From IMG/VR virus record IMGVR_UViG_3300035181_001055, positions 32,001-96,000 of that record: a DNA stretch of 64,000 bases, one strand, 5' to 3'. The stretch's first letter is position 1. The number at the start of each line of letters is the position of its first letter. A program made the position numbers and the translations under genes. The notes below the pieces were generated by a model, which had not been told where the DNA came from, made no database searches, and was given only the letters and a program-made list of their open reading frames with translations. This document shows positions 1 to 64,000 of the stretch, piece by piece. The stretch comes from a virus.

Positions 1-2
1 GC

Positions 3-947
3 AACAAACAATTCGTGAATGCGATGCATCAGACTTATACCATAAGCTGCGTTTCAGAAGATTTCATGAAGAATCAAGGGACTCGCGTTCAGCAAAGCTA
101 TAAGAATAAGAGTCCAGATCAAATTTGCAGTTCAATGATAAGCGAGTATATAGGCGGATCAGTTGACACAGATGCTGCTGATAATCAAGTTAGCATTATA
201 ATAAGCAATCTTAGCCCATTTACTGCGGCACATCAACTTTGCAAGGTCGCAATATCGAATGGCGCAGCTGATATGATGTTTTTCATGCAAGACGACGGAA
301 AATATACTATGAAGAGCATAGAAAAGTTATATAATGAAGATTCTATGTTCAGATTCATAATGAGACCGAACCACAAGCGAGATGACGCGGGTAATCTAGA
401 AGAAGATTACAATCTGTGCATAACTAATTACCATTTTGAGCATTATGACGCCATGAGCAATATTAGTAGTGGGTTATATGCTAGCAAACTTGTTCAATTC
501 AACTTCATAGATAAGACATGGACTGAAGAGAAATTCAAATTCGGCGATGATGTGAGCGAAGATGCTGCAAAGAAACCATGGGAAAGTGATATGTTCGAAC
601 AAGAGAATTCTAATGTTTCATTTTTGCCAAAACACCCAGGATTGACCGATGACGGTGAAACTGTATTTGATAGCGCAAAAAATTGGTCTGGCAGTCGTAA
701 AAGTAGCCTTATGAAATTAGAGCAAGATAAGCTGATCATCCAGTTGCCAGGAGGTGTTAAGGGATGGAGAGCTCTGGGTCATACTATCGATATAGACTTA
801 CCTTCTCAGCAAGATTACCAAGACGAAGAACTCGATAAACAGTTCAAAGGTAAATATTTGGTAATCGCAATAAGTCATTATTTCGGTAAGCACGCTTACT
901 TTATAAATTACGAGCTTATCAAAAAACGCCATGAAGTGAAGATGTAA
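3..947 (+). CDS. Baseplate hub protein (gp27-like), 5'-truncated by window edge
   Basis: Frame is open upstream of the GTG at 15. It lies directly before gp5 with a TAATG overlap, and CVSEDF...QSY / LIIQLPG / KYLVIAISHYF segments resemble phage hub proteins. Confidence 0.5.
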   Translation, partial: NKQFVNAMHQTYTISCVSEDFMKNQGTRVQQSYKNKSPDQICSSMISEYIGGSVDTDAADNQVSIIISNLSPFTAAHQLCKVAISNGAADMMFFMQDDGKYTMKSIEKLYNEDSMFRFIMRPNHKRDDAGNLEEDYNLCITNYHFEHYDAMSNISSGLYASKLVQFNFIDKTWTEEKFKFGDDVSEDAAKKPWESDMFEQENSNVSFLPKHPGLTDDGETVFDSAKNWSGSRKSSLMKLEQDKLIIQLPGGVKGWRALGHTIDIDLPSQQDYQDEELDKQFKGKYLVIAISHYFGKHAYFINYELIKKRHEVKM

Positions 948-1882
948 TGAATAATCGTCAATTAAAGAATAATGCTTTTAGCTTCGGTGAATTTGTTTGG
1001 TGGATCGGAGTAGTAGAGGATAGAAAAGACCCCGAAAAACTAGGCAGACTTCGGGTTAGAATCTATGGGTACCACACCGCAGACACAGGCAAGATGCCGA
1101 AAGACGACCTTTTTTGGGCTATGCCTATGCAGCCTATCATAAGCTCAGCTATGAGCGGCATTGGTTTTAGCCCAACAGGAATCGTAGAAGGGACAACAGT
1201 CGTAGGATTCTTTGCTGATGGTCATTTTGCGCAACATCCAATCGTGATTGGAACGCTCGGAGGCAAGCCGCAAGAAAATCAATTAAACGGGGATGGGTTC
1301 AAAGACCCTAATGGCAAGTATCCTAAGTATCCTAAAGGCGAGCAAGATACTAATAGGCTCGCAAGAAATGAGAATATTTCTGAAACCATTGTTCAACAGA
1401 AAAAAGACTCAGTTGAAACTGCCGATGTTGCATTTGGCGGAACATGGAAAGAGCCAGAAACGCCTTATGCTGCAAAATACCCCTATAATCATGTCCGAGA
1501 AAGCGAAAGTGGTCATATCGAAGAATTTGATGATACTGAAGGCGCCGAGCGCATCCATAGATATCATAGAAAAGGCACTTTCGAAGAAGTTCATCCCGAC
1601 GGCACAGTTGTTCACAAAGTAGTAAAAGATCAGTATGAAGTCGTAATGGGCGACGATTACTTGCTCATAAAAGGAGATTGCAAAGTCAATATTGTTGGAA
1701 ATAGCAGTGTTTTGATAAATGGGGATTCCGATATTGAAATAAACGGAGATTGTAAAGAAACTATTCATGGCGATTACAAACTCACTGTTGATGGAGATTG
1801 GAATATCGAAGTTGGCGGAGACCAGACATCCGACACAAGCGGAACTGAAAAGAGGACAGCAAGTTTGATATTGCTGAACTGA
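947..1882 (+). CDS. gp5: Baseplate central spike gp5 (OB-fold + beta-helix, no lysozyme domain)
   Basis: WWIGVVEDRKDP.KLGRLRVRIYGYH, GTTVVGFFADG..AQHP and YPYNHVRESESGHIEEFDDTEGAERIHRYHRKGTF are gp5 signatures. Ends in VxGD beta-helix repeats and LILLN. Confidence 0.9.
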   Translation: MNNRQLKNNAFSFGEFVWWIGVVEDRKDPEKLGRLRVRIYGYHTADTGKMPKDDLFWAMPMQPIISSAMSGIGFSPTGIVEGTTVVGFFADGHFAQHPIVIGTLGGKPQENQLNGDGFKDPNGKYPKYPKGEQDTNRLARNENISETIVQQKKDSVETADVAFGGTWKEPETPYAAKYPYNHVRESESGHIEEFDDTEGAERIHRYHRKGTFEEVHPDGTVVHKVVKDQYEVVMGDDYLLIKGDCKVNIVGNSSVLINGDSDIEINGDCKETIHGDYKLTVDGDWNIEVGGDQTSDTSGTEKRTASLILLN

Positions 1883-1886
1883 ACAC

Positions 1887-1894
1887 CATAAATA
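1887..1894 (+). promoter_or_regulatory. T4-type late promoter variant CATAAATA
   Basis: One mismatch to TATAAATA, 32 nt upstream of the ATG at 1926, followed by an AGGAGG RBS. Confidence 0.55.
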
Positions 1895-1925
1895 TTTCAT
1901 CGCAACCAAATAAGGAGGCACATTT

Positions 1926-2354
1926 ATGCCAAGCGCAACAACAAGTAATTATCTTTACAACAAACAGATGAACTACCTGCTCAAAAATACATCATGGACG
2001 CCTCCTTCTTCTTTGTGGGTGGCTCTTTTCACAACCGTCCCGAGCCTGGATGGGACAGGGGGCGTTGAAGTTTCGACTTCAGGCACAAACTATGGACGAA
2101 TCGAAATCCAGGCTGCTAACGGGTGGCAAGGACCAAGCGGTTCAAACCAAGAGTATAGCAACATCTCGGATTTGACTTTTCAAGTGCCTACAGCGAACTG
2201 GGGAACCATCCAAGGCGCAGGTCTTTATGACGCGCAAACAGGCGGAAATTTGATGTATGTTGCTTATCTAACAACTGCAAAAGTCGTCAACAACGGCGAC
2301 GGCGCGCCGAAGATTCTAGCAGGACAGCTAAGAATTACGCGCGCGACCTGCTAA
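1926..2354 (+). CDS. Conserved phage virion/tail-associated protein
   Basis: Strong AGGAGG RBS. SNYL..K.MNYLL...P.SLWVALFT..P...G.EVS...Y.R...ITF..PTANWGTI...GLYDA.TGGN matches a widespread phage tail-associated family. Confidence 0.55.
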   Translation: MPSATTSNYLYNKQMNYLLKNTSWTPPSSLWVALFTTVPSLDGTGGVEVSTSGTNYGRIEIQAANGWQGPSGSNQEYSNISDLTFQVPTANWGTIQGAGLYDAQTGGNLMYVAYLTTAKVVNNGDGAPKILAGQLRITRATC

Positions 2355-2365
2355 CATAAGACTAA

Positions 2366-4210
2366 ATGGCTGGTTATAAACAAACCGTCATAAAAGACGG
2401 GGCTGCAGCGTTCTGGACATTTGACGGCGATATGGTTGATTCGGGGAGCAGAACGCTACTAGCAAATCCCCTCACAATCATCGATGAAATAGACAACCAG
2501 AATCCTGCGATATTGCATGTTCAGAGCGCTTCGGGTCCTCACGGATATCGAATGGGCATGCCTAGCATGATTCAACTAGAGCAGACGGATCAAGCTAGCA
2601 TTTGCTTTGGCTACTATGGGTATCAACCATCTAGTCCCGATTCAGGTTGGGCTAAAGCATTCTTAGAAGTTCCGCATACGAGCACATTTCAATTTCCTCA
2701 TTATGGAAGTTTTACAGTTGAATTCATGCTGCGAAAAGATCCAGAAGACGCATATGCTGCAACTCTCGGATATGATAATTACTCATTTTCACGCCCCATA
2801 CTAAAAAAAGATGGTGTTATAAACATTGATTACTATCTTGCATCAACATGGGAACCAACTGAATATTTCAGGTTCTGGTTTCCCAGTGGCCAGACGCGAA
2901 GCATAAATGCTAGTAGTGGTGGCTGGTTGAGCAGAAATATTCACGTTGTTGTTATTTGGTTGGTTGAGCCGTCAGATCAAGGCTCATATAAAGCAACTGA
3001 AAAAATATTTTTTGATTCTAGGCTTGTTCATACAGCAACAACTACATACTTCGATACATTCCCAAATACGAATATTGCCAGCTCCTGGGAAATTGGCGGA
3101 ACAATAAGCGCACCCACTAGCTTTTGGAATGACAGAAATACATCTCCACTTTATTTAGATCAAATTGCTGTTTATGACGTAGCATTGACATTGGATCAAG
3201 TTGGGAATCACTATAAAAAGATTTATCAATATGATAATATGATCGTAAATGACAGGTCAGTTGACTACTTCCCTATGGACGAGGACGATAGTTTAGTTGA
3301 CTGGACAATTCATAATAGCGCGGGCGGAGCTCCAGGCGAATATATTGGCGACATTCATACTATAAAAAGAGGGTTAGTCGGGCCAGATAATATTCCTTGG
3401 TCAAAATCACCTTACTTCATCGGAAAATCAATTGCATATTTCAGAAGAAATAACTCACCTACTGGATATCCCATTCCTTGGTTCGGGACGAACGGGGACT
3501 ACAGCATCGAATTTTGGTTCAATACACAATCAGCAGACAGAGGCGTTTTGTTCGCGATGCAGCAAGAAAGACCACCCTTCCAAGGTGTTCAGATTTCTAT
3601 AAATTGGGCGAATGGAAATTACAAGAATGGTGCAATCGAATTTAGAGAAAGCGAAAATTTCAATATAATCTCATTAGATCAAGACGAGAATCATATACCT
3701 TATAGATTCAATGACGGTAAATGGCATCACATAGTTGTTCAAAGAGAAGGTACTACATTGAGGTTATGGATTGATAGCATTTTACATGGTGAACTTGACA
3801 ATATCCCCTCTTATGGTGTAGACGTTTCAGGCGTAATGTACTTGCTAGGAAGCAAACCAGGTGATCTATACGTCAATGGATACGCGTGTAAATTTGCTCG
3901 ATACGGATATGCTTTGCAAGAGCAACAAATAAAAGCGCATTATACTTACTCAATCATATTCAAAATTAGAGGGCAAGTTACTTTACAAGGCGTCCCGACA
4001 CAAGCAACGATTAGAGTTTATAAGAATTATACAGGCGAATTAATAAGAGAAATTGAAAGCGACAGTCAAACAGGTAACTATGAGTTAGATTTATTAAATA
4101 ATAGCAAGATTGACTTACTAGTGTTTAATAAAAATGACAGAAGTGTTCGTTATAGAGCTTATGGACCTATAACGCCTAGCGAGTATGATGATATTGCAAT
4201 TCTTGTCTGA
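2366..4210 (+). CDS. Tandem LamG/concanavalin A-like lectin virion protein with C-terminal beta-sandwich
   Basis: Two LamG-like repeats (FTVEFML...LDQIAVYDVALT..QV..HY; YSIEFWFNT...FNDGKWHHIVVQREGTTLRLWID) and a C-terminal RGQVTLQGVP...RVY...GELI.E.ESD..TGNY domain. Confidence 0.7.
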   Translation: MAGYKQTVIKDGAAAFWTFDGDMVDSGSRTLLANPLTIIDEIDNQNPAILHVQSASGPHGYRMGMPSMIQLEQTDQASICFGYYGYQPSSPDSGWAKAFLEVPHTSTFQFPHYGSFTVEFMLRKDPEDAYAATLGYDNYSFSRPILKKDGVINIDYYLASTWEPTEYFRFWFPSGQTRSINASSGGWLSRNIHVVVIWLVEPSDQGSYKATEKIFFDSRLVHTATTTYFDTFPNTNIASSWEIGGTISAPTSFWNDRNTSPLYLDQIAVYDVALTLDQVGNHYKKIYQYDNMIVNDRSVDYFPMDEDDSLVDWTIHNSAGGAPGEYIGDIHTIKRGLVGPDNIPWSKSPYFIGKSIAYFRRNNSPTGYPIPWFGTNGDYSIEFWFNTQSADRGVLFAMQQERPPFQGVQISINWANGNYKNGAIEFRESENFNIISLDQDENHIPYRFNDGKWHHIVVQREGTTLRLWIDSILHGELDNIPSYGVDVSGVMYLLGSKPGDLYVNGYACKFARYGYALQEQQIKAHYTYSIIFKIRGQVTLQGVPTQATIRVYKNYTGELIREIESDSQTGNYELDLLNNSKIDLLVFNKNDRSVRYRAYGPITPSEYDDIAILV

Positions 4211-4325
4211 GTAGAGAGCCTGGAGATGAGAAGGAGATGGCAAGCTATTCAAATAATTACATTGCCGCTCCTTCTAAAAGTAGCTATGAATTAGAACATA
4301 ATAGAAGAATCAAGTCAATTCATAT

Positions 4326-4369
4326 AAACCAGCACATGATGCTTATAGCTCAGTGCTGGTTTTATTTTG
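4326..4369 (+). terminator. Putative intrinsic terminator / long hairpin
   Basis: AAACCAGCAC (4326-4335) pairs with GTGCTGGTTT (4353-4362), followed by TATTTTG. Confidence 0.4.
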
Positions 4370-4402
4370 CTCATGAATTTAAGGGAAAACTAGCCAACTG
4401 AT

Positions 4403-6778
4403 ATGGCATCACAGAATTACACGCCTTCAGCTAACATATCTATTGACTTCAACTGTCAATACAACCCTCCTGTGGGTCTTGTTAGCGTCGATTTCCCAGA
4501 TACGCCTTGCCCCGATCTCGGCGTCATCGGATTCAATGAAGGCTCAGTTATATCGTTTGATTTATCATTTGACAGCTCATATGATGCTAATTCAGGCGAA
4601 TCTTCATTCGTCGAAGTCAACACTTATGCTATTCTTGGCAATTTTAACGGCCAAGATGGTCAAGCACAAATTGTAGACAATCTAGTTATTAGCGTTACTT
4701 TCGACTTGTCTGCAAATGAGGGGGCATCTCTCGATGTAACTATTTCGATTCCACCTTCGGCATACATTGACGCCAACTTTATAGCAGGCGAAAATAATTA
4801 TGCTGATTTGTTGAAATCAACTCTCTTAGCCCCAGACATCCAAAGTGGGGAAGAGTTAACTGTCGTATTCAACACTAATCCGTCCATTGATTTGGGGACA
4901 ATACCCGCATTCAATGGAGAAATTCTCGACGCAAATGTTTATACGTATGCGTTGTTCTACGGCGTCTCTTTAAGCGGAGAAAACTCGCTTGTCGATTTAG
5001 AAGTCGGCGAACCTGGCTTGATATCATCAGACGCATTCGGAGGTGAATGTCATTACTCAGACATTCTAACCGACCCGAGGGTTATTCTAGATAATCTCGG
5101 AGGCGAAAATCTTCTAGCAGATGTTGCTACATCCCCTTCATTCGATTTATCTGCAATCAGCGCCAGATCGGGAGAAATTCTCGAAAGCGTCGATCTAGTA
5201 ACGTATCGCCTTTTCGTCTTAGATTATTTTGCAGGCGAAAATGCAAGTTTCGACATAACTTACATTCAGAATAGTGGGTCGCCTAGCGACGATTTTAGCG
5301 GAGAAACTCTAAGCGCATCGCTCAGTACAACCGATGCTTTGCCGTTCATATCCTATAGCGGCGAAACAGGATCATCAAATTTAAGCACTTCTTATCTGCT
5401 TGATTTCGATGCATATGATGGAAATTCTATTTCTCTTGATATTCAGCTTTTTGCGCCAATTCATTTTGACGCAAGCGGATATTCGGGTGAAATTGTTACC
5501 GTACCGTATATAAACTACTCCACCAATCTAGGCGAATTCGCTTACAGCGGTGAAGTATATTACTGGGATTTAGCGACATATCCAGCAACCGCGCTCCTTT
5601 TTAATTCGAACTCGGGCGATAATGCATCCGCATCTATACAGACATCCGAGCAGATCGGCAGTTTTAACACACAAGATGGACAATCAGTATCAATCGACCA
5701 TCTCGATTCTCTAGAAAACTACAGATTCCCATCAGGTGAGAATCTACTGCTGACTCTTAACACGGAAGTAGTTTTCGAATTGGCGCCGCTTTCAGGCGAA
5801 AATTTAATCCCATCGTTGGAGACGAGGCCGAGTGAAGGTATAGGGAGATTGTTGCCTCTCTCAGGCGAGACGATCACGATTGATGCGCTTAAAACGATTC
5901 AGCATCATAATCTTTATGTAGTGTTCTGGCATGACACATATGTTCAAGTTGATATTGACAGCCAAACATATTTTGACCTTACTGTCGATTCTTGCTGCGG
6001 CGGTCCTAGAGCTCTTAAGGCACAAGAATTTAGAATCGAAATGGACTTTGCTGAGTATCCAGACCAAGTCCATTTCGGCGATCATACAGTATTCCATGTA
6101 GAACTAAGCTGCAGACCCAGGTTCCAGATTGATTTTATAAGCGGCGAAAATTTCAAAACATTTGACAATGTCGTTTATATCGCACAAGATGATTATGATA
6201 ACCCGCAAATGTATTTCAGAAGTGCAGAATCGTTTGCGCTTGTTTCGTTCGAGAGCAAATTCATTCATCGCCTATGTAAGGGATTTTTCATCCCTAATGG
6301 AAACAATATTCAAGTTGAGCTCATGGACGTTCTTGATGAAAGCTGCTATGTCGATCGAATTTATACAGGCGAGAAATTCAGCACAGTTCTGTGCATTACT
6401 TGCAACGCCAGACATATAAATTACTCAGGAGAGACTCTGCTTTTTGACTTCGTTATCGATAGATGGGAGCTATACGCGGTGGGCGGCGAAAGACTTGATT
6501 TTTCTCTTTCGACTACAGTTAGCCTCAAAGGTCTAAATCCTTCAGGCGGATCAAATGTATTTGTTAAGTTCTACGAGCCAGATTGGATAGGCGCTGGCGG
6601 CGAGATTGCAACAGTTTCTTTAGAGCTCGACGTTCAAGTTGAATTCGTCGATGACGGTTGCCTTGAAAATGAATACATATACATGAATGCTGATGGCGAT
6701 CCAATACCTGAAAAATTCACACCAGTACCGATTGAACTGTATCCGTATCAACATGATATAAAAGCAAGGTGTTTCTGA
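4403..6778 (+). CDS. Acidic repeat-rich virion structural protein (~22-aa xSGE repeats)
   Basis: 791-aa ORF with more than 20 recurring (S/A/G)GE/DG turn motifs, inside the tail module. Confidence 0.55.
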   Translation: MASQNYTPSANISIDFNCQYNPPVGLVSVDFPDTPCPDLGVIGFNEGSVISFDLSFDSSYDANSGESSFVEVNTYAILGNFNGQDGQAQIVDNLVISVTFDLSANEGASLDVTISIPPSAYIDANFIAGENNYADLLKSTLLAPDIQSGEELTVVFNTNPSIDLGTIPAFNGEILDANVYTYALFYGVSLSGENSLVDLEVGEPGLISSDAFGGECHYSDILTDPRVILDNLGGENLLADVATSPSFDLSAISARSGEILESVDLVTYRLFVLDYFAGENASFDITYIQNSGSPSDDFSGETLSASLSTTDALPFISYSGETGSSNLSTSYLLDFDAYDGNSISLDIQLFAPIHFDASGYSGEIVTVPYINYSTNLGEFAYSGEVYYWDLATYPATALLFNSNSGDNASASIQTSEQIGSFNTQDGQSVSIDHLDSLENYRFPSGENLLLTLNTEVVFELAPLSGENLIPSLETRPSEGIGRLLPLSGETITIDALKTIQHHNLYVVFWHDTYVQVDIDSQTYFDLTVDSCCGGPRALKAQEFRIEMDFAEYPDQVHFGDHTVFHVELSCRPRFQIDFISGENFKTFDNVVYIAQDDYDNPQMYFRSAESFALVSFESKFIHRLCKGFFIPNGNNIQVELMDVLDESCYVDRIYTGEKFSTVLCITCNARHINYSGETLLFDFVIDRWELYAVGGERLDFSLSTTVSLKGLNPSGGSNVFVKFYEPDWIGAGGEIATVSLELDVQVEFVDDGCLENEYIYMNADGDPIPEKFTPVPIELYPYQHDIKARCF

Positions 6779-8157
6779 TGGCAACATGCTACGAAGAAAT
6801 TTCTAATTTACTTACAACTAAATCGATTGATGATATCGATCAGATATTTCCGAATACAAGGACCAATTTTTCGATTGGGGCTGGTAACAAGCACATTTTT
6901 GTTTTCAAAACATCTAAACAAGATACGGTAAAATTTTCAACTGAGCTATATCCGTCAGGATCAAATACCAGCATAAAAATGATAATTAACATTTTTTCAT
7001 ATGATGAAAACACGAAGTCTCTAATTGATCTAGGATCAACTCTCATTGAAGAGATGTTTCAAGATTTTCAAAAAGACTTAACGGCTGGCACATTCTTTAT
7101 GTGTGTCACAAATTATTTCTCAACCATTGATGCGTATATAACTGGAATATTTTCAGGATTTGAGTCATGGGCTAAAATATCAGCAGTTTTCAGCGAAGGA
7201 TCATCCGTAATAACTACGGTTACACAAAAAAGACCCGAAAGAGTTTGCACTCGACCAATTTTCTATGATTTGATTGATGGCAACTTGCCGCCAGGAATCT
7301 CTCTTCTGAGTACTGGCAGACTTTATGGCACATTGCCTAATCTAGACTGCTGCGATGAAAACGCTAATTTGAGCCCTAGCGCAGATTGGTTTGGACAATA
7401 TCCGACAGGAGAGTGGCATCCATGGGGAAGACAATGGCGCTTCAAAGTTAGAATCACATTGCCTGGATTCCCATTAGCTATTGATGAAAGATGGTTCTGT
7501 ATACGTGTTTATAACAACTGGGATATTGAAAAAGAAAATTTTAAGAAACAGTTGCCATTTAGCAAAACATATGATGTTATAGTTGAGCCTGAAAATGATA
7601 TTGTGTTGGAGAGTCAATGCTTAGAATGCGATATAAAGACGCCTTCAGCAGAGAGAAAAATAATTGAATTGAAGGCTCTATGCGATCCATGCAATCCTGG
7701 ATCGCCTGATGACGCATCATTAGCCACGGGGCTGCAAATACCAGATAAAGATTATGACGAGAGAAATGACGCACAGACTATCAAGATACCTAACGGAATT
7801 GATGTCTCTTCAGATAATCTGATTTCATGGTATATGAAAACAGCACAGAAGAGCCAAAAAGAAATAGACACGCCAACTAAAGAGCTTATGAAAAAGCTCA
7901 TAAATAGTAGAATTTTCATAAATCTTCTTATAAAGAAAAGAATAATAGAAGCAGATTCTGATAAGCTAACTAGACTCGAAAATGTTAGAATCACTTTGCG
8001 AGACAATAAAGGACGCATACAATTGCGTCAGAGCGTTCTATTAGACGGGAGAAACAAGTCTGATATTGATTATGAATTTCTTATGAACGTGAATAAGTTA
8101 AATCAATCGTTGCCTATGGAATTCATTATCTTCTCAGGGGAGTATTCGTGCATATGA
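6778..8157 (+). CDS. Virion protein with putative Ig-like (He_PIG-type) segment
   Basis: YDLIDGNLPPGISLLSTGRLYGT resembles putative-Ig repeats. The ATG overlaps the upstream TGA. Confidence 0.5.
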   Translation: MATCYEEISNLLTTKSIDDIDQIFPNTRTNFSIGAGNKHIFVFKTSKQDTVKFSTELYPSGSNTSIKMIINIFSYDENTKSLIDLGSTLIEEMFQDFQKDLTAGTFFMCVTNYFSTIDAYITGIFSGFESWAKISAVFSEGSSVITTVTQKRPERVCTRPIFYDLIDGNLPPGISLLSTGRLYGTLPNLDCCDENANLSPSADWFGQYPTGEWHPWGRQWRFKVRITLPGFPLAIDERWFCIRVYNNWDIEKENFKKQLPFSKTYDVIVEPENDIVLESQCLECDIKTPSAERKIIELKALCDPCNPGSPDDASLATGLQIPDKDYDERNDAQTIKIPNGIDVSSDNLISWYMKTAQKSQKEIDTPTKELMKKLINSRIFINLLIKKRIIEADSDKLTRLENVRITLRDNKGRIQLRQSVLLDGRNKSDIDYEFLMNVNKLNQSLPMEFIIFSGEYSCI

Positions 8158-8369
8158 GCTTAAAAGATGAGTGCAAACCATGCACAACTGAAAAAATCAC
8201 AAAAGAATATAAAGAGTTGCCGACGTCTCTTTGTTGCGCGGACGATAAGAAAAATATACAACCAAGTAAACCCGCAATCAAAAAGAAAACTATATATTGC
8301 CTTAGAACATATGTAAGAAATATAACAAATCAGAAGTATTGCTTAGTTCCTCCTCGAGGATGCATATAA
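8148..8369 (+). CDS. Small Cys-rich hypothetical protein
   Basis: 73-aa ORF overlapping the upstream stop, with 7 Cys. Confidence 0.45.
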   Translation: MHMSLKDECKPCTTEKITKEYKELPTSLCCADDKKNIQPSKPAIKKKTIYCLRTYVRNITNQKYCLVPPRGCI

Positions 8370-8372
8370 ATA
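8365..8372 (+). promoter_or_regulatory. T4 late promoter TATAAATA
   Basis: Exact consensus 20 nt upstream of the PAAR start, with an AAGGAG RBS. Confidence 0.8.
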
Positions 8373-8391
8373 TGAGATAAAGGAGAAAAAG

Positions 8392-8679
8392 ATGGGAATG
8401 CCAGCATGTAGACTCGGCGACATTTGTACAGGACATGGATGTTTTCCGCCTCGCCCTTGTATAAGCGGGAGCGAAAACGTCTTAGTTAACGGCAGACCTC
8501 AGCATAGAGTCGGCGACGCATGGGCTGCTCATTGTTGCCTTCTCTGCCACCCAGGAGCTCTCGCTTCAGGGAGCTCAACAGTAATTGTAAATGGTTTAGG
8601 CGCAGGAAGAATCGGTGACCCTGTTTCATGCGGAAGCATAGTAATGACTGGGTCTGAAAATGTTATCATAGGTGGATAA
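8392..8679 (+). CDS. PAAR spike-tip protein (gp5.4-like)
   Basis: PACRLGD.CTGHGCFPPRP..SGS.NV.VNG.P.HRVGD.W..H...H.G.LASGS.TV.VNG...GRIGDPVSCGS are classic PAAR repeats. Confidence 0.95.
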   Translation: MGMPACRLGDICTGHGCFPPRPCISGSENVLVNGRPQHRVGDAWAAHCCLLCHPGALASGSSTVIVNGLGAGRIGDPVSCGSIVMTGSENVIIGG

Positions 8680-9068
8680 TGGAAGAAATCATTCTTTATA
8701 AAGACCTAGATCTTTCTTTAGTTCCTCATCCTTTAACAGGGGATATCTATCCAAAGACGAACGCCGATGCTGTTAAAAGAGCACTACTTCATTTGATGTC
8801 TTGGGAAAAATGGGACGTCCCATTCTCATCTATGCACCACAATCATTTAAGAGAAGATCTCTTCGATCTTCCGAGCAATCCAGTCAAATCAAGCATCCGC
8901 TCTAAAATTGAATGGCTTATAAAGACATTCGAGCCAAGGGTTAAAATTAGTGAAATAGATGTTGAATTATCACAAGATGAAACTTCTTATGTAATAACCA
9001 TAATGTACATAATCCAAAGTTTGCTGATCAATGATAACATTAGCTTCTACATTCAGAGAGTCAGGTAA
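8679..9068 (+). CDS. gp25: Baseplate wedge subunit gp25
   Basis: YKDLDLSL..HPLTGD...NADAVKRAL and IEWLIKTFEPRVKI match the GPW/gp25 family. Confidence 0.9.
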   Translation: MEEIILYKDLDLSLVPHPLTGDIYPKTNADAVKRALLHLMSWEKWDVPFSSMHHNHLREDLFDLPSNPVKSSIRSKIEWLIKTFEPRVKISEIDVELSQDETSYVITIMYIIQSLLINDNISFYIQRVR

Positions 9069-10883
9069 ATGAAATCATTTCCCATAGATGGTTTGGATTT
9101 CGACGAAATAAAATCAAATTTCATCGAATTTCTTAAACAAGACGCAGCGTACAAAGATTACAATTTTGACGCTAGCGGAATAAGTTCTCTTATTAACATC
9201 TTCGCCTACAATGCGCATTACATTGGATACTACGTGAAAATGCTTTTGAATGAGAGCTTCATTGATAGCGCAACACAGCGCGAAACATTGCTTAGCAAAG
9301 CGAAGTTGAATGGGTATATCCCGAAAGGTGTAAGAAGCGCTAGAGCTCGTGTCATTCTGACATGCGACGCTGATATCTCGCAAGATCCTGAGAAAAAAAG
9401 CGTCATAATCCCTCGAGGGAGCTATTTCTCAGGTGCAAATACAAATAATGATAGCAGAACATTCTATGTAATCGACGATGTTATATGTTACAATAGAGAA
9501 GAATATAATGGCCCTAATAATGTTCGATTCGTTCGCTATACTTCTCCTGAATTCACTGTTTATGAAGGAGTGATGAAAAAATGGAGATTCGTAGTAAATT
9601 CGTCAGAAATCAATCAGCGATTTATCATAAAAGACGCAACAGTTGATATTGACACACTTCGAATAGACGTATATAATGATTCAAATAGCACAGAAAAAAC
9701 AGAATTCAAGTTAGCTAGCAATCTTTTTGATTTGCAACCTGATAGTAAAGTTTTCTATATAAGCACCAATGAAGACGGTTACTACGAAATATTTTTCGGT
9801 AATGATCAATTTGGAGCTAAATTAGGAAACGGAAATATGATTGAAGCCAGCTACCTTAGCTCAAAAGGAGAATCTGGCAATGGATGCAAAACCATGACGT
9901 ATGTTCAGCCGCCACAGTCCATATACACTAGAAATACCACTGCATTCTTTTCCATATTCTCAACCAATGTGACAGAAGTTAGTAATGGTGGTATGGATGA
10001 AGAAACCATAGATGATTTAAGATTCAATATACCAAATCATTACCGTCGTCAGAATAGAATTGTAACTGAAAGTGATTATAGAAGTATATTGTTAAATGAG
10101 TTTAGAAATATTGATAGCATAAATGTGTGGGGTGGCGAAAAAAATTATACACGAGAATATGGAACTGTTTTTATTTGCATAAAACCAAAGTACGGATTGA
10201 CTCTAAGCGGCTACGCTCGAGAGGAAATTGAGCAGATACTAACGAAATATGGCGTTGTAGGAATTCAGCAAAAGATTGTTGATCCAGAATATTTGAAATT
10301 GGATATAAACCTATTTGTAAAGTATAACTCATCAGTCACGTATAAAAGCATAGGTGAAATCGAAAGTCTGGTATATGATATGGCTGTATCATATGGAAAA
10401 GAAAAACTCGATAAGTTTGACGCAGGGTTAAGTGAAGTTGACTTCTTGGACTATATTCGTCAAAGCGAGCCATCAATAACGAGAATTTACAGCACGAAAA
10501 CGATGTCTAAAGACGTTACAATCATATATCGTGCATCAACTGAACATATAGTTATTTTTGGAAACAAGATTGTTCAAGGAAGTTTGAAGAGCTCAGTGTT
10601 TACTTACGGAATGAACAAATGCAGTATATCTGATGACGGGAGCGGCAGTCTTTGGGTGATGAGCAACGGAGATAAGCTGATTAATAAACCGATCGGGACA
10701 ATTGATTATGAAAACGGGATCGTTAAATTTATACTTGACATCGACATTATTAGCGACACCGATTACAATAAAACTAGAGGGTTGATTGAGTTCACAGCAA
10801 ATCCAGCTCTAAATGATATCGATACTTATTTGAATAATATAATCATATTCAACAATGTCAATGTGAATGTAACTTATGCGTAA
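9069..10883 (+). CDS. gp6: Baseplate wedge subunit gp6
   Basis: LDFDEIKSNFIEFLK...YKDYNFDASG.S.L..IFAYN.HY...NESFIDSA..R and QNRIVTESDY...NVWGGE are gp6 signatures. Confidence 0.92.
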   Translation: MKSFPIDGLDFDEIKSNFIEFLKQDAAYKDYNFDASGISSLINIFAYNAHYIGYYVKMLLNESFIDSATQRETLLSKAKLNGYIPKGVRSARARVILTCDADISQDPEKKSVIIPRGSYFSGANTNNDSRTFYVIDDVICYNREEYNGPNNVRFVRYTSPEFTVYEGVMKKWRFVVNSSEINQRFIIKDATVDIDTLRIDVYNDSNSTEKTEFKLASNLFDLQPDSKVFYISTNEDGYYEIFFGNDQFGAKLGNGNMIEASYLSSKGESGNGCKTMTYVQPPQSIYTRNTTAFFSIFSTNVTEVSNGGMDEETIDDLRFNIPNHYRRQNRIVTESDYRSILLNEFRNIDSINVWGGEKNYTREYGTVFICIKPKYGLTLSGYAREEIEQILTKYGVVGIQQKIVDPEYLKLDINLFVKYNSSVTYKSIGEIESLVYDMAVSYGKEKLDKFDAGLSEVDFLDYIRQSEPSITRIYSTKTMSKDVTIIYRASTEHIVIFGNKIVQGSLKSSVFTYGMNKCSISDDGSGSLWVMSNGDKLINKPIGTIDYENGIVKFILDIDIISDTDYNKTRGLIEFTANPALNDIDTYLNNIIIFNNVNVNVTYA

Positions 10884-12504
10884 TCCATTATACCCTAAGA
10901 TAGAAAGCAGAATTCCTAATTTTATAACAGAGGAATATCCTGCTGCGCATAAATTAATAGTCGATTTTTACAAATGGCTGGAAGAAGACGAAAATTTCGT
11001 TCGCGTCCTAACAGAATTTAGAGAAGGCCAGGAAGTAAACAATCAAATCGAGCCTTACATTGACTATATCATATCTGAGCTAGGATGGATATTTGATCGC
11101 CCGTTAACTATTAGCAAAAGCGCATTAGTTTCATCGCTAAGAGATTTCTATCTGAGTAGAGGAAATGAAAATAGTTTCAAATACCTTTTCAGGGTTTTAT
11201 TTGGAGAAGAAGTAAGCATAAATTACCCAAGAAATCGACTATTCACTCTAAGTGATGCTAACTACAGCATAGATCATTGGATTTTGACATCCGCAAATAA
11301 TCTCGGAACTGCTTTGTTTGATGAAATTGTCGGAGGAGACTCATTAAGCATAACGGTAACAGGTATGAGAAGCGGCACATCGCTTTCAATAGAGAAAGTA
11401 ATTCCGTTCATATATGACAGCAAACAGTATTTGAAAATAATGGTCAATGAAACAAACCTAGATTTCATACCAAATGAAACCGTCGAAATATCTAATGGCG
11501 AAAACTATGTTCTTGAAACAATTTTTGCATGCACAAAAATAAACATCAAGAACTCTGGCACTTTGTATAATCCAGGAGATATTATTTCAGTTCAAGGATC
11601 AGAGATAAAAGGATTTGCTAAAGTAAAGAGCATCTATGGAGGCGGAATATCAAGCGTCTCAATCATTAACCCAGGGTCAGGCTATACTGTAGGCGATCAA
11701 ATAAAAACCAGTTTCGTTGAAGAAGGATGGGGATTCTTCGCGACTGTCAGTGAAGTTGGAGCTAATGGCGAAATACAAGACGTAAAAATATGGAGTCCTG
11801 GCTACGATTATGTCAAGATACCAATTTTAACAATAACGTCGTTAGGCGGTCATGGCGCTTCTATTTCAGCTCATAGCGAAAATATCGGCGGAATAAAAAC
11901 AGCAGATATAATCGATCAATATTGGAAATATAACATACCAAATCCAACAGCTGTAGTTAATAGCGCAACTGGAACAGGAGCAGAAATAGATGTTGACATA
12001 AGCGGTTGTGTGAGCAGAGACACATCATCATATAAGAATACTAATGGATTTCTAGAAACTAACTGTATACTACATGATAGCGATTATTTCCAAAATTTCT
12101 CATATGAAGTTCATAGCAAAGTTGCGTCTGTAAGGTTCAATGATGCAGTAGATGACTTGCTGCACCCAGTAGGTTATAAGAGATACAATGTTTATCTGGA
12201 CGAATTATCAATCGCATTCCCGCAAATTGAAGGGTTTAGCGAAATCATAATAATCAAGAATCTCACACTGCCTTCTCTAAATACACAGGCTCCTCAATCT
12301 TATCTATATGATTGGGCATTTATTGACCAATCGAAGAAAAGCACAATTTTCAGCATAAATAATCTAGAGATGTTGAAATTTTCACCGAATCTAACTTATC
12401 AAAATAGCAATTTCGGTTCATTGACAACAGATGTATTCAACGTGCGGAATGACACAGTTGAATCTAGAACTATTGATCCTGAAATTTCTATCACAACGGT
12501 CTGA
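10876..12504 (+). CDS. gp7: Baseplate wedge initiator gp7-like
   Basis: IESRIPNFITEEYP....DFYKWLE, DFYLSRG.E.SFKYLFRVLFGEEV.I.YP and LHDSDYFQNFSYEV.S...LLHPVG, located between gp6 and gp8. Confidence 0.75.
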   Translation: MRNPLYPKIESRIPNFITEEYPAAHKLIVDFYKWLEEDENFVRVLTEFREGQEVNNQIEPYIDYIISELGWIFDRPLTISKSALVSSLRDFYLSRGNENSFKYLFRVLFGEEVSINYPRNRLFTLSDANYSIDHWILTSANNLGTALFDEIVGGDSLSITVTGMRSGTSLSIEKVIPFIYDSKQYLKIMVNETNLDFIPNETVEISNGENYVLETIFACTKINIKNSGTLYNPGDIISVQGSEIKGFAKVKSIYGGGISSVSIINPGSGYTVGDQIKTSFVEEGWGFFATVSEVGANGEIQDVKIWSPGYDYVKIPILTITSLGGHGASISAHSENIGGIKTADIIDQYWKYNIPNPTAVVNSATGTGAEIDVDISGCVSRDTSSYKNTNGFLETNCILHDSDYFQNFSYEVHSKVASVRFNDAVDDLLHPVGYKRYNVYLDELSIAFPQIEGFSEIIIIKNLTLPSLNTQAPQSYLYDWAFIDQSKKSTIFSINNLEMLKFSPNLTYQNSNFGSLTTDVFNVRNDTVESRTIDPEISITTV

Positions 12505-12512
12505 GGGACATT

Positions 12513-14072
12513 ATGCCAGCAAAATTTAGTCAAAATATTCGTAGTTTTACAAGCAACAGCTTTTTGAATTCCCTGCGCTCTAAAAAGCCAGACGCATGGG
12601 CTTCAGGTATGACGGTGACTGCTGGAAAAGTAGTCTATTACGACAAAGCAAAGTATGCAGCTACAACTTCAGGGATAACAGGCGGGAATCCCCCAACACA
12701 TCTTAGCGGCATTCAAAGCGACGGCGGCGTTAATTGGGTCTTTGTTGAAGCTATGCCATTCAATAATAGCTTCCAGGGCAATCTATATTTGTTCACTGGC
12801 AAGAAAACCGCATGGCAAGATGAAAATAACCCACCAATTCCTGTAACAACTGATGCGCAAGATTACACAACACTAAATGATATCATTGGACTAAAAGGAA
12901 TTTCGAGCGATAATATCAAATTGGGCGTTGCTAGAAATAACTGGACAAGTGGAGCTGTATACTCACAGTATGACAGTAACAAAGATCCTTTCGATCCTAC
13001 AGCATATACCAATCCATTTTTCGTTGTCACCGATGAGCTCAACATTTACAAATGTCTAAACAATAATAACAATTCGCCATCAACAAGCAAACCGACTGGC
13101 ACTAGCACTTCGATTATAAACCTTTCTGACGGATACTCATGGAAGTACATGGGATCTGTTAGCAGCCAAGATGCTGCTAATTTCTTAACAAGCGATTTCA
13201 TCCCTATTGAATACAAATCATATGACGATGGCTCTGAACAATGGAATGTACAGCAAACCGCAAAAGTAAAGAGTATTAGCACTTTCAAAATTCTATTGCA
13301 AACAGGGACTTTTTCCTCTCCAGTTGTAACTGTTGTAGGCGCAGGGAGCAACGCGAATGCATTCGCAACTAAAACACCAACAAATACAATTAATCAAGTC
13401 TTGCTAACTGATCCTGGAAGCGGGTACGACTCTGAGACTTATGCAGTTGTTGAAGAAAGCGGCTCTAGTGGGTCAGGTGCAATTGTAACAGTTTCGGCGA
13501 TAGATCCCACCACTGGAGCAATCCAAACATTCACTGTCAACAATCCAGGCAGCGGCTATACAAACGGAGCCATCGCTTTAATCACAGGTGATGGGACTGG
13601 CGCGACAGCAACAGCGACAGTTGCCGCTGACGGATCTATTCAATCCGTTAATATAACAAATGGCGGCACTGGTTATACAACAGCTAAAGTGTGGATCATC
13701 CCTGGGAGCGCAGGAGCTGTTGCGAAAGCAGTTTTGGCGCCAATGAATGGGCATGGTAGCAATATCACATGTGAACTAGGAGCATCAACAGCTATCATTA
13801 GTGCAACTCTCGAGAGCGACAGCCCTTATTTCCCAAACGGAGCTTCGAACGCATTTCGTCAAATAGGTATCATAACTGATATTGAGGATTCTTCTGGATT
13901 CGCATACTCTCCTTACTACATAGGACCAGCTCATCCTGATTTCACAAATAACTCTAGCACTCTAAATAAAATTGTTGCTGGGAAAGGGTATATCATTTAC
14001 TTGAGCAATATTATGAGCGTTACTCGAACAGACGGGCAAGAAGAGCATATAAAAGTTGCAATTGTATTCTGA
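12513..14072 (+). CDS. gp8: Baseplate wedge subunit gp8
   Basis: LYLFTGK..AW.DE.NPP.P, NW.SG.VY.QYD, FFVVTDELNIYKCLNNN, KPTGTS...LSDGYSWKYM and FRQIGII. Confidence 0.88.
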   Translation: MPAKFSQNIRSFTSNSFLNSLRSKKPDAWASGMTVTAGKVVYYDKAKYAATTSGITGGNPPTHLSGIQSDGGVNWVFVEAMPFNNSFQGNLYLFTGKKTAWQDENNPPIPVTTDAQDYTTLNDIIGLKGISSDNIKLGVARNNWTSGAVYSQYDSNKDPFDPTAYTNPFFVVTDELNIYKCLNNNNNSPSTSKPTGTSTSIINLSDGYSWKYMGSVSSQDAANFLTSDFIPIEYKSYDDGSEQWNVQQTAKVKSISTFKILLQTGTFSSPVVTVVGAGSNANAFATKTPTNTINQVLLTDPGSGYDSETYAVVEESGSSGSGAIVTVSAIDPTTGAIQTFTVNNPGSGYTNGAIALITGDGTGATATATVAADGSIQSVNITNGGTGYTTAKVWIIPGSAGAVAKAVLAPMNGHGSNITCELGASTAIISATLESDSPYFPNGASNAFRQIGIITDIEDSSGFAYSPYYIGPAHPDFTNNSSTLNKIVAGKGYIIYLSNIMSVTRTDGQEEHIKVAIVF

Positions 14073-14112
14073 GAATAAATAAAATCAAAGTATTTCAGAA
14101 AGTCAGTCAATT

Positions 14113-17100
14113 ATGTCAATAAACGTTAACAAACAACCTTATTTCGATGATTTCGACGGCAACAAGAATTTTGTTAGCATTCTTTTTAAGCCGTCGAAGC
14201 CAGTGCAAACGCGCGAGTTGAATCAAATTCAAAGCATACAACATCATCAGCTCGAAAGATTTGCTGACCATGTTTTCAAGCACGGAGCTCTAATTAACGG
14301 GAATGCCCCTAAGAAGCTCGATACACCTTATGTTACGTTAGAAGCGAATAGCCCGTGGGACAACTCTCCTCTGAACCTCGATAGACTAAACGGAAAAGTT
14401 CTTAGAGGAAGAACTAGCCAAATCGAGGCGATTTTGGTCAAATCTGTCCCGATGACAGGCAATGACCCGAATACAATATATGTCAATTACACTCTAACTG
14501 CAGTTGACCAAAAAACGCATGTTTTCTTGAATGGAGAAGTAATCGACATCGTTGATAATAACGGCATTGTCACATATAGCTGTAAAGTTCGTTGCCCAAC
14601 GTGTGCAGGAAGCAATGATCCTCTTGCAAATTTGCCACCTACTGGAAAAGGGACTCTATGGAGCATACCTGAAAGCACTTACTATGTTAGCGGATATTTC
14701 GTCGATGTTGGACCCGACATCTTAGTAGCGGAAAAATACTCAACCGATAAAGAAAGTTATACTATCGGGTTTGACGTAGTTTTCGATATCGTAACAGCTG
14801 ACGACGATCCTAGTCTATATGATAATGCGCTAGGTTATCCGAATTATTCTGCTAGCGGTGCAGATCGAGCGAGAATTCGTTTGATTCCTGCTGTTCGTTC
14901 AACTAATTATTCAGACGGAGAAAATTTCGTAACGCTTGCTCGAGTCATTAAAGGCATTACCCAATATGTTACAACGAAAACAGATTATGCTGCTCTCATG
15001 GACACGCTTGCCGAAAGAACTTACGACCAAAGTGGGAATTATACTGTAATACCATTCCAAGTAAAATTCTTTGAGCATCTTAAAAAGAGCGCTGACGACC
15101 CTAACGGATATTTCACCGTCGACGAAGGTGGGAATGATAATTTGATGGTTGGAATCGTTAGCCCTGGGAAAGCGTATGTAAAAGGCTATCAAGTAGAACG
15201 AATTTCAGAGTCAATGGTTTTTCTTGACAAGGCAAGAGAAACGAAGAAGCTTCGCAATCAATTCAATAGATTCAGCAGTCTAAACTATGTACTTGTAACC
15301 CTTGACAATAATAGCTCATTTGCTCCAATTGGGTTATCAGGGTCTGGAATTTTCACTAATGAATCTGTTGATCTTTATGATGGAGCTATAAGCGGAAATC
15401 TCCCTACAGGAGCCATCATCGGAAAAATGAAAGTTTATGATGTTGAATATGATTCAACTGTAAGCGGCGTCGATCGTTATCGTCTATATGTCGCTAATAT
15501 TAGTATGAATCCAACAAAGACATATGACATGGTCAAGAGTCTCCATTATACAGGGGCAGTTTATTTTGCAGCATCAACTGTAAATGATGATTTGACAAAT
15601 AACCCCAAAATTTACAATAGTAACTCAACAGCTCTTATTTGGGATATTGGATGCTCTAATGTCAAGAGCTTGCATGACGCTGACAACCCAACAGTTAGCA
15701 GCATAAGTTATACGAGACGTCAGAAATTTAGCGCAACTCTAGATTCATCAGGAAGCTATACATTCAATGCAGGAACAAATGAAGTTTTTGATTCAGCTAA
15801 TCCGACGTATACTCTGTGCGGCGTAGTTGGAAGCAACGGCGCATTTACGAAACTCCCGCTATCAAATCTAACGATAACACCGAGTTCTATTCAAATCAAT
15901 GCCCCTTCGTATGCAGGAAAGACTTTTATACTATTCCATGGCGTCATAACCAGCAATGCAATTGAAAAGACAAAAACGCTGGTTAATAAAGTTGACACGG
16001 GGTTGCATCTAATTCAAGGGGCATTAACTCTGACGAAATCAGACCTATTCAAGTTGACAAGCATAACTACTTACAATCCAAATTCGCCTAACAATAAGAC
16101 AGATGTCACTAATTATTTTACATGGACAACGGGGCAAACCGACGATGCTTATGTGCCTATCGTTGCTACAGCAAATTCAAACGCTCCTAGTTGGGACGCT
16201 AACAATAGATTTGAAGTGACTTATACTTACTACGAACACAGCCCAGGCGATTTCTTTATTGTTGACAGCTACAGAAATATCATCGACGATACAAGCACAG
16301 AATACGGATACGAGGATATCCCTTACTATAAGTCATCATCTGGCGTAACATACGACATGAGGACATCATTTGATTTCCGCCCTCTAATTCTAGACACATC
16401 GCCAGTCGACGCAAAACAGCCTTCATTTAACGGCATCTATAAGGCGGACATTGAATATTATCTCCCGCGTATTGACATGATCGTCATTAACAAAGATGGC
16501 GACATTTTTCAGAAAAAAGGCATTAGTAGCGAATCTCCTGTTCCGCCAAGAATCGAAAGCGGAGACGAAATGGCGATTTACCAAGTTAATATGAAGCCTT
16601 TCGTGTATGATATCAAAAAAGATGTGACAATAAAGTTTATTGAGAATAAACGCTATACGATGCGCGACATTGGTCGGATAGAAGAGCGCATATCAAATAT
16701 TGAGTATCAGACTGTATTCTCTCTCTTAGAGAAACAATCAGCCGATATGTCTATTAAAGACGCAAATGGATTTGATAGATTCAAAAACGGATTCATTGTC
16801 GACAACTTCATGAATTATCAAGCTGCTGATTTAGGCAGCAATGAGTTCAGGGCAGCTCTCGACAGAAAAGCAGCAGAACTTCGCCCATCGTACACTATGT
16901 TCAATACAAAATTTGATCTCGATGAAGCTGTCACTAAAAATGCCAGAGTTCTAGGCACGATAGCATTGATTGATTACGATAGCGTAACTTTGAACGGCCA
17001 GCCATATGCAAGTAAACATATTTCTGTCAACCCATACTCAATATATGAGAAAAAAGGAAAAATGGTCTTGTCGCCAAACAATGATAGCTGGTGCGACGTT

Positions 17101-19899
17101 AATCGTGAACCTAATATGGTTGTCAGCGTTGATACTGGCATCGACGCTATCAATAAGATAGCTCAAAAATCTGGAGTCTTAGGAACGGAATGGGGCGCCT
17201 GGGGCGTGATGAACACGACTATTAGTAGTCGCACAACCTCTGAGCCATGGTCCTCGTCGTCTACAAAAAACTGGACATCTTCATCCATCACAGGAAGTTG
17301 GTCAAATGGCAGCATTGGCGGATATTCTGTACATAATATCGGAGGAACAACGACAACTACAGTTGGAGGGACGCAGACAACTACAGTCACAACAACAACT
17401 CAAGTTCTGAAACGTGACGGCATTCGCACTACATTTGATACGAGAACAAGAGCGTATGATTTAGGAGACAGAGTAACCGATATCAACATTATACCTTATA
17501 TGAGGTCTATAAATGTTGAGTTTCACGCCACTGGAATGAAACCCAATACGAGACTCTATGCTTTCTTTGACGGCGTCGATGTCACAAGCGATTGCAGACC
17601 TCTTTCGAACGGGTCTGAATACGGAAGCAGCTTGGTTGTTGACAGTGACGGGAATGTGTCTGGTGTATTCAGAATCCCTAGCGGTCGTTTCTTCAATGGG
17701 CAGAAAACATTCAGATTAACTAACGATCCTAAGGATAGCCGCGACCCTGATTTGCTAATGACAAGCGCAGAAGCAATTTACTGGGCTGGAGGCGTTGATA
17801 TTAGCAAACAATCAACAACAATGAATGTCATAACGCCGACATTCGTTGACACTGCGGTTTCTGAAACAACTCAGAACGTAAACACAACAGTAAGCACTGC
17901 AAGATCTCAAAATTGGAGCGTAACATCATCAGCAATAGATTGGCAAAATTCCACACAAGTAACGAAACGGACACCGCCTCCTCCGCCTCCTCCGCCTCCA
18001 GCCGTATACCCGCATCCTGGTTTCATTCTTCCTCCGCAGCAGCCGCTACCGATTTCGATCCAGTATTCAATGTTTAGGTGCGCCGACCCGCTAGCACAGA
18101 CATTCCACATTGATGCTGATTGCTTTATAACTGAAGTTGATTTATGGTTCCATTCAGTTTCTGAATCTGATGTCATTTTTGTTCAGATAAAGAACACAGA
18201 GAATGGGTACCCAGGAGAAGTTGTCTTAGGAGAAACTATACTGAATTGGGATAAAATTAATGCAGATACTTCTGGAGTTGCCTCAACTCGTGTAACATTC
18301 CCCTATCCGATTTTTGTCGAAGGTGGGAAAGACTACGCGCTCATAGTCGGCGGAAACACCCCTGATACTAGAGTTTGGATTTCTGTTCTAGGCCAAGAAG
18401 ATGTCACGAGACCAGGATTCATAATTGACAAGCAACCTTCTCTCGGATCTCTTTTCAAATCTCAGAACAACTCAACTTGGACCGCGAGTCAGGATGAGGA
18501 TTTGAAATATGCCATGTATTGTGCATACTTCAAATATGATGAAATGACTCTTGGTCTCAAGAATTCAAAACTACTAGACGAAACTATTGTTTTCAATCCA
18601 TTTGAAACACAGCAAGGAAGCCGAAAAGTTCGAGTACATGCTAATAATCACGGCGCAGCAGTTGGCGATAAAACGAACTTCAAAATTGGCGAGTTCACAT
18701 GGCTCAATGTTTCGCCTACTAGCGGTCAGTTAGTCGAAGGTCAAACGATTGTTTCTGCCACAGGGTCAGCAATAGTAAAAGAAGTTAAAACTAAACAAGA
18801 CAATACCGTCGATTGTGAGCTGTCAGAAATAAAAGGACATTTTGTAGCAGGACAATCTTTTAGCGCTCAGAGCATAACTCCTAAGTTGAATGATGAGTAC
18901 CTCATAACTAACTTCACTCAAATACCTATAAAAATAGGACCTAGCAATGTGGTGAATGGGGTAATAAACCAAGATTTCAATATAGATATAAATGGAATAC
19001 CACTTGATGAATTGAATGATGAATTGACTATTCTCGCTGTTGATAGCGCAGATAGCTTTATAGTTGAAGTTAATACGCCCGCATCATCGACTGGATTTGC
19101 TGGTGGCAATGTCATTATCAACTCGAATCAGCGCTACGAAATGTTCAACGTCAGCGGAAGCTTTATGTCAAATGGAACAGATTATTCATGGAGTTTGAGC
19201 GGCATTGGACACAAATGCAATGGCCTATTCGAATCGCAAGATTACGTTCGACTCGATCCTAAAGTATTTACATTAGGACAAGACGCATTCGTTGGTCAGC
19301 CATACAAATTCGCAAACAGCTTGAATGAAACAAGAAAGCTTGCAGGCGATTCGAGTATAAAGATAACTGGAAATTTCAAAACAAAAAATCCCTTGGTAAG
19401 TCCCGTCATTAATTTAGACACTTTCAATATGGTAGGTGTTGCAAACAGAGTCGAATTTATTGACCCTTCGTCATATTCGGTTGAGCCAAACGCTCTCAAT
19501 CAGCTGGTTCCAGAAACTGACCCGATGAACGGAAGCGAAGCATTCAAATATGTGACACGCACGCTTACACTTCAAAACCCAGCACTTGACGCAAAAATTC
19601 TAGTAGATGCATATAAGCCTGTTGATTCCGACTTTGATATATACGTGAAGGTTCTCAATCCGTGGGAGAGAGTTGACATCGATACGAAGCCGTGGATTCT
19701 AATTGAAAATGTATGGAAAGATTTCATTAGCACGAGCCTGGATGACTTCCGTGAAGTTGAATTCAATATAGCGGACTTGATGCCGACTGTTTTTGGTAGC
19801 AACGAATTCAGCTCATTTAAGGTAAAAATTGTCGGAAGAGCTAAGAACCCTGCTAATCCTCCATTGTTCAAGAACTTCCGCGCATTGGCAGTGACATGA
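14113..19899 (+). CDS. Large virion structural protein (DUF4815/VrlC-like)
   Basis: PYFDDFD..KNF..ILFKP..PVQ.RELNQIQS, PGKAYVKGY, FKNGFIVDNF and DPLAQTF, at the typical position after gp8. Confidence 0.8.
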   Translation: MSINVNKQPYFDDFDGNKNFVSILFKPSKPVQTRELNQIQSIQHHQLERFADHVFKHGALINGNAPKKLDTPYVTLEANSPWDNSPLNLDRLNGKVLRGRTSQIEAILVKSVPMTGNDPNTIYVNYTLTAVDQKTHVFLNGEVIDIVDNNGIVTYSCKVRCPTCAGSNDPLANLPPTGKGTLWSIPESTYYVSGYFVDVGPDILVAEKYSTDKESYTIGFDVVFDIVTADDDPSLYDNALGYPNYSASGADRARIRLIPAVRSTNYSDGENFVTLARVIKGITQYVTTKTDYAALMDTLAERTYDQSGNYTVIPFQVKFFEHLKKSADDPNGYFTVDEGGNDNLMVGIVSPGKAYVKGYQVERISESMVFLDKARETKKLRNQFNRFSSLNYVLVTLDNNSSFAPIGLSGSGIFTNESVDLYDGAISGNLPTGAIIGKMKVYDVEYDSTVSGVDRYRLYVANISMNPTKTYDMVKSLHYTGAVYFAASTVNDDLTNNPKIYNSNSTALIWDIGCSNVKSLHDADNPTVSSISYTRRQKFSATLDSSGSYTFNAGTNEVFDSANPTYTLCGVVGSNGAFTKLPLSNLTITPSSIQINAPSYAGKTFILFHGVITSNAIEKTKTLVNKVDTGLHLIQGALTLTKSDLFKLTSITTYNPNSPNNKTDVTNYFTWTTGQTDDAYVPIVATANSNAPSWDANNRFEVTYTYYEHSPGDFFIVDSYRNIIDDTSTEYGYEDIPYYKSSSGVTYDMRTSFDFRPLILDTSPVDAKQPSFNGIYKADIEYYLPRIDMIVINKDGDIFQKKGISSESPVPPRIESGDEMAIYQVNMKPFVYDIKKDVTIKFIENKRYTMRDIGRIEERISNIEYQTVFSLLEKQSADMSIKDANGFDRFKNGFIVDNFMNYQAADLGSNEFRAALDRKAAELRPSYTMFNTKFDLDEAVTKNARVLGTIALIDYDSVTLNGQPYASKHISVNPYSIYEKKGKMVLSPNNDSWCDVNREPNMVVSVDTGIDAINKIAQKSGVLGTEWGAWGVMNTTISSRTTSEPWSSSSTKNWTSSSITGSWSNGSIGGYSVHNIGGTTTTTVGGTQTTTVTTTTQVLKRDGIRTTFDTRTRAYDLGDRVTDINIIPYMRSINVEFHATGMKPNTRLYAFFDGVDVTSDCRPLSNGSEYGSSLVVDSDGNVSGVFRIPSGRFFNGQKTFRLTNDPKDSRDPDLLMTSAEAIYWAGGVDISKQSTTMNVITPTFVDTAVSETTQNVNTTVSTARSQNWSVTSSAIDWQNSTQVTKRTPPPPPPPPPAVYPHPGFILPPQQPLPISIQYSMFRCADPLAQTFHIDADCFITEVDLWFHSVSESDVIFVQIKNTENGYPGEVVLGETILNWDKINADTSGVASTRVTFPYPIFVEGGKDYALIVGGNTPDTRVWISVLGQEDVTRPGFIIDKQPSLGSLFKSQNNSTWTASQDEDLKYAMYCAYFKYDEMTLGLKNSKLLDETIVFNPFETQQGSRKVRVHANNHGAAVGDKTNFKIGEFTWLNVSPTSGQLVEGQTIVSATGSAIVKEVKTKQDNTVDCELSEIKGHFVAGQSFSAQSITPKLNDEYLITNFTQIPIKIGPSNVVNGVINQDFNIDINGIPLDELNDELTILAVDSADSFIVEVNTPASSTGFAGGNVIINSNQRYEMFNVSGSFMSNGTDYSWSLSGIGHKCNGLFESQDYVRLDPKVFTLGQDAFVGQPYKFANSLNETRKLAGDSSIKITGNFKTKNPLVSPVINLDTFNMVGVANRVEFIDPSSYSVEPNALNQLVPETDPMNGSEAFKYVTRTLTLQNPALDAKILVDAYKPVDSDFDIYVKVLNPWERVDIDTKPWILIENVWKDFISTSLDDFREVEFNIADLMPTVFGSNEFSSFKVKIVGRAKNPANPPLFKNFRALAVT

Positions 19900-20096
19900 G
19901 AGAAGAAGTCGTAAAAGATAACAGAGACTATGTTCGTATAGACGGCAGTTTTATTGTTAATAGAAACGATAAAGACTACCGCGCAGCTTTGTTGAGAAGA
20001 AAAACGAGCAATAGACTCGAGTCAATCGAAAAGAGAGTTGATAGTTTAGAATCTAAACTAGACCAAATCATCAAACTACTGAGCGAGAAAATCTAA
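19896..20096 (+). CDS. Small coiled-coil hypothetical protein
   Basis: ATGA-coupled to the upstream gene. RLESIEKRVDSLESKLDQIIKLL is a coiled coil commonly seen after DUF4815 genes. Confidence 0.6.
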   Translation: MREEVVKDNRDYVRIDGSFIVNRNDKDYRAALLRRKTSNRLESIEKRVDSLESKLDQIIKLLSEKI

Positions 20097-21100
20097 TGGC
20101 AACTCAAAGAACAGTTTTACCTAGCGATACGTTTAATTCATGGAGATTGACGACTAATCAGATCAGTTCAGATTTGGTTAGCACAGAATCAAATATCAAT
20201 AACAGCATCGGGAATTTAAGTTCTCTAACTACTTTTGTTAAGAGTAGTTTGGTTGATGCAACAAATGAGCTAGTTGCAAATATCGGTTCTCTTTCATCAT
20301 TAACAACTACTAGCAAAAGCAATGTCGTTTCCGCGATAAATGAACTCGTCTCTAGCTTAAATAATCTCAATTCGGTTTTATCTAATGAAATAGGAACATT
20401 ATCTTCGCTCTCAACTAGCGATAAAACCTCTCTGACTGCAGCTATTAACGAAGTTAACACCAATAGCATTTCTCGGGATGGTTCTCTTTCAACATTAAGT
20501 ACCACAGCAAAAGATAATCTAGTAAACGCAATTAATGAAGTCGACGCTCTAGCTTCAAGCACATCAACAAAGGTTGGTGATCTTACTAGCCTCTCTACTA
20601 CAGATAAAACTAGCGTAGTAAATGCGATTAATGAAGTCAACACCAACAGTATTTCTCGGGATGGAACTCTCTCATCTCTGAATACTACAGCTAAAGACAA
20701 TCTCGTGAATGCAATTAACGAAGTTAATACTAACAGCATTTCTCGTGACGGAAGTCTTTCAGCATTAAACACCACAGCTAAAGATAATCTAGTAAACGCA
20801 ATCAATGAAGTTGATTCTTTAGCTTCAAGCACATCAACAAAGGTCGGCGATCTTAGCAATCTATCAACTACAGACAAAACCAGCACAGTTAATGCAATTA
20901 ATGAGGTCAATACTAATAGTATTTCACGCGACGGCTCTCTTTCAACATTAAATACTACAGCAAAAGACAACTTAGTTAATGCAGTAAATGAATTGCTTAG
21001 CAAAATCGGTAACTTGACTTTGCTTCAAACAACTGATAAAAATAATTTGGTTGAAGCTATCAATGAACTGAAAGCAAATCAAACTTCACACGGATGGTAA
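20096..21100 (+). CDS. Repeat-containing fibre/whisker-like virion protein
   Basis: N-terminal DTFNSWRLTTNQ virion-attachment-like motif, then 10 LxTTxKxxxVxAINE repeats. Confidence 0.65.
   Translation: MATQRTVLPSDTFNSWRLTTNQISSDLVSTESNINNSIGNLSSLTTFVKSSLVDATNELVANIGSLSSLTTTSKSNVVSAINELVSSLNNLNSVLSNEIGTLSSLSTSDKTSLTAAINEVNTNSISRDGSLSTLSTTAKDNLVNAINEVDALASSTSTKVGDLTSLSTTDKTSVVNAINEVNTNSISRDGTLSSLNTTAKDNLVNAINEVNTNSISRDGSLSALNTTAKDNLVNAINEVDSLASSTSTKVGDLSNLSTTDKTSTVNAINEVNTNSISRDGSLSTLNTTAKDNLVNAVNELLSKIGNLTLLQTTDKNNLVEAINELKANQTSHGW
20215..21070 (+). repeat. Coding tandem repeat array (10 x LxTTxKxNLVxAINEV)
   Basis: Near-identical DNA blocks with synonymous divergence, e.g. aaagataatctagtaaacgcaat at ~20509 and ~20781. 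Confidence 0.85.
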
Positions 21101-21104
21101 TTGA

Positions 21105-22502
21105 ATGGCAAAATTTCCTGTCAAATTTTACTACGGCGGCGGAACTTTTTTTGGAACAACCCAAAACGATTACCCTAAGCTGACCAATAGCCCAGGGAGT
21201 TTGATCTCTCTTCTCGACGCTGTTCTTGTTAACGGCTACGGAGACAAGACTGTAACATCATTGGTTGTTGATGCTAATAGAAAAGCAACCATAACAGCAA
21301 CAAATCACGGATATAATGTCCCAGCTCGTTTTGAAATATATGGCGCAGAACAAGCAGACATAAACGGCGAATGGGAAGTTGAATCGGTTCCTGATGCAAA
21401 CACCATTACTTTCACTGCACCTGCGAGTTTAGCGAATACTACCATAACAGGCAATGTGCATATACACGTTCCGCCTCTAGGGTGGGATAAAGTATTCAGT
21501 GACACAAACCGCGCAGTTTATCGCGCGCGAGTTGGGAATGGGCATTTTCTGTATATTGATGATAACGGAACTAATGGCGCATTGCCTGGAGCTTCAAAAG
21601 TTAGGCCATTTGAATATATGGGCAGCATCAACGAAGCTAGCAGCAACAGCTGGATGGCCTATGGGGACAGCTTAAAAAATTCAATCGTATTTACTAATTC
21701 AACTGGATCATCTATTGCTGCAAATCAAGCTGTCTGTTGGATGCATTACATAGACCCGAGTAATCAAGGTCCAACTGGAACATCAACTGACATTGGATGG
21801 ACGATCATTGGGTGCGATAGGTTCTTCTATCTTTATATCCAAAATATGTTCGGAAACAATACCGATCCTCACAGAACGCCATATATGTTTGGAGATTTCC
21901 CAAGTATCAAACTTGATGACAGGAAAAATGTAATCATCAAAGGCGCAGAATGTTTTGATCCCATATGGGCATATAATAATGATTATGGAAGAAAATCTGG
22001 CCGCCACTTTATTTTTCAAAAAGCAATCACAGGAAATTTTCTAGCTAGTGGATTTACACAAAATACTGGAAACAAATACTGGACATTAATGCCGCCAGGA
22101 TATGGGTTTAAAATTAATGATTGGGATTACCCAATAGGCTCATTCGATGGCCCAAGTATTGCACGAGGCCCAAATCCAGCATCAGGTGGCTATATTTTCA
22201 TGGGGCCTTGCTATCTATACGAAGATTATGAAGGGAATGAATTCGCTTCAGGAATGGCTTATTCTGTTCTCAGAGGATTTGCGCCTGGATTATATGTTGT
22301 ACCCACGAATTTTCTGACCACTGATTACACAAAAGCTCTTATTAAGCAAAATCAGCTACTGAATGATTCAAAAAATAGAAGATATATGGCTATGGGGGTT
22401 TACGGCAACTGGGCGAGCAGCTATTACGGCAGAATAGCATTCCATTTCATTAGTGTGGATGAAGATTGGTATGCAATAGACGGGACGGCACAACAACTAT
22501 GA
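21105..22502 (+). CDS. Tail fibre/receptor-binding-like protein, paralog 1
   Basis: PKLTNSPGSLISLLDAVLVNGYG...PLGWDKVFSDTNRAVYR...IGWTIIGCDRFFYL...FGDFPS, shared with the next two ORFs. Confidence 0.6.
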   Translation: MAKFPVKFYYGGGTFFGTTQNDYPKLTNSPGSLISLLDAVLVNGYGDKTVTSLVVDANRKATITATNHGYNVPARFEIYGAEQADINGEWEVESVPDANTITFTAPASLANTTITGNVHIHVPPLGWDKVFSDTNRAVYRARVGNGHFLYIDDNGTNGALPGASKVRPFEYMGSINEASSNSWMAYGDSLKNSIVFTNSTGSSIAANQAVCWMHYIDPSNQGPTGTSTDIGWTIIGCDRFFYLYIQNMFGNNTDPHRTPYMFGDFPSIKLDDRKNVIIKGAECFDPIWAYNNDYGRKSGRHFIFQKAITGNFLASGFTQNTGNKYWTLMPPGYGFKINDWDYPIGSFDGPSIARGPNPASGGYIFMGPCYLYEDYEGNEFASGMAYSVLRGFAPGLYVVPTNFLTTDYTKALIKQNQLLNDSKNRRYMAMGVYGNWASSYYGRIAFHFISVDEDWYAIDGTAQQL

Positions 22503-23791
22503 CAGCTTTTCTAATCAAACACTACTGGCATACTCCAGGAATGGGGTCAATGAATGCAAATAAAGCGCCAAAGCTATCAAATAGCGCAGGTAGCCTTATC
22601 ACAGTTCTTGACGCGGTTCTTGTCAACGGCTTCGGCAGCGCGATAGTTTCAATGTCAATCCATCCAACAGACGTTAACAAAGCAGTCATTACTGAAAATA
22701 ACCATGGCTACTCGTTAACAACACGAATAAAGGTGGATGGCTGCGATAACACCGCATTCAATACTGAGTTTGAAATTATTGATATTCCAGACGCAAACAC
22801 ATATGTTATCGACGTGACTGGATTGCATTCGCAAGCTGCTGGGACGCCTGTCACGACGAGTAGCAACATTACTGTGATAATTCCAAGTCTAGGCTGGACC
22901 AAAGAGTTTAGTGGGACAAATTTAGCTGTATATAGAACGAAAGGCGGGAATCGTCGTTATCTTTGGTTAGATGATTCCGAAAGTACAAACGGATTCGCTA
23001 AAGTCCGCGGCGCTTGGGGAGCACAAGGGGCAAATGAAAGTAATTTGATTTCCCCATTCCCGAGCTTCGACCAAGCGGCGTCGGGTTCTCCGCCTAGGTG
23101 GTATCATCGAATTGATTCAGGCAATACAGGGTCTTGGGGCACTACAACCGATATTGGCTGGACAATCATTGGAACAGATAGGTTTTTCTTTCTGAGCACC
23201 CATTACTACAGCGGTCAGAATATTGTATGCAACACCGATTGCTCAAGAAATGTTTATGTATTCGGAGATGTCAACGTTTACAATCAATCTGACACATCGG
23301 CCACAGTGCTAGCTGGCGGTCAGAATTCTCCTCCTGGTGACTGGATCCAAATAAACTACACATCTACCTTCAGCTCTTGGCTTCAAGGCTATGACTATCG
23401 TCAAACTTTTTCAGGGACTTGGGGCAATCTGCAAGCACCGACCCGTTTTAGAATGGCGCCACCTTTCGCTGATTGCGTAAATTGGTCCAATGGCGGTGTT
23501 GGCTTAGGCAGAGGATTATTTAACTTGAATCCTTTTCTCGATCAGATCCCAATTGGTCAACCCGTAATTTTAACGGACGACGTAACTAATAGCATCAGAG
23601 CAGAGTTGCCAGGAATGGCTGTCACACCAGTATACTTGAATGGAATCTATCAGCAAAACAACATCATAAATGTCAATGGCGTAAGATACATGTATATGGC
23701 CACTAAGTATACATCAGGCGCAAACACTGTTGACGGGCATTTTCTTGTTCAGATTGACGGCGATATGCACACATTGAAAGGGACGATGTAA
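22499..23791 (+). CDS. Tail fibre/receptor-binding-like protein, paralog 2
   Basis: ATG 22499 overlaps the upstream TGA. PKLSNSAGSLITVLDAVLVNGFG...SLGWTKEFSGTNLAVYR...IGWTIIGTDRFFFL. Confidence 0.6.
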   Translation: MTAFLIKHYWHTPGMGSMNANKAPKLSNSAGSLITVLDAVLVNGFGSAIVSMSIHPTDVNKAVITENNHGYSLTTRIKVDGCDNTAFNTEFEIIDIPDANTYVIDVTGLHSQAAGTPVTTSSNITVIIPSLGWTKEFSGTNLAVYRTKGGNRRYLWLDDSESTNGFAKVRGAWGAQGANESNLISPFPSFDQAASGSPPRWYHRIDSGNTGSWGTTTDIGWTIIGTDRFFFLSTHYYSGQNIVCNTDCSRNVYVFGDVNVYNQSDTSATVLAGGQNSPPGDWIQINYTSTFSSWLQGYDYRQTFSGTWGNLQAPTRFRMAPPFADCVNWSNGGVGLGRGLFNLNPFLDQIPIGQPVILTDDVTNSIRAELPGMAVTPVYLNGIYQQNNIINVNGVRYMYMATKYTSGANTVDGHFLVQIDGDMHTLKGTM

Positions 23792-25062
23792 TGCCACAAG
23801 ACACATCAGTTAAATTCTTCTTCGGAAATCCTTTTTATCGAATTCACACAAATGCCCCTAAACTTTCAATGAATGCAGGCGGTCTAATAGCTATTCTAGA
23901 CGCATGTTTGGTTAACGGATTTGGGCAAGTTACGGCAACGTCCTTGACGATTGACGCATACGGTATCGCAACCTTAACAACTTCAGCTGCACACGGGTAT
24001 CAAAGACCAGAAACTAGAATACTCATACAAGGCGCAGACCAGACTGCACTGAATAGAGAATGGATCATCAAAGACATACCGACGTCAACCACTTTGCGAT
24101 TTGATGCTTCTGGTCTGAATCTAGAGAATAGTACAGCAACAGGAACAATTACTTGCGCGATTGCGCCACTTGGATGGACAAAAGAATATTCTGGAACAAA
24201 TTTAGCCGTTTATCGCGCGAAAGGCGGCAACCGCCCTTATCTCTATATTGACGACACATCATCATTCAGCAGAGTTCGAGGCTATAGGAGCATGACCTCT
24301 TTGACAAACGGAACAGATCCATTTCCGACAGATATTCAAATGAGCGGAGGAGGATATTGGAATCATTTTTGCAATTCTTACTACTACGGCAATTCTAGCT
24401 CTGGGACAGATTTATCATGGCATCTTGTTGGAGATGATAGATTTTTTTATCTAGGATGCACTTTTTATTGTCACGACGGATGCTATGATAAGTATCGTCA
24501 GCAATTATACAGATCATGCTATTTCTTCGGGGAATTTCCTTCATATAAAACAAATGATATCAATAATTTGGCAATTCAACACGCTCGCGGACAAGTTTCT
24601 TCTAACTACGGGAATGCACATGATGGTACAATTCAAGATGAATTTTATTTTTGGGCAAATTATCAAGGAAAACATCTGATAGGAAGAGCTGACAACACTC
24701 CATACTCACAGGCAAGATTCACTCTTTCCGCGCCTCTTGGATATCTTACAAACTCGTCAACAACAAACGATAGCATTGCGAGTCGATATTCAACACTGTC
24801 TAAAAGAAATATAATAACAGGCGGAGGGATTCATTTCGCATATCCAACCGCAATTATTTCAGAGACTGAAGGGATTCGCGGCTATATGCCAGGACTTTAT
24901 TTTTCCGCTCAATCCTGTTACTGGGGAGATTCCGTTTTCTACGAAGATACGATATTCACAGACAGCGCAGGGAGAAAATTTTTCGTGGCACCTCATGCTA
25001 ATGGCTCTTACCAAGGCACATTCTATTTCATAAGAATAGATACGAATTGGAGAAGTATCTGA
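23791..25062 (+). CDS. Tail fibre/receptor-binding-like protein, paralog 3
   Basis: PKLSMNAGGLIAILDACLVNGFG...PLGWTKEYSGTNLAVYR...LSWHLVGDDRFFYL...FGEFPS. Confidence 0.6.
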   Translation: MPQDTSVKFFFGNPFYRIHTNAPKLSMNAGGLIAILDACLVNGFGQVTATSLTIDAYGIATLTTSAAHGYQRPETRILIQGADQTALNREWIIKDIPTSTTLRFDASGLNLENSTATGTITCAIAPLGWTKEYSGTNLAVYRAKGGNRPYLYIDDTSSFSRVRGYRSMTSLTNGTDPFPTDIQMSGGGYWNHFCNSYYYGNSSSGTDLSWHLVGDDRFFYLGCTFYCHDGCYDKYRQQLYRSCYFFGEFPSYKTNDINNLAIQHARGQVSSNYGNAHDGTIQDEFYFWANYQGKHLIGRADNTPYSQARFTLSAPLGYLTNSSTTNDSIASRYSTLSKRNIITGGGIHFAYPTAIISETEGIRGYMPGLYFSAQSCYWGDSVFYEDTIFTDSAGRKFFVAPHANGSYQGTFYFIRIDTNWRSI

Positions 25063-25071
25063 GGAATTAAC

Positions 25072-27114
25072 ATGAGCATTTCTTTTGCCGCACCATCTCA
25101 AGATAGTCTTCAATCATATGTCTCATTGGAGATTTTATTTGATACGCCATTAAAACTCATCAATTTCTCAAAATATGTTCTCAACAGAGAATATTATAAT
25201 AGCGGGTGTTCATTCGCACCTGGTTTAACTTTTACAACTTCATCCGTATATCAAGGATCAGTCTATTTCGATGGAAATGACGGATTAGGTTTTAATAATT
25301 CGTCGGCTTTTAATTTTGGGTCATCAGATTTCTGTATAGAAGCTTGGGTTAAAGTTGACGCGGGCAGTGGAGGATTTCGCTGTATAGCATCAACTATTAG
25401 AAACACTGCAAATTCTGTTGCAGGAGGAGGAGCTCTTGTAGCGGGAATAGGGGGGTGGGGGAGCTCAGGCGACGAATCAAGTGGGGGCGCTATAACTACC
25501 CCAGGAGATTCAGGAACTCTCGGTCAAGGGGGATCGGGTCATGGATCGCGCGCTGGCGGCGGAGGCGGAGGCGGAGGAGGAGGGTATTATGGCGGCGGCG
25601 CTGGGTGTGCTGGCGGAAGCATATATGGAGGATATTGTTCAGGTGGTGGCGGAGGTGGGTCAAATTTCATTTCAAGCAGTTTTTCAAATGCAATTTCTAA
25701 AAAAGGAAGCGAGTCATTCGCTCTCAGTGACGGTTCAATATCCACAGGAAATCCAGGAGACGGCTATGCTAGAATCACGCGTTCGAGCGATAACACAGTA
25801 ACTAATTTTTCATACACTGGATCACCACAATCTTTCTCAGTTCCAGCTGACGATGATTACACGATTGAAGTATGGGGAGCTCAGGGTGAAGGATCAACCG
25901 CTGTCACACCAGTTGATGGCGGGAAAGGCGGATATTGTTCAGGGAATATTTTTCTCACTGCAAATACAGTCCTAAACATATACGTCGGCGGACAAAATGG
26001 ATACAATGGCGGAGGCGCTGGCGGCCTTTGCAGTGGCAAAAATAGCGGTTCTGAAAGCGGCGGGAATGGCGGCGGCGCGACAGATGTTAGATTAAATGGA
26101 AACGCGCTTTCTGATAGAATTATTGTTGCTGGGGGTGGCGGCGGGACAGGCGGAGCAGGAAGTGTATATATTGCTCAAGGAATCACGCCTATAGGTGCTG
26201 GCGGAGCAGCGGGAGAAAATGGGCATAGTGCGGGTAACCCAAACGGCTGGGCTCTCTTTGTCGATGAGACCGCTAAATGTTTCTGGGCATATATAACATA
26301 TACTGATGGTAGTTATGATATGATAAGAGAGAATGCTGATCAGCTCGACACGTCTGTTTGGAATCATGTAGCCTTAGTTAGGTTTGGGCCAACAATATCA
26401 TTGTACAGAAACGGCATACAAACAGGTAGTGTTTCATGCGGAACAAAATCGTTGATGACAAACTCATCAGGATATTGCTATATTGGGTGTTATAGAGACG
26501 ATGAAGGACAGCAAATCACAGGACTACTCGCTTCACTTAAAGGAAACTTAAACGATGTCCGCATCACAATAGGAAACGCCAGATATACCAGCAATTTCAC
26601 GCCACCTAGTGCTTTCGGAACATCAATCCATACTATCAATCTAAGCATCGGCGATGCCCTAACATATACAGCCCCTTACCCAAATTTCAACCAACAGCAG
26701 AAGCCGTTTGGACAGAAGTTTAAACTATCATATACAGATCCTTATCCGAATCTCAACCCGTATCAATTTACGTCATTTAATCAAAAGTTCATTACAACTA
26801 GAACTGATGAAACGCAATCGTCTCCTAAATCCTCAATTGTCGTAAGCGGAAATAGAGCATCAGGTCCTCAGGATTTTGCTGGATTTGGAAAAATTTATGG
26901 AACTGTTACAGAAACAACATTGCCAATCGCATGCCAACTGAGACTCTATGATAACAGTAGCGGAGCATTGATCGCAGAAACCAAGAGTGACGCAAACGGG
27001 AAATATAATTTTGAGAACTTGAAAATGTCGAAAACATATACGCTGGTGGCATATGATCCAACAAAAAACTATAACAGTATTATAAGAGATTTGATAAAAC
27101 CAGAGAGAATGTAA
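25072..27114 (+). CDS. LamG-fold protein with inserted glycine-rich domain and C-terminal beta-sandwich (tail-associated)
   Basis: LamG halves (FNFGSSDFCIEAWVK; WNHVALVR.G.TISLYRNG...LNDVRITIGNARYTSNFTPP) flank a Gly-rich domain (YTIEVWGAQG, GGATDVR, RIIVAGGGGG). Confidence 0.7.
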   Translation: MSISFAAPSQDSLQSYVSLEILFDTPLKLINFSKYVLNREYYNSGCSFAPGLTFTTSSVYQGSVYFDGNDGLGFNNSSAFNFGSSDFCIEAWVKVDAGSGGFRCIASTIRNTANSVAGGGALVAGIGGWGSSGDESSGGAITTPGDSGTLGQGGSGHGSRAGGGGGGGGGGYYGGGAGCAGGSIYGGYCSGGGGGGSNFISSSFSNAISKKGSESFALSDGSISTGNPGDGYARITRSSDNTVTNFSYTGSPQSFSVPADDDYTIEVWGAQGEGSTAVTPVDGGKGGYCSGNIFLTANTVLNIYVGGQNGYNGGGAGGLCSGKNSGSESGGNGGGATDVRLNGNALSDRIIVAGGGGGTGGAGSVYIAQGITPIGAGGAAGENGHSAGNPNGWALFVDETAKCFWAYITYTDGSYDMIRENADQLDTSVWNHVALVRFGPTISLYRNGIQTGSVSCGTKSLMTNSSGYCYIGCYRDDEGQQITGLLASLKGNLNDVRITIGNARYTSNFTPPSAFGTSIHTINLSIGDALTYTAPYPNFNQQQKPFGQKFKLSYTDPYPNLNPYQFTSFNQKFITTRTDETQSSPKSSIVVSGNRASGPQDFAGFGKIYGTVTETTLPIACQLRLYDNSSGALIAETKSDANGKYNFENLKMSKTYTLVAYDPTKNYNSIIRDLIKPERM

Positions 27115-27126
27115 TCCTGTCATTGC

Positions 27127-27134
27127 CATAAATA
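27127..27134 (+). promoter_or_regulatory. T4-type late promoter variant CATAAATA
   Basis: Lies upstream of gp13 in an intergenic space. Confidence 0.6.
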
Positions 27135-27159
27135 AAAACAAGAATACAAGGATCTAAGT

Positions 27160-27903
27160 ATGGCAATAATATACTCAAGACAACAGTTCGCTGAATACTG
27201 CTTAAGAAAACTTGGCGCGCCAGTCATTGAAATCAACGTCGCCGACGAGCAAGTAGACGATTGCATCGATGATGCGCTGCAAAAATTTTGGGAATTCCAT
27301 GGCGACGGAGCTCAAAGGAATTTCTTAACAGTTACTTTGACTGCTCAGGATATAGCGAACAAGTATATCACTATACCAGATAATATCATAACAATCATTA
27401 AAGTTCTTCCGCTTGACGCAAATGGCCTAAGTAGTGTTAATCTCGAGTATCAGTTCTTCTTGACCGAGATCATGAACGCAAGAAGAATTATGAGCGACGG
27501 CATTAGCGGCTATGTCATAACTGAACAGTATCTTCAAACTATAAACGAGTTCTTCAATCGCGAAAAGATGATTCGTTGGAACAAACATTCCAATCTTCTT
27601 TTTTTGGATACTGACTGGTCGACATTGAAAGTAGGAGACAATATTGTAATTGAAGCATACGCGATTCTCGATCCTGATGATTTCGATGATGTATGGAATG
27701 ATATGTGGCTGAAAGCATATGCAACTGCGCTTATGAAGCGTCAATGGGGTCAGAATATGCTCAAGTACGACGGGTTCCAGTTGCCAGCGGGCATAACACT
27801 GAATGGCAGACAGCTTTTCGATGACGCGAACGCCGAGATTCAAAAACTCGAGGATGATCTGCAAAATATTTGGCAGCTCCCGATTGACTTCATGGTGGGA
27901 TAA
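27160..27903 (+). CDS. gp13: Neck protein gp13
   Basis: SRQQF.EYCLRKLGAPVIEINV.DEQVDDCIDDALQ.F.E.H.DG, WLK.YATAL.KRQWGQN..K and G.TLNG. Confidence 0.92.
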   Translation: MAIIYSRQQFAEYCLRKLGAPVIEINVADEQVDDCIDDALQKFWEFHGDGAQRNFLTVTLTAQDIANKYITIPDNIITIIKVLPLDANGLSSVNLEYQFFLTEIMNARRIMSDGISGYVITEQYLQTINEFFNREKMIRWNKHSNLLFLDTDWSTLKVGDNIVIEAYAILDPDDFDDVWNDMWLKAYATALMKRQWGQNMLKYDGFQLPAGITLNGRQLFDDANAEIQKLEDDLQNIWQLPIDFMVG

Positions 27904-28548
27904 ATGGCAACTAATCCATATTTCAACCACCTGAAAAATAAATCTGAACAGTCTTTCTATGAAGACATAGTGATTGAGAGTATCAAGAATGCAGGGATAG
28001 ACGTCTTTTATATTCCTAGAGAATATCTAGAAATTGACCCAGTTCTTGGCGAACCTAACCAATCGAGATTCAATTCTGCATTCAGTATTGAAGTTTATTT
28101 ACAAGAAGTGACTGGTTACGGCGGCGAAGGCGACTTGATGTCGAAATTCGGATTGCAGATGACAGACACTGCTACATTTATGATGAGCAGAAAGAGATTC
28201 AATGACTTGAACATCCCTAATAGAATCAGACCTCGAGAAGGTGATCTGATTTACGTAGGTGACACTGAAAATTCAGGCTATGGCTCATTCACGAACAGCT
28301 TTTTTGAAATAAAGTACGTTGAGCATGAATCGCCTTTTTGGCAATTAGGAAGATACTTTGTGTTTGAATTGAAATGTCAATTGTTCACATACTCGTATGA
28401 GAAATTCAATACTGGTAATTCCGCAATTGATAATCTGAACAATAACGACAACGCAGCCGATCTTTCGGTGGCGATAAACAGTGCTCTTGAAACTAAGAAG
28501 AGCACTCTAATTGATTTCACAGAAAAGAATCCTTTCGGTGACCTATAA
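27904..28548 (+). CDS. gp14: Neck protein gp14
   Basis: MATNPYF...EQ..YED...ESI...G.DVFYIPR...G.GDLMSKFG...RPREGDLIY...FFEIKYVEHE.PF.QLG and a terminal NPFG. Confidence 0.92.
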   Translation: MATNPYFNHLKNKSEQSFYEDIVIESIKNAGIDVFYIPREYLEIDPVLGEPNQSRFNSAFSIEVYLQEVTGYGGEGDLMSKFGLQMTDTATFMMSRKRFNDLNIPNRIRPREGDLIYVGDTENSGYGSFTNSFFEIKYVEHESPFWQLGRYFVFELKCQLFTYSYEKFNTGNSAIDNLNNNDNAADLSVAINSALETKKSTLIDFTEKNPFGDL

Positions 28549-29273
28549 TGCCACGTCCAGTATTTTATTACAATACAATCAAGAATTTGATTGTCACTTT
28601 TGGAACTGTCTTTGATGACATCAGATTTATCAACGATGAGGGGATCGAAATAAAAGTCCCTATACATTATGCGCCGAAAGAAAAATTCGTTTCATATTTC
28701 ACTGAAAAGCCAGACTTTGACCAACTCGACATTGAAATTCAGTTACCAAGAATGGCATTTGAAATCAGCGGTCTTAATTTTGCATCTAATAGATTCGTCA
28801 ATCCTTTGAGCAGAATTAAGGATCCAACGATAGATGAAAAGAAGTACATGTTCAGCAGAATTCCGTATGATTTTCAATTCAATCTATATGTTGCCACTAA
28901 GAAATTTGAAGATAGCTTGAAAATTGTCGAGCAAATAGTTCCGTTCTTCACACCTGAATTGAATGTGACGATAAAGGATAAAGATGATTTTAGTCTTCAA
29001 ACTGACGTGCCTATCGTTTTGAATAGTGTCAGCTTCGATATCCAATATGAAGGATCTTATGACACGAAAAGAACTATCATGTGGACACTAGGATTCACAC
29101 TCAAAGGATGGCTATACGGAGATGTGAAGCAACAAAATGTCATCAAGGAAACGATAACAAATCTCACGCAGCTTGACATCAACAATAAATTTGAGACTTT
29201 GATAAGTGAAGTTGTGCCTAGAACTGCAAGCGAAAATGATCCGCACGAAATTGTGGATAGAACGGTCGAATGA
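28548..29273 (+). CDS. gp15: Tail sheath stabilizer/completion protein gp15
   Basis: FY...IK.L...FGT.F..I, VPI.YAPKEKF, LPRM.FE and Q.VEQI.PFF.P. Confidence 0.92.
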   Translation: MPRPVFYYNTIKNLIVTFGTVFDDIRFINDEGIEIKVPIHYAPKEKFVSYFTEKPDFDQLDIEIQLPRMAFEISGLNFASNRFVNPLSRIKDPTIDEKKYMFSRIPYDFQFNLYVATKKFEDSLKIVEQIVPFFTPELNVTIKDKDDFSLQTDVPIVLNSVSFDIQYEGSYDTKRTIMWTLGFTLKGWLYGDVKQQNVIKETITNLTQLDINNKFETLISEVVPRTASENDPHEIVDRTVE

Positions 29274-29746
29274 TGGATAAGATTTCACAAGCGCTAGGAA
29301 CTGCTACTGGTGTAGAAAATGATGTTGAAGCTTCAACAAATGTAGCACCATATGTAAAGAATGAAGTTATAGATTTGCCAGATAAATATCAAGAAATTAA
29401 AAACAATCTAGGTGAAGATTATGACTTTGCGAGAAGTAACTTAAGAAAAGTGCTAGAACATGCGATGTCACTGCTACCTAATGCAATATCATTAGCACGT
29501 GAAGCAGAAAGTCCAAGGATTTACGAAAGCACATCGGTTTTTATTAAAACGATTGCTGATATAAATAAAGATCTGCTTGAAATATCTGAACGTAATTTGA
29601 AACAAGGTTCTGGTAATAATAAAATCAATAGTCCACAAGAACAATCAGGTGTCGTAAATAATAACGCGATATTCGTTGGTACAACTGATGATTTATTCGC
29701 AAAATTACTTCAAGTTAGCAACGTAATTGATGATGGAAGTTTTTAG
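29270..29746 (+). CDS. gp16: Terminase small subunit gp16
   Basis: DYDFARSNL...LA.E.ESPR.YE and VNNNAIFVG.T.DL are T4-like small terminase motifs. Confidence 0.88.
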   Translation: MMDKISQALGTATGVENDVEASTNVAPYVKNEVIDLPDKYQEIKNNLGEDYDFARSNLRKVLEHAMSLLPNAISLAREAESPRIYESTSVFIKTIADINKDLLEISERNLKQGSGNNKINSPQEQSGVVNNNAIFVGTTDDLFAKLLQVSNVIDDGSF

Positions 29747-29852
29747 ATCTAATAAGAACCTAGACCCTTGCGTCAAATGTTTTTAAAGATCTAGATATTT
29801 CAAGCGATTTAATAGCGTTAGATCTTATCTACACTAGCTAATGTTACAAGTT

Positions 29853-29914
29853 AGCGACTCGCTTCACTCGTCGCTGCGTTCGTTGAATTGACTCGCTTCA
29901 CTCGTCAATTCAAC
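29853..29914. repeat. 17-bp direct repeat GACTCGCTTCACTCGTC, each copy at the tip of a hairpin
   Basis: Copies at 29856-29872 and 29890-29906. Stems are AGCGAC/GTCGCT and GTTGAATTGAC/GTCAATTCAAC. Confidence 0.9.
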
Positions 29915-29969
29915 TCACGCATGATTTTTATTTGTGCTAAATTTTATCTAGAATTAATTTAATACATAG

Positions 29970-30368
29970 TATTCCACGGGGAGAGTTACATATCTCTCTG
30001 GCTCCCGTTACCTCGAATGCGCACCAACGCATTCATCGCCTGTGATTCATGATCGACATTCGTTTTGAACGCATGCCTACTGATGAATCCTGCCGTCTCA
30101 ATGTTCTTGACTTTTGCGGATCAGTCTTGAGCATCTACCAGCAAATGCTGTCGGCACCTTTGTCGCCCGTATGGGCCAAGATAAGTAGCAAGAACCAGTA
30201 CTACACTACTTACCTACCGCTTTCTGTCAACAACTGATAACCGTGGTCGTTGATCGCTTAGCTGCTGCCTTAGGCTTACTTGCGGTCTCCCTAATAGGCT
30301 TGTGACTTGAGGGAGTATCACTTAAGCATGATGATCGTACGCGCGTGCGCGCGACTGGTTTGTATCTT
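29970..30368 (-). ncRNA. Candidate structured non-coding RNA (family unknown)
   Basis: Lies immediately downstream of a perfect minus-strand sigma70 promoter, is GC-richer than its flanks and is dense in hairpins. Confidence 0.4.
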
Positions 30369-30374
30369 CTTCAT

Positions 30375-30403
30375 ATTATATTGACATCTCTCCGCGATGT
30401 CAA
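30375..30403 (-). promoter_or_regulatory. Perfect sigma70 promoter TTGACA-N17-TATAAT with UP-like A-tract and overlapping palindrome
   Basis: Minus strand reads AAAAAAAAGG TTGACA tcgcggagagatgtcaa TATAAT. Inverted repeat TTGACATC-N7-GATGTCAA at 30381-30403. Confidence 0.85.
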
Positions 30404-30421
30404 CCTTTTTTTTGCGTCACT

Positions 30422-30429
30422 TATAAATA
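30422..30429 (+). promoter_or_regulatory. T4 late promoter TATAAATA (gp17)
   Basis: Exact consensus upstream of gp17. Confidence 0.8.
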
Positions 30430-30450
30430 CGAAAGTGTTTAACAATTTTC

Positions 30451-32076
30451 GTGATCACGATGGCCGCTGTTTCTGATGTTCAGATTGATAGGACAGATCT
30501 ATGTTATAACGGGAATATCAAACTAAAGAAATCTGGTGTTAGCATCCCGTTCACGCAAGAACAAGTCGAAGAATATATCCGTTGCAAACGTGATATTGTA
30601 TATTTCATCAAGAATTATGTCAAGATCGTTTCTCTTGATCATGGACTAGTTCCGTTTGAATTGTATGATTTTCAAGAGGAAATGGTCAACACATTTCGAG
30701 ATAATCGTTATGTGATTTGTTTGCTTGCTCGACAGATGGGTAAAACGACAACGGTTGCTGCTTACTTGCTGTATGAGGCCATTTTCAAGAAAAATATGCG
30801 AATGGCGGTTTTAGCTAACAAAGGCGACACTGCTATAGAAATTCTCGATCGAATAAAGAAGATGTTTGAAGAACTGCCGTGGTTCTTAAAGCCAGGAGTT
30901 CAAGAATGGAATAAGAAATCGATTGAATTGAGTAATGGTTCGAAAATCATTTCTGCCGCAACAAGCTCAAGCTCCATTCGCGGTCAATCGATGAACATCA
31001 TATATCTCGATGAGCTTGCGTTCATTCAAAATGACGTCGAGTTCTTTGCTTCAACATACCCTGTCATTTCTTCAGGTAAGACGACTAAGGTTCTTATCAC
31101 ATCTACGCCTAACGGCATGAACCTTTTCTACAAGTTATGGGCTGACGCTGAAGCTGGTCGAAATAGTTTTGTTCCTAGGAAGTACTCTTGGCGTTACCAT
31201 CCGCATAGAGATGAAAAATGGAAAGAAGAAACGCTCAGAAACATTTCTCAGAAACAATTTGATCAAGAATATGAGCTGGAATTTTTTGGCAGCTCGGATA
31301 CACTTATAAGTGGCAACAAACTTCAGCAATTAACATTCATCGATCCTATTAAAACTGATACTATATTCAATGTTTATGAAGAGCCTGTTGAAGGGAAGAG
31401 TTATGTAGTGACAATTGATGTTTCTGAAGGGATTGGGAAAGACTATAGCGTAATCAATGTTTTCGACATTTCAATTCAGCCTTACAAGCAAGTCGCCGTT
31501 TACCGAAACAATATCATACCACCTTTGATGCTCGTTGATGTGGCGTATAAAATTTTGACTATGTATAATGAAGCTTATTGCATAGTTGAGTCGAATAGTA
31601 TCGGCAAAATTGTTGCTGACGGTCTTTACTTCGACCTAGAGTATGAGAATATGCTCACGTCAAAAGCAAAAGACGGAGAGAATGTGGTAAGCATCAGCGG
31701 AGAAGTTGTTGGGTTGAGGCAAACTAAAAAAACGAAGTTGATTGGTTGTAGTGCATTGAAAACTATGATTGAAAGCGGCACATTAGTAGTTACTGACTTC
31801 ATGACTGTGCAAGAACTTAGCACATTTGTTAAGCGTCATCATACATATCAAGCTGAGGACGGCAAAACAGATGACATAGTCATGACTTTGGTTTCGTTTT
31901 GCTGGTTCACCACTCAACCGTATTTCGAAGAACTGACTGATGTTAACGTTCGAGCTCTTATAAAGAGCAATTATATGAAAATGGAAGAAAACAATCATCT
32001 TATTTTCGGATTCTATGATGATGGGATTGATTACAATGATGGCGTGATCGAAGATCCTACGCTTTGGAAGAGTTGA
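30451..32076 (+). CDS. gp17: Terminase large subunit gp17
   Basis: CKRD.VYFIKNY.KIV.LD.GLVPF, Walker A LARQMGKTT, IYLDELAFI, STPNG.N.FY, D.SEGIG.DYS and DD.VM.LV.F.W. Confidence 0.97.
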   Translation: MITMAAVSDVQIDRTDLCYNGNIKLKKSGVSIPFTQEQVEEYIRCKRDIVYFIKNYVKIVSLDHGLVPFELYDFQEEMVNTFRDNRYVICLLARQMGKTTTVAAYLLYEAIFKKNMRMAVLANKGDTAIEILDRIKKMFEELPWFLKPGVQEWNKKSIELSNGSKIISAATSSSSIRGQSMNIIYLDELAFIQNDVEFFASTYPVISSGKTTKVLITSTPNGMNLFYKLWADAEAGRNSFVPRKYSWRYHPHRDEKWKEETLRNISQKQFDQEYELEFFGSSDTLISGNKLQQLTFIDPIKTDTIFNVYEEPVEGKSYVVTIDVSEGIGKDYSVINVFDISIQPYKQVAVYRNNIIPPLMLVDVAYKILTMYNEAYCIVESNSIGKIVADGLYFDLEYENMLTSKAKDGENVVSISGEVVGLRQTKKTKLIGCSALKTMIESGTLVVTDFMTVQELSTFVKRHHTYQAEDGKTDDIVMTLVSFCWFTTQPYFEELTDVNVRALIKSNYMKMEENNHLIFGFYDDGIDYNDGVIEDPTLWKS

Positions 32077-32092
32077 TTTGAATGCTTTTTTG

Positions 32093-32100
32093 TATAAATA
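32093..32100 (+). promoter_or_regulatory. T4 late promoter TATAAATA (gp18)
   Basis: Exact consensus in the gp17-gp18 gap. Confidence 0.8.
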
Positions 32101-32146
32101 AATTTGACACTTTCTGGTGAAAGAGAAACAACCCTAGGAGATTTAT

Positions 32147-34117
32147 ATGTCATCTATAACTCAACTTAGTCCAGGGGTAGCCTCAAGAGAAATTGACCTG
32201 ACTAACTTCGTGCCTAATGCCGGCATGAGCGGCGGTGCATTTGTGGGTCAATTCGTATGGGGTCCAGTGCTTAAGTATACGGTTATCAACAATGTCAATG
32301 AGCTTGCTAGTGTTTTCGGTAAGCCTACTGAAGATAACTATATTGATTGGTATACGGCGAGCAACTTCCTGGCTTATACAAGCAATCTAAATGTTATTCG
32401 CGTGGTTGATGAAGCCTCTGCGAAAAATGCAACCGCCGATGGCCTTGGCCTCTTGATTAAGAATGACGATCATTTCCATATCATTTTCGGCACAAATACG
32501 TCTGCTCAGTTTGCAGCTCGCTGTCCTGGATTGATTGGGAATAGTTTGAAAGTGAGCATTGCTGATTCTGCTACTTTTAACGCGTGGGATTACAAAGACC
32601 AATTTGATTTCGCTCCTGGAACGAGTGAATTCGCAACCGCCGTCGGGGCATCGAATGATGAAGTTCACGTCGTTGTTGTTGATGAAGATGGGTTGTTTAC
32701 AGGCGTTCCTGGGGCAATTCTCGAGAAATATGCTTTTTTGAGCAAAGCAAGCGACGCTAAGCAGTTGGATGGCGCCCCCGCTTTCTACGGAAATGTTCTT
32801 AATAATCAGAGCAATTACGTGTATTATCTAGGAGCTCCTTCCGATTCTGATTTGGTTGCAAATAATTATGTTTCTGCTGTCAACGTAACAAATGGCGGTT
32901 CTGGCTATACTACAGCCACTGTTACTTTCAGCGCAGCTCCTGCTGGAGGCACAACTGCAACAGGCACTGCTGTTATAACTGGCGGAGCTATTACAGGAAT
33001 CACAATCACCAATCCTGGCGCTGGGTATGTTTCAGCTCCATCAGTGACTATTTCTGGTGATGGGACTGGCGCGACAGCAACTGCAGTTGTCTCCGATATT
33101 GCTTTTGATAATTGGGCTCAGACAGCGTTATCTGATAGCGGACAGCCTCGAAAATTTGCTAGTTTGAACGGCCAGTTCAGTAAGAGTTTGGCTGGTGGAT
33201 CGAATGGTGTTGCTCCGACAAGTGGTCAAATTACCACAGGTTGGGATATGTTCCGCAATTCTGAAGAAGTGGACGTTTCTCTTCTTTTCTTGGGAGCTGC
33301 TGGCGGCCCTTCTTCTAGCACGGCTGTTATTCAGCATGTCATCGACAACATTGCCGAAGTTAGAAAAGATTGCGTTGTATTCTTCAGCCCCGATTTGCAG
33401 GATGTATTGAATCACACTCAAACTGATTCAACTACTAATGTTGTTGCCAAGAGAAATGCTATTGCTAGAAGTACTAGCTATGCTGTTATGGATAGCGGGT
33501 GGAAGCTCCAGTATGATGTTTTTGCCGATAAGTATCGTTGGATTCCTTTGAATGGGGATATCGCAGGTCTTTGCGCTGGAACTGACAAGAGCTATGACCC
33601 CTGGTGGAGTCCTGCTGGTTTCAACCGCGGCAAAATCAAGAATGTTGTTAGCCTCGCTTTCAATCCGAATAAGGCGTCGCGCGATGAGCTGTATAAGAGC
33701 AATGTTAACCCTGTCGTGACATTCACTGGTGACGGCACTGTTCTCTACGGCGACAAAACTCTTCAATCTAAAGCTAGTGCTTTTAGCTATATCAATATCC
33801 GTCGTCTGTTCATTGTTCTTGAGAAGTCAATTTCTACAGCTGCCAAGTACCAGCTGTTTGAGTTCAATGACCAGTACACTCGAGCACAATTTAAGAACAT
33901 GGTTGAGCCTTTCTTGCGTGAAGTTAAAGGACGCCGCGGGATTTATGATTTCAAGGTTGTATGCGATGAAACGAATAATACTAGCGATGTTATTGATAGA
34001 GGCGAATTCGTTGCTAGCATTTTCGTTAAACCAGCGCGTAGTATCAATTTCATCACTCTCAACTTTGTTGCTGTTCGCACTGGCGTTGATTTCAATGAAG
34101 TTGTCGGTTCAGTTTAA
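32147..34117 (+). CDS. gp18: Tail sheath protein gp18
   Basis: LSPGV.SREIDLT, G.FVWGPV, WWSPAGFNRG.IK, RD.LY...VNPV, INIRRLFI.LEK and KPARSINFITLNFVAVRTGVDF.E. Confidence 0.97.
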   Translation: MSSITQLSPGVASREIDLTNFVPNAGMSGGAFVGQFVWGPVLKYTVINNVNELASVFGKPTEDNYIDWYTASNFLAYTSNLNVIRVVDEASAKNATADGLGLLIKNDDHFHIIFGTNTSAQFAARCPGLIGNSLKVSIADSATFNAWDYKDQFDFAPGTSEFATAVGASNDEVHVVVVDEDGLFTGVPGAILEKYAFLSKASDAKQLDGAPAFYGNVLNNQSNYVYYLGAPSDSDLVANNYVSAVNVTNGGSGYTTATVTFSAAPAGGTTATGTAVITGGAITGITITNPGAGYVSAPSVTISGDGTGATATAVVSDIAFDNWAQTALSDSGQPRKFASLNGQFSKSLAGGSNGVAPTSGQITTGWDMFRNSEEVDVSLLFLGAAGGPSSSTAVIQHVIDNIAEVRKDCVVFFSPDLQDVLNHTQTDSTTNVVAKRNAIARSTSYAVMDSGWKLQYDVFADKYRWIPLNGDIAGLCAGTDKSYDPWWSPAGFNRGKIKNVVSLAFNPNKASRDELYKSNVNPVVTFTGDGTVLYGDKTLQSKASAFSYINIRRLFIVLEKSISTAAKYQLFEFNDQYTRAQFKNMVEPFLREVKGRRGIYDFKVVCDETNNTSDVIDRGEFVASIFVKPARSINFITLNFVAVRTGVDFNEVVGSV

Positions 34118-34130
34118 TTAGGAGTCGAAT

Positions 34131-34673
34131 ATGCCAGATCCAAGTATAAATTCGTTCATTGCGAACTTTCAGGGCGGTGGCGCTCGTCCAAATCGCTATG
34201 AAGTCATTCTAACATTCCCTGCATTGGTGGCGAATCCGTTTGCTACAACGAAGGCTAGTTACACATGCAAAGCCTCTTCAATTCCATCTAGCAACATGGG
34301 CGCGGTTGATGTTCCATATATGGGCCGAGCAGTGAAAGTTGCAGGCGATAAAACTTTTGACGACTGGAACGTTACTATCATCAACGACTCTGATTTCAGC
34401 GTCAGAGATACATTTGAACGATGGGTTGATAGAATCCTAGGTCATGACCGCAATGTCGCTGAAAGCGGATGGGAAAATCCATCAAATTACTATGCTAACG
34501 CAGTAGTTCGTCAACTTGGTCGTGAAAATCAAGTCTTGAAGGAGTATACTGTTGAGGGGATATTCCCGACGCAAGTTGGGGATATTCAACTAGGTTACGA
34601 CCAGAATGACCAAGTTGAAGAATTCCAGGTGACTTTTGCAGTTAATTACTGGTCTGCTGCAACCACCACTTGA
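34131..34673 (+). CDS. gp19: Tail tube protein gp19
   Basis: GGGARPNRYEV, VPYMGR.VK.AGD.TFDDW.VT.IND.DF..R..FE.W and EEF.VTF..NYW. Confidence 0.96.
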   Translation: MPDPSINSFIANFQGGGARPNRYEVILTFPALVANPFATTKASYTCKASSIPSSNMGAVDVPYMGRAVKVAGDKTFDDWNVTIINDSDFSVRDTFERWVDRILGHDRNVAESGWENPSNYYANAVVRQLGRENQVLKEYTVEGIFPTQVGDIQLGYDQNDQVEEFQVTFAVNYWSAATTT

Positions 34674-34680
34674 TTAAATA

Positions 34681-34709
34681 AAAGAGAGGAGATGCATCTC
34701 CTCTCTTTT
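34681..34709 (+). terminator. Intrinsic terminator after gp19 (possibly bidirectional)
   Basis: Perfect inverted repeat AAAGAGAGGAGAT-GC-ATCTCCTCTCTTT(T). Confidence 0.75.
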
Positions 34710-34743
34710 AAGTTCTAAGCGCGAAATTTATTCTGAGGAATAG

Positions 34744-36327
34744 TTGATGAATATTTTTGGTTACACAATCACAAAAAACAAAAAGATTGGTAAGCTTGAA
34801 GCATTCCAAATAGAATCTGATCCGTCTTCGGAGGTTCTTGGCGCCAATGCAGCAGGCGTAATGTTATATAACTATGATCTCGTCACTGTTCCTGAGAATG
34901 AGGCTGAATTAATTAGAACATATCGTCGCATTGCGATGAGTCCTGATGTTGATTTGGCTCTGACAGAAATTAGAAATGAAATCTTTATTTTTGACGTGAC
35001 TGGACGTCGCGCTATTGATTTGGGGTTCACTAATGATTCTAAATTGAGCGAATCTGTTAAAAGTAAAATTGTAGAAGAGTTTGTTAATTTATATAGTATT
35101 ATTGATTTCAATAATAGTGGCCTTTCTTTGTTCATGGATTGGTATATTGATGGTAAGATGTTCTTGCATAAAGTTATTGATACTTCTAAGCCGAAAGAAG
35201 GGATTAAGAAAATCATCCCTATTGATCCTTTGAAGATCAAGAAAATAAGAGAAGTGCCAATTCCTGACGCCAATGGCATTTATAACGCGGCTGATGTTGT
35301 TGAATACTACATATACGTTGACACACCTGACGGAATAGGAAAAGCGTCATATGCAGAAATTAATCGTGGATTGAAGATAAATCCCGACGCAATTTCTTAT
35401 TCTGATAGTGGGATCTACGATAAGAATTCAAATACCGTTCTGGGTCATCTCTACAAAGCTATTGTCCCGTTCAATAATTTGCGTTTGATGGAAGATAGTT
35501 TGATTGTTTATCGCGTGAGCAGAGCGCCCGAAAGAAGAGTAATTTATGTTGACGTTGGTAGTCTTCCTAAGAATAAAGCTGAGCAGTACATGCGTGATTT
35601 GATGAATCGCTTTAAGAATAAGCTCGTTTATGATAGCAGAACAGGCAGCATAGTTGACAGAAAAAATATTCTAAGCATGATCGAGGACTACTGGCTTCCT
35701 CGTCGTGACGGCGGAAGAGGCACCGAAATTACAACTCTTCCTGGCGGAGAAAATCTTGGTATAGTTGATGACGTTACATATTTTAGAAATAAGCTGTATC
35801 AGAGTTTGAATGTGCCTGTAAGTCGATTCCAAGATGACCCTCCTGTATTTTCTTTTGGTAAGGGCACTGAAATAAATCGAGACGAATATCGATTCAAGAA
35901 ATTTATTGATCGTTTGCGTCAAAGATTTATGTTCTTGTTTGAGGATTTGCTTAAGACGCAGTTGCTTCTAAAGAATGTTATCACTGAGAAGGACTGGGAT
36001 GCAATTCGTCGTAGTTTGCAATGGGAATATGCTGAAGATAATAACTTTGTTGAATACAAAGAGAGCGAGATACTAAATAATAGAATAAACACTTTAACTC
36101 AGATTGATCCTTTCGTAGGCAAGTACTTCACGAAAGATTGGGTTCTGAGGAATGTGCTTAAATTCAGCGATGAAGAAGCTAAACAGGTTAATAAAGAGTT
36201 TCCGTCCGATCAGGAGTCGCCTGATTCTGATAGACCCGAAAATTTTAGAAAGTCTGATGATTCTGAAGACTTAGGAGATTCTGAAAACGATAACTTTCCT
36301 GAGAAACAGAATAAAGAATGGCAATAA
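34744..36327 (+). CDS. gp20: Portal protein gp20
   Basis: LI..YR.IA..P.VD.A..EI.NE, MED.LIVYR.SRAPERR.IYVDVG.LPK.KAEQY, EDYWLPRR.GGRGTEITTLPGG.NLG. Confidence 0.97.
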   Translation: MMNIFGYTITKNKKIGKLEAFQIESDPSSEVLGANAAGVMLYNYDLVTVPENEAELIRTYRRIAMSPDVDLALTEIRNEIFIFDVTGRRAIDLGFTNDSKLSESVKSKIVEEFVNLYSIIDFNNSGLSLFMDWYIDGKMFLHKVIDTSKPKEGIKKIIPIDPLKIKKIREVPIPDANGIYNAADVVEYYIYVDTPDGIGKASYAEINRGLKINPDAISYSDSGIYDKNSNTVLGHLYKAIVPFNNLRLMEDSLIVYRVSRAPERRVIYVDVGSLPKNKAEQYMRDLMNRFKNKLVYDSRTGSIVDRKNILSMIEDYWLPRRDGGRGTEITTLPGGENLGIVDDVTYFRNKLYQSLNVPVSRFQDDPPVFSFGKGTEINRDEYRFKKFIDRLRQRFMFLFEDLLKTQLLLKNVITEKDWDAIRRSLQWEYAEDNNFVEYKESEILNNRINTLTQIDPFVGKYFTKDWVLRNVLKFSDEEAKQVNKEFPSDQESPDSDRPENFRKSDDSEDLGDSENDNFPEKQNKEWQ

Positions 36328-36339
36328 GGAGAAAATGAC

Positions 36340-36990
36340 GTGGAAAAGAAAGATTTTGTAAAACAAGTTTCTAATAGTCTTATGCAAAATAATCCACTAG
36401 GATTTCATAAGATTGTTTCGAAGCGTTTGAAAGAACTGTTCAAGCAAAGAATGACACGTCTTGCTGAGGATTTCTCTAGCCAAGAAGTTGAAGCTGTGAC
36501 AAAAATCGAAAATGCTGCCAAGAGTTTTGGCGGAGATTCTGTTTATGATAACGGAGTTTTGATTGTCACATTGAGAGGCAAGCAAAGCGCCATGGGGTTT
36601 AGTGATTGGCTCGATGAATGCGAGTATGTAGATAGTTACGAAGCAGAAATTATAAGCAAATCTCCTTTGGATAAGTATTCTGAACAAGGTGAGGTTGACC
36701 TCGACTTCACTACCGATGAACAGACATTTGAATTCACGGTTTATCTTGAACCTGAATTGGTTCAATTTGAATTTGGCTATGATGAGCAAGAAATTGGGGA
36801 AAGTGCAAATGAAGAAAGCGAAAAAATGAAATGTGAGAAAGGATTTGTTTGGAATTCAAAATCCAAATCGTGTGAAAAGATTACTGAAGGTAGGCTGTCT
36901 ATTATTCGAAAGGCAGTTCGAGAGTCTTTGATGAAGAAGAGGAAAGACAAGGGCTATGTTTTCAGAGCTCGTGTTGTTAAAAAGAAGTAA
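36340..36990 (+). CDS. Prohead core protein (gp67/gp68-like position)
   Basis: Lies between gp20 and gp21, with an acidic middle and a basic C-terminus (SIIRKAVRESLMKKRK). Confidence 0.5.
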   Translation: MEKKDFVKQVSNSLMQNNPLGFHKIVSKRLKELFKQRMTRLAEDFSSQEVEAVTKIENAAKSFGGDSVYDNGVLIVTLRGKQSAMGFSDWLDECEYVDSYEAEIISKSPLDKYSEQGEVDLDFTTDEQTFEFTVYLEPELVQFEFGYDEQEIGESANEESEKMKCEKGFVWNSKSKSCEKITEGRLSIIRKAVRESLMKKRKDKGYVFRARVVKKK

Positions 36991-37015
36991 GCCTAGATAT
37001 TTTTAAGGTTTAGAA

Positions 37016-37669
37016 ATGAAACTACTAGTCGAACTAAATGACAATATCGACGTTCAAGTTATAACTGAAGGCGTCGGAGAAAATAAGCAGTATTACATTG
37101 AAGGCGTTTTTCTTCAAGGTAATATTAAGAATAAGAACGGCAGAATTTACCCTCGTGATGTTCTGCAGAATGAGACGAGAAGATATATTGATGAGTATGT
37201 GAAAACAAATAGAGCTCTGGGCGAATTAGGCCATCCGACGAATCCGAGCATCAATTTAGACCGTGTCTCGCACAAAATAATTAGCTTGAAAGAAGATGGT
37301 GATAATATTGTTGGTCGAGCAAAAATTATGGACACTCCTTTCGGCAAGATAGTGAAGAGTTTGATGGATGAAGGCGTCACTCTAGGCGTTAGCAGTCGAG
37401 GGCTTGGCAGTCTTCAGGAGAAAAATGGCGCTAAAGTTGTTTGTGATGATTTTCATCTCGTCACGGCAGCTGATATAGTTGCTGATCCATCTGCGCCAGA
37501 TGCGCTTGTAACTAATATCATGGAAAATAAAGAATGGGCATGGGAAAATGGTAAATTGGTTGAGCGTGAAGTTGAAATTAAAAAAGTTATAAATACTAGT
37601 GCTAGAAAGAAAAAACTGAATGAAGAAAATCTTATAAAGATTTTCGAATACATTCTGTCACAGGTTTAA
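37016..37669 (+). CDS. gp21: Prohead protease gp21
   Basis: YYIEGVFLQ..IKN.NGRIYP, RALGELGHP, VSHKI, LGVSSRG.GS and DIVADPSAPDA.V. Confidence 0.96.
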   Translation: MKLLVELNDNIDVQVITEGVGENKQYYIEGVFLQGNIKNKNGRIYPRDVLQNETRRYIDEYVKTNRALGELGHPTNPSINLDRVSHKIISLKEDGDNIVGRAKIMDTPFGKIVKSLMDEGVTLGVSSRGLGSLQEKNGAKVVCDDFHLVTAADIVADPSAPDALVTNIMENKEWAWENGKLVEREVEIKKVINTSARKKKLNEENLIKIFEYILSQV

Positions 37670-37678
37670 GGGGATGAT

Positions 37679-38407
37679 ATGAACATCACGAAAGAATTGA
37701 AAAGACATCTTGCAGGAGTCAATCTCTCTGAAGATACTTTGATTAAGCTCAAACTTATGATTGAGCGAGAAATCAAAGCTAGAACTAAATCATTGCGTGA
37801 AGAGATTGCGTCTACTAAGAGAGATCACAATCTTCAAATTAAGAGGATTAAGGCTAAAGCTGATGAGTATGGTCAATATATTGTGAATGAAATGGCTGAT
37901 AAAGTTGATGCCTATTCTGTATATGTGGTTGAGCAGTTCATTAAAGATAATAAAGAATCATTGGTTGAGCATAAAGAATATGTTCGAATGAAAAAGGTTT
38001 TTGACCGCGTTAAGCGTTCGTTTGAAGACGGCTTGTTTAAGCTCGATGAATCGTCTGCTCTAACAAAAATTCAAAATAAACTCGATGAGAGCACGAAAGC
38101 GTATAATAAGTTGTTTGAGGAATCCGTTGCTCTTAAGAAGAAGCTCGAAGAGCAGCAGTATGCTATTGTTTTTGAGAACCTGACAAAAGATCTCGCTGAC
38201 ACGCAACGCGAAAAGGTGTCGAAGCTCATTGAGAATGTTAGCTTCGCATCAGTGAATGAGTTTAAGCGTGGGGTTGAATTGATGATTGAAGAAATCGTCG
38301 CTAGCTCCAAGTCTGAAAAATTGAATGAGGTAGGGTCTAAAGATCCTAAGAAGGGCAAGCCTGTGCCTCAAAATGATAAGATGACTCAATATCTGAGTCA
38401 CCTTTGA
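37679..38407 (+). CDS. gp22: Prohead core scaffold gp22
   Basis: Helical and charged, with KVD.Y..YVVE.F..DN and L.DTQREK...LIE.V, between gp21 and gp23. Confidence 0.8.
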   Translation: MNITKELKRHLAGVNLSEDTLIKLKLMIEREIKARTKSLREEIASTKRDHNLQIKRIKAKADEYGQYIVNEMADKVDAYSVYVVEQFIKDNKESLVEHKEYVRMKKVFDRVKRSFEDGLFKLDESSALTKIQNKLDESTKAYNKLFEESVALKKKLEEQQYAIVFENLTKDLADTQREKVSKLIENVSFASVNEFKRGVELMIEEIVASSKSEKLNEVGSKDPKKGKPVPQNDKMTQYLSHL

Positions 38408-38415
38408 TATAAATA
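38408..38415 (+). promoter_or_regulatory. T4 late promoter TATAAATA (gp23)
   Basis: Exact consensus, with an AAGGAG RBS at 38441. Confidence 0.8.
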
Positions 38416-38452
38416 AATTTTGTTAAACCCTACCGAATTAAAGGAGAAGTAT

Positions 38453-39631
38453 ATGAGTCAAGTCCTGCTTGAAAAATGGGAAGCTCTGCTAGAGAGCGAT
38501 AAGGTCGAAAAGATCAACGATCCTTACAGAAAGAAAGTTACAGCACAGCTGCTCGAGAACCAAGAAAAGTTCCTGGCTGAAGTTGCCCAGACTACTACTG
38601 GCAATGTCCAGAACTGGGATCCTGTTCTAATCAGTCTCGTCCGCCGTATGGCGCCTAAGCTGATTGCGTATGATATCTGCGGCGTTCAGCCTATGACTGG
38701 CCCGACTGGATTGGTGTTCGCTCTGCGCTCGCATTATACCAACGCTGCTGGGGCAGAAGCTCTATTCAATGAATCTGATACTGGATTCTCGGGTGCTGGC
38801 ACGCATACAGGAGAAGATCCTTTTGCTGCTACATATTCTACTGGTTCTGGTGAAGCCACGGCTGACGGCGAGACCAATGTATGGAATTCGATGGCAATGA
38901 CCATCGAAAAAGCAAGTGTGACAGCAAAGACTCGTCAACTACGCGCTGATTACAGCCTTGAATTGGCTCAAGACCTTCGCGCTATCCATGGCCTGGATGC
39001 CGAAAACGAGCTTTCGAATATCCTTTCGAATGAAATTATCAGTGAAATCAATCGTGAAGTTGTTCGCACGATTTATACCATTGCTAAGCCTGGAGCTCAA
39101 TTCGCGTCTACTCCTGGCACATTTGATCTTCAAACTGATTCAGATGGTCGTTGGTCGGTTGAACGCTATAAGGGTCTCATGTTCGCAATTGAGCGCGATG
39201 CAAACGCCGTTTCTATCGAGACTCGACGCGGTAAAGGTAATATCCTAATCGTTTCTGCTGATGTTGCATCCGCTTTCGTCATGGCTGGCGTTCTTGATTA
39301 TAACCCTGTTCTTCAGGCCAATTCCAATCTCGAGGTTGATGCTACTGGAACGACCTATGCTGGTCAATTGGGTCGCTTCAAAGTGTTTATCGACCCATAT
39401 CTCGGAACCAATGCATACGTTGTTGGTTTCAAAGGCGCTAATGCCTATGACGCGGGCATGTTCTATTGCCCGTATGTTCCGCTGCAAATGGTTCGCGCTA
39501 CCAACGTTGATGCCTTCCAGCCAGCTATCGGGTTCAAGACTCGTTACGGTATGATTGCTAACCCGTTCACTTCTCTCAGCGCAGGTAGCAACGTTTACTA
39601 TCGTAAGGTCAAGGTGTTGAACTTGCACTAA
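38453..39631 (+). CDS. gp23: Major capsid protein gp23
   Basis: L.EKW..LLE, DPVLISLVRRMAP.LIAYDICGVQPMTGPTGL.FA.R, AK.RQL.A.YS.ELAQDL.A.HG.DA..EL..IL..EI..EINRE and GFKTRYG...NPF. Start chosen at the RBS-preceded ATG. Confidence 0.97.
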   Translation: MSQVLLEKWEALLESDKVEKINDPYRKKVTAQLLENQEKFLAEVAQTTTGNVQNWDPVLISLVRRMAPKLIAYDICGVQPMTGPTGLVFALRSHYTNAAGAEALFNESDTGFSGAGTHTGEDPFAATYSTGSGEATADGETNVWNSMAMTIEKASVTAKTRQLRADYSLELAQDLRAIHGLDAENELSNILSNEIISEINREVVRTIYTIAKPGAQFASTPGTFDLQTDSDGRWSVERYKGLMFAIERDANAVSIETRRGKGNILIVSADVASAFVMAGVLDYNPVLQANSNLEVDATGTTYAGQLGRFKVFIDPYLGTNAYVVGFKGANAYDAGMFYCPYVPLQMVRATNVDAFQPAIGFKTRYGMIANPFTSLSAGSNVYYRKVKVLNLH

Positions 39632-39656
39632 ACCATAGCAATCAGATGATTGCTTC

Positions 39657-39684
39657 AACCCCAGGCTTTGCCCTGGGGTTTTTA
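39657..39684 (+). terminator. Intrinsic terminator after gp23
   Basis: AACCCCAGG-ctttgc-CCTGGGGTT followed by a T run. Confidence 0.85.
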
Positions 39685-39716
39685 TTGAGCATAAATAAAT
39701 TTGAAAGAGGTGTGAT

Positions 39717-40169
39717 ATGGAAGTTTCAGAAAGAGGGATAGATCTCGTTAAAGGATTTGAGAGTTTCAGTCCGAAATCATATAGAGATGTTGCAGGGGTT
39801 TGGACGATTGGGTACGGCACTACACGAATTGACGGTGACCCCGTTCAGCCTAATATGACGTGTACTCAAGAGGAAGCTGATGAGTGGCTACGCAATGATA
39901 TTAATGAGCATTTTCGCGAAGCTTCTGAATTTATTAGTCCTGATGTGACTCTGAATCAAAATCAAGTCGATGCTCTTGCTAGCTTTGTTTATAACGTCGG
40001 TGTTGGAAATTTTAAGGAAAGCACGCTCTTAAAGCTTATAAATTCTGGCGATATGGAAGGTGCAGCCGATCAATTTATAAGATGGAATCGAGCTGGCGGC
40101 AGAGTGTATCCTGGATTGACGAGACGTCGTGAAGCTGAAGCTGAACTTTTCTCTGAGCCTGAGGAGTAA
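39717..40169 (+). CDS. GH24 lysozyme (muramidase; endolysin or virion lysozyme)
   Basis: GIDLVKGFESF...Y.DVAGVWTIGYGTT (E-x8-D-x5-T triad), LNQNQ.DAL.SF.YN.G.G and GL.RRR.AE. Preceded by CATAAATA at 39690. Confidence 0.92.
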   Translation: MEVSERGIDLVKGFESFSPKSYRDVAGVWTIGYGTTRIDGDPVQPNMTCTQEEADEWLRNDINEHFREASEFISPDVTLNQNQVDALASFVYNVGVGNFKESTLLKLINSGDMEGAADQFIRWNRAGGRVYPGLTRRREAEAELFSEPEE

Positions 40170-40646
40170 TTGATGGGCGCTATGAATTACAATATAGCGA
40201 CAAATACAAATTTCAGAGCTGAAATTTCTGGCGCGCCTCAGTTTAACTATTTTGTCCAAAGCGTCAATCTCCCCTCAGTTAATATGGGTGGTGTAGAAAC
40301 CCCATATATGAATTACGCAGGAGTTATGACGAGCAATAGAATTGATTATGATCCTCTAACATTCACCTATATTCTTTCTGAAGATTTTGAGAATTACTTG
40401 TTTCTATATAATTGGATGCTAGAAATTCGTTCTTATGATGATCTGAAAAAGCAATTCAAAGACATCACGCTGCACATTCTGAACAATAATAAGTTGGCGA
40501 ATTTGACGGTTGTATTTTATAATTGTTTTCCTACTTCTCTCGCCGATATCAATTTGGAGTCGGCGGTCACAGACACGGATCCTCTGTCAACAACGGCAAC
40601 ATTTCGTTATCAGTACTTTGACATAAAACGTAGATATGAAAATTGA
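40170..40646 (+). CDS. gp3: Tail completion/tube terminator gp3
   Basis: YFVQSVNLP....G, YDPL..T.IL.EDFENY..LYNWM and LY.CFPTSL..I.L...T.ATFRY.YF. Confidence 0.8.
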   Translation: MMGAMNYNIATNTNFRAEISGAPQFNYFVQSVNLPSVNMGGVETPYMNYAGVMTSNRIDYDPLTFTYILSEDFENYLFLYNWMLEIRSYDDLKKQFKDITLHILNNNKLANLTVVFYNCFPTSLADINLESAVTDTDPLSTTATFRYQYFDIKRRYEN

Positions 40647-41064
40647 AGAAATTCGTGATTTGATTGAAAAAGACAGTGTTATTGATCAATCTGCTTTAGA
40701 TGCCGAGAGTATTAGAATCCCTTATCTTCATAGTAAATGGTACGGGATTTTTATTGATGAGTTGAAAATCCTGAAAGGGATTGAACAAGAATGGAATCGC
40801 CTCGTAAAAGAAAAGACTGAATACTATCTAGGAAAAGCTGATGATTCAGTTTATGAGCAGAAGCCTTTATATCACAAAGTTCTTAAGCAGGATCTAGATG
40901 TATATTTAAAAGCAGATGACGATTTAATGAAACTAGAAGGCAAGCGGAGCATCCAACAGATAAAAGTTGATATGATCGAAGAATTCATCAAATCGATTAA
41001 TCAGCGTAGCTTCAATATTCGCAACGCCATTGAGTTCATGAAATTCAAAAATGGCATCACATGA
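40636..41064 (+). CDS. uvsY: Recombination mediator UvsY
   Basis: D..ID...LD.ES..IP.LHSKW, K.D...Y..AD..L and ..K.I.QRSFNIRNAIE..KF..G. Confidence 0.9.
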   Translation: MKIEEIRDLIEKDSVIDQSALDAESIRIPYLHSKWYGIFIDELKILKGIEQEWNRLVKEKTEYYLGKADDSVYEQKPLYHKVLKQDLDVYLKADDDLMKLEGKRSIQQIKVDMIEEFIKSINQRSFNIRNAIEFMKFKNGIT

Positions 41065-42560
41065 TGGCTGACATAAGAGTTAGAAAGCACGACGAGCTTT
41101 ATATAAAAATTGAAGCTGAAAGAAGTATACAGTATGAATTGCTCGATCATTTTAGCTTCTATGTGAAAGATTACAAGTACATGCCTCTCTATAAATCGGG
41201 CAAATGGGATGGCAAGATTCGTTTGTTCAATATTTCAACAGGACTGCTTCCTTCAGGACTTATTGTAGATTTGGCTAAGTTTTGCGAAAAATATGATTAC
41301 TCGCTTGAAATTGTTGATAAGGAGAGATTGAAGCCGATAAGTTTCAAGGAAGATATTGAAGAATTTCTTCATGACTTGCCTTCGATCACAAAGATGCCGC
41401 CTAGAGACGAGTATCAGTATCAGATTGATGCTGTTAAGACTTGTGTCAAGCTGAATAAAGCTCTTGTCTTGTCACCTACAGGGTCTGGTAAAAGTCATAT
41501 CATATATCTCATCGTTCGTTTTCTTCTCAGATATACTGAAGAATCGATTCTGATTTGTGTTCCGACGACATCACTGGTTGAGCAGATGGTTAGTGACTTT
41601 GCAAGTTATGTGAATGATGATTTTGACGTTGAAACGATGATTGGCAAGATATATAGTGGGAAGGAAAAGATTACGAGCAAGAGGGTTGTTGTTTCAACAT
41701 GGCAGAGCATATACAAACTACCGCCAGAGTGGTTTTCTAGATTTGGCGGGTTCATATGCGATGAAGCTCATCAAGCAGATAGCGGCAGCATCACTAAGAT
41801 TGTAGGAAAACTCTCACATGCTCCATTCAGATATGGTTTTACGGGAACTCTCGATGGAAGTAAAACGCATGACGTGAGTTTGAGAGGGATGTTCGGGCCC
41901 ATCATCAAAACCACAACAACGAAGAAGTTAATGGATGATGGTGTATTGTCGGGTTTGAAAATAGATGTTATAATGCTTCAATATAGCAACGACGATTGTA
42001 AATTTGTTTCAAAGAATTGCAAGAAATATCAAGATGAGATAGATTGGCTAGTGAATAATGAGAAACGAAACAAATTTATCATAGCAACTGCTTTCTCTCA
42101 ACCAAAGAATACACTGGTTCTGTTTAATTTTGTTGGCGGTCATGGAGAAAGACTATACAAATATGCTCTTGATAAATCTTCTGAATTTGGTAAAGAAGTC
42201 TACTTCGTCCATGGAAATATCAAGGTTGAAGAAAGAGAGCGAATAAGACAACTTGTGGAAAATAAAGATAACATTATCATTTTTGCCAGTTACGGGACAT
42301 TTAGTACTGGCGTCAATATGAAGAATTTGCACACCGTTATATTTGCTCACCCTTTCAAGGCTCGCATACGTAACTTGCAATCGATAGGAAGAGCCCTTCG
42401 CAGAAGTAGCGGAAAGGAATCAGCTAAGCTGGTTGACATCGGCGACGATCTGTCTTATAATGGCAGAAAAAATGTATCGCTCGAACATCTAGTCGAGAGG
42501 CTTAAAATTTATGAGTCAGAACAATTCGAATACGTCGTTAGAAAAAGAGATCTCGGATAA
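41061..42560 (+). CDS. uvsW: SF2 DNA helicase UvsW
   Basis: F.F.V..YK.MP.YK.G.WDGKIRL, SPTGSGKS, DEAH, GFTGT, ASYGTFSTGVN and LQSIGR.LR. Confidence 0.95.
   Translation: MMADIRVRKHDELYIKIEAERSIQYELLDHFSFYVKDYKYMPLYKSGKWDGKIRLFNISTGLLPSGLIVDLAKFCEKYDYSLEIVDKERLKPISFKEDIEEFLHDLPSITKMPPRDEYQYQIDAVKTCVKLNKALVLSPTGSGKSHIIYLIVRFLLRYTEESILICVPTTSLVEQMVSDFASYVNDDFDVETMIGKIYSGKEKITSKRVVVSTWQSIYKLPPEWFSRFGGFICDEAHQADSGSITKIVGKLSHAPFRYGFTGTLDGSKTHDVSLRGMFGPIIKTTTTKKLMDDGVLSGLKIDVIMLQYSNDDCKFVSKNCKKYQDEIDWLVNNEKRNKFIIATAFSQPKNTLVLFNFVGGHGERLYKYALDKSSEFGKEVYFVHGNIKVEERERIRQLVENKDNIIIFASYGTFSTGVNMKNLHTVIFAHPFKARIRNLQSIGRALRRSSGKESAKLVDIGDDLSYNGRKNVSLEHLVERLKIYESEQFEYVVRKRDLG
42433..42461 (+). promoter_or_regulatory. 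sigma70 early promoter (perfect) inside the uvsW 3' end
   Basis: TTGACA tcggcgacgatctgtct TATAAT with a 17-nt spacer, upstream of the 42511 ORF, gp55 and gp47. Confidence 0.85.
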
Positions 42561-42957
42561 ACCTCTCAGAATTATTAGTTTGTCGAATGGCGTTACTATC
42601 TTAGGAAAGATAGTAGCTATGAATCAGTACGTGGCGCAGATTTCTTTTCCTGTTTCATTGGATGTTATTTTTGATTCTGATGAGGATATTGTTGGGATGA
42701 GTTTAGTTCCTTACTTAGCCCCTTTTTCTGTAATGAGTCCGTTTGCTTTAGTGAATTTCAATATCAATCAAATTATTAGTTTCTCTCTTCCGTCGCCTGA
42801 TATTGCTGAGAAATATGAAGAGGGGTTTCGCAAGATCTCTGAGCGATATAACGAAAATCTAGATAAAGCGATGGAAGATTATTTTCATTCGAGTGAATCT
42901 CACGATGCGAGTGTTTCAGGAGTGTGGGTTGCTCCAGGTTCAAAAACAATTCATTGA
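42511..42957 (+). CDS. Hypothetical protein (Sm-like beta-barrel typical of T4-like phages)
   Basis: RIISLSNG..ILGKI...ISFP.L pattern, at the conserved position before gp55. Confidence 0.55.
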   Translation: MSQNNSNTSLEKEISDKPLRIISLSNGVTILGKIVAMNQYVAQISFPVSLDVIFDSDEDIVGMSLVPYLAPFSVMSPFALVNFNINQIISFSLPSPDIAEKYEEGFRKISERYNENLDKAMEDYFHSSESHDASVSGVWVAPGSKTIH

Positions 42958-42971
42958 AGAAAGCGCGGTTT

Positions 42972-43418
42972 ATGACAAATCACTATGTAGATAACGCCAA
43001 ATTTCTTGAACTCTTAAAAGAGTACATAAAAGACAGGAATAAGAGAAAGGAAGAAGGTCTTCCTCCGCCTGAAATTCCGAATGAAATTGGCAAGATATTC
43101 ATACAGATTGCCACAAAATTAAGTCAGCGTTATAACTTCAACGGATACACTTTTAAGGATGAGATGATTGGCGACGGCATTCTCAATGCGGTTGAAGCTA
43201 TAAACGGATTTGACCCAGAAAAGGGCAGTAAGCCTTTCGCATACTTCACTCAAGTTATTTTTTGGGCTTTTGTTAGGCGTATTGAAAGTGAAAAGAAGGA
43301 GCATGCTTCTCGAATTAAGATGATGTTTGATGGAGATGTGAGCACATTTGACGTCCGAGACGGTGATACATATTCTATCAACCGAGATGACATCTTTCTT
43401 TGGTACAATCAGCGGTGA
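42972..43418 (+). CDS. gp55: Late-transcription sigma factor gp55
   Basis: HYVDN..FL..L..Y, IG..F..IA..LS...NF..YTF.DEMI.DGI.N and FDPEK...PFAYFTQ...AF.RRI..EKK. Confidence 0.93.
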   Translation: MTNHYVDNAKFLELLKEYIKDRNKRKEEGLPPPEIPNEIGKIFIQIATKLSQRYNFNGYTFKDEMIGDGILNAVEAINGFDPEKGSKPFAYFTQVIFWAFVRRIESEKKEHASRIKMMFDGDVSTFDVRDGDTYSINRDDIFLWYNQR

Positions 43419-43425
43419 AAAATAG

Positions 43426-44493
43426 ATGAAGATTGCAATGATTTCCGATATTCATTTCGGTGTCAGAAATGATTCTCAATTTTTTCACGAAAATCTTTTC
43501 AAGTTTATTGAAGGCGTTTTTTTGCCGTATATTGAAGAAAATGGAATAAAAACACTTCTGATTTTGGGCGACACTTGGGATCGTAGAAAGTACGTGAATT
43601 TCTATACTCTCAATGATGTTCGCGAGCGTTTTCTTGATAAATTGAATCAAATGGGGGTTGCTGTTAAAATCATCTATGGCAACCATGATGTTTATTTCAA
43701 AAACACTAATGATGTCAATAGCATTGATTTATTGTTTGATTCATATCAGAATATTGAGATTGTTAGCGATCATAAAGTCTTTGACTTTGATGGTCTTAAA
43801 GTTGGCATGATAAGTTGGATTCATAATGAAAATTTGGAAGAGAGTCTCATGTGGATTTCAACTGTCGTATGTGATGTTCTATGCGGTCATTTCGAAATTA
43901 GGAATTTCGAGGTGATGAAAGGGCATTATTGTGAGAATGGATTTGATCCTAGTATTTTTGAACGCTTCGAGTATGTTTTCAGCGGCCATTTTCATATAAT
44001 AAGCAACGATGGCCGCATTTTCTACATAGGCAATCCTAGCCAGACAAATTGGAGCGATTACGGTCTGAAAAAAGGATTTCATGTTTTTGATACCGCGGAC
44101 CGCTCTATTGAGTTCATTGAAAATCCTTTCAATGTGTATGAGAAATATCATTATGATGAATCGATTGATTTGTTGACTTTTGATTACGATAAGTTCAAAG
44201 ATAAGATTGTTCGCATATATGTGAATTCTTTTGACATTTCCAATCGACGAAAATTTGATTTGTTCATTGATAAGATTTCTCAAGTTTCTTTCAGCGTCGA
44301 CGTGCAAGAAATTGATCCCGCTTTCAATCAAATTGGCCTTGATGGTGAAATTGAAGTGCAATATACTGATACTATGAGTTTAGTGGATCAATATATAGAA
44401 TCTATCAGTTCAGACGGGATCGATAAGAAAAAGCTTCGTTCCTATTTCAGTGATATTTACAATGAGGCTATTGAGAAAACGGTGGCTGCATGA
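43426..44493 (+). CDS. gp47: Recombination endonuclease subunit gp47 (Mre11-like)
   Basis: ISDIHFGVRNDS, LGD.WDRRK, GNHD, SGHFH, YIGNP.Q..WSDYG..KGF. Confidence 0.95.
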   Translation: MKIAMISDIHFGVRNDSQFFHENLFKFIEGVFLPYIEENGIKTLLILGDTWDRRKYVNFYTLNDVRERFLDKLNQMGVAVKIIYGNHDVYFKNTNDVNSIDLLFDSYQNIEIVSDHKVFDFDGLKVGMISWIHNENLEESLMWISTVVCDVLCGHFEIRNFEVMKGHYCENGFDPSIFERFEYVFSGHFHIISNDGRIFYIGNPSQTNWSDYGLKKGFHVFDTADRSIEFIENPFNVYEKYHYDESIDLLTFDYDKFKDKIVRIYVNSFDISNRRKFDLFIDKISQVSFSVDVQEIDPAFNQIGLDGEIEVQYTDTMSLVDQYIESISSDGIDKKKLRSYFSDIYNEAIEKTVAA

Positions 44494-46214
44494 TTGTTTT
44501 TCATACTATTCGATACAAGAATATATTGAGTTTCGGCAATATGATGACCGAGATTCAGCTAGATAGAAGCCCTACAACTCTGATACAAGGGAAGAATGGC
44601 GGAGGAAAGAGCACCTTACTAGATGCTATCTGTTACGCTCTTTTCGGTAAACCGTTTCGTAGAATCAATCGCCCTCAGTTGATGAATCACAAAAACAAGA
44701 GAGAGTTGCTAACGGAGATTGAGTTCTCAATCAAGGACTCTCGTTACATGGTTCGTCGCGGCATGAACCCGCAAGTGTTTGAGATTTACCGTGATGGTGA
44801 GCTAATAAATCAAAATGCAGCGACGCGAGACTACCAAGAATATCTAGAGACTAACATTCTCAATTTTGATTATTCTGCGTTTACACAAATTGTTATTCTA
44901 GGAAAAGCAACGTACGTTAGCTTTATGCGCTTGACGTCTGAACAGCGTAGGAAGTTCATAGAGAGCATTCTGGGTTTGAATATTTTTAGCGCGATGGTTG
45001 AGATTCATCGTGTTAAAATTGCAGAGCTCAAAGAAAAGATAAATGAAATCAAAGGCGCGATATCTGTTGCTAAAGAAAAGATAGAGGTTCGAGAAAATTA
45101 TATACGTAAACTTGAAGCTGATGCTATCGCAAAAAGAACAGATTTGATTGCCAAGATCGATGCTAATATTGAAATGATTAAGAATGAAATCAATAGCATC
45201 GACGAAAAAATAAATGAGTTAGAATCTTCCAGGATATCGGTCGACGAAAGAGAGATCGAAAGCTTAGAATCTCGCATTAACCAACTGAGCAGTTTCATTG
45301 CGAAGAGTGAAGTTCGATACAATCAGATGATGAAAGATTTGAGATTTTTTGTTGATAATGATATATGCCCTACTTGTAGTCAGCCAATTGAGAATGATAT
45401 AAAACAGACAAAAATATCTGAGCTCGATAGGAAAATGAAAGAGATTTCAGATATTATTGATGATTTGAGAGCAAAGAGCGGTGAGGCGATGTCTGCTCTG
45501 AGAGAAATCAACAGCGCGGTTGAAATAAACCATCAAATAGGAAAGCAATTGTCAGCTCTGATTGCCAGTAAAGAAGAGAAGAGCAGACAAATTTCTTTGC
45601 TCAATTCGGAGAAAAATAGAGAAAATGATGATGACAAGGAAAAAATTGACGTCGAGAAGAAAACTCTCAATGCTCTTTGCGACACTTATGATAAGCTAGT
45701 TGACAAGAAATCAGAACTTCTGGAGAAATTTGAGTACTTTGATCTGATTTCTAGTATGCTGAAAGACACTGGTATTAAGCGTATGGTTATTCGCAAGTAC
45801 ATTCCTTTAATTAACAGAATAACAAACGACCATCTCAAGAATTTAGGTTTCTTCGTCAAATTTACTTTGGATGAAGACTTCAATGAAAAGATTCTAGCTC
45901 GTGGGATTGATGAACTGAGTTATTTCAATTTCAGTGAAGGAGAAAAGCTGCGAATTGATCTTGCCATACTGATGACATGGCGAGAAATTGCTAAAATGCA
46001 GAATAAGATGAGCACTAACCTTCTGATTTTTGACGAGATCTTTGACAGCTCGATGGATCAGGCGGGAGTCGACGCGTTCGTTGAGCTGCTCGGCAGAATG
46101 AAGAACACCAATGTGTTTGTTATCAGCCACACGCCAGACAAGCTGGCAGACAAGTTCCGAAGCAGCATCAGCTTCGAGAAAGAGAACGGGTTCAGCAGGA
46201 TCGTGACTGCTTGA
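44490..46214 (+). CDS. gp46: Recombination ATPase gp46 (Rad50-like)
   Basis: YKN.LSFGN, Walker A GKNGGGKST, zinc hook CPTC.Q, FSEGEK.RIDLA, Walker B LIFDEIFDSS.D and ISH. Confidence 0.96.
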   Translation: MIVFHTIRYKNILSFGNMMTEIQLDRSPTTLIQGKNGGGKSTLLDAICYALFGKPFRRINRPQLMNHKNKRELLTEIEFSIKDSRYMVRRGMNPQVFEIYRDGELINQNAATRDYQEYLETNILNFDYSAFTQIVILGKATYVSFMRLTSEQRRKFIESILGLNIFSAMVEIHRVKIAELKEKINEIKGAISVAKEKIEVRENYIRKLEADAIAKRTDLIAKIDANIEMIKNEINSIDEKINELESSRISVDEREIESLESRINQLSSFIAKSEVRYNQMMKDLRFFVDNDICPTCSQPIENDIKQTKISELDRKMKEISDIIDDLRAKSGEAMSALREINSAVEINHQIGKQLSALIASKEEKSRQISLLNSEKNRENDDDKEKIDVEKKTLNALCDTYDKLVDKKSELLEKFEYFDLISSMLKDTGIKRMVIRKYIPLINRITNDHLKNLGFFVKFTLDEDFNEKILARGIDELSYFNFSEGEKLRIDLAILMTWREIAKMQNKMSTNLLIFDEIFDSSMDQAGVDAFVELLGRMKNTNVFVISHTPDKLADKFRSSISFEKENGFSRIVTA

Positions 46215-46239
46215 CATCCTGGCCGTTCCATGCTATAAT
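46211..46239 (+). promoter_or_regulatory. sigma70 early promoter (perfect, extended -10) for gp45
   Basis: TTGACA tcctggccgttccatgc TATAAT with a 17-nt spacer and TGn. Confidence 0.88.
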
Positions 46240-46277
46240 GTAGCCTCTTCGTTATCTTTTCTAGTGGAGATTGAACT

Positions 46278-46931
46278 ATGAAACTTTCGAAACAAACCGT
46301 CGAAGTCCTCAAGAATTTCAATGGCATTAACCAAGGAATTCTATTTCGCGAGGGGAATGTTATCAGGACTATGAGTGTCATGAAGAACATTTTTGCCACT
46401 GCTATTGTTGCAGATGAATTCCCTCGTGAGTTCGCGGTTTATGATTTAGGGGAATTTCTTTCGACTGTCAGTTTGTTCAGCGACCCTGAGCTACAGTTCA
46501 AAGACGAGCACTTTGTAATCTCTGAAGGCAATACAAAGGTCAAGTACTTTTACAGCAATCCTAGTGTTGTTGTGAGTCCGCCTAATAAAAGCATAGCTAT
46601 GCCAGAACCCGACGCTACATTCGCGATCACAAAAACACAATTTGAGCAGCTTTTGAAAGCTGCTGCAGTCATGCGCCTCAAAGATTTTGCGGTCAATGAA
46701 AAAGGTCTGAAAGTGTTCAATCGCAATAGCGTTGGCAATCAGTATACTGTTGAAACAAGCGTTGAATCGTCTGAGGATGAATTCGAGTATATTTTGAAAG
46801 TTGAGAATCTGAAAATGATTCCAGCTGATTATCAAGTTGCTATCACTAAGAAGGGTATTGCGCAGTTCAAAGCTAGCGCAACCAAAGATACACCTGAGCT
46901 TGAATACTTCATTGCACTTGAAACTGACTGA
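46278..46931 (+). CDS. gp45: Sliding clamp gp45
   Basis: MKLSK.T..VLKNF..INQ.I.F..G..I.T.S..KNI.A.A...EFP..F..YDL..FL. Confidence 0.95.
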   Translation: MKLSKQTVEVLKNFNGINQGILFREGNVIRTMSVMKNIFATAIVADEFPREFAVYDLGEFLSTVSLFSDPELQFKDEHFVISEGNTKVKYFYSNPSVVVSPPNKSIAMPEPDATFAITKTQFEQLLKAAAVMRLKDFAVNEKGLKVFNRNSVGNQYTVETSVESSEDEFEYILKVENLKMIPADYQVAITKKGIAQFKASATKDTPELEYFIALETD

Positions 46932-46939
46932 TTTTTGAA

Positions 46940-47899
46940 ATGGGGAATATGATGTCAGATCGTGAAGAATTTCTGTGGGTTGAGAAGTATCGTCCTAAAG
47001 TTATTTCAGACTGCGTTCTTCCTGAACGCATGAAAGAATATTTTACTGAAATGGTCAAAAAGGGCGAGCTTCAGAACATGCTCCTGGTGGGAGGACCAGG
47101 GACAGGCAAGACGACTGTTGCTCGAGCTCTCTGCAATGAGCTGAGTCTCGATTACTTGATGATTAATGCGTCCGAGAATGGCAATATCGATGTTCTGCGC
47201 ACGACGATTCGCGGCTTTGCGTCGACAATGTCATTTACCAGCAGCTACAAAGTCGTCATTCTTGACGAAGCAGACTATCTGAATGCAAATTCAACTCAAC
47301 CTGCTCTTCGCAATTTCATCGAGGAGTTCAGCAAAAATTGCCGCTTTATTATGACGGCGAATTATGCTAATAGAATCATCGATCCGCTAAAAAGTCGTTG
47401 CGCGGTCATTGAGTTCAATTTTTCAAAAGAAGAAAAGCAACAGATGGTGGTTTCATTCGACCGCCGCGTGAAAGAAATTCTCGAAAAAGAAGGCGTGACA
47501 TACGACAAGAAAGTGCTAGCCCAGGTTTTGGTTAAGTACTTCCCCGATTTTCGAAAAATCCTCAACGAGTTGCAGCGTCATTCTTCTGGCGGAGTTATTG
47601 AAAGCGCGGTGCTAACTAGTTTGAGTGACGACAGCATCAAGAAATTGTATGGTTATCTTCGTGACACATCGAAGTGGCTTGAAATGAGAAAGTGGGTTGC
47701 AGATAACCTTGATAATGATTTCAATTTGATATCTCGCGCAATTTATGAGAGGGCCGAAGATTTTGTTAAACCTGGGAGCATACCTCAACTAGTTCTTACG
47801 CTCGCTCAGTATGATTATAAGAATAGTTTCGTTATGGACAAAGAAATCAATCTGGTAGCTATGCTCACAGAAATTATGGCGCAAGTGGAGTTCAAATGA
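46940..47899 (+). CDS. gp44: Clamp loader large subunit gp44
   Basis: FLWVEKYRP, GPGTGKTT, INASE..IDVLR, ILDEADYL, Q.ALR.FIEEFS.NCRFI and FPDFR..LNELQR. Confidence 0.96.
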   Translation: MGNMMSDREEFLWVEKYRPKVISDCVLPERMKEYFTEMVKKGELQNMLLVGGPGTGKTTVARALCNELSLDYLMINASENGNIDVLRTTIRGFASTMSFTSSYKVVILDEADYLNANSTQPALRNFIEEFSKNCRFIMTANYANRIIDPLKSRCAVIEFNFSKEEKQQMVVSFDRRVKEILEKEGVTYDKKVLAQVLVKYFPDFRKILNELQRHSSGGVIESAVLTSLSDDSIKKLYGYLRDTSKWLEMRKWVADNLDNDFNLISRAIYERAEDFVKPGSIPQLVLTLAQYDYKNSFVMDKEINLVAMLTEIMAQVEFK

Positions 47900-48282
47900 G
47901 CGAAAAATTTACCTTGATTGACTATCTTAACAATATAAATGAGAAAAAAGGCGGAGTTCTACAATCGCCCGAATTGAAAGATTATCAGCCATACATCATA
48001 AATCGTGCATTGAGTCAGCAAAGAGATCTCATTTATCTCGCGAACGAAATGAATGCCTTAAATAATGTTGACAAGGACATGCACTATGCGTTCTTGTACT
48101 ATGGAGTTCCTAAGAAGCGTAGATATGGGAAATGGGCTAAGAATGAAGATGATAAAGAGAGTATCAGAATCATTCAGGAATATTATGGATACTCATATCA
48201 ACGAGCTAAGGAGGTTCTACCTCTATTGATCAACAAAATGGCTGAAATCAAGAAAAAACTTGAAAAAGGCGGAAAGGTGTAA
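47896..48282 (+). CDS. gp62: Clamp loader small subunit gp62
   Basis: DYLN.IN..K, Y.PYIINR.LS, MHY.FL...K.RYGKW.K and I.EYYGYS..RA.E.L. Confidence 0.9.
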   Translation: MSEKFTLIDYLNNINEKKGGVLQSPELKDYQPYIINRALSQQRDLIYLANEMNALNNVDKDMHYAFLYYGVPKKRRYGKWAKNEDDKESIRIIQEYYGYSYQRAKEVLPLLINKMAEIKKKLEKGGKV

Positions 48283-48284
48283 AA

Positions 48285-48704
48285 ATGTCAGAAAGAAATG
48301 ATATTCTTGAAAATTTCATTGAAATTGAATCTGTTAATAGCGATGAGTTTCTGAAAATCAAGGAAACGTTGACTCGAATTGGGCTGGCGAGTCGAAAGAA
48401 AGGCAATGAGCGACCAATTCTTTGGCAAAGCTGCCATATTTTTCATAAAAAGGGCAGATACTATATTGTTCATTTCAAACAATTGTTTTTGCTTGATGGG
48501 CGATTTAATAAAACTGAAATTAGCGAAGAAGATCGCGGCAGAACTGCATTGGTTGCGAGTATGCTCAATCAGTGGGGTCTTATCAAGCCTGTGAAAAAGG
48601 TCCCTGAATATGACCCTAAAACGAAAGTGACAGTGATCCCATTCAAAGAAAAAGATAAGTGGGAACTGAAGTCCAAGTACAATATTGGAAAGAAGGTGAA
48701 TTGA
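48285..48704 (+). CDS. regA: Translational repressor RegA
   Basis: DEFLKIKETLTRIG.AS, L.QSCHI.HK.GRYYIVHFK.LF.LDG and K..W.L..KY.IG. Confidence 0.96.
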   Translation: MSERNDILENFIEIESVNSDEFLKIKETLTRIGLASRKKGNERPILWQSCHIFHKKGRYYIVHFKQLFLLDGRFNKTEISEEDRGRTALVASMLNQWGLIKPVKKVPEYDPKTKVTVIPFKEKDKWELKSKYNIGKKVN

Positions 48705-48705
48705 T

Positions 48706-49380
48706 ATGAGCAATCAGAAGAATCGAAATAACAAGCAATCTCCAAAAGATATTGACCTAGGGATGATTGAATTGAATGCAGTTCTTCCAGAAAATTGTGA
48801 TGAAGGTGCATCAATCAACTTTGATGAGACGAATGATTCTGTTTCCGCTAAGAAAGTTGTTCCTATCGGAATCTACAAATTGCATGACACAGTCAAAACT
48901 CCTAAGTATGCGACTCCTGGTAGCGCCTGTTTTGATTTGTATGCCGATTTCACTGGAATTGAATCAATTAAGGTTTATTCGCCGCATAACACAGAAACTT
49001 CGAGATTTGTCCAGAGCTTCATTGAAAGCGGGAACAGCAAAGGTGTCGTCATTGATTCTGGTGAGCGAGCTCTCATCCCAACAAACATCATTTTCGACAT
49101 TCCTGAAGGCTGGAAAATGCTTATCTATGCTAGGAGCGGATCTGCATTGAAACAAGCTGCTGTTTTGGCAAATGGGGTCGGCGTGGTTGACAGCGATTAC
49201 GTTGAGCCTTCATATGTTATTATTTTCAATCAAAGCAAACATCGTCTTGTTATTAAGCAAGGCGATCGTATTGCACAAGCAGAAATAGTCCCTGTAGTTC
49301 AAGCTTCTTTCAATCTTCTTTCTTCTGCGCCTTCGATTAAAACAAATCGTGCTGGCGGGTTTGGCTCAACTGGTAAATGA
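48706..49380 (+). CDS. dut: Trimeric dUTPase with N-terminal extension
   Basis: PKYATPGSACFDL, RSG.A.K, G.GVVDSDY, GDRIAQ and R.GGFGSTG (motifs I-V). Confidence 0.92.
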   Translation: MSNQKNRNNKQSPKDIDLGMIELNAVLPENCDEGASINFDETNDSVSAKKVVPIGIYKLHDTVKTPKYATPGSACFDLYADFTGIESIKVYSPHNTETSRFVQSFIESGNSKGVVIDSGERALIPTNIIFDIPEGWKMLIYARSGSALKQAAVLANGVGVVDSDYVEPSYVIIFNQSKHRLVIKQGDRIAQAEIVPVVQASFNLLSSAPSIKTNRAGGFGSTGK

Positions 49381-49389
49381 GGTGTAAGT

Positions 49390-49680
49390 ATGGCAATCAA
49401 AGCAGTTTTTATGCAAATGGGTCTCATTGTAGGCGACTTCGAGGAAGGTATGGACGGGAATTACAAAGTCAGTAAGCCCGTTCTCGTAGTAACGCAGCGA
49501 GACAATGCTTCTTTCGTTCCTTTTCTAGGGATGATGGAAGAACAAAGTTTAACAATCAAGCCAAGTGAATGCTTCTTCGGGCAACTTTTCACGCCTGTTG
49601 TCGAGCTTAGAAATCATTACAATCAAATGTTCGGCTCAGGAATTGTTGAGGCGCCTGCAAGTGCTATTCAACTCAGTTGA
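49390..49680 (+). CDS. Hypothetical protein (small beta-barrel)
   Basis: GAGGTG RBS and a pattern similar to conserved small T4-like proteins. Confidence 0.6.
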   Translation: MAIKAVFMQMGLIVGDFEEGMDGNYKVSKPVLVVTQRDNASFVPFLGMMEEQSLTIKPSECFFGQLFTPVVELRNHYNQMFGSGIVEAPASAIQLS

Positions 49681-49705
49681 CAATCTTCAGAATTTTAATT
49701 AGACT
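49677..49705 (+). promoter_or_regulatory. Probable sigma70 promoter reading toward gp43A (antisense across the holin-like gene)
   Basis: TTGACA atcttcagaattttaat TAGACT (17 nt). Inverted repeat GAATTGT-AA-ACAATTC at 49714-49729. Confidence 0.55.
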
Positions 49706-49803
49706 AGCCCCTCGAATTGTAAACAATTCTATCACAAAAAGTTGAGGCGCTTGCGATTTGAGGGTTGATTTTTCAATTGGTCGATGTTACTCGGCGAAGA
49801 AAT

Positions 49804-50229
49804 TTATTTATCAGGGTTATCAATTTTGAGCGAACGCTCTCTTTCTATAGAAACTGATTCTTCTTCATCTCGGTAATATCTTTCCTGATAACCTCTATAC
49901 CTATGGCTAATCCACTTGCTGGCAACCGCATTGCTTGCAACCACACCTAGATAAATTACCCAAACAGCTTCTAGTACACCTGATGTGGACCCGCTGTTGA
50001 ATAAGTTGAGACTCAGAAATGCAACCGTTGCTGCGAAATATGCCACATTGCTCCAAAATTTAGTGTGGCTTAGTCTGTTGTTCACTTCATTTTTGTAAAG
50101 CTCAGTCATATCCATCTTTCTTCCTGCTTTTATTAGTATGAAAAAGAGGATTAGTAAGAATATAGTCAGGAATACTGAGCTTATGATGTTGAACGTGTTA
50201 GCCAGAAATTGGCTTAAATTTGATTTCAT
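49804..50229 (-). CDS. Membrane protein, putative holin (DUF2644-like); likely start 50115
   Basis: RLSHTKFWSNVAY.AATVAF...VWVIYLGVVASNAVA has two TM helices and a charged tail. AGGA RBS before the ATG at 50115. It is the only credible minus-strand gene. Confidence 0.55.
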   Translation of the reverse strand: MKSNLSQFLANTFNIISSVFLTIFLLILFFILIKAGRKMDMTELYKNEVNNRLSHTKFWSNVAYFAATVAFLSLNLFNSGSTSGVLEAVWVIYLGVVASNAVASKWISHRYRGYQERYYRDEEESVSIERERSLKIDNPDK

Positions 50230-50238
50230 GGAGGTTTA

Positions 50239-51711
50239 ATGAAAGAGTTTTATACATTTGTTGATCAACAAGGTTCAAGAATGTTTCATCGGTACTGGGG
50301 CAGCGATGAAAGAAAGATTGAAGTTATTGAGGGGTTTCCTATCGAGCTATTTATTGAAGGTAAACGCAGAGATTCTAAAGGATTGCACGGTGAAAGTTTA
50401 AGCAGAATTGAGTTTAATAGTATTGATGATGCTATGGAATTCATTCGTGAATATAAAGACATTTCTCCCATTCACGGTCAAACAAGTCTCCCTCACCAAT
50501 TTATCGCACATCGATACCCTAGTGAAATCGAATTTGATATTAGCAAGTTCGTCATTGCTAACATTGACATCGAAACCAAGTTTGATAATGGATTCCCGTC
50601 GCCTGATCGCGCTGACCAGGAAATCACTGCCATCACATTGAAGCGTTTCGGAGAAGACAAGTTTGTGAGCTGGGGGATCAAGCCGTATAAGGTTAAAAAT
50701 GATAGCGACGAGTACGTGTTGTGTGAAAATGAGAGCGATCTATTGGTCAAATTTATCAATTACTGGAATCGTCTAAAGCCAGACATCATTACTGGCTGGA
50801 ACGTTCAGGGGTTTGACGTTCCTTATCTTGTGAATCGAATTACTAATGTTCTAGGGGAAAATGTTGCTGCTAAACTATCTCCTTTTCATCCTTATACGTC
50901 TCGCGTCTTCAATGAAATTGAAATTCAAGGTGAGCAAAAGAGCTATCGCATTCTTGGCATAACAGTTTACGATTATTTGGAGCTATACAAGAAATTCAGC
51001 CCGAGAAAACTTGAGCGATATTCTCTTGATTTTGTCGCCCATGTCGAGCTAGGTGAACGCAAAATCAATTACTCCGAGTACGGCAATCTGATGGATCTTT
51101 ATGAAACGAATTATGATTTGTTTATGGATTATAACATCCATGACGTTCGTCTCGTGGAGAATATTGACAAGAAATTGAATTTCATGTTCTCTGCTTTAAC
51201 AATGGCTTATATGGGCCATGTTCGTTTGCATGAGATTTTTTCACAAGTTCGTCTATGGGATACAATGCTCTATAATGAGCTGAGAGCTGAAGGTGTTCAA
51301 ATCCCGCCTCAAGTTCGCCGAGGCAATGTTGATGGAATCGAAGGCGCATTTGTTAAAGACCCGATCCCTGGTCTTTATAAATGGGTTGTTTCGTTTGATT
51401 TGACGTCTCTGTATCCTTCAATTATCATGCAGTACAATCTATCCGCTGAAACTGCAGTTGAGCCTGCGGTGGGAAACTTGGTTAGCAAAATGGTTGATAT
51501 GTCTTATGAAACATCCCGTTTGAAGGATGAAAATCTTACAATGACTGCTAATGGAGCGACTTTCACGCGAGATTTCAAAGGCGTTATGCCTCGATTGGTT
51601 GAAAAGATGTTTAGCGGACGGAAAAAATATAAGAATATGATGCTCGAGACAAGAAAAGATCTCGAGAGCATTAAAGCTGAGTTGAGCAAGAGAGGTATTA
51701 AGTATGATTGA
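50239..51711 (+). CDS. gp43: Family B DNA polymerase, N-terminal part (gp43A: exonuclease + palm motif A)
   Basis: DIET (ExoI), TGWN...FD.PYL (ExoII), YNIHDV (ExoIII), GAFVKDP.PG and SFDLTSLYPSII. Confidence 0.95.
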   Translation: MKEFYTFVDQQGSRMFHRYWGSDERKIEVIEGFPIELFIEGKRRDSKGLHGESLSRIEFNSIDDAMEFIREYKDISPIHGQTSLPHQFIAHRYPSEIEFDISKFVIANIDIETKFDNGFPSPDRADQEITAITLKRFGEDKFVSWGIKPYKVKNDSDEYVLCENESDLLVKFINYWNRLKPDIITGWNVQGFDVPYLVNRITNVLGENVAAKLSPFHPYTSRVFNEIEIQGEQKSYRILGITVYDYLELYKKFSPRKLERYSLDFVAHVELGERKINYSEYGNLMDLYETNYDLFMDYNIHDVRLVENIDKKLNFMFSALTMAYMGHVRLHEIFSQVRLWDTMLYNELRAEGVQIPPQVRRGNVDGIEGAFVKDPIPGLYKWVVSFDLTSLYPSIIMQYNLSAETAVEPAVGNLVSKMVDMSYETSRLKDENLTMTANGATFTRDFKGVMPRLVEKMFSGRKKYKNMMLETRKDLESIKAELSKRGIKYD

Positions 51712-52972
51712 AATTAGTAAAATGACTGACGACGAGCTGCTTTCTTTGTATAAAGAAAAGAAAAATAAAGAAGCATCGTATGAAGCAATGCAATTGGCAT
51801 TGAAAATTGCACTGAACTCTCTGTATGGCGCGCAAGCGAATCAGCATTTTCGATATTACTCAACTGATATTGCTGAAGGTATTACATTAACGGGTCAATT
51901 GACGATCCAATATATTTCAAATGCTATCAATGAGTTTATGAACTCTAAGCTAGGAACTGTTGGAGTTGATTATGTGATCGCGAATGACACCGACTCGGCA
52001 TACATTCGCCTCGACGAGCTGGTTGAAAGAATCGTTCCTAAAGATACGCCGACACAGAAAGTGGTTGATTTTATTGACAAGTTTGCATCAGTTGCTCTTG
52101 AGCCAATGCTTTCGAAGAAATTTTCTGAGTTGGCAGACTACGTCAATGCTCTAGAAAATAAGATGCACATGAAGCGAGAAGCAATTGCGGATCGCGGAAT
52201 CTGGCGTGCAAAAAAGAACTATATTCTACAGGTTTATGACAATGAAGGTATTAGATACAATGAGCCTAAATTAAAGACAGTTGGAATTGAAACAGCGAGG
52301 TCTAGTACACCTGAAATAGTTCGTAATGCTTTGGAAAAATCTCTAACAATTCTTTTGAATGGAACTGAAGAAGAGATTCAGAAATTTGTGAAAGAGTTCA
52401 AAGAGGTTTTCATGAATTCGTCTATCGAGGAGATCGCTTTCCCTCGAGGCGTTAGTGATATTGACAAGTGGGTTGATCTTAGTGGGCGTGAAAAGTGGAA
52501 AACAGGCGCTCCTATTCATGTGAAAGCATCGATTGTTTATAATGACAAGCTTCGCACATCTGGTCTGCATAAGAGATATCCGCTCATCAAAAATGGGGAT
52601 AAGATAAAATTTGTTTATCTCAAGACGCCGAATCCTGTCAGAAACAATGCCATTGCTTTTACTGATTTTTTGCCTCCTGAGTTTCAGCTTGATAGTTATG
52701 TTGATCGTGAACTTCAATTCGAAAAGACTTTTCTAGAGCCGCTCAGAAGTTTCACTGAAATCATGGGGTGGCATACCGAGAAGATCAATACAATAACTGG
52801 GTTTTTCGGAGACGATGCGGCGCCAAGCAAGGTGCGAGTCAGCGCTGTGACGATGAGCGAATCATTCAAGCAACCCTCAAAAAATAGGTTGACAGCCGAC
52901 CAAGAATGCCTTAAAATAAAGGCAAAATCGAGATCGCGACGCTCAGCGGCTACGCTTGATGGGTTTTTCTGA
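51704..52972 (+). CDS. gp43: Family B DNA polymerase, C-terminal part (gp43B)
   Basis: Q.ALKIALNSLYG (motif B), ITLTGQ, DTDS (motif C), KKNY, G.ETARSSTP and a C-terminal TLDGFF. Confidence 0.95.
   Translation: MIEISKMTDDELLSLYKEKKNKEASYEAMQLALKIALNSLYGAQANQHFRYYSTDIAEGITLTGQLTIQYISNAINEFMNSKLGTVGVDYVIANDTDSAYIRLDELVERIVPKDTPTQKVVDFIDKFASVALEPMLSKKFSELADYVNALENKMHMKREAIADRGIWRAKKNYILQVYDNEGIRYNEPKLKTVGIETARSSTPEIVRNALEKSLTILLNGTEEEIQKFVKEFKEVFMNSSIEEIAFPRGVSDIDKWVDLSGREKWKTGAPIHVKASIVYNDKLRTSGLHKRYPLIKNGDKIKFVYLKTPNPVRNNAIAFTDFLPPEFQLDSYVDRELQFEKTFLEPLRSFTEIMGWHTEKINTITGFFGDDAAPSKVRVSAVTMSESFKQPSKNRLTADQECLKIKAKSRSRRSAATLDGFF
52889..52917 (+). promoter_or_regulatory. sigma70 promoter for uvsX inside the gp43B 3' end
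   Basis: AAAAAATAGG TTGACA gccgaccaagaatgcct TAAAAT (17 nt). Confidence 0.7.
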
Positions 52973-52980
52973 AGAAAGGA

Positions 52981-54069
52981 TTGAGGATGTCATCAATCAA
53001 TGAATTTTTGAAACTGACTGGAAACGAATTTGCGAGTGTTGCTGAAGATGGAGTAACTGCTGGAGACGTATCAGGATGGGTTGATAGCGGCAGTTACGCA
53101 TTTAATGCTTTGCTCAGTGGAGACATCTACAAAGGATTTCCAGGCAATAAGATTGTGATTCTCAGTGGCGAGCCGAGCGTAGGAAAATCGTATTTTGCTC
53201 TTGCAGCAGCAAAGAACTTTTTGGAACAGAATAAAGATGGCATTGTCATCATGTTTGAAACAGAGAGCGCTCTGACGAAAGATATGTTGATTGAGCGCGG
53301 AATTGATGTTAAGCGATTCGGCGTTGTTCCGATAGCAACAGTTCAACAGTTCAAAACGCAAGCGCTTCGAGTTGTTGATAATTATGAGAAACAACCTAAA
53401 AATGAGCGTCAACCGCTTCTTTTCATTCTTGATTCTCTCGGAATGCTATCAACCGATAAGGAAATGGTTGATAGCGTAGAAGGAAAAGATACTAGAGATA
53501 TGACGCGAGCTCAGATGATTAAGGCTGCATTTCGCGTTCTTACTTTGAAGTTGGGACGCGCAGGAATTCCGATGCTCGTGACAAATCATGTTTACGAAGA
53601 TGTAGGCGGTGGTCCTTATGCGTCCAAGAAGCAGGCTGGCGGGAGCGGAGCTGTATATGCGTCTAGCACTATTCTAACGTTGTCTAAAGCTAAAGAAAGG
53701 GATGCGTCCACGAATGAAGTTACGGGAGTGATTATTACAGCGACAGCTACTAAGAGTCGTTTCACGAAAGAAAATAGCAAGGTCAAGTGTTTGATTCGTT
53801 TCGACGGTGGGCTAGACCGCTATTTCGGTATGCTGGAATTGGCTGAAGAAGCCGGAGTATTCAAAAAGGTGAGCACGCGATATGAGTTAGAAGACGGCAC
53901 TAAATTGTTTGGCAAGAATATTATGGAGAGCCCTGAGAAATATTTTACCACTGACGTTCTTGAAAGGATTAATGAATATGTCAAGCGAAAATTCTGTTAC
54001 GGAAATGGATCCGACCAAGCATTTGTTGATGAATCTTTTGAAGGAGAAAAAGATACGAGTAACATTTAA
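52981..54069 (+). CDS. uvsX: RecA-like recombinase UvsX
   Basis: DSGSY.FNALLSG, Walker A GEPSVGKS, F.LDSLG.LST.KE, DMTRAQ..K..FR.LTLKLG and GG.G..YASS. Confidence 0.95.
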   Translation: MRMSSINEFLKLTGNEFASVAEDGVTAGDVSGWVDSGSYAFNALLSGDIYKGFPGNKIVILSGEPSVGKSYFALAAAKNFLEQNKDGIVIMFETESALTKDMLIERGIDVKRFGVVPIATVQQFKTQALRVVDNYEKQPKNERQPLLFILDSLGMLSTDKEMVDSVEGKDTRDMTRAQMIKAAFRVLTLKLGRAGIPMLVTNHVYEDVGGGPYASKKQAGGSGAVYASSTILTLSKAKERDASTNEVTGVIITATATKSRFTKENSKVKCLIRFDGGLDRYFGMLELAEEAGVFKKVSTRYELEDGTKLFGKNIMESPEKYFTTDVLERINEYVKRKFCYGNGSDQAFVDESFEGEKDTSNI

Positions 54070-54256
54070 CAAATCAGATGGGTCCGAGCGAACTATGGTT
54101 TGTGTTCCATATGATGATGTTCCTCAAGACGAGAAAGCAAAGGATTCAAATCAGGAACGAAAAATCAACCCGACATTGGTCACTGTTTATGAGGAAGGCG
54201 TGGGATGGCGAAGCTTTCATTCGACAAAAGTTATTTCATATGAGGTGATTGAATGA
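54005..54256 (+). CDS. Small SH3-like protein (WYL_2/DUF2693-like)
   Basis: RVTF.K.DG.ERTM.C...V.VY.....GWRSF motif. Overlaps the uvsX 3' end. Confidence 0.65.
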   Translation: MDPTKHLLMNLLKEKKIRVTFNKSDGSERTMVCVPYDDVPQDEKAKDSNQERKINPTLVTVYEEGVGWRSFHSTKVISYEVIE

Positions 54257-54600
54257 CGCAGAAAAAATTCATTATTCTTAAAGCTGAAACCTATGAAGAA
54301 GAGGGTGTGGAGAAGTTTCGTTTTGCTGCTTCTGTGAGCGATGACGATGATCTTTCGAATATAATTTTCTTCTTTGATGATTACACTCTTTATCAAGAAA
54401 ATGGCGATTTGATAGCCCAGAGTCCTGTCCATTTTGCTGAACAGATTAATGGGGAGTTAGTTCCGATTAAAGAAGATGATTCTAGGCATGACATTCTGCG
54501 AGATGTTAGCGCAAAAATTCTCGATCAGGCAACAAGTATGTGCATGCGAGAGTTTGAAAAATCTGTTGAGAAAGCTGAATCGTTTATCGGCACAAGATAA
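54253..54600 (+). CDS. Hypothetical acidic protein (gp40-like position)
   Basis: ATGA-coupled, 115 aa, between uvsX and gp41. No clear motif. Confidence 0.5.
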   Translation: MTQKKFIILKAETYEEEGVEKFRFAASVSDDDDLSNIIFFFDDYTLYQENGDLIAQSPVHFAEQINGELVPIKEDDSRHDILRDVSAKILDQATSMCMREFEKSVEKAESFIGTR

Positions 54601-54652
54601 TTCATTAAATAGGTGTTGTAGCGTTTAATCCTGAGTAAGGAAAGGAGAAGAA

Positions 54653-55324
54653 ATGAGTTTTCAGAAAACAAAAATTGACGAGAAACTCGGAAAGCGTGTC
54701 AATGATTATCTTACTAGCATGGGCGTTCAAACCCCTATGCGAGAAAATGAATTGACTAACCAACAAAAGATCGACATCATTGAGAAAAAGATGATTGAAG
54801 TGTTGGAAGTGTTGGGGCTTGATTTGAAAGACGACAGTCTCGCAGAAACGCCTAAGCGAGTTGCAAAAATGTTTGTCAATGAGCTCTATTGGGGTCTTGA
54901 TCCTGATAAGTTCCCTAAGTGCACCACCGTTGAAAATCGAATGGGATATGATGAAATGGTGGTTGAGAAAAACATTACTGTTATGTCAGATTGCGAACAT
55001 CATCTTCGCCCGATTGTTGGTGTCGCCCATGTTGCTTACATTCCTAAAGGCAAGGTTCTCGGTTTATCGAAGATGAATCGAATTGTTGAGTATTTCGCTC
55101 GCCGTCCTCAAATCCAGGAGCGTCTCGCAGAGCAAATCTATCACGCTCTCGTTTATATTCTCGGCACTGAAGATGTTGCGGTAGTTATTGATGCTGAGCA
55201 TTTCTGTGTTAAGCAGCGAGGCGTTGAAGACCAGAATAGCAATACTGTCACGAGTAAACTAGGCGGCGAATTCAAGAAAGATCCTTCTGTCCGTGCAGAA
55301 TTCATGAGTATCATTCGCTCTTGA
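54653..55324 (+). CDS. folE: GTP cyclohydrolase I
   Basis: [48 protein letters not shown] and AEH.C...RGV. Confidence 0.97.
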
Positions 55325-55325
55325 G

Positions 55326-56063
55326 GTGATTATGAAAGATGTGTTTCTGAATGAGTTTCCGCTCGCGAAAAAAGCGGTTGTGGTGATGAGTGGCGGTATG
55401 GATAGCGCCATTGCAGCTCGACTTTCTGTTGAGAAACTAGGATCCGAAAATGTTCATGCTCTGAGTTTCTACTACGGTCAGAAACAGAGCATTGAGCTGG
55501 ACATGGCGAAGATCAATGCAGAGAAATTGAAACTCGCCAAGCATACTTTAGTTGACATCACATTTCTTGGCGATATGGTTCGAGGTGTTAGCGCTAATAT
55601 TTCGGGCGGCAAAGAAATGCCTACGATCCGCGATATCCTAGGCGATCCTCAGCCTGTTACCTACGTCCCGAATCGAAATGCAATTTTGCTGATGATTGCA
55701 TCGAGTTATGCTGAAGCTAATGGCATTGATCTTGTTGTTACAGGACTACAAGCGCAAGATGAGTATTCTTATTGGGATACTACTCCGTCTTTTGTGAAGG
55801 CTGTCAATGATGTTTTGTCTCTGAACCGCCAGAATAAGATTCGGGTTCATGCGCCGTTCATGGGGAAGAACAAATCTCAAGAAATCGCTGCGCTTCTTGG
55901 AATGGATGGCAATATTGAGTTGCTGAAAACAACGATTACATGCTATAATCCTACAGAAGACGTTAGCTGCGGGAAATGCCCGAGCTGCGCCGAGCGAATC
56001 GCAAACTTCAAGAAAGCGGGATTGGTTGATCCAATCAAGTACGCAATTGACATTAAGTGGTAA
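55326..56063 (+). CDS. queC: 7-cyano-7-deazaguanine synthase
   Basis: SGGMDS PP-loop, F.YGQK...EL..A, TYVPNRN.ILL and T.TCY...CG.C.SC.ER. Confidence 0.95.
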   Translation: MIMKDVFLNEFPLAKKAVVVMSGGMDSAIAARLSVEKLGSENVHALSFYYGQKQSIELDMAKINAEKLKLAKHTLVDITFLGDMVRGVSANISGGKEMPTIRDILGDPQPVTYVPNRNAILLMIASSYAEANGIDLVVTGLQAQDEYSYWDTTPSFVKAVNDVLSLNRQNKIRVHAPFMGKNKSQEIAALLGMDGNIELLKTTITCYNPTEDVSCGKCPSCAERIANFKKAGLVDPIKYAIDIKW

Positions 56064-56069
56064 TGTGAT

Positions 56070-56684
56070 ATGTGTGGTATTTTTTGCAGCTTTGATAGCA
56101 GGAAAGCGAGAGAGCTTCTTGCGCTAAATAGTTATAGAGGCTCTCATAGCTATAGCTTCACTCTTGTCGGTAGTGACCCGATTCGAGGATTGGGTGAATT
56201 TGAAGCATCGTTGCTAGACAAAGAAGGCTACAAAATTTGCCATGTCCAAGCGCCAACGACCGAAGCAAGAGGATATGACACAATTCACCCTGCAGAGTTC
56301 AATGGTATGAGACTTTGGCATAATGGTATTGTGAAAGATTTCGATGTCAAGCGTCTTCAACAGAAGCATGGTGTTAACACTCCTTGGGATACTATGCTCA
56401 TTCTTCTCGAACTTTCGTCTGCAAATTGGGAAGAGAATTTGAGTGAAATAAACGGCAGTTTCGCTTGTATTCTTCAAGAGAATGATATAGTCTATGCTTT
56501 TAGGAATGAAATTTCTCCTCTGTTTTATGACGATGATTTGAATATAAGCAGCGTTATTTTTGAGGATTCACGACCGCTTCCACCCAATCGAATGTTCGTC
56601 CTTGATTTGGAAAGACGAAAAATTGAAGACATCGGGTGTAGCTTCAAAACGAAAGAAAATCCTTACTATTTCGGAGATGAATGA
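56070..56684 (+). CDS. Stand-alone class II (Ntn) glutamine amidotransferase
   Basis: N-terminal MCGIF (catalytic Cys2), RG..S.S, H.QAPT, HP, WHNG, D and ING.FA. Confidence 0.85.
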   Translation: MCGIFCSFDSRKARELLALNSYRGSHSYSFTLVGSDPIRGLGEFEASLLDKEGYKICHVQAPTTEARGYDTIHPAEFNGMRLWHNGIVKDFDVKRLQQKHGVNTPWDTMLILLELSSANWEENLSEINGSFACILQENDIVYAFRNEISPLFYDDDLNISSVIFEDSRPLPPNRMFVLDLERRKIEDIGCSFKTKENPYYFGDE

Positions 56685-57604
56685 TGGAACATAAAGATAT
56701 GAACGAAATTGCTGCTCGTTCTTTGGGTAGCAGCAACTCTTATGCCATCTACACCGATAAATTTGATTCCAGTCTTTTGAATCCTATGCCAAGAGTTTTG
56801 GCTCGTCAAGGCTGGGGGATTTCGGGGAAAGAATTTGTTGGTGTAGATGTGTGGCACTGCCACGAAGCGACATTTCTTTTGAATAATGGGTGTCCTGTTG
56901 CGGGGACACTCAAATTCGTATATGATGCTGATACTGAGTTCATGGTTGAAAGTAAGAGTGCTAAACTCTATTTGAATTCATTTGATATGTGCAAAATGGG
57001 CGCTACTATGGCAGAAGCAATTGCTAATTATGAGTCCCAGGTTTCAAGTGATCTTTCCAAGACAGTTGGTGGTCAAGTTAAAGCGAAATTTTTTAATAGC
57101 ATTGATTATTGCAATAGCGAAATTGCTGCTCCTTTTGACATATACTATGATGATTTGTTCAAATTGATTGGCGTTGAAAACATCGAAAAAATGGTTTTCG
57201 ATGATTACTATGCGAAAGAAAATCATATTAGTGTAGTTGATGGCGAGCAAACGCTCAAAGTATTCACTAACGTTTTGCGATCGCGCTGCCGCCATACGAA
57301 GCAAAAAGATACTGGAACGGCTTTCATCTTTCGTAGAAGCGATCTAACGTCTATTGAGCCTTCTAGTTTGCTTCGTCAGATTGTGAGTTTGCGAGAAGTG
57401 AATGAATTCCATGAATTTTGCGCTGAGAAAATCTTTGTCGAAATCATGAAAAAATCTCACGAAAATGATGATGTTATGGCGGCGCTGCTATATTCTCGTC
57501 GAGGCAGTTTGGATATCAATCCTATTCGCGCGACTAGATTTGATTTGATTCCTCATGAGCTCTATAGCGTAGATTGCTTGACTGATAAAACACAAGGCCA
57601 GTGA
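56681..57604 (+). CDS. queF: NADPH-dependent preQ0 reductase QueF (bimodular)
   Basis: FD.SLL.PMPR, QueF motif ESKSAKLYLNSF, catalytic C-x6-D (RSRCRHTKQKD), NEFHE.C.E and LY.RRG.LDINP.R. Confidence 0.88.
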   Translation: MMEHKDMNEIAARSLGSSNSYAIYTDKFDSSLLNPMPRVLARQGWGISGKEFVGVDVWHCHEATFLLNNGCPVAGTLKFVYDADTEFMVESKSAKLYLNSFDMCKMGATMAEAIANYESQVSSDLSKTVGGQVKAKFFNSIDYCNSEIAAPFDIYYDDLFKLIGVENIEKMVFDDYYAKENHISVVDGEQTLKVFTNVLRSRCRHTKQKDTGTAFIFRRSDLTSIEPSSLLRQIVSLREVNEFHEFCAEKIFVEIMKKSHENDDVMAALLYSRRGSLDINPIRATRFDLIPHELYSVDCLTDKTQGQ

Positions 57605-57611
57605 GGATTCT

Positions 57612-58922
57612 ATGGAATTTAGGTATGTTTTTAGTGCGCCAGCGATGCTTCGTTTGATGCCTAGTACATGGGGAGAAGAGAATCCTGATGAATATGCTAA
57701 GTATGTTTGCATGGTTAAGGATGGAATTTTTCGTCTTAGAAAAGATGCTGAATCTAAAATTCCTGGGATGAAATTTGGAATCGATCTTCTTTTCAATGCT
57801 TATACTGAAAAAGAATTTGGCAAATGGCTCAGAAAAAATGATACTTTCGGGTTCGAGAATCTGTATGCTGATTCTGGCGGATTGCAAATTGTCACTGCTG
57901 GCAGAAAAGTTGACGATGCTCTGAAATCTGAAATCTATTCGATTCAGAGTCAAGCTGATTTTGCGATGTGTTTTGACGAAATTCCTGCTAGCACCGTAGG
58001 TGTTGCTGATTCTAAGAGTAATCGGTCTCAAACAGGGAATAAGTTGTATCACCCTACCCGCAAAAAAGAAACTGCAACTAAAACCGCTAATAATATTCGT
58101 GAGCAGATTGAAATTCTTGAAAAAATAGGAACTGAAACAAAGGTTCATTACATTATTCAAGGCAATACTCACCAAGATATGTATGAGTGGTTTGATGATG
58201 GCACGAAAGTTTTAACTGATTCGCATTTCGAAAGGGTTGGCGGTCTTGCTTTGGCAGATACGTGCATGGGTAACGGTCCTTTGGAGTCTATTGAGATGCT
58301 TGTTGCATATCATAGACTCCATAAAGAATTTGGACATGAAAAAGTCAAGAATCACATTCATTTGCTCGGATTGGGGAGTGTCAAACGACTATTGCCTGCT
58401 ATCTATTTGATGAAAAGCGAATTCTTGCCTAAAAAATTGACAATTAGTTTTGACAGCACTACATTTAGTATGAGCTATTTCATGGGTCGTTTTATTGACA
58501 GTCAAGGGAATAAAATTCAAGGAGACCCTCAAGAAATTCGTCGCATGTTTCATATGATATATCAATATTTCGGCGACATCTATCGAAAATATGTCCCTGA
58601 CCTAGATGAAGATCATTTCATCGATCATGTTTCAAAGGAAATTAGGAGTGTCGCCGACACTCTAAATAATGCTCGTCCCGATATTCAAGCTCTTGTGAGA
58701 GCAAATATTACGCTCACTGATTGCTGGCAAATTCTTGGATTTATTGAGCAAGTCAAGAAAATAATTGAAATTGCAAAGCATGACAATTCGCCTCTTGGGA
58801 TGCTCAAATATGTGAAAGATTTCGAAGATTATTTGCATTGGCAAAGAGAGTTCGGTCATTTTGTTCCTAGTAAGAGAATCAGACGCGAAAGCTGCGCTTG
58901 TCTTGACAATTTCTTCGTTTGA
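57612..58922 (+). CDS. TGT-fold guanine transglycosylase, DpdA-like (7-deazaguanine insertion into DNA)
   Basis: DSGGLQ, MCFDE, IIQG, GGLA, HLLGLG and SFDS align with TGT catalytic motifs. No Zn-binding CxCxxC...H domain; sits inside the que cluster. Confidence 0.75.
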   Translation: MEFRYVFSAPAMLRLMPSTWGEENPDEYAKYVCMVKDGIFRLRKDAESKIPGMKFGIDLLFNAYTEKEFGKWLRKNDTFGFENLYADSGGLQIVTAGRKVDDALKSEIYSIQSQADFAMCFDEIPASTVGVADSKSNRSQTGNKLYHPTRKKETATKTANNIREQIEILEKIGTETKVHYIIQGNTHQDMYEWFDDGTKVLTDSHFERVGGLALADTCMGNGPLESIEMLVAYHRLHKEFGHEKVKNHIHLLGLGSVKRLLPAIYLMKSEFLPKKLTISFDSTTFSMSYFMGRFIDSQGNKIQGDPQEIRRMFHMIYQYFGDIYRKYVPDLDEDHFIDHVSKEIRSVADTLNNARPDIQALVRANITLTDCWQILGFIEQVKKIIEIAKHDNSPLGMLKYVKDFEDYLHWQREFGHFVPSKRIRRESCACLDNFFV

Positions 58923-58931
58923 TGCTAGAAT
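58903..58931 (+). promoter_or_regulatory. sigma70 promoter (extended -10) for queE/gp41
   Basis: TTGACA atttcttcgtttgatgc TAGAAT (17 nt, TGn). Confidence 0.75.
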
Positions 58932-58958
58932 TTTGTTTCATCTATAGGAATAATCTCC

Positions 58959-59852
58959 ATGAAAATCAGAACAAGTGAGGTTTTTGCTAGTTTCCAAGGC
59001 GAAGGACTATATGCTGGTGTTCCTAGTCTTTGGATTCGTTTCTTCGGATGCAATCTAGAATGCAACGGATTCGGCCAAAAAGACCCGTGCAATCCAGAAA
59101 CATATGTTCTCCCATACAAAACTATTGATATCAGCGACATAAAGCGAATGGAAGACTTGCCTGTTTTCCAGTGCGGCTGTGACTCTAGTTACAGCTGGAG
59201 CGCTAAGTACAAGCATTTGGCTAAGGATTGGAATGAAACAGAATTAGTGGACGAGTTGCATAGGCTAGGCTCGGAGAGATTTGGGATGGTTGATGGTTGG
59301 TTCAATCAAAGAACAAAACAACCGATTCAGCTTTGTTTCACGGGCGGTGAGCCCATGTTGAATCAAAAAGCAGTCGTGGCAATTCTTGATGAAATACAGA
59401 AACGATATGGCGATTTTGGCCCTGATTTGGTGACTTTTGAAACAAATGCGACGCGCTATCTTACAGATGAATTGAGAGAGCGTTTAGAGTGCAGGGATTT
59501 CAAAGTCAATTTTGCTTGCTCGCCTAAGCTGTTCACTGTTAGCGGGGAAAAAGACGTTGTTAATTTTAACGTCATTGAAGATTACATGCACAATTCAGAT
59601 TCTGGTATTCTGAAATTCGTGGTGAATGGATCTGAAGAGTGCTGGGATGAGCTTAGTGGGTATGTAGAAGATCTTGTCGATCTTCTAGCTCAGTATCCGA
59701 ATTGGAGTTTGTGGGCGATGCCTGTTGGCGCAACGAAAGAACAGCAAGAGTCGCCTTCCGTTGCCGAGATTGCAAATGAGGCGATGCGTCGAGGGTTCAA
59801 TATTGCAACTCGCAATCACACTTATGTATATGGCAATGTGGTGGGTAGCTGA
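58959..59852 (+). CDS. queE: 7-carboxy-7-deazaguanine synthase (radical SAM)
   Basis: SEVF.SFQGEG.Y.G.PS.WIRFFGCN..C, GCDS, .FTGGEPML, FETN.T and SPKL. Confidence 0.92.
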   Translation: MKIRTSEVFASFQGEGLYAGVPSLWIRFFGCNLECNGFGQKDPCNPETYVLPYKTIDISDIKRMEDLPVFQCGCDSSYSWSAKYKHLAKDWNETELVDELHRLGSERFGMVDGWFNQRTKQPIQLCFTGGEPMLNQKAVVAILDEIQKRYGDFGPDLVTFETNATRYLTDELRERLECRDFKVNFACSPKLFTVSGEKDVVNFNVIEDYMHNSDSGILKFVVNGSEECWDELSGYVEDLVDLLAQYPNWSLWAMPVGATKEQQESPSVAEIANEAMRRGFNIATRNHTYVYGNVVGS

Positions 59853-61228
59853 TGGATGTTACTGATGAAAAATTGATTCTTAGTTCTTTAGTGGCTGATG
59901 ATGATTATGTTCGTCAGGTTTTGCCTTTTTTGCAAAGCGAGTATTTTCATGACAGGATAGAGCGATCCGTTTTTGAATCAATCAGATCTTACATCAATGA
60001 GTACAATGTTCTGCCTAATAAGACAACTCTCCTAGTCGATATTCGAGGCCATGAGAAGCTGAACGAAAAAGAAATCTCTGAAGCTGAAACTCTAATAAGA
60101 GAACTGTTTGACATTGATCGCCCGTCTGACCCGAAATGGCTTATTAAGAAGACGGAGGAGTTTTGCCAAGAGAAGGCTGTTTACAATGCTATAATGAAGG
60201 CGATTGCTATATATGACGGGTCAGAAAAAACTGTTACTCCTCATGCAATCCCCGACATGATCAAAGACGCGATAAGCATTAGCTTTGACAGTCATATTGG
60301 CATGGATATGTATGATGACGCTGGTGCTCGCCACGATTACTATACTCTTCCTAGCAGCAAAATTCCATTCGACATTGAAATTCTTAATGAGATTACAAAC
60401 GGCGGCGCTGGTAGAAAAACGCTGAATGTCATTGTTGCAGGCGTAAATGTCGGCAAAACCTTGTCCTTGGTACATCTAGCATGCGCGTATGCTCGAGCTG
60501 GTCTGAATGTTCTATATTTCACCATGGAAATGCGTGAAGAAGAAATTCTGCGTCGAATTGACGCAAATATGCTGAAAACACCTATCAATAAAATCGAAGA
60601 AATCGGACGAGATTCGTTCATCGATAAGGTGGAGAAGCTTAGGGCTAAGTCTTACGGGAAGATTAAGGTTAAGGAGTATCCGCCTGGGGCAGCACATGCT
60701 GGACACTTCAAACATATCATCGGTGAGTTGAAGATGAAGCAGAGGTTCGTCCCTGATGTGATAATGGTTGATTATATTGGGATTGCCGCTAGCTCTCGAA
60801 TGAAGATGGGGCAGCAGAATAGTTATTTCTATTTGAAGGCAGTTGCGGAAGAACTTAGAGCATTGGCTGTTGAAACCGATACGGTTCTTTGGACTGCTAT
60901 GCAGCTAACTAGAACGGGTATAACAAATACCGATGTTGAAATTACAGATGTCTCGGAATCTATGGGCATTCCTGCGACCGCTGATTTCATGCTGTCGGTA
61001 ACTAGAACAGAAGAACTCGACGGATTAGGACAGGTTCTTTTCAAGCAACTTAAGAATCGTTACGGGAATAAGACGAACAAATTGAGATTCGTTGTTGGCA
61101 TTGATTTAGATAAACAAACGCTATATGACGTGAATCAGAGTGAGCAAGATGATATTGTTGTGAGCCAACAAGTTTCTGTTGCTAATGTAGGCAGTCTTAA
61201 AGACAAGTTCAAGAGATTGAACGGATGA
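59852..61228 (+). CDS. gp41: Replicative DnaB-like helicase gp41
   Basis: Y.R.VLPFL..EYF, F.QEKAVYNAI, Walker A AGVNVGKT, FTMEM.EE.I..RIDAN, KEYP, VDYI, ES.G.PATAD and KQLKNRY. Confidence 0.96.
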   Translation: MDVTDEKLILSSLVADDDYVRQVLPFLQSEYFHDRIERSVFESIRSYINEYNVLPNKTTLLVDIRGHEKLNEKEISEAETLIRELFDIDRPSDPKWLIKKTEEFCQEKAVYNAIMKAIAIYDGSEKTVTPHAIPDMIKDAISISFDSHIGMDMYDDAGARHDYYTLPSSKIPFDIEILNEITNGGAGRKTLNVIVAGVNVGKTLSLVHLACAYARAGLNVLYFTMEMREEEILRRIDANMLKTPINKIEEIGRDSFIDKVEKLRAKSYGKIKVKEYPPGAAHAGHFKHIIGELKMKQRFVPDVIMVDYIGIAASSRMKMGQQNSYFYLKAVAEELRALAVETDTVLWTAMQLTRTGITNTDVEITDVSESMGIPATADFMLSVTRTEELDGLGQVLFKQLKNRYGNKTNKLRFVVGIDLDKQTLYDVNQSEQDDIVVSQQVSVANVGSLKDKFKRLNG

Positions 61229-61232
61229 AGCT

Positions 61233-61240
61233 CATAAATA
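61233..61240 (+). promoter_or_regulatory. T4-type late promoter variant CATAAATA
   Basis: In the gap after gp41; the same variant precedes 1926, gp13 and the lysozyme. Confidence 0.55.
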
Positions 61241-61268
61241 ATCATATTCATAACAAAAAAGAAAAGAT

Positions 61269-62375
61269 ATGCTGAAATTTAAGCAGTTTCTGCTTTTTGA
61301 GGGCGGTAATGTAGTTATTGACGACCAAGGAGCGGATAGAATTGATTTAAGCAAAATAAACAGAACAGAAATTGTCAAAACTTTGACTGATGGTCTGAAA
61401 GCGATAAATCGCGCATTTGAAAAGCAGAATGGGTTGCCTCTTTGGAGCGACGAAATTTTCAAATCAAATCAATTTCTGAGTGGCAGTGCGTTTCATTTCT
61501 TTGATCTGAAGAATATTAAAGACGATGAATTTGTAAAAGTTAAGCCTTCTGTCGGGGATATTGACACTCAAGTTGATGGAACGCTCGACACTCTTATTGT
61601 CAATTTCTTGAATTCAAGCAAAGGTAAGAGATTTGGGCCATTAACTCTTATTGGGTTCAAAACTAGTCATGGTCAGCGTATAACATTATGGCGTTTGGAT
61701 AAATTTGATATGAATGTTCAGATTGACTTGGAGTTAGTTGAATATAGCGCTGATGGTAAGCCGACTCCTTGGTCACAATTCAGTCATTCGAGCTCTTGGA
61801 AAGACCTTAAACAAGGTTTGAAGGGTGTGGCTCACAAGTATCTTATGCAAGCAATAAATGCTCGCAGTTTACATGATTTGGTTATAAAAGCCAGGACACA
61901 GAGAAGCAAAGATAAGATTACGAAGAGCTCTCAGATGACGTTTTCGGTTACGAATGGGCTTCGTCAGCGTCTCGAGCCAGTTCTCGATTCTAAAGGCAAT
62001 CATGTGACAGTTAATGGGTTGCCTGCTTATCGTGAGCTTAGCACATCTGAAAGTCAAGGCAACACGGACTTGAATTATATTTTCAAGACTTATTTCGGCG
62101 AAGACCCTAATGAAAAAGACATTGAAAAAATGAGCAGTTTCATTGGTCTTATTGGATTGATTGAGAAATATTTCAGCAAAGAAGAACAAAAAATGGTCGT
62201 CGATGGGTTCATGCATAAATTGTGGGGTCCAGGCGCTCAAGGATTGTATAGAGGAGATAAAGAGCGAGACTATAATGAGAAAATGGCCATGGCAAATTAT
62301 CTTTTGAATTCTCTTGGTGGGTCTATCGATACTTACCTCAAAATGATTGAAACTTACTACAAAACATACGAATGA
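61269..62375 (+). CDS. Pol-beta-superfamily nucleotidyltransferase-like protein with capsid-targeting-like N-terminus
   Basis: LSGSA...KPSVGDIDTQV (GS...DxD) and a third Asp in VQIDL. N-terminus is MLKFKQFLLFE-GGN. Confidence 0.6.
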   Translation: MLKFKQFLLFEGGNVVIDDQGADRIDLSKINRTEIVKTLTDGLKAINRAFEKQNGLPLWSDEIFKSNQFLSGSAFHFFDLKNIKDDEFVKVKPSVGDIDTQVDGTLDTLIVNFLNSSKGKRFGPLTLIGFKTSHGQRITLWRLDKFDMNVQIDLELVEYSADGKPTPWSQFSHSSSWKDLKQGLKGVAHKYLMQAINARSLHDLVIKARTQRSKDKITKSSQMTFSVTNGLRQRLEPVLDSKGNHVTVNGLPAYRELSTSESQGNTDLNYIFKTYFGEDPNEKDIEKMSSFIGLIGLIEKYFSKEEQKMVVDGFMHKLWGPGAQGLYRGDKERDYNEKMAMANYLLNSLGGSIDTYLKMIETYYKTYE

Positions 62376-63268
62376 TAATTAGTTTCAAAGAATTCATTGC
62401 AGAGAGTGTTGCTACCACTACTCGTCAAGGTATCACTCATCTTCAGGACATGAAGCCTGAAGAATTTGTTTCGTGGATCAAAAGTGTAAAAGCTGCAGGC
62501 GGAGTTCTATCTAACTATAAAACGGTTATGAAGATAGATGGCCTAGGAGCTCGCTTTGGGCGTGATTCAAGCGGAAAGATATTCTTTGAGGGTAGCAGAA
62601 CTGGTCCAATTTTTGACAGCGGAGCTTTTAGCGCACATGCCATAGCTAAAGGTGCCTCGGATGAAATTGTGCTTAGGGCTAAGCATTATGACGATATGCT
62701 CGAACTTTTCAAAACTGCTGATTTCATGAAAGCGGTGCCTAATGATACGAAGGTTGTTTGCGAAATCTTTTACAATCCAATGGCAAAAGAAGAAGAGGAT
62801 GGCATTACCTTCGTCACCGTCAAGTATGACAAGACTAAATTGGGTAGTTTAATGAGTATCATGCCCTATACTGTTCTTCAGGCTAGTACTGGTTTAGAAC
62901 ACCCTGATAAGAAAAAAATTCTCGATGATTTATACAAGAAAAGCAACGAGAAAATTAAAATCATTGATCCTAATCTGAAGATGGGGTCAATTGATATTTC
63001 TGGTATAATAAACACCGTTGCTACTATTGAAGATGGCGCTCTTGAAATACTAAAAAGTAGAAAAGCTATTGATAGAGATGCAAAGCAAAATATTTTAGAT
63101 ATCATTCAAAAAGCAAAAAATGATTTAGCTTCTTATTTGCTTGCACATCCAGGCATTGAAGATAAATTCAAGTTAGGTCAAAATATTGAAGGCATTGTTA
63201 TACACGTAAATGATAAGCCGTTCAAAATAACGACCGACGAATTCAAAGCTAGTAAGAGGAAATCATGA
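62372..63268 (+). CDS. RNA ligase/covalent nucleotidyltransferase-like protein with capsid-targeting-like N-terminus
   Basis: KIDG (motif I), CEIF (III), EGIVI (IV) and FKI (V). N-terminus is MIISFKEFIAE. Confidence 0.55.
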   Translation: MIISFKEFIAESVATTTRQGITHLQDMKPEEFVSWIKSVKAAGGVLSNYKTVMKIDGLGARFGRDSSGKIFFEGSRTGPIFDSGAFSAHAIAKGASDEIVLRAKHYDDMLELFKTADFMKAVPNDTKVVCEIFYNPMAKEEEDGITFVTVKYDKTKLGSLMSIMPYTVLQASTGLEHPDKKKILDDLYKKSNEKIKIIDPNLKMGSIDISGIINTVATIEDGALEILKSRKAIDRDAKQNILDIIQKAKNDLASYLLAHPGIEDKFKLGQNIEGIVIHVNDKPFKITTDEFKASKRKS

Positions 63269-64000
63269 CAGACGAGAAAACGGAATATCCTAAGCCTGGA
63301 AAAAAGAAAGTTCAAATCTTCATGGGACGGATGCAACCCATTCATTTGGGCCATAAGAAAATTATTGATAGTATGAGAAATCCTGTCATTGTCTTGGTCA
63401 AAGGCGCCAAGTCAAGTGAGGATAAGACGAAAAATCCATTTAGTGTTGATTATCAAATTAAACTTATTAAAAAGATTGAACCTCATGCAGAAATCATGGT
63501 TGCTTCAACTGGTTATCTTCCTTCTATCATAAACCAACTCAGAGAGAAGGGCGAGGAGCCAGATGCGGTTTATGCTGGAGCTGACCGAATTTCTGGATAT
63601 AAGAAGCAGATTGATGATGCGAACTCCAAATTGCCGAATGAATATAAATATCATGTGGAGTTCAAAGAAACTGAGCGTGTAACAAGCGCAACCACCGTTC
63701 GCAATGCTATTCGTTCGAATAACATTGACGAGTTTAAGAGAAACATGCCTAAGGAACTATGGGGAGAATTTGACACCATGAAAAAGCTAATCGGAGAAAA
63801 AATCAATATCGGAATCAAGTCATTTGAAGAATGGCTCGCTGAAGAAGAAGAAGCCGAAAAAGATGATGAAGAAAATGTGAATAAGAGCGACCAAGTTGCG
63901 AAAAAAGATTCGCCGATCGGTAACGGTAAAGTCGCAAGACGTAAAGATGATGAGGATGACGACGAAGAAGATGATGATGATGATGATGATGATGAGCTGA
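63265..64000 (+). CDS. HIGH-superfamily cytidylyltransferase/NMNAT-like protein, 3'-truncated (absent from ORF track)
   Basis: ATG 63265 overlaps the upstream TGA and the frame is open to the window end. FMGRMQPIHLGH, KNPF, AGADR and SATTVR motifs, then an acidic tail. Confidence 0.8.
   Translation, partial: MTDEKTEYPKPGKKKVQIFMGRMQPIHLGHKKIIDSMRNPVIVLVKGAKSSEDKTKNPFSVDYQIKLIKKIEPHAEIMVASTGYLPSIINQLREKGEEPDAVYAGADRISGYKKQIDDANSKLPNEYKYHVEFKETERVTSATTVRNAIRSNNIDEFKRNMPKELWGEFDTMKKLIGEKINIGIKSFEEWLAEEEEAEKDDEENVNKSDQVAKKDSPIGNGKVARRKDDEDDDEEDDDDDDDDEL

Follow-up and report, generated by a model that had tools for sequence, protein, structure and literature searches.

A conserved, pseudoknotted RNA gene predicted between the terminase genes of uncultured T4-like phages

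In an uncultured T4-like phage, the small and large terminase genes are separated by an ORF-less gap, and what lies there is the question raised by IMG/VR virus record IMGVR_UViG_3300035181_001055, of which positions 32,001–96,000 were analysed (the window, 64,000 nt). The gene before the gap (29270–29746, plus strand) is identified as gp16, the small terminase subunit, by its PHROG match (terminase small subunit, E 7e-20), while its match to Pfam DNA_Packaging (E 6e-5, 23.4 bits) is slightly below the curated cut-off of 25. The gene after it (30460–32076, plus strand, ATG at 30460) encodes a 538-aa product matching the PHROG terminase large subunit (E 5e-67) and is identified as gp17. A first-pass annotation, made from the letters of the window alone, had described the intervening segment as ORF-less, richer in G+C and ending at an AT-rich tract, and all three descriptions hold: the longest minus-strand ORF is 35 aa and stops are present in all six frames, the G+C content is 45–49% against 32–39% in the flanks, and the tract is located at about 29922–29973. 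The minus strand of the segment is rich in purines, with a G excess on the RNA strand. The gap is the site of a predicted structured RNA gene on the minus strand, convergent with gp16, and the preferred reading, to which we give a probability of about 0.85, is a stand-alone early non-coding RNA of ~395 nt which would act in trans through its fold.

The minus strand carries an early sigma70-type promoter at 30403–30375, composed of TTGACA (30403–30398), a 17-nt spacer and TATAAT (30380–30375), with the transcript start predicted near 30368. This site, already singled out by the first-pass annotation, matches the consensus at 12 of 12 positions and is the top site in a 3-kb scan, and the UP-like run of eight adenines claimed upstream of the -35 box is found at 30413–30406 on the same strand. 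It is one of 17 perfect TTGACA-N17-TATAAT sites in the phage genome, where the reversed control pattern gives none, and just two of the 17 are on the minus strand. In the relatives L082, L085, L088, L090 and L089 the element is preceded by identical hexamers with identical spacing, and in L093, L253 and L254 by near-consensus versions; the arrangement is perfect in six lineages and near-consensus in three more, with spacer sequences that are unrelated, while L087, L116 and L146 have no clear consensus promoter at the element. A conserved ACAAAC motif starts 6–12 nt past the -10 box. As judged from its sequence and recurrence, this is a genuine sigma70-type early promoter. It is back-to-back with a T4-type late promoter for gp17 (TATAAATA, 30422–30429, plus strand), a layout that had been noticed earlier and is confirmed, and ATAAATA motifs resembling this late promoter are present in L082, L085 and L093.

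The -35 box forms part of the palindrome TTGACATC-N7-GATGTCAA (30381–30403), which had been taken for an operator. This interpretation is not supported, as TTGACATC is a common extended -35 element of this phage, present in 7 of the 17 promoters, and the second arm is missing in the closest relatives L082 and L085, although the window has it, L090 shows a partial version (TTGACA-N6-TGTCAA) and L088 a weak one. On the plus strand the palindrome is followed by eight thymines and reads as a terminator-like hairpin (30381–30413), having the 8-bp stem, the 7-nt loop and the following CCTTTTTTTT expected of an intrinsic terminator; it is not kept in L082 or L085, and its function as a terminator is uncertain.

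Altogether 13 distinct T4-like phages from metagenomes, with large terminase (TerL) sequences that are 58–94% identical, carry the core of the element (about 30368 to 29974, minus strand), and in every member with flanking sequence it is located between gp16 and gp17 on the opposite strand. Only this core of the gap is aligned by nhmmer and blastn in relatives with TerL identity from 94% down to 62%, and the relative at 58% was also recovered with a covariance model. The core is 91, 78, 70 and 60% identical in four relatives for which the identity at third codon positions of TerL is 63, 47, 50 and 37%, respectively; it changes far more slowly than synonymous sites, a pattern of purifying selection. 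In three lineages the RNA and gp17 are not adjacent, owing to ORFs inserted between them, and in 59 relatives with TerL ~50% identical gp16 and gp17 abut and no such RNA is present. A motif scan of IMG/VR returned 115 stretches, and of the loci fetched, four carry the element, corresponding to three phages (one being L082 again). In metagenome contigs, a first motif pattern gave no matches and a second gave 39 chance matches, and when 185,579 prokaryote genomes were scanned with two motifs, 35 matches resulted, which is about the chance expectation, all scoring at most 20 bits with model R1 against at least 74 bits for family members. These searches found no homologues in bacteria or more distant phages; blastn found no match in cultured phages, and no further copies exist within the same phage genome.

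The core (29974–30368, minus strand) folds into 16 nested helices arranged in two domains, with two additional long-range pairings. The evidence comes from alignments A1 and A2, and the structure was scored on a sequence-only MAFFT alignment that was not fitted to it; the curated version contains 98 pairs in 18 helices, for which 94.4% of the alignment cells are paired, compared with 33–44% when the partners are slid. Compensatory (double) changes are found in 67 of the 98 pairs, a value attained by none of 500 shuffles, where some of the counts repeat inherited changes within a family of 13 sequences that is small and phylogenetically narrow. RNAalifold gives 53 compensatory pairs of 81. The folding energy of the single sequence is modestly unusual (z = -2.3 for the minus strand and -1.3 for the plus strand), and the decisive evidence is thus comparative. 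Conserved and covarying structure in homologous gp16–gp17 gaps, whose absence the first-pass annotation had named as grounds for dropping its proposal, is present in both respects.

The RNA is read from the minus strand, as indicated by three features. In the minus sense the alignment contains 72 G·U against 10 A·C pairs, compared with 52 against 32 in the plus sense; the alifold energy is -143 kcal/mol for minus and -127 kcal/mol for plus; and the promoter points in the same direction.

The best supported long-range pairing is the pseudoknot PK-A, where the segment AACCAGU (30354–30360), located within a few nucleotides of the predicted 5' end, pairs with the loop ACUGGUU (30193–30199) of hairpin H8 (30180–30214). 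Five of its seven pairs covary (CCAGU/ACUGG, CUAGU/ACUAG, AUGGC/GCCAU and CAGAU/AUCUG), the arms read directly in L253 and L254 are ACGAC/GUCGU and GACCA/UGGUC, and 9 of the 10 stem pairs of H8 covary. Hairpin H3 (30287–30315) carries an 18-nt near-invariant loop (CAAGUCACAAGCCUAUUA), the complement of which is absent elsewhere in the phage genome. The joiner GACAAAGG(Y)GCCGA (30151–30164) is also near-invariant and contains a hexamer, GGUGCC in the window, which is self-complementary in every member (variants GGCGCC, GGUGCC, GGCGCU and GGUAUC). Two pairings in cis are proposed for this joiner, PK-B (30156–30158 with 30000–30002) and H11 (30152–30155 with 30092–30095), and both are tentative, because the changes seen in them are one-sided only; PK-B has two alternative partners, a GCC in the terminal hairpin and one within AGCAGCC. 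The 3'-terminal hairpin H17/H18 (29974–30010) has a conserved GUAAC loop, and it is at this hairpin that L089, held out of model R2, was recovered by R2 at 49.7 bits. An extra 5' pairing of GUCGC with GCGAC was dropped, as it clashes with hairpin H9.

Six stems had been pointed out in the single sequence by the first-pass annotation. Five of them covary as helices of the conserved structure, namely CTCCCT/AGGGAG (H3), TAAGTAG/CTACTTA (H8), CAGCA/TGCTG (H12), GAATGCG/CGCATTC (H16) and GAGAG/CTCTC (H18), while the sixth, CGCGCG/CGCGCG, falls outside the scoring: every relative read by eye has a hairpin of different sequence at this position, and the segment is unalignable and was left unscored.

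Comparison with known families gave no assignment. A cmscan of the element from the window, L090 and L093 against Rfam 15, with E values up to 10, found no family, the matches being weak and mutually inconsistent ones of snoRNA or miRNA type far below the gathering scores; the families covered include RNase P RNA, tmRNA, group I and II introns, 6S, SRP RNA, pRNA, GOLLD, ROOL, OLE, raiA, HEARO and RNAI. ARAGORN detects neither a tRNA nor a tmRNA in the element, and no tRNA genes in the 64-kb window, so that the earlier statement that it is not recognisable as a tRNA, tmRNA, RNase P RNA or intron agrees with both searches. Likenesses noted by eye to RNase P CR-IV (GACAGAA...), to the SRP helix 8 motif (AGCAGCCAAG) and to 16S primer regions were rejected, because neither the helices nor the order of the elements agree and the models give no match. 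A protein-coding or pseudogene reading was likewise rejected, as no minus-strand ORF exceeds 35 aa, stops occur in all frames and the substitutions are of the compensatory kind. The RNA would belong to no described family, and the option of a new phage structured RNA, one of two put forward by the first-pass annotation, is strongly supported by the covarying pseudoknotted structure, the conserved promoter and the lack of an Rfam match.

Downstream of the core, an AT-rich spacer (29922–29973) leads to two G+C-rich hairpins (29854–29921), the first at 29854–29874 and the second with arms at 29875–29892 and 29904–29921. The sequence of the spacer is not conserved, and an AU-rich tract of ~50–70 nt is found at the same position in the relatives read; 3'-end formation is likely to take place here, and no canonical minus-strand terminator follows the core. 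The apical part of the hairpins reads CGAGUGAAGCGAG on the minus strand, a motif which is found nowhere else in the 126.7-kb genome and which relatives carry at the corresponding position. Read in the plus sense, the second hairpin precedes a U-run (29925–29933) and constitutes an intrinsic terminator after the gp13–gp16 genes, and the same hairpins may also serve as a 3' block for the RNA. Beyond them is an iteron-like stretch (29743–29830) with three AGATCT/GATC-containing motifs (at 29745, 29787 and 29820), and other repeats occupy this place in relatives, five copies of 26 bp in L116 and four copies of ~95 bp in L090.

In the proposed mechanism, the host sigma70 RNA polymerase would initiate at this site, one of the consensus early promoters of the phage, and start the transcript within a few nucleotides of the conserved ACAAAC motif. 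The AACCAGU segment would pair with the hairpin loop ~160 nt downstream to form the pseudoknot, and the remainder would adopt a two-domain fold of about 16 more helices, in which several loops and joiners are near-invariant. The plus-strand terminators flanking the RNA gene may shield it from late read-through, and the 3' end is probably at the AU-rich spacer or the two G+C-rich hairpins. The RNA would be abundant early in infection and act in trans via its three-dimensional fold, serving a protein of the phage or the host as partner, decoy or scaffold, and it might self-associate via the always-palindromic GGCGCC element. A trans-acting, compactly folded early RNA is the most likely interpretation, and by analogy protein binding would be its mode of action.

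Several other functions are conceivable for such a transcript. The one that survives best, itself unlikely, was the other option of the first-pass annotation, a replication primer (or origin) transcript of the ColE1 RNA II or T4 oriF/oriG kind, where a persistent hybrid in the AT-rich tract ~400 nt downstream would prime DNA synthesis and the adjacent repeats would act as iterons. In the members read, a strong promoter leads into a folded RNA of ~400 nt and then an AT-rich tract, and iteron-like or tandem repeats (the three AGATCT motifs here, others in L116 and L090) follow between the tract and gp16; the tract and repeats fit an origin-type reading equally well. The G excess on the RNA strand also fits, as do GCGAAGC-like motifs in the hairpins, which we take to form very stable DNA mini-hairpins of the kind reported near some phage origins. 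However, the -35 element reads TTGACA and no TGCTT-like MotA box is present, so this is not a T4 middle promoter, and the AT-rich tract is ~400 nt past the start rather than directly after it as in T4 oriF/oriG. A scan of 29974–30368 found no plus-strand promoter-like site for an RNA I-like antisense transcript, Rfam gave no RNAI or ColE1-related match, and the GC skew does not change sign at the locus. Moreover, the AT-rich tract and the repeats are unconserved in sequence, whereas the 18-nt RNA loops are near-invariant, which suggests specific tertiary or protein contacts and a fold-dependent function beyond priming.

It is similarly improbable that this is a machine RNA tied to packaging or replication rather than a passive regulatory transcript, which could be an oligomerising terminase cofactor (a pRNA-like role using GGCGCC), a ribozyme or an RNA-only assembly. 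A narrower version, in which the RNA is a terminase cofactor like phi29 pRNA or works alongside pac-like repeats located downstream of gp16, is rated as quite improbable. Throughout the clade the RNA keeps its place between the terminase genes, including where ORFs have been inserted on the gp17 side, and it is missing from the 59 relatives in which these genes abut; the self-complementary hexamer could mediate oligomerisation, GATC-containing repeats adjoin gp16, and phi29 pRNA is an early transcript too. Against this, the synteny is possibly just inherited, there is no similarity to pRNA, the small terminase of this phage is ordinary, the inserted ORFs part the RNA from gp17 in three lineages, and we know of no T4-type motor that requires RNA.

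It seems very improbable that the leftward early transcript acts mainly in cis, whether by blocking the late gp13–gp16 operon through antisense or collision effects or by insulating gp17, with its structure of secondary importance. The RNA gene is convergent with gp16 and shares the hairpins with it, plus-strand terminator-like hairpins are located at both of its ends, and it is back-to-back with the gp17 late promoter; but an antisense or roadblock function needs no 16 covarying helices, pseudoknot or invariant loops, and there is no overlap between gp16 and the conserved part; the AT-rich spacer, which is prone to overlap, is the least conserved. Hardly credible is the view that the plus strand is functional, as a leader of gp17, a 3' UTR of gp16 or an RNA of its own, or that the segment is what remains of a protein gene or mobile element. 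In its favour, the neighbouring genes all lie on the plus strand, the hairpin and T8 at 30381–30413 could terminate a plus-strand RNA and homing-endonuclease relics are frequent between T4-like phage genes. Against it, the G·U and A·C counts and alifold energies favour the minus sense, an intrinsic terminator lies ahead of the element on the plus strand, the gp17 late promoter is downstream of the element, stops occur in all frames and the substitutions follow compensatory pairing and are not codon-like.

For the putative trans-acting early RNA, a promoter is defined, the predicted 5' end is part of the fold, the pseudoknot is supported and the architecture comprises two domains. Large, intricately folded RNAs of uncharacterised biochemistry are rare, and those that have been solved repeatedly revealed new biology, such as ribozymes, riboswitches, guide RNAs and RNA cages. 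To our knowledge, no such RNA has been described in T4-like phages, which we regard as the best-studied phage family. Its size of ~395 nt and the 13 natural variants make it tractable for in vitro transcription, chemical probing and cryo-EM, and unannotated gaps in phage structural operons can conceal early RNA genes of opposite orientation.

The nearest cultured relatives are Stenotrophomonas phages of Menderavirus (Ps15 and IME-SM1), Xanthomonas phage X1, Acidovorax phage ACP17 and Variovorax phage V45v66, in which the gap between terS and terL is at the same position, ORF-less, unannotated and 497–660 nt long. These gaps are conserved pairwise (Ps15 with X1, ACP17 with V45v66), and that of Ps15 contains, by eye, a minus-strand TTGTTT-17-TATAAT; those of Ps15, ACP17, V45v66 and X1 gave no match with models R1 and R2, nhmmer or Rfam. 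They may represent homologues that have diverged very far, or they may be different elements, the few short resemblances seen by eye being unproven, and these unexplained gaps at the same place in culturable phages offer a route to genetics.

Among known systems, phi29 pRNA is also a phage-encoded structured RNA transcribed from an early promoter and placed by packaging genes, and self-pairing may be possible in both; the present RNA differs in having no match to the Rfam pRNA family and more than twice the size (~395 against ~174 nt), and it occurs in a phage whose terminase has a small subunit besides a T4-type large one, where the link to packaging is positional. ColE1 RNA II and T4 oriF/oriG share with it a promoter-driven transcript running into an AT-rich tract, and RNA II is also folded, ~500 nt long and dependent on an important structure. 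In contrast, an antisense promoter of the RNA I type was not found here, the promoter is of the early sigma70 type and not middle (MotA) as in oriF/oriG, and the loops are more strongly conserved than priming requires.

GOLLD and ROOL are large, ornate RNAs associated with phages and bacteria, which constitute Rfam families and have been seen as multimers by cryo-EM (bioRxiv 10.1101/2024.12.08.627333). The RNA described here is smaller (~395 nt), has no sequence or structure match in Rfam 15, is not beside tRNA genes and is limited to one T4-like clade, in which it keeps a fixed locus between the terminase genes. It resembles them in being a large phage-borne non-coding RNA with many helices and a pseudoknot, recognised by covariation and with possible self-complementary elements.

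The window is one part of a 126.7-kb contig in IMG/VR that belongs to an uncultured T4-like phage; on this contig, gp15 (tail sheath stabiliser; 28548–29273) and gp16 (small terminase; 29270–29746) are followed, after a 713-nt ORF-less gap, by gp17 (large terminase; 30460–32076) and gp18 (sheath; from 32147), all on the plus strand. The nearest cultured large terminases, from phages of Stenotrophomonas, Acidovorax, Variovorax and Xanthomonas, are only ~54% identical. The absence of a credible gene, as proposed in the first-pass annotation, is borne out, with no minus-strand ORF longer than 35 aa and stops in all six frames; the segment has a G+C content of 45–49% against 32–39% in the flanks, and its minus strand is purine-rich, opposite to the neighbouring plus-strand genes. 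With a probability of about 0.85, this gap holds an RNA gene, whose conserved, selected and pseudoknotted minus-strand fold (core ~30368 to 29974) would act as a trans RNA.

Relatives were collected by a large-terminase protein search of metagenome assemblies (94% down to 58% identity), and the contigs were fetched. Every relative with recovered gp16–gp17 junction DNA contains an ORF-less stretch after gp16 (417 to ~1900 nt), and blastn and nhmmer alignments extend over no more than the core in the middle of the gap (window ~29856–30381). The distinct members are the window and contigs L082, L085, L088, L087 (partial), L116, L146 (partial), L090, L091, L093, L253, L089 and L254, and in all of them the element is opposite in strand to the terminase genes. 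The most divergent is L254, the terminase of which shares 61% identity with its counterpart in an IMG/VR record of 159.5 kb. Identity to the window core in four relatives is 91, 78, 70 and 60%, compared with 63, 47, 50 and 37%, respectively, at third codon positions of the neighbouring terminase gene; purifying selection thus acts on the core. Among IMG/VR relatives, 59 whose terminases are ~50% identical have abutting gp16 and gp17 genes (median gap 7 nt), and the covariance model gives no match in them.

Three lineages carry extra ORFs between the ORF-less stretch and gp17. In the closest relative, L082 (large terminase 94% identical), a 240-aa ORF (L082:3181–3903, plus strand) separates the RNA promoter from gp17 and shares 61% identity with large terminase residues 1–228, being a partial, divergent duplicate of the terminase ATPase N-terminus. 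In a second lineage, L116 (7530–8904) and L086 (371–1739) each contain three small ORFs as well as one of 284 aa, and in the third L253 (2779–4053) contains a 424-aa ORF, with no significant Pfam domain in the junction ORFs of these three contigs. The junction of RNA gene and gp17 is an insertion hot spot. Three independent assemblies, L087 (at 1), L146 (at 1) and L089 (1–200), end inside the element or at most 200 nt away, which may reflect inverted or tandem repeats interrupting assembly, or a nearby physical genome end.

The single sequence folds only modestly better than shuffles (z = −2.3 for the minus and −1.3 for the plus strand), and a list of hairpins taken alone is unconvincing. In MAFFT alignments not fitted to any structure, RNAalifold predicts 81 pairs, 53 of which show compensatory changes. 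The curated structure comprises 98 pairs in 18 helices, with changes on both sides in 67 pairs and standard pairs in 94.4% of cells, versus 33–44% when partners are slid by 1–3 columns; none of 500 shuffles matches any observed measure. Five of the six stems listed in the first-pass annotation are helices of this structure, while the sixth, CGCGCG/CGCGCG, is a hairpin of other sequence in every relative read, is unalignable and was left out of scoring. The minus strand is identified as the RNA strand by three features together: the minus sense has 72 G·U pairs against 10 A·C oppositions, an independent alifold run on the reverse complement of the alignment comes out 16 kcal/mol worse and with a poorer ratio (52 G·U to 32 A·C), and the promoter points the same way. 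The earlier suggestion of a structured minus-strand RNA is upheld by the covarying fold, the G·U excess and the lack of a consistent Rfam match.

Domain 1 consists of a variable hairpin, H3, a junction closed by H4, then H7, H8 and H9. The 18-nt loop of H3 (CAAGUCACAAGCCUAUUA) is near-invariant, H4 is CCGC/GCGG (CCAC/GUGG or CCCA/UGGG in divergent members), and H9 is usually capped by GAAA. The pseudoknot PK-A pairs AACCAGU (30360–30354) with the H8 loop ACUGGUU (30199–30193); it is retained in the scored alignment as CUAGU/ACUAG, AUGGC/GCCAU and CAGAU/AUCUG, and by eye as ACGAC/GUCGU in L253 and GACCA/UGGUC in L254. A near-invariant joiner, GACAAAGG(Y)GCCGA (30151–30164), runs into domain 2, which comprises H11 to H13, the long hairpin H14/H15, H16 and the terminal hairpin H17/H18 with its GUAAC loop. 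The internal loop of H14/H15 (AGUA opposite GA) resembles by eye a loop-E/bulged-G motif. L089 encodes a compact version, recovered at 49.7 bits by covariance model R2, which was built without it. The joiner hexamer is self-complementary in all four variants (GGCGCC, GGUGCC, GGCGCU and GGUAUC), and in L254 both central adjacent positions are changed with self-complementarity kept, while its candidate cis partners (PK-B and H11) show one-sided changes only. The retained self-complementarity is what one would expect if two RNA molecules paired through the hexamer, cis pairing being equally a candidate.

The minus-strand promoter (TTGACA 30403–30398, 17 nt, TATAAT 30380–30375) matches the consensus at 12 of 12 positions and is the top site of a 3-kb scan; the A8 tract, the palindrome TTGACATC-N7-GATGTCAA and plus-strand TATAAATA (30422–30429) likewise lie where the first reading placed them. 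Since the whole genome has 17 perfect TTGACA-N17-TATAAT sites (15 plus, 2 minus) and none of a reversed control pattern, this promoter is no lone coincidence, and it is presumably one of the regular early promoters of the phage, set against late-gene flow. The early promoter set is unusually uniform, pointing to a host with canonical sigma70. The spacers of the 17 sites are G+C-rich (for example at 9649–9677, 42433–42461 and 46211–46239). The proposed operator is not supported as a conserved element, one arm of the palindrome being the extended −35 TTGACATC common to 7 of the 17 perfect promoters and the other being absent in L082 and L085; L090 has TTGACA-N6-TGTCAA at the promoter. A conserved ACAAAC starts 6–12 nt past the −10 in lineages with the consensus promoter, and the predicted primary 5′ end therefore belongs to the fold, the early-type promoter being itself conserved and apparently positioned so that the first transcript nucleotides enter it. 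A second minus-strand promoter-like site (TTGACA-17-TACAAT, 11 of 12; 30595–30623) occurs inside the 5′ part of gp17, ~220 nt upstream of the RNA promoter and in the same direction.

Directly downstream of the core are an AU-rich spacer (29973–29922, minus strand) and two G+C-rich hairpins with tips CGAGUGAAGCGAG (29921–29854, minus strand), a motif that has no other occurrence in the genome but is found again in relatives at the equivalent position. Read on the plus strand, the larger G+C-rich hairpin is followed by a U-run, identically arranged in L082, and looks like an intrinsic terminator of the gp13–gp16 genes; the promoter palindrome with T8 (30381–30413) is also terminator-like on that strand. 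With stop-like hairpins at both ends, the RNA gene is bracketed by plus-strand stops, followed by the gp17 late promoter. Between gp16 and the 3′ hairpins the repeats vary from phage to phage: the window has three AGATCT motifs (29743–29830), L116 five perfect 26-bp tandem units (6408–6538) and L090 four ~95-bp units including CTATTAGC (2695–3016). Possible readings are iterons, terminase-binding (pac) sites or a simple expansion of repeats.

The RNA would be made early and in quantity by the host polymerase and act in trans through its tertiary structure, its invariant loops possibly being contact surfaces for protein or other RNA copies; among specific roles, that of a generic protein partner, decoy or scaffold seems the most likely. 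A ColE1-like or T4 ori-like primer, to which the AT-rich tract and nearby repeats would be suited, is improbable, as the promoter is of early type, the loops are strongly conserved, and the locus has neither an antisense regulator nor a GC skew signal. Still less probable is a role in packaging, suggested by the palindromic hexamer and by a position that is always between the two terminase genes. If the RNA acted in cis alone, as antisense or insulator, its structure would be left unexplained.

Several cultured relatives also have ORF-less gaps between terS and terL, in records mostly without annotation there: 507 nt in Stenotrophomonas phage Ps15 (L306:1982–2488) and other Menderavirus, 660 nt in Acidovorax ACP17 (L307:1889–2548), 582 nt in Variovorax V45v66 (L308:1877–2458) and 497 nt in Xanthomonas X1 (L309:1956–2452). 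These are conserved in pairs (Ps15 with X1 over 217 nt; ACP17 with V45v66 over 365 nt), and covariance models R1 and R2, nhmmer and Rfam give no match in them; a very divergent homologue in Stenotrophomonas-type relatives is conceivable.

Three divergent members have no consistent match among the 4227 families of Rfam 15 at E up to 10, and no tRNA or tmRNA is found. The phage genome contains no second copy of the element and no complement of the large loop as a candidate target. When prokaryotes are scanned with two motifs, at one genome per species, there are about as many matches as we expect by chance, all at ≤20 bits versus at least 74 for family members; blastn against 50,697 deposited phage genomes finds nothing similar, and full-text literature searches find no description of such an RNA. 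The comparative support is unusually good for so few sequences, the family being small and uncultured. The RNA can be assigned to none of the known families or mechanisms, so that its novelty is high; it is a real feature and represents a new RNA family, whose locus is fixed within a T4-like clade.

Follow-up and report, generated by a model that had tools for sequence, protein, structure and literature searches.

Three linked nucleotidyl-transfer enzymes with candidate capsid-targeting tags in a T4-like phage

Three unrelated nucleotidyl-transfer enzymes, encoded back to back by a T4-like phage, each carry a short peptide that resembles the capsid-targeting sequence (CTS) of the T4 internal proteins. 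Are these enzymes cargo of the phage head, and if so what would they do in the next cell? The locus lies at the end of the window analysed here, a stretch of 64,000 nucleotides (positions 32,001 to 96,000) from the IMG/VR record IMGVR_UViG_3300035181_001055, which is 75% complete. The reading that we develop below, and to which we give an even chance overall, is that the locus encodes a late-expressed, capsid-tagged and packaged three-enzyme module that tailors and seals polynucleotide ends. Its features are as follows.

61233..61240, + strand: late-promoter-like word CATAAATA, 28 nt 5' of the ORF1 ATG and inside the 40-nt gap after the gp41 stop.
61269..62375, + strand: ORF1, 368 aa, Pol-beta-superfamily nucleotidyltransferase (from the predicted model and invariant residues).
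61269..61301, + strand: ORF1 leader MLKFKQFLLFE, a CTS-like tag ending in L-x-E (from sequence and disorder in the model).
62372..63268, + strand: ORF2, 298 aa, RNA-ligase-type (covalent lysine) nucleotidyltransferase domain without an OB domain (from the model and motifs).
62372..62404, + strand: ORF2 leader MIISFKEFIAE, whose last five residues are those of the T4 CTS MKTYQEFIAE.
63265..64000, + strand: ORF3, HIGH-motif nucleotidyltransferase nearest to NadM and archaeal NMNATs (from PF01467 and profile matches).
63814..63846, + strand: C-terminal tag copy IKSFEEWLAEE of ORF3, followed by a D/E-rich tail (from sequence).

The block follows the gp41 helicase gene in the order CATAAATA, ORF1, ORF2, ORF3. 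ORF3 crosses the end of the window; its full length is 305 aa and its stop lies at window coordinate 64182. An initial annotation of this DNA had described a late promoter followed by three ATGA-coupled ORFs, and this description holds: the word is present, both ORF junctions are ATGA overlaps, and 13 of 26 related loci have NATAAATA in the 120 nt before ORF1, where ~0.03 per locus would be expected. By itself CATAAATA carries little weight, because about five copies per strand are expected from composition. Nor is it identical to the canonical TATAAATA that lies upstream of the gp22, gp23, ART and P-loop genes of the same genome, which counts against the late-promoter reading. A DNA-level search of a phage collection matched the helicase gene alone, so no close cultured relative is at hand.

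The three ORFs very probably form one functional unit. Of 40 IMG/VR loci, nearly all have ORF1 next to ORF2, and all three genes stand side by side in ~40 related contigs of viruses as well as in cultured phages of Xanthomonas, Stenotrophomonas and Vibrio, always directly upstream of the gp26 baseplate hub gene. Phages X1 and Moby have the trio, and Va1 has an NT together with a ligase-like-HIGH fusion, the ligase-like part of which was identified by its KTDG motif alone, without a profile match. The ORF1 family comprises 737 clusters at 50% identity; 150 of its representatives were listed, 147 of them new, and 41 of these 147 are NT-LIG(-HIGH) fusions, which reach 2078 aa. Fusions of ORF2 to ORF3 also occur and retain the tag, two of them ending in ...FLSFRNWLNFLE. 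The fusions have one tag each, as in a 1056-aa triple fusion that carries a single leader. Catalytic residues of all three enzymes are invariant across hundreds of clusters. Judged from these sequence comparisons, the trio is a widespread, fused unit, a point that goes beyond the initial annotation.

The two leaders and the internal motif had been described as capsid-targeting-like, and all are found; a strict form of the tag pattern stands at the start of 3 of the 270 long ORFs of the genome, against ~0.4 expected. The T4 record agrees with the sequence cited for comparison: ipII and ipIII open with MKTYQEFIAE, and ipI opens with MKTFKEF. Residues 4 and 7 of the T4 CTS control targeting, residues 8 and 10 control processing, and gp21 cleaves after L/I-x-E (PMC9026906). 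Position statistics for the families examined here give F at 4, F/Y/W at 7, L/I at 8 and E at 10-11. The aromatic targeting positions are F4 and F7 in ORF1 and, shifted by one residue, F5 and F8 in ORF2; each protein has a processing-type L/I-x-E site (ORF1, L-F-E↓G; ORF2, I-A-E↓S; ORF3, L-A-E↓E). Of 120 members of the ORF1 family, 95 retain the tag, as do 92 of 120 in the ORF2 family, where 7 more have it shifted by one residue; these counts come from crude regular expressions and are lower bounds because variants are missed and wrongly called starts confuse the pattern.

The peptide is also separable from the enzymes and portable between proteins. Both leaders are disordered in the predicted models. 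Eight of 120 ORF1 homologues begin MGGN (MGGNV...) right where the leader would end, the homologues from X1, Moby and Va1 do likewise, and the X1 homologue of ORF2 is without a leader. Because these cultured relatives have the same enzymes without tags, the chemistry of the trio does not depend on packaging, and the enzymes are presumably able to act in the cytoplasm. The exact leader MK[ST]FKEF.xE, for its part, opens at least 120 ORFs in viral contigs, drawn from 35 unrelated families; among the contigs with this leader that were tested, a gp21-type protease was found in both complete records and in one of three fragmentary ones. A clamp-binding motif of the T4 SLDFLF type was considered as the identity of the tag and rejected in view of its spacing and of the agreement between the tag and the CTS positions.

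ORF3 carries its copy of the tag at a different place. Within its family the tag is N-terminal only in 38 members, C-terminal only in 25 and at both ends in none (Fisher p = 3e-12). By these counts, the internal motif of ORF3 represents a true second location for the tag, at the C-terminus; this too goes beyond the initial annotation. To our knowledge the T4 CTS has been shown to work at the N-terminus only, which counts against a C-terminal or internal tag.

The same genome encodes the head machinery on which such a tag would act.

37016..37669, + strand: gp21-type prohead protease, the presumed tag-processing enzyme (tblastn with T4 gp21: 41% identity, E 7e-29).
37679..38407, + strand: 242-aa ORF at the position of the gp22 scaffolding-core gene, with TATAAATA upstream (by position only).
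38420..39631, + strand: major capsid protein, gp23 homologue (tblastn with T4 gp23: E 4e-62).

A tblastn search with T4 gp22 gave no match in the genome. The predicted maturation site of the capsid protein, EKFLAE↓V, resembles the ends of the tags, and its FLAE↓V aligns with FLTE↓A of T4. Four properties of a T4-type CTS are found together here: the aromatic positions, the L/I-x-E site, a gp21 with a gp22-type core (gp22 by position), and a separable, portable peptide. Elsewhere in the genome a 1327-aa PARP-like protein begins with a leader-like stretch, contains SFKEFLRE internally and has a TATAAATA of its own.

A homologue of ORF1 has been detected in virions. Gene 1-56 of Campylobacter phage IBB_35 was identified by mass spectrometry in CsCl-purified virions, with 17% coverage (PMC3322345 Table S2), and is an ORF1 homologue with a profile E of 1e-69. 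Its leader, MKLSELMFILE, is a loose variant of the tag only, and its N-terminus in the virions was not mapped. The IBB_35 data are a single low-resolution virion proteome, in which contaminants are possible; our literature search found no virion proteome for the Stenotrophomonas or Xanthomonas relatives. Comparison strongly supports the capsid-targeting-like character first ascribed to the leaders, through their modularity, the four CTS positions, the single tag per polypeptide, the gp21 and capsid sites and the virion homologue. We consider it probable that the tag is a capsid-targeting signal.

The same observations bear on whether the shared peptide could dock on some other hub instead (replication, repair or a multi-enzyme scaffold), so that the trio would act unpackaged in the producing cell, for example in late repair of tRNA or phage nucleic acid. 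We think this unlikely. The conserved positions are the very ones mapped for T4 capsid targeting and gp21 cleavage, the leader opens unrelated families of small proteins, in the manner of the T4 internal proteins, the tag ends mirror the capsid protein cleavage site, one ORF1 homologue is a virion protein, and the setting is a late promoter with adjoining baseplate genes. What would suit a hub is that the tag sits at either protein end, like a short linear motif, that the cultured relatives have untagged versions, and that the tag is common to three enzymes that are fused in other phages, where co-assembly could be its purpose.

Under the packaging model, the trio would be transcribed late from a T4-type late promoter, and the tag would dock each protein on the prohead scaffolding core. 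The gp21-type protease would then cut after the tag Glu, removing the N-terminal leaders of ORF1 and ORF2 and, in ORF3, splitting off the acidic tail that comes after the tag; T4 gp67 has a similar acidic tail. Like T4 IPI-III and Alt, the enzymes would stay inside the head and pass into the next cell together with the DNA. There a 3'-OH would be extended with nucleotides by ORF1, and ORF2 would activate a 5'-phosphate by adenylylation and close the break; the part of ORF3 would be to produce or consume an adenylylated cofactor, NAD+ for example. We infer packaging, cleavage, injection and substrate alike, and regard it as evenly balanced whether the proteins are injected and active early. End repair of RNA or DNA is the chemistry that we think likeliest, though at less than even odds. 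More doubtful is the general form of the idea, in which T4-like phages of many environments would inject a kit of extender, sealer and NMNAT-like enzyme that repairs or caps RNA or incoming DNA before phage expression and so pre-empts nuclease-based immunity.

Two T4 systems are the closest precedents. Like the T4 internal proteins, the trio has a ~10-residue N-terminal peptide (M-K/I-T/S-F/Y-K/Q-E/Q-F-I/L-x-E) in which the same four key positions are kept, unrelated bodies after the tag, a late-gene context and a gp21-type protease in the phage. The internal proteins, however, are small and basic, whereas the trio consists of three enzymes of 33-41 kDa, the tag can also be C-terminal or internal, and packaging is a prediction. 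As read here, the trio also resembles Alt, an enzyme that is taken up into the prohead core, has both ends trimmed by gp21 (PMC9026906) and is injected for the start of infection. Alt differs in being an R-S-E ADP-ribosyltransferase without a CTS of the internal-protein type, while the trio are nucleotidyl-transfer enzymes that have such a tag.

The chemistry can be approached through the folds, whose assignment for all three ORFs is, in our view, almost certainly correct. The predicted model of ORF1 (pLDDT 93; residues 1-12 below 50) finds only Pol-beta-type nucleotidyltransferases among its best structural matches (TUT7 at Z 7.9; Trf4, OAS2 and Pol beta/lambda/mu at ~Z 7). The GS...DID...D motif from which this fold had been predicted is invariant in 49 homologues, as G72 S73, D97 x D99 and D153 (hG[GS], DxD and the third carboxylate). 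By motif and palm fold ORF1 belongs to the Pol-beta nucleotidyltransferase superfamily, at modest structural Z scores of 7.9 or below. It matches phrog_19290. Against Pfam it has no match at E up to 1, and so none to RlaP PF10127; RlaP-like it may be called by gene association only. Single-sequence searches with ORF1 and ORF2 (Pfam, NCBIfam, PADLOC and PDB by sequence) returned nothing useful.

ORF2 also yields a confident model (pLDDT 91.6; 40 for residues 1-10). Its top Foldseek matches are all RNA ligases, and by VIA it reaches Z 10.5 with Naegleria Rnl5 (190 aa, rmsd 3.6) and Z ~9 with T4 Rnl1 and Rnl2. Structure prediction, proposed at the outset as a check, has in this way returned enzymatic folds for both ORF1 and ORF2. 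The ligase-type motifs first noted in ORF2 (KIDG/E/EGIVI/FK) are invariant in 48 homologues (K54 x D56 G57, E131, E273 G274 and K285) and correspond to motifs I (KxDG), III, IV (EG) and V (K) of the covalent nucleotidyltransferase (ligase/capping enzyme) superfamily. Its 298 residues make up the NTase domain and a helical insert, without a second domain (OB or the extra domain of Rnl1, Rnl2 or Rnl5), and it has no match to Pfam RNA_ligase or DNA_ligase; for these two reasons we treat it as a member of the superfamily and do not file it under a named Rnl family. OB or C-terminal domains confer substrate specificity on known ligases, and their lack in ORF2 counts against our reading of the module, as do the modest Z scores of ORF1 and its failure to match RlaP.

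In the Atlas, the neighbours of ORF2 by feature and by structure are DUF6267 clusters, some of them with a PF01467 fusion, and DUF6267 is a viral Pfam family that is often fused to CTP_transf_like; the DUF6267 HMM itself matches neither ORF2 nor any of 47 aligned homologues, each tested singly. On the 75%-complete record the sole match of the Rnl2 profile (PF09414) is the gp30-type ligase gene, below cut-off. The Rnl1 profile (PF09511) finds no match here, but none in control genomes either. We rejected ORF2 as the replicative DNA ligase, an ordinary gp30-type ligase being present at 10.1 kb.

A Pol-beta-type enzyme next to a ligase recalls two kinds of repair pair. Pol X with a ligase is one: ASFV has Pol X and a ligase, and bacterial LigD a polymerase and a ligase. 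The likeness is that of a small Pol-beta-fold polymerase with a nick-sealing ligase, and the alignments of ORF1 with Pol beta, lambda and mu and with ASFV Pol X span ~160-190 residues (Z 6.5-7.2). The differences are that these scores are modest, that ORF1 has no 8-kDa lyase domain and that ORF2 is nearer to RNA than to DNA ligases. In the other, the Pol-beta nucleotidyltransferase RlaP acts jointly with RNA ligase in RNA repair, extending damaged RNA 3' ends by 1-2 nucleotides, after which they are sealed (PMC12776372, PMC7824862). As in this pair of bacteria and jumbo phages, a Pol-beta-superfamily nucleotidyltransferase is here coupled genetically to an ATP-dependent RNA-ligase-type enzyme, although ORF1 lacks the PF10127 match, profiles do not identify ORF2 as Rnl1 or Rnl2, and there are a third, HIGH-motif enzyme and the capsid tags.

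It is this third enzyme that could turn the reading from polynucleotide ends to NAD+. ORF3 matches PF01467 at E 2e-7, in keeping with the HIGH-type fold called from its motif GRMQPIHLGH, and G21 R22 Q24 P25 H27 H30 and S141 A142 T143 V145 R146 are invariant, save H27 and T143, which are nearly so. With NadM and the archaeal NMNATs (phage NAD+ salvage, cf. KVP40 NatV) it shares the signature GRxQPxHxGH and a C-terminal SxTxxR, here S-A-T-x-V-R, and these are its best PDB profile matches: NadM 2qjt at E 1.4e-6 and archaeal NMNATs at ~1e-5, with PPAT weaker. These matches cover ~55 residues in the N-terminal third, however, and ORF3 reaches 28-30 bits against NCBIfam NMNAT cut-offs of 127-181, in a match limited to residues 18-77. 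It is also unlike NadM and its relatives in having no Nudix or kinase partner domain; its tightest fusion partner is the ligase-type domain instead, and we know of no NAD+ salvage route that needs one. We hold it improbable, given this, that the module is built around NAD+, with ORF3 as a true NMNAT that would replenish NAD+ for the tagged PARP-type ADP-ribosyltransferase of the phage or counter NAD-depleting defences, with ORF1 and ORF2 handling NAD- or ADP-ribose-linked nucleic-acid ends, even though its nearest solved relatives are of this kind, the genome does encode the PARP-like protein, and KptA/Tpt1 links RNA repair and NAD+ (PMC9503650).

Injected enzymes might also be weapons of host takeover, nucleotidylating or adenylylating host RNAs or proteins to shut the host down. 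The Pol-beta fold of ORF1 is common to the MenT, TglT and AbiEii toxins, and T4 Alt is an injected modifying enzyme. MenT-type toxins block tRNA 3' ends; a nucleotidyltransferase fused to a ligase-type partner suits end joining more than blocking, and the trio has no PADLOC or toxin-family matches. In 2017 Iyer et al. reportedly described polyvalent proteins of phages and conjugative elements, with several enzymatic domains delivered along with the DNA. The long NT-LIG-HIGH relatives of the trio, single polypeptides of 900-2078 aa with the extra domains Amidoligase_2 and DUF6934, resemble such injected proteins, while here the domains are separate proteins, each tagged. A takeover weapon seems to us quite improbable. 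T4 RNA ligase 1 (gp63) also promotes tail-fibre attachment. A comparable morphogenetic role, with virion association through help in baseplate or tail assembly, would fit the constant place of the block before gp26 and the dual role of gp63 (PMC3322345), but it is most improbable for three different enzymes with invariant catalytic residues and a head-type tag whose gp21-type cleavage site indicates the head rather than the tail.

Packaged and injected proteins act ahead of any phage gene expression. Few such proteins are known to us, and in T4 we know of an assigned role for Alt and IPI only. If our reading of the tag is true, this very common module is a candidate first-minute counter-defence or repair system, and the T4 CTS lets injected cargo be predicted from sequence in T4-like phages that have not been cultured; if the tag also works at either end, the whole injected proteome of such phages would be readable from sequence. 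A C-terminal tag, one per polypeptide, would if true extend the rules by which foreign proteins are designed for loading into T4 heads.

One further association concerns the neighbourhood of the block. QueE is encoded two genes upstream, and a link between the trio and these 7-deazaguanine genes was considered and dropped, since the synteny simply marks where the replication module borders on the baseplate module, and the trio has its own promoter word.

The phage is T4-like, and in its genome (source record 126,753 bp, 41.7% G+C, ~75% complete; the window covers bases 32001-96000) the portal, gp21 protease and gp23 capsid protein of T4 have homologues. The three nucleotidyl-transfer genes lie between a helicase gene and a baseplate hub gene, and ATGA overlaps join them to one another:

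gp41 helicase gene, directly upstream of ORF1
Promoter word CATAAATA, in the 40-nt gap between the helicase stop and ORF1
61269-62375, ORF1, Pol-beta-type nucleotidyltransferase (NT), 368 aa
62372-63268, ORF2, RNA-ligase-type protein (LIG), 298 aa
63265 to beyond the window end (genome 96182), ORF3, HIGH-motif enzyme (HIGH), 305 aa, with a long Asp/Glu tail at its end
gp26 baseplate hub gene, directly downstream of the trio (PF12322, E 6e-60)

The promoter word is the T4 consensus with one base changed; 13 of 26 related loci have NATAAATA upstream of ORF1. Across the whole genome CATAAATA occurs nine times on the + strand and never on the - strand, and TATAAATA occurs ten times on + and once on -. 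The latter closely precedes the gp23 gene, the gene in the gp22 position and genes for a P-loop and a PARP-like protein described below. That several copies closely precede late structural genes suggests that both words serve the phage as late promoters. Between the portal and prohead protease genes, the position of T4 gp67/gp68, lies a 216-aa ORF (window 36340-36990) whose middle part is acidic and whose C-terminus is basic; tblastn found no match between it and T4 gp67 or gp68.

Searches with single sequences put a name to ORF3 (PF01467, E 2e-7; its NMNAT matches were weak) but to neither ORF1 nor ORF2. We therefore aligned metagenomic homologues of these two proteins and modelled their structures. 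The ORF2 model (mean pLDDT 91.6) has only RNA ligases as its top Foldseek matches. It aligns with the adenylyltransferase domain of Naegleria Rnl5 (Z 10.5, 190 residues, rmsd 3.6) and with T4 Rnl1 and Rnl2 at Z about 9 (VIA-align), and the invariant columns of its family are the ligase motifs K54-x-D56-G57, E131, E273-G274 and K285. The model has neither an OB domain nor any other second domain. For ORF1 (mean pLDDT 93.0), the leading structural matches are all Pol-beta-superfamily transferases: TUT7 at Z 7.9, Trf4, OAS2 and GLD-2 at about Z 7.2-7.4, and Pol beta, lambda, mu, TdT and ASFV Pol X at Z 6.5-7.2 (160-190 aligned residues). Z values of this size are modest. The family invariants are G72-S73, the hG[GS] motif, and the carboxylate triad D97, D99 and D153. 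The ORF3 family profile first matches NadM (2qjt, E 1.4e-6) and archaeal NMNATs in the PDB, in each case over only ~55 N-terminal residues; its PPAT match is weaker, but full-length. ORF3 itself falls far below the NCBIfam NMNAT cut-offs. GRxQPxHxGH and SATxVR are invariant or nearly so in its family. Models, structural matches, profiles and invariant motifs thus bear out the initial annotation, which had proposed Pol-beta, ligase-type and HIGH-type folds.

Judging by gene order and fusions, the three genes form one unit. In nearly all of 40 related IMG/VR loci ORF2 directly follows ORF1, and ORF3 comes next, either immediately or past an inserted ~1 kb gene; the block typically sits between QueE-gp41 and gp26. 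Fusions of ORF2 with ORF3, 482-522 aa long, are common, and one locus encodes a natural 1056-aa single chain that contains the three domains in unchanged order (L170:1578-4748). Searching 1.8 billion representative proteins with the profile gave an ORF1 family of 737 clusters. Among the 150 matches listed, 147 representatives were newly returned, and 41 of these are NT-LIG or NT-LIG-HIGH fusions, up to 2078 aa long. Some giant fusions (for example P0327, P0328 and P0334) extend the NT-LIG core with Amidoligase_2, DUF6934 or another NTP_transf_2 domain, and such architectures look like those of polyvalent proteins. The trio is complete in Xanthomonas phage X1 and Stenotrophomonas phage Moby, which add one further gene to it. 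In Vibrio phage Va1 the nucleotidyltransferase is accompanied by a protein in which a ligase-like part is fused to a HIGH domain; the ligase-like part has no profile match and is assigned from its KTDG motif only. Campylobacter Firehammervirus phages have the nucleotidyltransferase only. The inserted genes differ: one subgroup has an unassigned 289-aa gene between ORF2 and ORF3 (L135:8145-9014 and its counterparts in L136-L141), and X1 and Moby have a different, unrelated ~320-aa gene between ORF1 and ORF2.

The leaders of ORF1 (MLKFKQFLLFE) and ORF2 (MIISFKEFIAE) resemble the capsid targeting sequence (CTS) of T4 internal proteins. In the models only ORF1 residues 1-12 and ORF2 residues 1-10 have low confidence. 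Among 120 ORF1-family homologues, 95 share F4, an aromatic residue (F/Y/W) at position 7 and, for the most part, L/I at 8, with E at 10 or 11 immediately before a conserved GGNV. Eight homologues lack the leader and start MGGN; the proteins of X1, Moby and Va1 do likewise. The ORF2 family has the same pattern in 92 of 120 members, and in seven more, including ORF2 of the window, it is shifted by one residue; the X1 homologue starts exactly at the leader end. In T4, MKTYQEFIAE opens ipII and ipIII and MKTFKEF opens ipI. Some homologues carry MKTFKEFLAE or ...KTYQQFIAE. Targeting by the T4 CTS is governed by positions 4 and 7 and processing by positions 8 and 10, and gp21 cleaves after L/I-x-E (PMC9026906, a review of Black's work). 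These four governing positions are the four conserved positions in the leaders of the ORF1 and ORF2 families. The predicted tag ends EFIAE/S, FLLFE/G and WLAE/E look like the phage's own predicted capsid maturation site, since the T4 capsid protein cleavage site FLTE/A aligns with EKFLAE/V of its capsid protein (slashes mark known or predicted cleavage).

A homologue of ORF1 has been found in virions:

HM246720 39251-40417, gene 1-56 of Campylobacter phage vB_CcoM-IBB_35, 44.4 kDa

Gene 1-56 matches the ORF1 family profile over its full length (E 1.3e-69). Its product is among 38 proteins identified in purified virions by ESI-MS/MS, with 17% coverage (PMC3322345 Tables S1, S2), a single datum from a gel-based study that detected the protein as such, without terminal mapping. 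It starts MKLSELMFILE-GGNT, a looser form of the leader (MxLxELF...) shared with many long NT-LIG fusions.

The internal IKSFEEWLAEE of ORF3 is evidently not coincidental. We counted tag positions in 72 ORF3-family members having both domain anchors. In 38 the tag is N-terminal only (for example MKTFKDFINE...) and the protein stops just behind the domain; 25 more open directly with the domain, their one tag (...LSFxxWLxEE) being C-terminal and leading into a tail. No member carries a tag at both ends (Fisher p = 3e-12). The pattern missed the remaining nine, most of which show one tag by eye. ORF2-ORF3 fusions keep the C-terminal tag and lack the N-terminal leader (two end ...FLSFRNWLNFLE), the triple fusion has one N-terminal leader, and X1 encodes the tag and tail as an ORF of their own (76 aa) behind the untagged transferase. 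As a rule, then, a polypeptide would carry a single tag, at whichever end, and the C-terminal copy would be a putative CTS. Behind this tag (window 63847-64000, continuing to genome 96182) ORF3 has a box, …KSDQVAKKDSPIGNGKVARRK…, kept in relatives as NxxxKDxPLGKxVRRKKK, and then ~90 residues of almost pure Asp/Glu. This acidic tail recalls that of gp67, a core protein of the T4 prohead.

Among the long ORFs of the genome, the strict leader pattern opens only three: ORF1, ORF2 and the first protein below; a looser pattern adds the second. Both lie outside the window, in L005, another stretch of the same genome:

L005:7168-8652 (genome 115168-116652), P-loop NTPase-like protein, 494 aa, weak AAA_16, phrog_1250
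L005:1295-5278 (genome 109295-113278), PARP-like protein, 1327 aa, PARP-type (H-Y-E) domain

Because the P-loop protein starts MFSFKKWLTEA and has TATAAATA 46 nt upstream, it joins the trio as the phage's fourth candidate for tagged cargo. The PARP-like protein has a leader-like N-terminus, MRFEDFIKHLQE, its own TATAAATA just upstream, and a second tag-like SFKEFLRE ~95 residues before the C-terminus; T4 Alt, too, is processed at both termini (PMC9026906).

Such leaders extend well beyond this phage. Scanning IMG/VR for ORFs that open MK[ST]FKEF[ILMF]xE returned at least 120 stretches, against ~2 expected by chance (a rough estimate). Of 85 matches examined, 63 lie at most 15 codons from an upstream stop. 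With the leader removed, 81 proteins fall into at least 35 unrelated clusters, including ART-like proteins and a HIGH-motif enzyme. Of the families in these loci (L012-L091), one has 25 members among the matches listed, of 160-240 aa and starting ...SSLSRIKSKSDKGG; others are small ART-like proteins (…YYHGT…, …LYHGTSS…). A gp21-type protease (PF03420) is present in both complete large records tested and in one of three fragmentary ones. T4 internal proteins present the same picture, being diverse with only the CTS in common (PMC3012670).

Cultured relatives carry untagged trios. Between trio and gp26, X1 encodes a 138-aa protein (L001:8444-8860) that starts with a tag-like MIDFDTWLYED, from which X1 would use the tag on other proteins despite its untagged trio; the Moby homologue (L002:7194-7595), in the same place, has no tag.

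What might the trio do? The RlaP-Rnl RNA repair pair, in which the nucleotidyltransferase lengthens damaged RNA 3' ends by 1-2 nucleotides ahead of sealing (PMC12776372, PMC7824862), is a characterised precedent for coupling a Pol-beta nucleotidyltransferase with an RNA-ligase-type enzyme. Because ORF1 gave no match to the RlaP profile, the likeness is one of logic, not of family membership. Repair of DNA nicks or gaps is as possible as RNA repair, given the Pol X-like alignment of ORF1 and the matches to nick-sealing ligases. A role centred on NAD+ also stays in play, given the NMNAT-like ORF3 and the tagged PARP-like protein (PMC9503650). End extension and sealing is, tentatively, the most likely chemistry of the trio.
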